From Opitutales bacterium (GTDB taxonomy: Bacteria; Verrucomicrobiota; Verrucomicrobiia; Opitutales; Coraliomargaritaceae): a DNA stretch of 20,296 nt. Of the stretch, positions 1-20,296 are shown piece after piece (within the stretch, counting starts at the first letter, position 1; each line of letters begins with the position of its first letter). The DNA lies in contig JBMYNR010000029.1 of the NCBI GenBank assembly GCA_049598495.1, forward strand, positions 1 through 20,296, given 5' to 3'. Made by a program: the position numbers and the translations under genes. The notes under the pieces were generated by a model. It did no database searches. It saw only the letters and a program-made list of their open reading frames with translations, and was not told the DNA's origin.

Positions 1-1901
1 GATAGGGCGGGGGCGGAGTTGTCGACCACTGCATTGCCATCAATCGTAATGGCTGATTGTGAAGAGGAGATACCAAAGGCATCGTTTAAATTACGATTCT
101 GCGTACCAAACTGACGCGAGTAATTGACGACTGGTTGGCCGTTTTGGATTAATGGAAACCCATTATCTTGGTAAACTTGAGTCGCACCGCCCTTGAGTGA
201 CCACTCGAAACCAAGCTCATCCAAATCACCTTGAGCCACCTCAAGAAACTTGGCCTCAATCTCGACCTGCTTCACTTCGTTGTAGTTACGAAGGATGATA
301 CGCATCCGCTCAAGGTTGCGACGCGTCTGAGTCACGATGAGTTGCTCCCCGTCGAAGGCGAGGCTTGCACCGGGAAGCTCGAAGTTCACACCTGCACTTT
401 GGAAGAAGCTTTGGAGGGCCTCCACCTCTTCGTTTTGGGAAGGGCCGGAGGATATACTCGACGACGGCGCGGCAAATGGATCCACCGGGCCGGAGGAGGC
501 GCCCCCACCATCGCGGAAGCCGGTCAAGCGGATCACGGTTGCACGCGAAATCGGGAAGAATTCGGTCACGGTGTTCACATCGCTGCTACCACCGTCCGGG
601 CTGACGGTCACGGCATCGCCGCCGACGTCGTAGGCGAAATTAACCTGCTGGGTGACAAATTGGAGGATGCGATCCAGATTCAAATTACGGAGGCTGATGT
701 TCACCCGCGGGTTATTGTCATTCGGATTAAACAGGGGCACGATGTTGACACCCACGCGCTCGGGATCATATTCAACCGAAAGCTCGGAGAGTGTCTCAAT
801 CACACGAGTGAGTTCCATCCCGGAGAAATTCACCTGTGGAATCACGATGGCATTCAGCTTATCCCGAAGACCGGGATTGATGACCACCTCGGACACACTC
901 CCCTGCACGTCGAAGACCTTCGGACGCTCCCAGCTTTGATCGATTTCTGTCAGCATCTGCTCACGGGTCTTGTAGCGGTTTTGCGTATGAATATCGCCAA
1001 GAATTGCGGCAATTCGTGTCTGAAAAAGCTTCGCCTCGGGATTGTTCGCATCACGCGCTTCCACTTCTTTGAAAGTCGCGGCAGCCCCATCGTAATCGCC
1101 ATTCAGGAACTGCGCACGGCCGCGAGTCAGTAAGTCACGAATGATCTTGTTCTGGGCGACGTATTCCGGGCTGATATCCTTGATATCGAGCTCGTAGGGA
1201 TCGGAAATTTGGTCGTTGAGACTGCGGGCGAGGCGACGAGCGGAAACGGGATCGCCACCGGCGGCGCGATAGTCTTCGACCCGCTCCTCGGCTGTCTTCA
1301 GGTCGCCCGCCTCAGCAAGTGCTTTCGCTTCTGTGAGGACGACATTCGCCTTGGCTTCCTTGAGGGCTTCCAGGGCATCGGCGGTGGCGGTATTGAGCGT
1401 CAGGCTTGCGCTCGCAGCATTCAAGAGCGCCGTCGCATCCGTGTAGGCACCGAGCTCAGCGAGCTGCTCAGCTTGATCGATTGCCTCTTCGGCTGCCTCA
1501 ATCTTTGCGTCCTGGTCTGCAGCTGCCGCAGCGACCAGTGCATCCGCGCCGGTAGCAGCATCAAGGGCAGCATTCATAGCGGCTTCCACATCAAGCGCTG
1601 CTGCTTGGCCATACACAGCAGATGCCGCACCGCCACGACGATCCAGATCGCGGTTAATCGATGCCAAAAGACGCTGCACGTTCGTATCATTCGGGGCGAT
1701 CTTGATCAGCTCTTCAGCTTTCTGCTTGGCTAGTTCCAGGTTACCGGAGTCGCGGGCACGCAGGGTGTCCGCCATCAAGCGAATCTTCTCCGGTGCATTT
1801 TGCGCCTCGACCAACTGAGGCGTGGCAAGAGCGAGGGTTCCTAAGGCTCCCGCGATCAATAGAGCGGAGAGGCGCATACGTGCTGCGAGGTATTTTTTCA
1901 T
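1..1901 (-). CDS. Secretin-family (PilQ/GspD-like; Amuc_1098-like) outer membrane protein with N-terminal helical/TPR-like region; 3' end runs off the window
   Basis: Absent from the ORF track because it has no stop in the window. Manual translation from ATG 1901 gives MKKYLAARMRLSALLIAGALGTLALATPQLVEAQ (signal peptide), then ...IVIPQVNF..., ...ASLAFDGEQLIVTQTRRNLERMRTILRNYNEVKQVEIEAKFLEV...ELGFEW, the N3-to-secretin junction. It lies downstream of pilM in the operon. Confidence 0.88.
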   Translation of the reverse strand, partial: MKKYLAARMRLSALLIAGALGTLALATPQLVEAQNAPEKIRLMADTLRARDSGNLELAKQKAEELIKIAPNDTNVQRLLASINRDLDRRGGAASAVYGQAAALDVEAAMNAALDAATGADALVAAAAADQDAKIEAAEEAIDQAEQLAELGAYTDATALLNAASASLTLNTATADALEALKEAKANVVLTEAKALAEAGDLKTAEERVEDYRAAGGDPVSARRLARSLNDQISDPYELDIKDISPEYVAQNKIIRDLLTRGRAQFLNGDYDGAAATFKEVEARDANNPEAKLFQTRIAAILGDIHTQNRYKTREQMLTEIDQSWERPKVFDVQGSVSEVVINPGLRDKLNAIVIPQVNFSGMELTRVIETLSELSVEYDPERVGVNIVPLFNPNDNNPRVNISLRNLNLDRILQFVTQQVNFAYDVGGDAVTVSPDGGSSDVNTVTEFFPISRATVIRLTGFRDGGGASSGPVDPFAAPSSSISSGPSQNEEVEALQSFFQSAGVNFELPGASLAFDGEQLIVTQTRRNLERMRIILRNYNEVKQVEIEAKFLEVAQGDLDELGFEWSLKGGATQVYQDNGFPLIQNGQPVVNYSRQFGTQNRNLNDAFGISSSQSAITIDGNAVVDNSAPAL

Positions 1902-1942
1902 GATGTTTTGTGGCAACTGCTGTTTAAAAATTAACGAAACGA

Positions 1943-2827
1943 TTAAAATATAAAGTCGAAGGCGTCCTCGAGGGGAGCGGTTTCTTGCTGAGATGTATTC
2001 ACGGATGGAGTGATAGACTGTCTGACGGAGAGCACCTTCATCTCGGCCTCATTCTCTCCATCGCTTTGTTTCTCCACTTTCACAGTGGAATCTTCAAGGC
2101 TAATCTCTTGCAGAATGAAGCGCCCGGAGGGGCCATCAAAGCTCGCAGGCGTTTCAGTCAACACCTGTTCGTAGCTGGCATCTTCGTCTGATCGGATGAC
2201 CACGGTCACACCGACGTCAAAAAGACGCTCCCCGTGGACCAGCGCGACTGACTCACCGCTTCGTTGATCCAGAATGACCGCAGTGGCCACCTTCTGAATA
2301 TTATTATCCGCATCCCGGATGCGCTCGATCTCAAAGCTGACCAGCTTGAACTCGGAACCCGGTTTTTCATCGCCGGGACGGGCCCGCACCTGTTGTTGCT
2401 TTTCCTCATCGAATAGGAGAAGTAGAGATTTCGAAGCATCGCTCAGATCCTCTTCGATATAACCTTCGAGCTGGATGCGGTATGGCTTACGCATGATCTC
2501 TGCGAGATAGACACCAAAGGGAACGGGCGGGGGCGGCGGACGGTAGCCCTCCGCGCTGAAGCGGCCATTTTCATCAATATAAATCTTTGGCGGAGTAAAA
2601 ACATCGTAGAGCCAGCCGTTCGAATTCTCGGTTGGCTCAGGCCAGTTGACATCCGATGTGTCGGAGGTGGGCACAGGTTCCGGCTGGTAGGGATGATTCG
2701 CAGGTGTGGTCTCGACCGGCTGTTCCGCAGAGGAAGCTTCTCCGGACTTCTGAATGTAGAGAAACACCCCGCCTGCCAGCAGGAGCAGGGCGATAACAAG
2801 TAGGAGTTTATCGTAAATCTTGTTCAT
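1943..2827 (-). CDS. Membrane-anchored pilus-system protein (Amuc_1099-like; PilP/GspC position)
   Basis: N-terminal TM (YDKLLLVIALLLLAGGVFLY), Pro-rich linker and DVFTPPKIY motif. ATGA overlap with the upstream gene. Family call rests mainly on synteny. Confidence 0.65.
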   Translation of the reverse strand: MNKIYDKLLLVIALLLLAGGVFLYIQKSGEASSAEQPVETTPANHPYQPEPVPTSDTSDVNWPEPTENSNGWLYDVFTPPKIYIDENGRFSAEGYRPPPPPVPFGVYLAEIMRKPYRIQLEGYIEEDLSDASKSLLLLFDEEKQQQVRARPGDEKPGSEFKLVSFEIERIRDADNNIQKVATAVILDQRSGESVALVHGERLFDVGVTVVIRSDEDASYEQVLTETPASFDGPSGRFILQEISLEDSTVKVEKQSDGENEAEMKVLSVRQSITPSVNTSQQETAPLEDAFDFIF

Positions 2828-3798
2828 TCGGAAATTAGAGTATTCTCGCCCGCCGCGTCCGCAGGAAGGATCACTTCAATAAATTCAACCACGACCGTGA
2901 ACAAAGAGACGTTCTCGGAAATCACAGGCTTTTGTGCTTTCTGCGGCGCTTGGCTTGTTTCACCGCCCCCGAAGATGCCAAAGATCTCATCCAGACTGTT
3001 TTTGGCGGGCGCCGCAGTCGTAACTGCACCGGATGGTCGCTCGACTTGAATGCTGCGCACCACAATCGGAAGGTCGAACTTGGCGAGCTGATTAAGAAAC
3101 GCACGCAGACTCTCGGTGTAGCCGGTAAAGCTAAGGCTGAAGCCCATCGTTTTAATCGCGCCGGGAACACGGGCGGAGATCGCATCACTGAGGACAAACC
3201 CACCCGAAGACGCCCCACCATCAACGCTCTCAAGGATCTCACGTTCCACCGCCACAAGACTGTGTGGCTCGGACTCGTAGAGCTTATTCAAGAGATAACT
3301 CAGAATCTGGCGCTGCTTATCGAGAGTCGCGATGATGTCTGCATCGTCCTCGGGCGTTGCCTCATCCATGTATTGCTCAAAACCGAATGCGAAATCACCG
3401 GGGAGCTCAATCGCGAGTTCCTCCCCGTCCGCATTCGTGTGGGTGAACAGCTTCGCCTTGCGACCATATTCAGTGATATACTGCTGGATGGCAGCCATCA
3501 CCACAATGCCATCCGTGGAGGTGCTCAGGCGGGCACCACGTTGAAGCACCTCGCGAACCTTGCCGAGCTCCTGCTTGAGCTCGACAACGTTCGCTACGGA
3601 AGCCGCCATGTTCTCTTCCGTCGGGGCTGGATCGGCAAAACGTAGATTCTTCAGCTGTGCCTCCGCACCACTGATTCTCTGCTTTACCTCGGAGATCTTG
3701 CCCGATTCGGCGAACGCCAGATAGGCTCCTGCGCAAAAGGCGAGAAAGCCAACCACCAAGACAATCGTGAACGTGAGATTTTTATGAATCAAACTCAT
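2824..3798 (-). CDS. Amuc_1100-like / PilO-like pilus-system protein
   Basis: N-terminal TM, coiled coil, FAFGFEQY motif and a C-terminal FSLSFTGYTESLRAFLNQL...PIVVRSIQV segment resembling the PilO ferredoxin-like fold. Lies directly after pilM. Confidence 0.75.
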   Translation of the reverse strand: MSLIHKNLTFTIVLVVGFLAFCAGAYLAFAESGKISEVKQRISGAEAQLKNLRFADPAPTEENMAASVANVVELKQELGKVREVLQRGARLSTSTDGIVVMAAIQQYITEYGRKAKLFTHTNADGEELAIELPGDFAFGFEQYMDEATPEDDADIIATLDKQRQILSYLLNKLYESEPHSLVAVEREILESVDGGASSGGFVLSDAISARVPGAIKTMGFSLSFTGYTESLRAFLNQLAKFDLPIVVRSIQVERPSGAVTTAAPAKNSLDEIFGIFGGGETSQAPQKAQKPVISENVSLFTVVVEFIEVILPADAAGENTLISE

Positions 3799-3803
3799 GG
3801 AGC

Positions 3804-5480
3804 CTAGAGTGGTTTCGCTGTGTCCACAACGAGGTTAATACTAAAGGGAAGCACATTAAGCCCTTGACTGAGGGAGCGCCAGGAGATCGAGGGCGGCTTG
3901 GACGAGATCACAAACTCGGATGTCTCGAAGCTCGCCTGCAGGTTCTTGATTCTTCGCGAGAGCACTTCCTGATCGAGGGCACCGGACTCGTTCGCACTCT
4001 CCCGAACGAGCATTTGCCCCTTAAGAATCACCTCATAGCTGGCCGCTGCACTTTCGGGTTTCCGGCGGTTTACCGTGAGCGAATCCAGCCAGGTATCTTC
4101 AGCCTGCATGAGGCTCTCCTGGAGCTCGGCAAAAAATTGTATCCAGTTAGTGCGGGAGTTGACCAGGCCTTCCACTTGACGGATTTTATCGCTGATTCCC
4201 TTGGCCCTGTCGGCATTGTCCAGGATCACGGACTGCCGTGACTGAAGCGGAGAGATCTGCGCTTCAATGGCTTGCGCCTGCTCATGATATCCGGATTTCA
4301 ATTGCTTGTAACCGAGGAAGGCGGGCCATGGCGCGATCGCGAGCATAATGGCGGCAACCAGAAGAAAGGGCTTCCGCGCCGCAAATTCCATTTCCCGCTG
4401 GACCTCGTCCGGAAGCAGATTCACTCCGGCACCGTCCGCCACCATTTCACGTGCGGCCTGGCCGATGATCTCACTGATTTCCAGGCCGAGAGAACCGAGC
4501 GCATTTGGATCCGCGGCGATGTCGCCCTCCAATGTCACATTCTGGAGCGGGTCGAAAAACTCGACCTGAACTTTCTGAGAACCGGATAGTTGCTCCGCCA
4601 GGCCTTCCAGCAGGGCTCCTCGCCCGCTCAGAAGTATTTTCTTAGGGGACGCAGCCCCCTTCTGGCGCCGGTAATTCACAATCGAGCGGGTGATCTCCTG
4701 CCCCATTCGACGCATAAAGGAGTCCGAGCAGGCCCTAAAGAGCTTGGCTCCGGAATCATCCTCCGAGTAGTCCGAGTCCTGAGCAAAGAACTTGTGCTTG
4801 ATCTCCTCGGCCTGGGCGAATGACTTCCCGAGACTGTCGGCAATGTTCTGAGTCAGCGAATTCCCCCCCAATTGGATATTACGAACGAAGAATCCGTCCG
4901 CATTCTTAAAGAGCAGGTTGGTGGAACGGGCTCCGATATTGATCAACAACACATCATCATCCATCTCCGGGTAGGCGAACTGAATCGCATTATAATCCAG
5001 AACGGTTGCCGCGTTGATGCTCTCGACAATGAAGCCCGCCTGCGCCGCCCCGCGGCAGAAGTCGTCAATCACAACGGATTTACATGCGATAAACAGAACC
5101 TCGGCCTCGACACCATCATCGCCCACCAACTGGCTATCCCAAACAACCTCATGGAGCGGATAGGGCATGTTCTGCTGGGCCTCAAAAGCGATAATTTGTG
5201 CCCGCTTCGATTCTTCGACATGAGGAACATGGATGGTCTTGGTCAGGACCTGATTTCCCGGGAGAATAAACGAGGCCTTCCCGGATAGCTTATGCTTGGT
5301 GTGAAGCTCCCGAAGCGCCGTGCTCAAGCCGCCTAACCAGGCATCGTCATTTGAAAGGTCATAATCGATGCCTTCCGTTACAAGTTTATCAATCTGGAGT
5401 TCGCCTCCGCCCGAGGAGACCATCGCGGCGGTGACGCGGCTTGCGCCGCAGTTAATAATCAGTTGCTTCGTGCTGCTCAT
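3804..5480 (-). CDS. pilM: PilM-like actin-fold pilus assembly protein fused to a PilN-like TM/periplasmic domain (Amuc_1101-like)
   Basis: Motifs FEAQQNMPYPLHEVVWD, LLINIGARSTNL, FVRNIQLGGNSLTQ, EITRSIVNYR and LLSGRGA, followed by VNLLP, a TM and a coiled coil (PilN-like). Confidence 0.88.
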   Translation of the reverse strand: MSSTKQLIINCGASRVTAAMVSSGGGELQIDKLVTEGIDYDLSNDDAWLGGLSTALRELHTKHKLSGKASFILPGNQVLTKTIHVPHVEESKRAQIIAFEAQQNMPYPLHEVVWDSQLVGDDGVEAEVLFIACKSVVIDDFCRGAAQAGFIVESINAATVLDYNAIQFAYPEMDDDVLLINIGARSTNLLFKNADGFFVRNIQLGGNSLTQNIADSLGKSFAQAEEIKHKFFAQDSDYSEDDSGAKLFRACSDSFMRRMGQEITRSIVNYRRQKGAASPKKILLSGRGALLEGLAEQLSGSQKVQVEFFDPLQNVTLEGDIAADPNALGSLGLEISEIIGQAAREMVADGAGVNLLPDEVQREMEFAARKPFLLVAAIMLAIAPWPAFLGYKQLKSGYHEQAQAIEAQISPLQSRQSVILDNADRAKGISDKIRQVEGLVNSRTNWIQFFAELQESLMQAEDTWLDSLTVNRRKPESAAASYEVILKGQMLVRESANESGALDQEVLSRRIKNLQASFETSEFVISSKPPSISWRSLSQGLNVLPFSINLVVDTAKPL

Positions 5481-5539
5481 TCAGAGGAAATAAGAATACT
5501 CAGTTAAAAGAAAGGATCGCCCGAATCACCACCCAATGG

Positions 5540-6127
5540 CTAGTCGCGAACATCACGCCGAAGGAAGGCCGGCAGTTTACTGACGCGCCCAAGATCGACA
5601 CCCGTCACAAAATAGATCGGCATAAGGAAGTGGTCATTCACAGAGGCTTCCGATTTCGCCTTTGAGATGAAGGAATTTAGGATATCGATATTTGCGATAC
5701 TGCTGCTCATCGCCTCTTTCTGAGGGTCTTGAGTCTGCCCATCGACACTGATCTCGACATAGTAGAAGTCCGGAGTCGTCTGCAGCTGGTCACGCTCAAC
5801 GATCAATTCGGGCAAGTAAAAATAGACATTATTATCATCACCCTTCTCCATCATGATGATATCGACCTCGCTGGTGTAGTAGTCGTAGAGGCGTGCGGAC
5901 GCATCTCTGGTGTAGGCCAGATAGACCTTCACGTTAATCTTCTCAACGAAACGAGGGTCGCGGGCGTCTGCAGCAGAGTTGCCCTCACAGGAAAGCTGGA
6001 CCTCCATTTGAATCCAACGGTCCGAAGTCTTCTTGAAATCAACTCGCTTCACTTCGATCGCCTGCTGAGCCGAGACAGTCAGAGCAGTCAACAGGAGGGC
6101 GAAAATGGGCGCCGTAAATATTTTCAT
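5540..6127 (-). CDS. Exported protein, first gene of the pilus-like operon (Amuc_1102-like)
   Basis: ATG 6127 gives a clean signal peptide MKIFTAPIFALLLTALTVSA-QQ, followed by a beta-rich body. The track's longer TTG start at 6166 is less likely. Confidence 0.6.
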   Translation of the reverse strand: MKIFTAPIFALLLTALTVSAQQAIEVKRVDFKKTSDRWIQMEVQLSCEGNSAADARDPRFVEKINVKVYLAYTRDASARLYDYYTSEVDIIMMEKGDDNNVYFYLPELIVERDQLQTTPDFYYVEISVDGQTQDPQKEAMSSSIANIDILNSFISKAKSEASVNDHFLMPIYFVTGVDLGRVSKLPAFLRRDVRD

Positions 6128-6328
6128 CCAATCGGTGCGTGTGTGTGGGGGGGGGTAATTATGCAATCAGCAGTGCAATGCGTAAGCTTGTGATGGGTAG
6201 TCATGGACTTGCCCGATGGCAAACCCTTTTTCTAAGAAACCCAAGTCTCGACCACACGGATCACCCGTTTTAAAAAAATACTGATATTTCACTTGCAGAA
6301 ACGAAATGAGCACTGAGCGTGTTAGTAG

Positions 6329-6844
6329 ATGAGTGAACACCTTCCATTCAAAATCAGCGCTTTGGTTTTCGTGACCAACGAAGCGGGAGAGCATCTGCTG
6401 ATTAAGCGAAATAAGGCACCGAATCTGGGCAACTGGAGCCCGATTGGAGGAAAGCTCAATATGTCGCTGGGAGAATCTCCCTACGAATGCGCACGAAGAG
6501 AGACGGCTGAGGAAATCGGCTTGGTGGTCGGCGACGATGAACTACACTGCTTCGGCTACATCTCGGAAAAAAGCTATGAAGGCACCGGCCATTGGCTCAT
6601 GTTTCTGTTCAACTGTAACAAGACTTTGACTGAACTGCCCTCCGAAATCAGCGAAGGCCGCTTTGATTTTTTCAGCCGATCGGCCATTGACGATCTGCCT
6701 ATCCCGGAGAGCGACCGTACATTACTTTGGCCCTACTACGACAGATACCGTGAGGGCTTTGTCGGAATACGAGCCGATTGCGGTCCTTCGGGTCGATTAT
6801 CGTTGACGGAAGAACTCAGGATTAAGCCGCCTAAGCCTGAATGA
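6329..6844 (+). CDS. NUDIX hydrolase (MutT/8-oxo-dGTPase-like)
   Basis: Nudix box GGKLNMSLGESPYECARRETAEEIGL. Confidence 0.9.
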   Translation: MSEHLPFKISALVFVTNEAGEHLLIKRNKAPNLGNWSPIGGKLNMSLGESPYECARRETAEEIGLVVGDDELHCFGYISEKSYEGTGHWLMFLFNCNKTLTELPSEISEGRFDFFSRSAIDDLPIPESDRTLLWPYYDRYREGFVGIRADCGPSGRLSLTEELRIKPPKPE

Positions 6845-6848
6845 GGAA

Positions 6849-6992
6849 ATCCCTTTCGCAATAAGGTTAAAAGGCGGGCTGAAGCCCGAACTCCAACTAT
6901 GCCCCACGCATTTTACGCGTTGGCGTGCGCCCTTCACGGCGTCCGGCCGACCCTACCTTTGCAATCCGTTCAAAATTTACGGCAGATGGTAT
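6849..6992 (+). repeat. 144-bp MITE-like composite repeat with two back-to-back TGGAG-type palindromes, ending GGCAGATGGTAT
   Basis: Collinear inverted copy at 19471-19613, a further copy at about 11195-11331 and a partial copy at 10838-10883. Confidence 0.8.
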
Positions 6993-7001
6993 TAGACGTA
7001 T

Positions 7002-7025
7002 GGCGATGGGGACCATCGCCGCTAC
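7002..7025 (-). repeat. GTAG-type REP hairpin
   Basis: Minus strand reads GTAGC-GGCGATGG-TCC-CCATCGCC. Confidence 0.65.
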
Positions 7026-7079
7026 CGTCCACATTACATGCAGATCACTCAAATCACTCTAAGTCAGTGCCATTCCCCT

Positions 7080-8150
7080 CTAAGCCTTAGCGAGCCGCCC
7101 TTCCGACACGCGCAGAGTGGACCACTCCGTGTGATTCGAGGGCAACTCGGTCCCGGTCGCGACAATCTGAATGGCCTCAGGGCAAGCACGCCAGAAGCCC
7201 TTCCGTCGGACCGGGTCGAGTTCGCCCAAGACATCGTCCGCAAGCAACACAGGCATCCGACCCAACTCGGCCTCAAAATAACTCGCCTGAGCAATCCGCA
7301 GGGCCACGCACAAACCACGCTGCTGCCCATCTGAGGCATATTCGCGCGCACCACCCACCCGAAGTGAAAGACCAAAATCGTCGCGGTGAGGCCCACGCTG
7401 AGTCGAGCCGATGATTTGATCCCGCGCTCGACCATCCTGAAGGATCTTGCGGTAGTTCTCCGGATCCAGGCAATCCGTATTGGCGTTGAAGAGCATTTCG
7501 GGCCCCTCCCCTGCTTCTGCGATTCGATTATAGGTATCCGCGAGTACCGCTTTCAGATGAGCAACGCCTTCCGCACGCACCCTAGCAATCACAGCAGCAT
7601 GAACCGACATCTCTGCCTCGAAGGCTGAGAGCTCGGCCGCGCTACCATTTGACTTTAACAGCCGATTTCGCTCGGCCACCCCTCGGTGAAAATCCCGAAG
7701 CGCCAAATAGTAGCCGCGATTCACTACCGAGAAGGTCAGATCCATAAAACGGCGACGCTCGGACGGCCCCCCGCGGAGCAACATCAAGTCACCCGAGCTT
7801 AATGCCACCACCGGGAAGCGGCCGATATAGTCCACCAATCGAGTGACCTTTTCTCCATCAACACGTACGCTCCGCCCCCCGGCGCCGGAGTGAATCTCGA
7901 TACAGACAAGCCCTTCTTCTTCATGCTCGATCTCATAAACCAAGGTAAATGCCCGATGGCCTTTTCGAGGAAGCGCTGAGAGCGACTGGGTCCGAAAGGA
8001 TCGCAGAGCTGTCGTCAGACCCAAGGCTTCAAGGAGATTCGATTTCCCTTGCCCATTCTCCCCCAAGAGGAAATGACGTTCTCCACCCAGAGGCAATTCC
8101 GCCAGGTCGAAATTGCGAAAGTTCTGAAGACGTAGATTCCGGAAACGCAT
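7080..8150 (-). CDS. recF: DNA replication/repair protein RecF
   Basis: LQNFRN, Walker A GENGQGKSNLLEA, GGPSERRRFMD, GPHRDD, ASDGQQR, LLADDVLGELD. Confidence 0.96.
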   Translation of the reverse strand: MRFRNLRLQNFRNFDLAELPLGGERHFLLGENGQGKSNLLEALGLTTALRSFRTQSLSALPRKGHRAFTLVYEIEHEEEGLVCIEIHSGAGGRSVRVDGEKVTRLVDYIGRFPVVALSSGDLMLLRGGPSERRRFMDLTFSVVNRGYYLALRDFHRGVAERNRLLKSNGSAAELSAFEAEMSVHAAVIARVRAEGVAHLKAVLADTYNRIAEAGEGPEMLFNANTDCLDPENYRKILQDGRARDQIIGSTQRGPHRDDFGLSLRVGGAREYASDGQQRGLCVALRIAQASYFEAELGRMPVLLADDVLGELDPVRRKGFWRACPEAIQIVATGTELPSNHTEWSTLRVSEGRLAKA

Positions 8151-8170
8151 CGATACAAAACGGATTAATT

Positions 8171-8400
8171 CTACTTAGTTAAATTTGAGGGTTTGGGATT
8201 TTGAACGAAGAGTTCCCTGCAGAACGCTGGCGACGGAGCACGGTAGTGCGTAGATGGCGAAGCCCGAAGGGAGAATGAAGCGGGCGCCCCTTGGGCAGAT
8301 GAATGAACATAGCCAGTGTTGTATCCATCGGAACGGCTCACAATGACTATCTTCATCGTGCGACAAATCTTTGATTCGGGAATTCAACTAAGTAGGCTTA
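8171..8400 (+). mobile_element. ~230-bp MITE-like element: terminal IRs enclosing a REP doublet whose left REP carries a 76-nt loop insertion (copy 1)
   Basis: TIR CTACTTAGTTAAATT (8171-8185) versus AATTCAACTAAGTAG (8381-8395), 14/15 match. Direct copy at 9617-9846. Confidence 0.75.
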
Positions 8401-8401
8401 A

Positions 8402-9544
8402 TCAATCGATTGAAATCACCCGGCCAGTAGATGTAGCCGCATCGTTTTTGAGGACCTCGTAGGCTTCCATGATGGCCCCCGCCAGATCGGCCCAATCCAC
8501 TGCCTTTGTTTCAAACCCCGAGCTGATGCGGATCACTCGTTCGGCTGCGGCAGGCGTGACGCCCATCGCTGCCAAGACATGGGAAGCCCCCGACTTACCC
8601 GTAGCGCAGGCAGAGCCCGACGAGACGAGAAAGCCCTGCCGCTCGAGCGCCCGCACCCAGCGAACACTCGGAAACTCAGGCAGGATGATCGAAGCCGTAT
8701 TCCATAATCGATCCGCCCCTGCTCCCAGTATCCGCATGTCAGGCATTTGTTGCGACAACTCAGCGAGAAAGGCATCACGGGCAGTTCCCGGCTGCGGCCG
8801 AGCTGCCGTGAGTGCCGCTACCATAGATAAAATGCCGGGCATATCCTCCGTCCCACCTCGGCGACCAGACTCCTGGGACCCGCCCATCTGCAGCACACAA
8901 GACTCATTCGGAGAAGATACCAGAAGGAATCCGACACCTTTAGGCCCTCCAAATTTATGCCCACACCCGCTGATGTAGGAACCACTCGAAAGCCCATCGA
9001 GCGGCATCTTACCCACCCACTGCGACGCGTCGCAGTGGTACTTGATTCCCGCATTTAGACATAGCGCGGCGATCTCCGCCCACGGCTGAATCACCCCCGT
9101 CTCGTTGTTGGCTGCCATCACCGAGACCAAGGCAAGATTATCCGTTGCCATTGCCCGCTCCAGCGCCGCCATATCGACGACCCCCTCATGATCGACCGGC
9201 AACCAAACCACCCGATCCTCGAAATGGAATCTGGCTGCTTCAATAACACTGGGATGCTCCGTCGTGCACACGGCAACTTTTCCATACGGGCAGCGTCGTG
9301 CCACATGAGCAAACACCGCATTGTTCGATTCGGTCGCTCCCGAGGTAAATATCAGACGATCTCTATTGGCTCCGAATCTGTCGGCGAGCGACTCGCGCGC
9401 CGCTTCGAGCCGCACACGGACCGCAGCTGCGTGGCGATAGGGGCTGGACGGGTTCATCCAATTCTCATCCGCCGCTTGAAGCCAAGCCGCCCGTGCAGCG
9501 GGCAGCAGTGGAGTGGTCGCATTATGGTCGAAGTAATGAAGCAT
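8402..9544 (-). CDS. Cysteine desulfurase, class I (IscS/NifS family)
   Basis: YFDHNATTP, FTSGATESNN, EHPSV, VMAANNETG, HCDASQ, PLP-binding GHKFGGPKG, catalytic SSGSAC. ATG 9544 is preferred as start. Confidence 0.93.
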   Translation of the reverse strand: MLHYFDHNATTPLLPAARAAWLQAADENWMNPSSPYRHAAAVRVRLEAARESLADRFGANRDRLIFTSGATESNNAVFAHVARRCPYGKVAVCTTEHPSVIEAARFHFEDRVVWLPVDHEGVVDMAALERAMATDNLALVSVMAANNETGVIQPWAEIAALCLNAGIKYHCDASQWVGKMPLDGLSSGSYISGCGHKFGGPKGVGFLLVSSPNESCVLQMGGSQESGRRGGTEDMPGILSMVAALTAARPQPGTARDAFLAELSQQMPDMRILGAGADRLWNTASIILPEFPSVRWVRALERQGFLVSSGSACATGKSGASHVLAAMGVTPAAAERVIRISSGFETKAVDWADLAGAIMEAYEVLKNDAATSTGRVISID

Positions 9545-9616
9545 GATCAAGCCGGAGGCTATTGGAATCATCTCTCGGGTCAAACGAAGTCAAGGCGCAC
9601 CCCGAAGTGTTTAGTC

Positions 9617-9846
9617 CCACATAGTTAGATTGGAGTGTTTAGGATTTTGAATGCAGATTTCTCTGCAGAACGCTGGCGACGGAGCACGGTAGTACGTAGA
9701 TGGCGAAGCCCGAAGGGAGAATGAAGCGGGCGCCCCTTGGGCAGATGAATGAACATAGCCAGTGTTGTATCGATCGGAACGACTCACAATGACTATCGTC
9801 ATCGTGCGACAATTCTTTGATTCAGGAATTTAACAAAGTAGGCTTA
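9617..9846 (+). mobile_element. ~230-bp MITE-like element, copy 2
   Basis: 9622-9846 aligns without gaps to 8176-8400 with 16 mismatches in 225 nt (manual count). Confidence 0.8.
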
Positions 9847-9859
9847 GGCAGTGTCTGCC

Positions 9860-10636
9860 TTAGGGAATCCGAATCTCCTGACCAACACGGATCGCGTTTT
9901 CACTCGAAATCCGGTCGCGGTTGGCTTGAAAAATGTCGATCCACCGAGAGGTCGTTCCATAAAACCGATTGCTAATGGTGCTCAAGGTATCCCCCGATTG
10001 CACCGTGTAGCTTCGCGGTGCTGCACTCGGACTGGGCAACTGCGGATCCGGCGCCACCGATGCCTGAGTCTGGATACGAACAGTCGGTGCCTGATTGACC
10101 GGAGTCGAGCGGCGCGCCTGCCCCAGCACATTCTCAAGTTGCTGCACCCGGGCGTTGGCAGCCATCAGTTCTCTTTTCAAACTGTCATTCTCCTGCTTAA
10201 GACTCTTCACTAAGTCCATGAGGTCGATCCGATCCAGCTCCCCTTCGTAAGGCTGCGCAGGCAGTTGGCGGGCAAACTCCTTTTGCGCCGTTTCAATAAG
10301 CTGGCGGACTTGACTGGCCTGCGGCGACTGGGGCTTGAATTGAAGGTAACGGTCGAAATGGTAGATCGCTCGAATCGGATCCTTCAAGGTGCGCAGATAA
10401 ATGTAGCCGGCTTCCAGATGAGACTCCGGAGCGTCGCGACGCACGTCAACCACCCGGAGAAAAGCACCCAGTGCTTCCTCCATCCGGCCCTGACTCTTAT
10501 AGTCCTGTCCGAGCTGGTATTGTTTTTCGTCCGACTCGCTGACAATCTCCACCCCACTCGGCGTGCACCCGGCCAAGGCCCAGAGCACCCAGAGGAGAAT
10601 CGAGCAGCTGATATATGGGGTGCAAACGCGAGCCAT
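9860..10636 (-). CDS. Lipoprotein with TPR, coiled coil and C-terminal LysM peptidoglycan-binding domain
   Basis: Lipobox LAGC, TPR-like helices (AIYHFDRYLQFKP) and LysM YTVQSGDTLSTISNRFYG...IFQANRD...IRVGQEIRIP. Confidence 0.88.
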   Translation of the reverse strand: MARVCTPYISCSILLWVLWALAGCTPSGVEIVSESDEKQYQLGQDYKSQGRMEEALGAFLRVVDVRRDAPESHLEAGYIYLRTLKDPIRAIYHFDRYLQFKPQSPQASQVRQLIETAQKEFARQLPAQPYEGELDRIDLMDLVKSLKQENDSLKRELMAANARVQQLENVLGQARRSTPVNQAPTVRIQTQASVAPDPQLPSPSAAPRSYTVQSGDTLSTISNRFYGTTSRWIDIFQANRDRISSENAIRVGQEIRIP

Positions 10637-10745
10637 GCTTTAGTGTGTTAAAACCGCGCCCTATCTCGTCAACGCTATTCGATTTTGGACGGTGCGCTCA
10701 TTCAATCCCCGAATACCACCGATCCTGTCCGCTCAACGGAAACAT

Positions 10746-11331
10746 GGACGGCTTCCGACTTCGCAAAAGCTAGGTCGGCGGGCTCATCGGCGTCACTGCC
10801 GATGCTTGTAGGTTATAGAGCGTAAGCTGGATGAAGACTCCGCGCATCCTAAGGGTTGGCGTGCGCCCTTCAGGGCGTCCGGCAGTAAGCCTACCCGTCT
10901 CAACTGCTACTTCCCTTTCGCAATTTAGAATCACAAGCTAAGCTCTACAGCCTCCGCCGCTTCGCTGAATCTTATTTCCCCCTTACTTTGACGATGAACC
11001 GCAATTTTTAGCGAAGATTGAACAGTTGGAAGATGCACGCTTCACAGAAGCCAAGTCTTTCGGGCGTTCCTCGGGCAGGTGTAGCGATGCGACGCCAGTC
11101 GCGTCGACGTATGAAGAGCTCCGAACAGACGGAGGCGCTTGTCCGTCGACCTTGCTAGCGCAAGTTCGCTACCTCGTGCCGGATATAGCGATTGAACGCT
11201 TTCTAAAATGGAATCAGACGGCCTAAAGGCAGAACTCCAACAAAGCTCCACGCATCCTAAGGTTGGAGTGCGCCCTTTAGGGCGTCCGTCCCTGTCTTTG
11301 CGACCAGCTCAGACTTTAGGGCAGATGGTAT
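10746..11331. repeat. Intergenic stack of palindromic repeats: 24-nt double-GNA core (10755-10778), hairpin (10785-10804), TGGAG palindromes, GTAG REP doublet (11081-11172)
   Basis: Most units match copies elsewhere in the window (6849-6992, 15502-15525, 19471-19613, 19807-19830). Confidence 0.75.
11081..11172. repeat. Inverted GTAG REP doublet (REPIN/BIME-like)
   Basis: GTAG-CGATGCGAC-GCCA-GTCGCGTCG (+, 11081-11106) and GTAG-CGAACTTGC-GCTA-GCAAGGTCG (-, 11147-11172). Confidence 0.75.
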
Positions 11332-11531
11332 CATCAGTCGATGCGATTCGTCAGAGAGATTCCCCTGAATCAAGGGAGCCAGCGCGATGGCGCGCACCTG
11401 CGATGAGAACCGGCAAACCACCTGCCACATCGAGCGCACCACCCCAAAGCAAGTCCACATCCCCTACTTCTCAGTATTCCAGGCCGACAGCAAAAAGTAA
11501 ACTGTAAGCGAGGCAACCGCCGAACGATTGA

Positions 11532-12035
11532 ATGAATATGAAATACGCTCTCTTATCCATCATGCTTCTGACCTTTCTTAACAACATACTTTCCGCTAAT
11601 CCGATCGCGCTGGGAACGCCCCCTCCTGAGTTGACCGCGATCAACGAACTCGGTGAAGCCATTGACCTGGGAGCCGAACTCTCGACGGGCACCGCACTTG
11701 TCTTTTTCTATCCAAAAGCGATGACTCCGGGTTGCACGAAGCAGGCCTGCAGTCTGCGCGATGCTTGGTCCGAACTACAGGCACGTGAGGTGAAAATTTT
11801 TGGTATTTCTTCAGACATGGCCAAAACCCAGGCCGAATTCAAAGACCGCTACCGTCTGCCTTTTACATTGATCGCCGATACGGACGGCAAAGTGAGCAGT
11901 GCCTTTGGCAAGGGCCGCTGGAGTCGACACGCCTATATCTTCAAGGATGGCAAACTTGCCTGGAGCGATCTAAGCGCGGCGACCAGCAAACAGGCGGAAG
12001 AAGTAATCGCAGCACTGGACGCTCTCGAAAAATAG
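11532..12035 (+). CDS. bcp: Peroxiredoxin, BCP/PrxQ family, with signal peptide
   Basis: FFYPKAMTPGCTKQACSLRD (PxxxTxxC plus resolving Cys), LPFTLIADTDG; hydrophobic N-terminal leader. Confidence 0.9.
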   Translation: MNMKYALLSIMLLTFLNNILSANPIALGTPPPELTAINELGEAIDLGAELSTGTALVFFYPKAMTPGCTKQACSLRDAWSELQAREVKIFGISSDMAKTQAEFKDRYRLPFTLIADTDGKVSSAFGKGRWSRHAYIFKDGKLAWSDLSAATSKQAEEVIAALDALEK

Positions 12036-12060
12036 CGCTTTCGCTTCAGGATAACGAAAT

Positions 12061-12126
12061 ATATCCACGGCACTCCGTTGCCGTGTCGGCATGCACAAAC
12101 GCCTCAACAGAGTGAGGCGGCTACAT
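12061..12126. repeat. REP doublet between convergent bcp and opcA
   Basis: CCACGGCA..C.GTTGCCGTG...AAACGCCTCAACAGAGTGAGGCGGCTACAT; near-identical copy at 19679-19746. Confidence 0.8.
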
Positions 12127-12159
12127 CGTTTAACCTCACTCAACTAAACGAAGAACGCA

Positions 12160-13146
12160 CTAGAAAAATAGCGCTTCCGCGATCGCCTGGTCCGCGCTCA
12201 ACGCTTTGATCCGGGTGGTGATCCGATCAGTCGACTTGCCGAGCGAGTCTTCAATCTCTCCGATCATGCCCTCGCTCGGTTTACGCCATTTGAAGCTGCG
12301 CTCGTCCGTATAGCTGAGCTCAAGAGACAGCGCACATTCGGCGTCCTTGCTCCCGCATTCTTCAACCGTGTAGACCGCCTTCATTGAAGAGGCGTCTTCG
12401 CAAGTCGTACACTCGCCAAGACAGTCTTTGATCCAATCCATCAAGCGCACCCCCTCGCCCGACATCGATTCACCGTAGCGCACCGTTACCGACACGAGGT
12501 TTTTGCACAAGGCCTTCATCGTGTATCCACTGAGGTATTGCCCGATCGCTTGACGCACTGGAAGGAGCCGCGCCGTGGCGAGATCCGCTACCTGATCGGG
12601 ATTCGGCCAATCCAACTGACTTAAATCTTCCGACTCATAGGTGCTGTCGTATATCGAGCGCCTGACTCCCGTGAGTAGATTGCCGAAATACGCTTGTATG
12701 CGGGCTCCAGGAACGCCGCAGAACCAGTGATAACTCGGTAAATCCGGCTCGAGCCAAACCGACACCTGATTCGCGAGAAAGCCGCAATTGTCCGGCTGAT
12801 AGCCGAGAAGCAGTGCTTCGCAGCAGCACATTTCCCTGTGCGAATCACCAATGTAGCACTGACTGAAGAGCTTCGCCCGCATGGACCCATCTGTGATACT
12901 ACGCGTGGGGCACAGGACAATGATCCGGCTCGGGTAACGCTGTGCAAACTTCAAAAGCGTTTCGAATCGTTCGGTCGCCTGCTCCGCACTCACCTCCCAG
13001 CCAAAATGAAGCACGACATTCATCTGCGAGGCACGAAACGCGGAAGGTGAGCCGGTCGCATCACTCTCCCACATCCGTTCCAAGCGATGAGTCACCTCAC
13101 CGACAGGCAGGTCGATCCCGAGAAAAACATCTATTAAATCGGTCAT
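12160..13146 (-). CDS. opcA: Glucose-6-phosphate dehydrogenase assembly protein OpcA
   Basis: RASQMNVVL, YPSRIIVLCP, CCCE, LEPDLPSYHW, DLATARLLPVRQAI; downstream of zwf. Confidence 0.85.
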   Translation of the reverse strand: MTDLIDVFLGIDLPVGEVTHRLERMWESDATGSPSAFRASQMNVVLHFGWEVSAEQATERFETLLKFAQRYPSRIIVLCPTRSITDGSMRAKLFSQCYIGDSHREMCCCEALLLGYQPDNCGFLANQVSVWLEPDLPSYHWFCGVPGARIQAYFGNLLTGVRRSIYDSTYESEDLSQLDWPNPDQVADLATARLLPVRQAIGQYLSGYTMKALCKNLVSVTVRYGESMSGEGVRLMDWIKDCLGECTTCEDASSMKAVYTVEECGSKDAECALSLELSYTDERSFKWRKPSEGMIGEIEDSLGKSTDRITTRIKALSADQAIAEALFF

Positions 13147-13194
13147 GCGAAAATCCTCATTGAGAAGAAAGGGTCGGGCTTAAGAGCGCTAGCC

Positions 13195-13343
13195 GTAGCA
13201 CGCCGACGACGGAGCACGGCAGTACGTAGATGGCGAAGCCCGAAGGGAGAATGAAGCGGGCGCCCCTCGGGCAGCTGAATGAACACAATCGGTGTGTTGG
13301 ATGGTTAAGTCGGCAACAACACTGGCTATCGCCAGCGTTCTAC
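13195..13343 (+). repeat. GTAG REP doublet; left REP carries the 76-nt insertion (copy 3), right REP is empty
   Basis: GTAGCACGCCGACGA [13210-13285] CAATCGGTGTG. Partner 13318-13343 reads GTAGAACGCTGGCGATAGCCAGTGTT on the minus strand. Confidence 0.85.
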
Positions 13344-13391
13344 AAGCCTCTGAGTGAATCTTCATTGTCTAAATAGCTTATCCGAATTCCA

Positions 13392-14945
13392 TTAGCCGGA
13401 CCGGCGCCACTGATGCCGGCGCTCCGCGAGCAGTTGCTCACTCTCCTGGGGACCCCACGAACCGGCAGCGTAATCCATCAATCCATCCGCGCCGCACGCT
13501 TCCCAGTGTTTGAGGACGGGCGTGACCAGTTTCCACGACGCCTCTGTCTCATCTCCACGGATAAAAAGCGTGCTGTCCCCAATCATCGCATCGAGGATCA
13601 ATCGTTCGTAAGCCTCGGGCGTATTGGAGCCAAAGGTTGTGGAATAGCGGAAGTGCATCTTCACAGGCTGCGTGCGTGTCTCCAGGCCCGGAATCTTTGA
13701 GTTCATGACGATCGTAACACCCTCATCAGGCTGGATACTAATCACCATCGTGTTGGGCGCCACGTTAAACTTATCTCCTTCGGAAAAAAGAATACCGGGC
13801 GGGCGCTTGAATTGGATGGCAATCTCACTCGCGCGACGGGCCATTCGCTTACCCGAGCGGATATAGAACGGGACACCTTGCCAGCGCCAATTGTTGATCG
13901 CAAGACGCATCGCCGCATAGGTCTCCGTGCTGGAGTCTTCCGGGATACCCGTTTCTTCTATATAGCCCTTTACCGGCTCTCCCTTAACCAAGCCACTCGT
14001 ATAGCGCCCGCGAATCACGTCGCCACCATCGGCCTCCAGATTGAGCGGCTGGATTGCCTTGATCACCTTAACTTTCTCATCACGGATCCCCTCCGGATCG
14101 AGAGAGACCGGCGGCTCCATGGCCGTCAACGCAACCAACTGCATGGTATGATTTTGAATCATATCTCGCAGCGCACCGCTCGAATCATAATAACCGCCGC
14201 GTGAGCCCACCCCGAGGCTCTCGGCCACGGTGATCTGCACGCAATCAATATACTCGCGGTTCCAAAGCGGCTCAAAGATCGAGTTACTGAAGCGCTGCAC
14301 AAGTAAGTCCTGAACGGTCTCTTTTCCAAGATAGTGGTCGATTCGATAGACCTGAGGTTCCTCGAAGACACTGTTGATCACAGAATTCAGCTCATGGGCG
14401 GATTCTAGATCACGACCGAAAGGTTTCTCAATGACCACCTTGGAGGCGAGCTTTGTACCTACATGCGCTTGAGCCATCCCGCTCCGACCCAGATTCAAAA
14501 TGATCGATTCAAAGACACTCGGGGGCGTCGAGACATAGAACAAACGTTGCACATCACGGCCGAGACCTGACTCGATCGCATTGATTTTCTCGGCGAGCGA
14601 ATCGTAGGCAGCCTGCTCATCGTATCCACCCGAGTGATAAGTCATGTTGTGGCGGACGCGCTCCCAAATCTCCTTACTGAGAGGTCGCCGCGAATGCTCC
14701 CCAATGGCCTCGTCCATCATAGATCGAAACTCCTCGTCGGGAATCGGCTTGCGCCCAAAACCGATGAGGTGGAACTCGCCCGGCAGCAAATTATCCACCC
14801 CAAGATTGAAGATGGCCGGCACAAGCTTGCGTGCGGTCAAATCGCCCGAGGCGCCAAAGATGACAACAACGGTCGGCGGCGCTCCGCGATGTTTGCTTAG
14901 ACCCTTTAAAAACGGGTGTCTTATTTCTTCAGATTCCTGGCTCAT
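13392..14945 (-). CDS. zwf: Glucose-6-phosphate 1-dehydrogenase
   Basis: IFGASGDLTARKL, EKPFG, RIDHYLGKE, RDMIQNH, RWQGVPFYIRSGKR. Confidence 0.98.
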   Translation of the reverse strand: MSQESEEIRHPFLKGLSKHRGAPPTVVVIFGASGDLTARKLVPAIFNLGVDNLLPGEFHLIGFGRKPIPDEEFRSMMDEAIGEHSRRPLSKEIWERVRHNMTYHSGGYDEQAAYDSLAEKINAIESGLGRDVQRLFYVSTPPSVFESIILNLGRSGMAQAHVGTKLASKVVIEKPFGRDLESAHELNSVINSVFEEPQVYRIDHYLGKETVQDLLVQRFSNSIFEPLWNREYIDCVQITVAESLGVGSRGGYYDSSGALRDMIQNHTMQLVALTAMEPPVSLDPEGIRDEKVKVIKAIQPLNLEADGGDVIRGRYTSGLVKGEPVKGYIEETGIPEDSSTETYAAMRLAINNWRWQGVPFYIRSGKRMARRASEIAIQFKRPPGILFSEGDKFNVAPNTMVISIQPDEGVTIVMNSKIPGLETRTQPVKMHFRYSTTFGSNTPEAYERLILDAMIGDSTLFIRGDETEASWKLVTPVLKHWEACGADGLMDYAAGSWGPQESEQLLAERRHQWRRSG

Positions 14946-15391
14946 ACTTGGCTTGTGTCGTGTTTTGGAAAGAGTGCCGCGTTGGCGTAGTGGCGGACGG
15001 TGCCCTCACCTTCGTGGGCAATGGCCACATCCACGATATCAAAACGGATGTGTTTTGGGGGATTTTGCAATTGATTAATGTAGGCCTTACATCCGCGTAG
15101 AAGCGCCTTCTTCTTGGAAGCAGACACCGAATGCACCCCCGATACGAGGGCATCCGCGGCCCGCGCACGCACTTCAAGGAAGACCAATACCTCGCCGTCC
15201 AGACAGATAAGATCGAGTTCATACCTCTTCCAGCGCCAGTTGCGGGCGATCACCCGGTAGCCCAGACGGTGCCTGCAATAGTCCGCTGCGAGATCTTCGC
15301 CAAACTGCCCACGCTCCGCCCGCGTGCTCCCCGGAGGGACCCGCTTGGGCCTCCGATAAAATATTTCAGCCAACCTATGAATAAAACTCAC
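14942..15391 (-). CDS. yraN: YraN family (UPF0102) PD-(D/E)xK nuclease
   Basis: GQFGEDLAADY, GYRVIARNWR, ELDLI, LVFLEVRAR, IRFDIV. GTG 15391 is preceded by AAGGA; 4-bp overlap with zwf. Confidence 0.9.
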   Translation of the reverse strand: MSFIHRLAEIFYRRPKRVPPGSTRAERGQFGEDLAADYCRHRLGYRVIARNWRWKRYELDLICLDGEVLVFLEVRARAADALVSGVHSVSASKKKALLRGCKAYINQLQNPPKHIRFDIVDVAIAHEGEGTVRHYANAALFPKHDTSQV

Positions 15392-15478
15392 GCCTTGTTC
15401 CTTAGCTGAAATTTCCCCGATCCACAATGAGCAAGTCAATCACCGAGCGGCGGCACCTATCAGGATTGCACGTGAAAG

Positions 15479-15581
15479 GTAGGGACGGATGCCCCCCGTG
15501 TCCGGCGTAGCTTCTGCGAAGCGGGAATCCGTCCGCAGGTCGCAACGCCAAACCCGGACGCCTGAGGGCAGGCGTCCCTAC
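15479..15581. repeat. GTAGGGACG REP doublet; left REP has a 30-nt loop insertion
   Basis: GTAG-GGACGGAT...ATCCGTCC (15479-15534). Partner GTAG-GGACGCCT-GCCCTC-AGGCGTCC (-, 15556-15581). Confidence 0.8.
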
Positions 15582-15647
15582 CATGGAATCCGTGAGAGAA
15601 CCCCTACCATTTGATTCCTTGCGATCCCATACTCGTGTGTCTCTCAT

Positions 15648-16721
15648 ATTGGCATCAAAACAAATTGTCATAACTCCCCTACACTCATCGTCGGCGCTGG
15701 ACTCGCCGGCTGTCTCCTCGCATGGCGACTTCTGCGTTCGGGAGAGGATGTTATCCTCCTAGGCAGCCGCAAATTGCCCAGCGCCTTCAGTGTGGCCGCA
15801 GGCGTCATCAACCCCGTCACCGGCCGATGGATGACCAAGACATGGAATGCGGACGAGATCCTGCCTGTTGCGGCGCGGACCTATCGCGAGATTGAAACCG
15901 CGCTCGGGGTTGAGGTGTATCACCCTATCCCGGAAATTCGCTTCTGCCAGAACGCGGAGGACGTCAAGCGAGTTGCGCGGCGCATGCGCAACCCGCGCTA
16001 TCAGGATGTTTTGGGCGCCTTTCTGGAGCCCGGCGACACGTCGTCTCAATTCAATGACGCATACGGTGCCTTTGAAATCAAGGGAGCCGCCTACGTCGAT
16101 CTCCCCCGCCTGGTGGAATCACTTCGTTCCGAGTTAAAAAAACGGGATCTATTTCGCGATGAGGTCTTCCGCCACGATGCACTCGAACAAGGCGAGGATG
16201 GCTGGGGCTATGGCGAAATTCACGCCGAGCGAGTGGTCTTCTGCGAAGGTGCGGCGACCTTGGAGAACCCTTGGTTCAAGCATGTGGCACTCAGGCCCGT
16301 AAAAGGGGAAACCCTCCTCTGTCAGAACGAGCAGCTCGACTTGGACGGCACACTCTATCAACACAAGAAATGGCTCTTACCCTACTCCAATGGACGGTTC
16401 CGTGTCGGCGCGAGCTATGACGAGGACGACTTGAACGCCGAACCAACGGCGGCCAAGCAAAAGGAATTACTAGAGGCCGTTGCAATCGCCGTGAAAACAC
16501 ATCACTCACCTAAGGTTGTCGAACACTTGGCCGGCATCCGTCCGAGCACGGCGGACAGTCGGCCCATCATCGGCGCCCATCCAACCGAAGCAGGGCTCTA
16601 TATCCTCAACGGTCTTGGTTCCAAGGGGGCCTCAACCGGCCCCGCGATGGTCGAAGCACTGGCAGCGCACCTGATCGAAGGAACGCCCATCGACCCCGAA
16701 ATTTGTATTTCCCGATTTTGA
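15648..16721 (+). CDS. FAD-dependent oxidoreductase, DAO/glycine oxidase/MnmC-oxidase-like; start uncertain
   Basis: In frame upstream of the track's TTG 15774 lies TLIVGAGLAGCLLAWRL (GxGxxG). Later motifs are VAAGVINP, PVKGE, VGASY, AGIRP...RPIIG and NGLGSKG. There is no canonical in-frame start before the Rossmann motif; ATT 15648 is shown tentatively. Confidence 0.8.
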   Translation: MGIKTNCHNSPTLIVGAGLAGCLLAWRLLRSGEDVILLGSRKLPSAFSVAAGVINPVTGRWMTKTWNADEILPVAARTYREIETALGVEVYHPIPEIRFCQNAEDVKRVARRMRNPRYQDVLGAFLEPGDTSSQFNDAYGAFEIKGAAYVDLPRLVESLRSELKKRDLFRDEVFRHDALEQGEDGWGYGEIHAERVVFCEGAATLENPWFKHVALRPVKGETLLCQNEQLDLDGTLYQHKKWLLPYSNGRFRVGASYDEDDLNAEPTAAKQKELLEAVAIAVKTHHSPKVVEHLAGIRPSTADSRPIIGAHPTEAGLYILNGLGSKGASTGPAMVEALAAHLIEGTPIDPEICISRF

Positions 16722-16737
16722 CCCATCCGAAGTAAAG

Positions 16738-16897
16738 GTAGGGCGGTTTGTCCCTAAACCGCCGTTCGCCATTTGATCACACATGCCATTCTCTATAATA
16801 TGGCTTCTGGGACCGCTTGCCGAACAGCACCCATGGGGGACCGACTCCGTCGGTCCGCAAACTCCCAACTAACCGGGCCGACAGAGTCGGTCCCCCA
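16738..16897. repeat. GTAG REP (16738-16763) plus inverted doublet TGGGGGACCGACTCYGTCGGYCC (16834-16897)
   Basis: GTAG-GGCGGTTT-GTCCCT-AAACCGCC. 16834-16856 and 16875-16897 are inverted copies of each other. Confidence 0.75.
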
Positions 16898-16919
16898 CTC
16901 TCCTTCCAAGCTCAGCACC

Positions 16920-17483
16920 ATGCGACTCACTGAACTAGCCCACCACATCCTCACCGAACATCTACAGGATGGCGACCGGGCCATTGATGCCACCGCCGGC
17001 AATGGGCACGACACCATTTTCCTCGCGAGGCAGGTAGGATCCGAAGGCAGTGTCATCGCCATTGACATTCAGGACGCCGCGATCGAGGCCACCCGCACAA
17101 GGCTGGAGCAGGCGAAGCTACTTACGCGGGTGACCCTTCGCGCCGGGGACCACGCTGACATCATGGAAGAGCTGGCTCTTAAGCATGCCGCCGAATTTGC
17201 GGCCATCATCTTTAACCTCGGTTACCTACCCGGCAGCGATCAAGGCGTCCAAACCCAACCGACAACAACGAGGCGGGCACTCCATGCTGCGCTCGAGTTA
17301 CTCCAGCCTTCGGGTCGACTCTGCGTCACCGCCTACCGTGCTCATCCGGGAGGTCTTGAAGAAGCTGCTACTGTGGAAGCGTGGATGCAGCAACAGAAGG
17401 CGAAAGGGCACAGCATAGAGGTCCACGTCCCACCTTCGGACAACAGCCCACCCATCCTCTGGGTGCTGACGAAGGCGGTTTAA
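16920..17483 (+). CDS. mnmM: Class I SAM-dependent methyltransferase, YtqB/MnmM family (probable tRNA nm5s2U34 methyltransferase)
   Basis: AIDATAGNGHDTIFLA, AIDIQ..AIEAT, FNLGYLPGSD and AYRAHPGGLEE are YtqB-family motifs. ATG 16920 is preferred; the track's upstream extension runs through repeats. Confidence 0.8.
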   Translation: MRLTELAHHILTEHLQDGDRAIDATAGNGHDTIFLARQVGSEGSVIAIDIQDAAIEATRTRLEQAKLLTRVTLRAGDHADIMEELALKHAAEFAAIIFNLGYLPGSDQGVQTQPTTTRRALHAALELLQPSGRLCVTAYRAHPGGLEEAATVEAWMQQQKAKGHSIEVHVPPSDNSPPILWVLTKAV

Positions 17484-17523
17484 CGGACACGAAAATCTTA
17501 CCACCCGTTCACTCGCATAGCGA

Positions 17524-17600
17524 ATTCACTGGAGGACACAAAGATGACACAGCCACCAACAACCCTCCTCTTCGTGCACTCCGTGTTCTTTGTGGTGAAA
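17524..17600. repeat. Degenerate inverted pair of CACCAC-(AGAACACGG)n-type low-complexity repeats
   Basis: TTCACTGGAGGACACAAAGATGACACAG (+) faces TTCACCACAAAGAACACGGAGTGCACGAAG (-). Confidence 0.4.
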
Positions 17601-17623
17601 TGAAGAATCGCATCGGCCCATCT

Positions 17624-17901
17624 GTAGCACGATGGCGACAGCCATTGTGATCCGGTCATCAGCCTACCGTACAGTCCGTAACACCGACTTTGTTCATTCA
17701 GTTGCCTGAGGGGCACCCGCTTCATTCTCCCTTCGGGCTTCGCCATCTACGCACTGCCGTGCTCCGTCGTCGGCGTTCTACAAAGTAAACCGTAGCACGA
17801 TGGCGAGAGCCATTGTGAGCAGCCAACTCGACAGGCCATAACACCGACTGCCGTCGGCGTTCTACAAAGTAAACCGTAGCACGTTGGCGAGAGCCATTGT
17901 G
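17624..17901. repeat. BIME-like REP array A-B*-A-B-A; B* carries the 76-nt insertion (copy 4, minus strand)
   Basis: A = GTAGCACGWTGGCGASAGCCATTGTG (17624, 17792, 17876). B* = 17680-17781, empty B = 17840-17865. Linker AAAGTAAACC occurs twice. Confidence 0.88.
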
Positions 17902-17911
17902 ATCCAGCCCG

Positions 17912-18785
17912 CTAAGTCCCGTCTTCGCGTTGGCCATCATTCGCCTCCAAGCGCTCGCGGATTTTGAGGCGTATCTGGTAGAAGTAGACCGCCTTCATCC
18001 ATGCAAAGTGGAACCCCACCGCTCCGTCCAAAAAGCCCTTTTTCAAAAAGTAGCCGCGAAGAAAATAGACCGGTGCCGCCCACCATTTCGCCAGATGCCG
18101 ATACTTTTTCTGCTGCCGGGGTGTCAGGCGATCCCACGCGGACGCCTGAGGGCAGAGGGCAGGCGTCCCTACCTTGACTTTCCAGCTGGAGCCAGCGGGC
18201 CGCCTCCCAGCTGGAATACTCGTTGTGCTTGGCGATATAGTGCGCCAGACCGCGATACTCATTGTGCTCAATCGGCGCCGCGATCTCACCCGTCGGTCCT
18301 TCGAGCACCGGATGCTCATGGATCTCCATATCCAGCCCGCTCCAGCGCGACTCTTCGATCCGCTCGTACTCACCGGCACCGACCCGAAAGAGGGCCAGCT
18401 TGAGAAATTCATCCCCGTGCCGGAGCTGTCGCCCAAGGAACCAGCGCTCGTAGTTGAGCCAAAAACCGACACAATCCGTCGTCGGGAGCGCCGCCTCCAA
18501 CTCCGCGACAAAGGCATCCGTGACAAATTCATCCGCGTCCAGGAAAAGCACCCAGCCCGTCTCTAAGCTCACCTCGCGCAACGCCCAGTTACGTTTCTTA
18601 GGAAAACCGCCATCCCATTCGAATTGGAGAACCTCAGCGCCCGCCTCGCGGGCGATCTCGCAGCTGCCGTCGTCGCTCCCCGAGTCGACCACGATGACAC
18701 GCGGGAAGGCCGCCAAACGCTAGAGACAACGCGGTAAATTGCCCGCCTCGTTCTTGATGGGGATGATGACGGTGACATCAAGCAT
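17912..18785 (-). pseudogene. Glycosyltransferase family 2 pseudogene (TAG at codon 22; +7-bp frameshift inside an embedded REP)
   Basis: ATG 18785 gives MLDVTVIIPIKNEAGNLPRCL*RLAAF (TAG at 18720-18722), then VVDSGSDDG, KKRNWAL, WVLFLDADE, EIHEH. The C-terminus (YFLKKGFLDGAVGFHFA) is in another frame after the GAGGGCA duplication at 18148-18161. Confidence 0.88.
18140..18172 (-). repeat. GTAG REP embedded in GT2 coding sequence
   Basis: Identical to 15556-15581 apart from the tandem-duplicated 7-mer. Confidence 0.9.
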
Positions 18786-18824
18786 GGCAGGAAGGTTTTA
18801 AAGGTTGAGTAATGGGCAGCAAAA

Positions 18825-19226
18825 TTAGACCTCCGGCATGATTACGGGAATACGTTCCCTTTGGTGACGCCGGTAGATCAAGAAATCGCCATCAACCGTC
18901 AACACGGGCCGCTTGGGGTAGCGTTCACTCAAACAGATCAAACAAAGATCTGCCAAATCCGGGGAACGGTCCGCGTAGCGCCGGGCCAGCTGATCCAAGC
19001 GACTCAAGCTTGCGCTAAAGTCAAAATCCACAATCAGCATACCTTGCCGCACGAGTGCCAAGGCATGCTCGGCGGAGCCAACATGAAAGGCCGTCTCTGC
19101 TAAAACTGCCTCAGCCGTGGGGAGCGGCGCATCAATTTGCCGAGCCAGCTCACATGCCCAAGCGTGGTAGCGGTCGCGCCGATTAAGGAAAGCAACCAGG
19201 AAGCCCGTATCGGCAATGGCTTTCAT
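18825..19226 (-). CDS. vapC: PIN-domain toxin (VapC family)
   Basis: IADTGFLVA, EAVLAET, DLADLCL, LTVDGDF (acidic PIN active-site residues). Confidence 0.9.
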   Translation of the reverse strand: MKAIADTGFLVAFLNRRDRYHAWACELARQIDAPLPTAEAVLAETAFHVGSAEHALALVRQGMLIVDFDFSASLSRLDQLARRYADRSPDLADLCLICLSERYPKRPVLTVDGDFLIYRRHQRERIPVIMPEV

Positions 19227-19432
19227 CCTTTAGAAAAGCCTTTTCGCTGCGATAAGTCAGGACTCTTCACAACGCTACCGGCAAGCGACATGAAAGGCTT
19301 TGGCTTTCCGGAAAACGAGGCTTCCAAAGCTGATTTGACCACCGCACTCTTTGACTGCCCGGATGCTCGGGCAACCGCGTCCAACTGCTGCGCCGTCTCT
19401 TCGGGTAGGCGGATCGATATTGTATGACTCAT
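19223..19432 (-). CDS. vapB: Ribbon-helix-helix (CopG) antitoxin
   Basis: TISIRLPEE...LDAVARASGQSKSAVVKSALE; ATGA overlap with the PIN gene. Confidence 0.85.
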   Translation of the reverse strand: MSHTISIRLPEETAQQLDAVARASGQSKSAVVKSALEASFSGKPKPFMSLAGSVVKSPDLSQRKGFSKG

Positions 19433-19438
19433 TGGGCA

Positions 19439-19467
19439 ACGATGTATTACGGGGCGCGAGACGTCAA
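19439..19467 (-). promoter_or_regulatory. Candidate sigma70 promoter of vapBC (TTGACG-N17-CATCGT) with overlapping GTAATAC quasi-palindrome
   Basis: The -10 ends 6 nt before the ATG and no SD is visible, which suggests a leaderless mRNA. Pattern match only. Confidence 0.4.
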
Positions 19468-19470
19468 GTT

Positions 19471-19613
19471 ATACCATCTGCCATAAGTTTCGAACTACTT
19501 GCAGAGCTAGGGAGGGCTGATCGCCCTGAAGGGCGCACTCCAACGCTGAGAAGGCGCCGGGCTTGGTTGGAGTTCGGGCTTTAGCCCGTCTTTTAACCTC
19601 ATTGCGAAGGGAT
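19471..19613 (-). repeat. Inverted copy of the 144-bp TGGAG composite repeat
   Basis: Collinear with 6849-6992 from ATCCCTT(T)CGCAAT to GGCAGATGGTAT. Confidence 0.8.
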
Positions 19614-19678
19614 GTTCTAATTTTGGCTGATAGCAACGGCTGCGCGGGAGCGCTGCCGCAAGCACGGACACAAATTAG

Positions 19679-19746
19679 ATGCAGCCACGGCATTCTGTTG
19701 CCGTGCCCGTATTTATAAACGCCTCAACAGAGTGAGGCGGCTACAT
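19679..19746. repeat. REP doublet, copy of 12061-12126
   Basis: Shares AAACGCCTCAACAGAGTGAGGCGGCTACAT exactly. Confidence 0.8.
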
Positions 19747-19797
19747 ATTCAAGTTAAATGCAGAATGCATTCGTCCGCTGTGTCATGCGAGTATTGG

Positions 19798-19859
19798 AGA
19801 CGGCTTCCCGCTCCGCAGAAGCTACGCGGGGCGGCTGGGGGGGGGGCAGCCGTCCCTAC
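19798..19859 (-). repeat. GTAGGGACGG REP with 36-nt loop insertion
   Basis: Minus strand reads GTAG-GGACGGCT-G(C)10-AGCCGC-CCCGCGTAGCTTCTGCGGAGCGGG-A-AGCCGTCT. Confidence 0.75.
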
Positions 19860-19876
19860 CCAAAAACAAAAAAACC

Positions 19877-20296
19877 CTAAGCTCGACGGCGAACCATCAC
19901 CCAACCGAGTGCCAGCGCACCAGAGAGTAGCGCGAATGCAGAGGGCTCCGGAACGACGGAGAGTTGGATACTAACACCTGAACCACCGAATCCTCCGCCA
20001 GCACCAATGGAGATTGCAGTTCCGGTTCCTGCCAATGCTGTTAGCGTGGCGCTTGTATCAGAGGCGCCAATCTCGTAATTGAGAGTTGGAGTCGGAGTCG
20101 GAGCGGTTGCCCCGGAGATCACGCTCCAAGAACTACCACGAACTAGCCCGGTCAAGGCACCGTCAGTAATCAAAATCCACGCATCGTTACCAGCAGCACT
20201 TGTAACATCGTAAACACCGCTAGTGCCGAAGTTAAGTGCGCCGTCCTCAAAGCTGGAATCCACCGCGATCGAGTTCCAGCCGGTAAGGTCTGCATT
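19877..20296 (-). CDS. PEP-CTERM sorting-domain surface protein (5' end beyond window)
   Basis: C-terminus VPEPSAFALLSGALALGWVMVRRRA; G/S/T/A-rich body; frame open to the window edge. Confidence 0.92.
   Translation of the reverse strand, partial: NADLTGWNSIAVDSSFEDGALNFGTSGVYDVTSAAGNDAWILITDGALTGLVRGSSWSVISGATAPTPTPTLNYEIGASDTSATLTALAGTGTAISIGAGGGFGGSGVSIQLSVVPEPSAFALLSGALALGWVMVRRRA

Follow-up and report, generated by a model that had tools for sequence, protein, structure and literature searches.

How do very small bacterial repeats that leave no target duplication, such as REPs and SDRs, move? The question is a long-standing one, in part because the ends of these repeats are vague. It is raised here by four copies of a 76-nt sequence in the window, i.e., the whole 20,296-nt stretch of an Opitutales genome that was analyzed (contig JBMYNR010000029.1), each of which is flanked by the two arms of a 26-nt REP whose loop it splits as GA|NA. 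The original prediction took this 76-mer to be a mobile element that is non-autonomous and inserts precisely, leaving no duplication, and the comparison of filled and empty orthologues, together with a junction-shift test, bears this out. It forms one subfamily within a larger family, whose members are 75-149 nt long. This gene-less Opitutales family inserts precisely behind G-A or C-A and likely adopts a single-stranded DNA fold; with a probability of roughly 0.5, we propose that it is cut out and re-inserted by an HUH/Y1 (RAYT-like) enzyme acting in trans.

Copies of the element and their host repeats

The positions and strands originally predicted for the four copies were correct (Table 1), and the copies resemble one another beyond chance (BLAST E values of 2e-34 to 3e-26). 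Both of the empty REPs that had been pointed out exist, but the second has a different loop from the GAAA rebuilt by removing copy 4. The GTAG foot attributed to all hosts does not apply to copies 1 and 2, where it is GCAG. These two copies reside in a 236-nt composite unit, further siblings of which are found on contig C6 (filled) and contig C3 (empty). Over this shared unit, the insert is indeed better conserved than its flanks, with 1/76 versus 19/160 mismatches; the earlier flank count, 15/149, came from a shorter span. Because copies 1, 2 and C6 lie within copies of one composite, they probably reflect a single insertion event.

Only 2/15 end positions are complementary, in line with the predicted lack of terminal inverted repeats. 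The 1-nt ambiguity of the junctions was also recognized correctly; that is, one A is common to both junctions, and the element can be read one base leftward. The strand described as purine-rich has a purine fraction of 0.67. What had been regarded as a twice-repeated GAATGAA consists of two GAATGA(A) tracts that form the two sides of a single stem, with no free repeat.

Table 1. Positions in the window of the element copies, their host repeats, and the parts of the fold (numbered on copy 1).
Feature	Position	Strand	Remarks
Element copy 1	8234..8309	+	76 nt; alternative register 8233-8308
Element copy 2	9680..9755	+	76 nt
Element copy 3	13210..13285	+	between opcA and zwf; orthologous site empty in related strain
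Element copy 4	17691..17766	-
Host REP of copy 1	8219..8320	+	arms 8219-8233 and 8310-8320; GCAG foot
Host REP of copy 2	9665..9766	+	arms 9665-9679 and 9756-9766
Host REP of copy 3	13195..13296	+	arms 13195-13209 and 13286-13296
Host REP of copy 4	17680..17781	-	arms 17767-17781 and 17680-17690
Empty REP, inverted partner of copy 3 host	13318..13343	-
Empty REP in tandem sibling unit of copy 4	17840..17865	-	loop GGCA
236-nt composite unit with copy 1	8165..8400	+	REP pair and flanks
Second copy of 236-nt composite unit, with copy 2	9611..9846	+
Left module H1	8234..8253	+	C1-G20 pair, GNA/GNA internal loop, 4-bp stem, cGNNAg loop (8242-8245)
Invariant ATG	8254..8256	+	47/47 rows
Variable hairpins H2 and H3	8257..8270	+	here GC-GAA-GC and CC-GAA-GG; length differs across family
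Long stem P4/H4	8272..8307	+	tandem G.A pairs, invariant GGG bulge (8282-8284), YGCCC/GGGCR cap
Invariant terminal CA	8308..8309	+	right junction

Empty alleles and exactness of the junctions

Comparison of orthologous loci, using assembled contigs, yielded an empty allele of copy 3 in a related strain that is 97-99% identical and appears in three independent seawater studies. In run X6, one contig spans 12160-15495 with a net 76 nt absent and with 41 other differences over 3259 aligned bases. The same empty joint was found in runs X10 and X16, i.e., in 3/8 runs in total. The empty allele retains the same imperfect REP arms.

Across the family, the rejoined flanks match an ungapped empty homologue at 68/147 sites (5 of them trivial, from tandem arrays). 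When the junction was shifted by -2, -1, +1 or +2, only 2, 5, 8 and 4 empty homologues were found, respectively. The rejoined flanks thus fit empty sites with no extra bases, and the family junctions are exact and devoid of terminal repeats, in agreement with the predicted absence of a target duplication. Removal of the element also restores the reading frames of a RAYT gene, an integrase gene, and Rhs-type and other genes.

Range of the family and its targets

The family comprises 143 distinct sequences in 104 distinct targets, and is present in 33/81 genomes of the window's order, which named records identify as Opitutales, at low copy number (1-22 per genome); a pattern search in 319 other genomes of the phylum found it in none. 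The insert length, predicted to be fixed, is so for the 76-mer subfamily but not for the family. Rfam searches of the window and of 20 member loci gave no match that reached the gathering threshold, in line with the original failure to recognize the 76-mer as a described family. The plasmid and phage collections held no real match to the element, nor was it found in the literature searched.

The consensus over the 104 distinct targets is G (78) or C (23) at -2, A at -1, and A (80) at +1, with nothing else in common. The target can therefore be summarized as [G/C]A|, then mostly A, with the information confined to these three positions. The A at -1 was built into the seed pattern, but when one mismatch was allowed it was absent in only 1/126 among the matches listed, and it is present in 24/29 empty homologues. 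The insertions are found in REP loops, tandem repeats, tRNA fragments, genes, and the element's own copies. One Rhs-type gene carries three separate insertion sites, and single-copy genes are also among the targets. Clean nesting of one element within another is seen at loci L147 and L306, while L173 has five head-to-tail copies sharing one A, and L172 two different family members end to end.

This range of targets does not agree with the proposed specialization on REP loops, or on hairpin structure: 35/102 family targets lie in hairpin loops with at least 4 stem pairs, versus 777/2040 control sites, i.e., without enrichment. In the source genome, 9/13 family copies occupy the loop of one REP family, in an orientation that is fixed relative to the host REP strand (9/9). 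The use of REP loops is a habit of the source genome and not of the family, probably because the GANA loop offers an exposed target, or because the REP's own machinery spreads filled REPs.

Fold of the element

A four-helix fold is supported by covariation. In this fold 82% of the cells are paired, against 31-44% in slid controls, and 77 cells are changed on both sides, compared with 33.5 in shuffles, of which 0/500 were as high. All 8 pairs of P4 are changed on both sides, and its two outer positions are G.A in 61 and 63 of 97. In H1, both partners of pairs 8-17 and 9-16 are changed in 4 and 6, respectively, of the 47 rows of alignment A2. The T-G of the invariant ATG is predicted to pair with the terminal CA, which would hold both ends together; we infer this pairing, as invariance precludes covariation.

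The H1 tetraloops are GNNA in 175/184 cases, GNYA (125) being more frequent than GNRA (50), and GNA triloop variants occur too. The motif GCGNNAGC, a DNA mini-hairpin described as far less stable in its RNA form (PMC13037366), is found in 116/143 family sequences. Such loops (cGNNAg, cGNAg) are of the DNA type and suggest that the folded form is single-stranded DNA. Loop census and covariation thus agree on the type of fold that was originally suggested, and the element likely folds as single-stranded DNA.

Movement of the element

In the mechanism that we favor, the purine-rich strand, once exposed, would fold, and the invariant T-G would pair with the terminal C-A, placing the ends side by side. 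The HUH/Y1 enzyme would then nick both ends at the shared A (C|A at the right end, G|A or C|A at the left junction), releasing a 76-nt single-stranded circle with the junction seen in tandem arrays. This circle would join another exposed strand at [G/C]|A, and replication would produce one filled and one empty daughter. An element inside a host repeat is also multiplied passively along with that repeat. C|A and G|A, the dinucleotides at the junctions, would fit the cut sites of TnpA_REP; this enzyme is described as needing only a dinucleotide and cutting C|T, and one homologue as also cutting C|A, and G|A with an altered guide (PMC8266576, PMC3333891).

The source genome has 4 Y1 genes. Such genes are present in 16/18 element-bearing genomes scored for both, missing in 2, and present in 15/23 element-free genomes. 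The linked RAYT/Y1 gene that had been anticipated did not emerge: among 53 Y1 loci, none carries or is flanked by element ends, and there is no parent IS sharing them. Only one of these loci had an element nearby, and a second copy of that IS had none. Neither the left-end-only loci that were read (11, plus L060) nor half-profile pairing across all loci revealed an autonomous or ORF-bearing version. No clear lagging-strand bias emerges: the pooled data give p=0.018, but by locus the ratio is 64:54 (p=0.41), and in the source genome 5:7.

What counts against the HUH/Y1 mechanism is the lack of a Y1 gene with element ends, of an autonomous version and of a clear strand bias, together with the Y1 genes of element-free genomes and the 2 element-bearing genomes that have none. 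Nor was a free circle seen among the assembled contigs. REP/RAYT pairs normally diverge fast, whereas the element core is nearly invariant across three families. In addition, the junction bases often differ from those of the nearest empty site, and a clean HUH transfer would not change them. The orthologous empty allele of copy 3 has C at -1; the tandem sibling of copy 4 has G|C where the host of copy 4 has A|A; and +1 has gone from G to A in 9/13 target families. The choice of variant targets could explain the altered bases under the HUH/Y1 mechanism.

The shift of junction bases to A, at both -1 and +1, also lends some weight to a tentative alternative, in which the element and its DNA fold are the same but the mover is not an HUH enzyme. 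Here a single-strand nuclease of the Ssn/GIY-YIG type would make a nick, or another recombinase would act, after which polymerase template switching or repair would copy the element in and might overwrite junction bases. Ssn nucleases are described as cutting beside single-stranded hairpins (PMC11893778), no Y1 gene is linked to the element, and the source genome has three small GIY-YIG genes, one IS110 and two IS91-type genes. However, the junction is base-exact and length-neutral, +1 is unchanged in 15/29 families, and none of the GIY-YIG, IS110 and IS91-type genes is flanked by the element (the single IS110 is cut by the contig end, with no element end visible). IS110 elements have a 2-nt core and a subterminal repeat; neither is found at the element, whose junctions share only the 1-nt A.

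It is unlikely that the copies are mostly passengers, i.e., that a few old insertions were followed by amplification of the host repeat and by gene conversion among REPs with and without an insert, with movement of the element itself being rare. Such spread accounts for local copy number: the outer flanks of copies 1, 2 and C6 differ by 7-19 mismatches over 65-69 nt, whereas most other pairs differ by 40-59; one and the same host context is met in different genomes (e.g., L007, L011, L155, L266, L302); and 9/9 source-genome copies of the 76-mer subfamily are in one loop type, despite 472,489 SA sites in that genome. It does not account for the family, whose 104 distinct targets include single-copy genes, the three sites in one Rhs-type gene, and the element's own stem. 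Moreover, the imperfect REP arms of copy 3 are shared by its empty allele, and the host stems differ by compensatory pairs that are found among empty REPs too.

We regard as very improbable that the element is a small RNA, i.e., a mini-intron or ribozyme that reverse-splices or is reverse-transcribed into DNA with the help of a borrowed reverse transcriptase. The source genome has a group II intron reverse transcriptase, the many invariant unpaired bases recall catalytic RNAs, the same stems are possible in RNA, and 12/15 insertions in coding-like frames are sense. Nevertheless, the loops are GNYA and GNA triloops, not GNRA or UNCG; the other 3/15 insertions are antisense; Rfam gave no match in the window or the 20 member loci; and 7/12 sense insertions have lengths of 87 or 90 nt and contain no stop, which is what translation, rather than splicing, would lead one to expect. 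We give scant credence, lastly, to folded DNA that holds the ends and the target and drives strand exchange by itself or with general host proteins, with T-G as internal guide for the junction A and no transposase of its own or of an IS: no partner gene was found, the core is invariant order-wide, and both junctions end in an A that we infer could pair alternately with the same T, but restriction to a single order hints at a lineage-specific protein, elements that are moved in trans normally lack a partner, and we know of no natural DNA-joining DNA enzyme. If true, the element would represent a naturally occurring DNA transposon of <100 bases that is catalytic or directs itself, and would be the first well-defined representative of a class that may include the tiny loop-invading repeats known from other phyla.

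For the question of how such repeats move, the family offers base-exact ends, a 2-3-base target, a covariation-supported fold, and natural filled and empty alleles; tandem arrays display, indirectly, the predicted circle junction. The element can be synthesized as one 76-90-nt oligonucleotide, and family members are found in complete genomes from an order of which some species are in culture, which makes an enzyme search and a direct test of the reaction feasible. Extra sequence is accepted in the variable hairpins (members of 75-149 nt, nested copies), so that the system, if it can be made to work, would serve as a minimal tool for scarless insertion of single strands.

Relation to known elements

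The family is SDR/REP/PATE-like in kind. Like the SDRs of Nostocaceae (Elhai et al. 2008, Genome Res 18:1484), to which SDRs are described as confined, it is very small and gene-less and inserts precisely, without duplication, into other repeats; SDR5, for example, inserts between bases 3 and 4 of HIP1 (PMC4390886, PMC5861425). It is set apart by its 75-149 nt, four helices and [G/C]A| target, in a comparison with descriptions of SDRs. SDRs are reportedly simple hairpins of ~20-30 nt, and we know of no mover for them.

With REP/BIME/REPIN sequences and TnpA_REP, as described, the element has in common single-strand hairpins and cut sites defined by a dinucleotide (C|T, C|A, G|A), as well as GDAG and GRAG tetranucleotides beside stems; it also resembles the GTAG repeats of O. 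terrae, which have intragenic in-frame copies (PMC3733652). In contrast to REPs and REPINs, its ends are base-fixed, it enters REPs as a single unit instead of an inverted pair, it flanks no RAYT gene, and its copy number is low. We rejected identity with REP/REPIN, since a 5' tetranucleotide foot and one 20-40-nt palindrome fit the hosts but not the four-helix insert.

IS200/IS605 elements are described as having no inverted repeats and no duplications, using one strand, and inserting 3' of a short fixed sequence (PMC3333891). The element, like these and PATEs, has neither inverted repeats nor duplications and inserts 3' of a fixed short sequence. Its target is 2-3 nt, however, compared with 4-5 nt for IS608 and ISDra2, and its structure reaches both termini instead of being subterminal. 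Ends in common with an autonomous tnpA/tnpB element, as in PATEs, were found neither in the limited sample of 53 Y1 loci nor among left-only and right-only matches. A TIR-type MITE was ruled out by the 2/15 complementary end positions and lack of target-site duplication. The lack of a family-model match, the antisense insertions (3/15), and the in-frame, stop-free sense insertions (7/12) speak against a self-splicing intron or known ribozyme.

IS1397, IS621 and the IS110 group (Tobes and Pareja 2006, cited in PMC3733652, PMC3116915) are described as inserting into REPs, but are full ISs with a transposase; the element has none and is not REP-specific. Ssn-related motifs (NTS/SRM) are likewise repeated single-strand hairpins recognized on one strand only, although SRMs are described as single short hairpins flanking ssn genes (PMC11893778), and none of the three small GIY-YIG genes of the source genome is flanked by the element. 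Rickettsia palindromic elements are similarly tolerated in frame inside genes (PMC3733652); by description, RPE-1 is a longer palindrome, whereas the Opitutales family also nests and forms tandem arrays. Its own 7 in-frame cases add inserts of 29-30 residues to proteins.

Four elements in REP loops and the filled and empty alleles of copy 3

All four 76-nt elements that the original prediction placed in the loops of REP hairpins (copies 1-4) were borne out in position and strand, each with the loop cut after GA (see the table). As had also been claimed, the window copies have neither a terminal inverted repeat nor a target duplication, with a single A common to both junctions. No Rfam family matched the window, where a search (E up to 5) gave three chance matches far below gathering. 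Rfam searches of 20 member loci yielded five chance matches only, and BLAST of plasmid and phage collections a single weak partial match each, with E of 0.2 and 0.6.

Filled and empty alleles were compared by aligning Logan contigs from eight metagenome runs (X numbers) to the window. One contig of X6 covers 12160-15495, with 41 differences besides the missing copy 3; it omits 13209-13285 and has a single C there, a net loss of 76 nt. The joint in X10 and X16 is identical to that of X6, while contigs of X2, X5 and X7 continue into the copy 3 element and those of X8 and X13 are broken at the site. In the empty allele, the base at target position -1 is C, not A. X6, X10 and X16 come from three studies but probably from one strain lineage, and thus amount to one polymorphic site, where the element may have been either gained or exactly lost. 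Coverage of the copy 4 region was low in X6 and X8.

Coordinates of the elements, their hosts and neighboring repeats (G000, source genome of the window; C, its contigs; L, numbered loci)
Feature	Location	Strand	Setting
Copy 1	8234-8309	+	4-nt loop of 26-nt REP split after GA; after recF, intergenic
Copy 2	9680-9755	+	4-nt loop of 26-nt REP split after GA; after cysteine desulfurase, intergenic
Copy 3	13210-13285	+	4-nt loop of 26-nt REP split after GA; between opcA and zwf, intergenic
Copy 4	17691-17766	-	4-nt loop of 26-nt REP split after GA; between methylase and glycosyltransferase, intergenic
160-nt unit	window 8165-8400, 9611-9846; G000 C6:27230-27464, C3:57652-57801		
~140-nt repeat family	window 6852-6992, 10840-10883, 11216-11331, 19471-19611		
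62-nt two-copy repeat	window 12065-12126, 19685-19746		further REP-like type
GTAGGG-type REPs	window 15475-15585, 18136-18176, 19799-19860		
Interrupted tRNA-Ser(GCT) half	G000 C15:36300-36560; L187, L222, L295		G -> A after junction
~280-nt unit	G000 C9:27700-28050, C73; L009, L015, L144, L156		

Copies across the source genome

A covariance model identified 12 family copies in G000 (1.75 Mb, 73 contigs). Eight form the 76-nt subfamily, all inside loops of one REP family, and four diverged copies lie outside REPs (on C9, C15 and C31, and a truncated one on C47). A degenerate 41-nt copy on C2 likewise follows a REP arm. About 47-49 REPs are empty, and the loop starts with GA in 42 of 49. Copies 1 and 2 and the copy on C6 have common outer flanks and belong to copies of a single 236-nt composite, present in empty form on C3, so they are counted as one event, probably a single insertion; the remaining host REPs differ in stem and flank.

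A 160-nt unit contains an inverted REP pair and is bounded by imperfect ~23-nt inverted repeats. Of its four copies, three are filled and the fourth is empty; it may be a mobile unit in its own right. The host REP family flanks none of the four Y1 genes in G000; its RAYT may be missing from the assembly. The RAYT gene L001 (C12:8366-9154) has REP-like repeats of its own, translated in frame.

Family size and host range

BLAST with the 76-mer gave matches in 8 of 60 relatives. The family set was built from pattern scans of GTDB, metagenomes and viral contigs, and its counts are lower bounds, biased toward the left-end pattern. The GTDB pattern, which gave at least 118 loci, was too loose, with most loci being chance matches to coding sequence, and inspection covered 44 of 122 matches; the metagenome scan gave at least 125 loci, and four viral-contig scans gave two true members (L025 and L363, apparent prophage records) and four chance matches. 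At least 152 complete elements were extracted by the parser, and five were removed for an ambiguous end or nesting. Among the matches listed, the family thus comprises at least 147 elements and at least 143 distinct sequences of 75-149 nt (median 90), in at least 104 distinct targets.

In a scan of 401 genomes from the phylum, 33 of 81 belonging to the window's order contained the left-end pattern versus 0 of 319 others, and the reversed control gave one match. By the covariance model, 18 of 26 genomes of the order were positive, with 1-22 copies each, and 124 genomes outside it gave one match (G196, E 0.004), which we rejected as weak and only left-end-like. We take the order to be Opitutales from the named records among the matches listed, i.e., Opitutaceae, Puniceicoccaceae, Lentimonas, Lacunisphaera, Cephaloticoccus and unplaced Verrucomicrobiota. 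In one subfamily (L033, L145, L147, L223 and L227), frequently the inner member of nested pairs, a long purine-rich tract replaces part of P4, the long right stem.

Junctions and targets

Searches with the rejoined flanks recovered an empty homologue at 68 of the 147 sites, 5 of them trivial; moving the junction by 1-2 bases left only 2-8. Target information is confined to three positions, with G or C at -2, A at -1 and mostly A at +1. The -1 A belonged to the seed pattern of the scans; its conservation is supported by a mismatch-tolerant search, in which only 1 of 126 matches listed lacks it, and by its presence in 24 of 29 empty homologues identified after masking of the junction.

Hairpin-loop targeting was rejected for the family as a whole, the targets being without enrichment in hairpin loops. 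The original interpretation stands as to a real, precise, non-autonomous mobile family and falls as to a REP specialist. Tandem repeats of 7-9 nt were the target at 9 of 103 sites versus 11 of 1040 controls; other targets include a duplicated tRNA-Ser 5' half and RAYT, integrase, IS481-like, IS91-like, Rhs-type and methylase genes, as well as the element's own stem and right end.

A coding filter, in which the end of L013 was placed 3 nt off, was passed by 15 of the 131 sites with sufficient flank (12 sense, 3 antisense). Seven sense inserts in coding frames are 87 or 90 nt long and stop-free, which fits tolerance of translated inserts rather than splicing; the rest are mostly in mobile genes. 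In the Rhs-type gene L274 (G277:C162:1-1800), family members lie at three separate places; two of these are 87-nt in-frame inserts, as is one in L280. In tRNA-Ser(GCT), the duplicated 5' half lies ahead of the intact tRNA, its D-loop broken by a family member. A conserved non-coding unit of ~280 nt, present in several genomes, has three separate sites filled by different members in different genomes.

Predicted fold and active form

In the left module, H1, the C1-G20 pair closes a GNA/GNA internal loop, above which a 4-bp stem carries a cGNNAg loop. It is followed by an invariant ATG, two variable hairpins, the long stem and CA; in the long stem, the model has G.A pairs in tandem, a bulge of invariant GGG and, as cap, YGCCC/GGGCR. 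A T-G/C-A closure is a predicted pairing of invariant bases, and a GGG-CCC pseudoknot was considered and rejected, being without covariation. In a MAFFT alignment of 47 rows, made without fitting to the structure, paired cells make up 82%, against 31-44% in slid controls, and two-sided changes number 77 cells versus 33.5 in shuffles. Because of relatedness among the rows and the partial constraint that the pattern places on H1, P4, with two-sided change in 8 of 8 pairs, is better evidence for the fold than H1.

The window copies score poorly in minimum-energy folding (z -1.8 as DNA, -0.7 as RNA), since the energy model omits G.A pairs and mini-hairpins; two better-paired members reach z -2.1 to -2.8. 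The H1 loops are GNYA in 125 of 184 and GNRA in 50 of 184, plus GNA triloop variants. GCGNNAGC and GCGNAGC are DNA mini-hairpins, much weaker as RNA (PMC13037366). In our reading, the element is active as single-stranded DNA.

Mechanism and candidate mover

If the shared A is counted with the left end, the two junctions, like the tandem one, read C|A or G|A. TnpA_REP enzymes cut within a dinucleotide, C|T; one of them also cuts C|A, and G|A once its guide has been changed (PMC8266576 and PMC3333891). Atypical structures flank some Y1 subclasses (PMC6006769). Because the junctions suit such cuts and such flanking structures exist, we favor, with a probability of about 0.5, a Y1 enzyme supplied in trans that would act on the element, excise it as a circle and re-insert the circle at [G/C]|A. 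Against this count the lack of a partner gene among 53 Y1 loci, a co-occurrence of Y1 genes with the element across genomes that does not discriminate, and the lack of a clear strand bias.

Also against it, junction bases lean to A when compared with the closest empty sites, and in 9 of 13 families +1 is A in place of G; this could reflect target choice or, with a lower probability than the Y1 route, rewriting in a copy-in process. The search for an autonomous element gave only truncated or recombined copies among left-end-only loci, only duplicated host elements among close element pairs, and one spurious pair by half-profile pairing. Scanning neighboring ORFs for HUH motifs gave 4 matches in 123 loci, 3 of them RAYT genes interrupted by the element. 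Genes for group II intron reverse transcriptase, IS110, IS91-type and small GIY-YIG proteins are present in G000, none linked to the element.

Relation to known elements and other repeats

By analogy, the family would work in like manner to single-strand elements of the IS200/IS605 or REP type. It behaves like SDRs, yet fails the membership tests for SDRs, and those for MITEs, REPs and PATEs. No description of it was found in the literature searched, which excluded most subscription papers.

Several further mobile or repeated sequences were observed. The group II intron of G000 (C3:6150-7800) encodes a 452-aa reverse transcriptase, has a typical 3' end and lies near an IS91-type gene. The three small single-domain GIY-YIG genes (C50:8186-8413, C8:32133-32345 and C52:7283-7492) are Ssn-like by size, and at least two adjoin tRNA genes with partial tRNA-like copies. 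In the Opitutales genome G442, IS200-type transposase genes occur in at least 47 near-identical copies. In the window, another dispersed repeat family, of ~140 nt, is very abundant in the aligned metagenome contigs, and one GTAGGG-type REP lies within the gene for the glycosyltransferase (17937-18716); the 3' part of this gene apparently reads on in a different frame.
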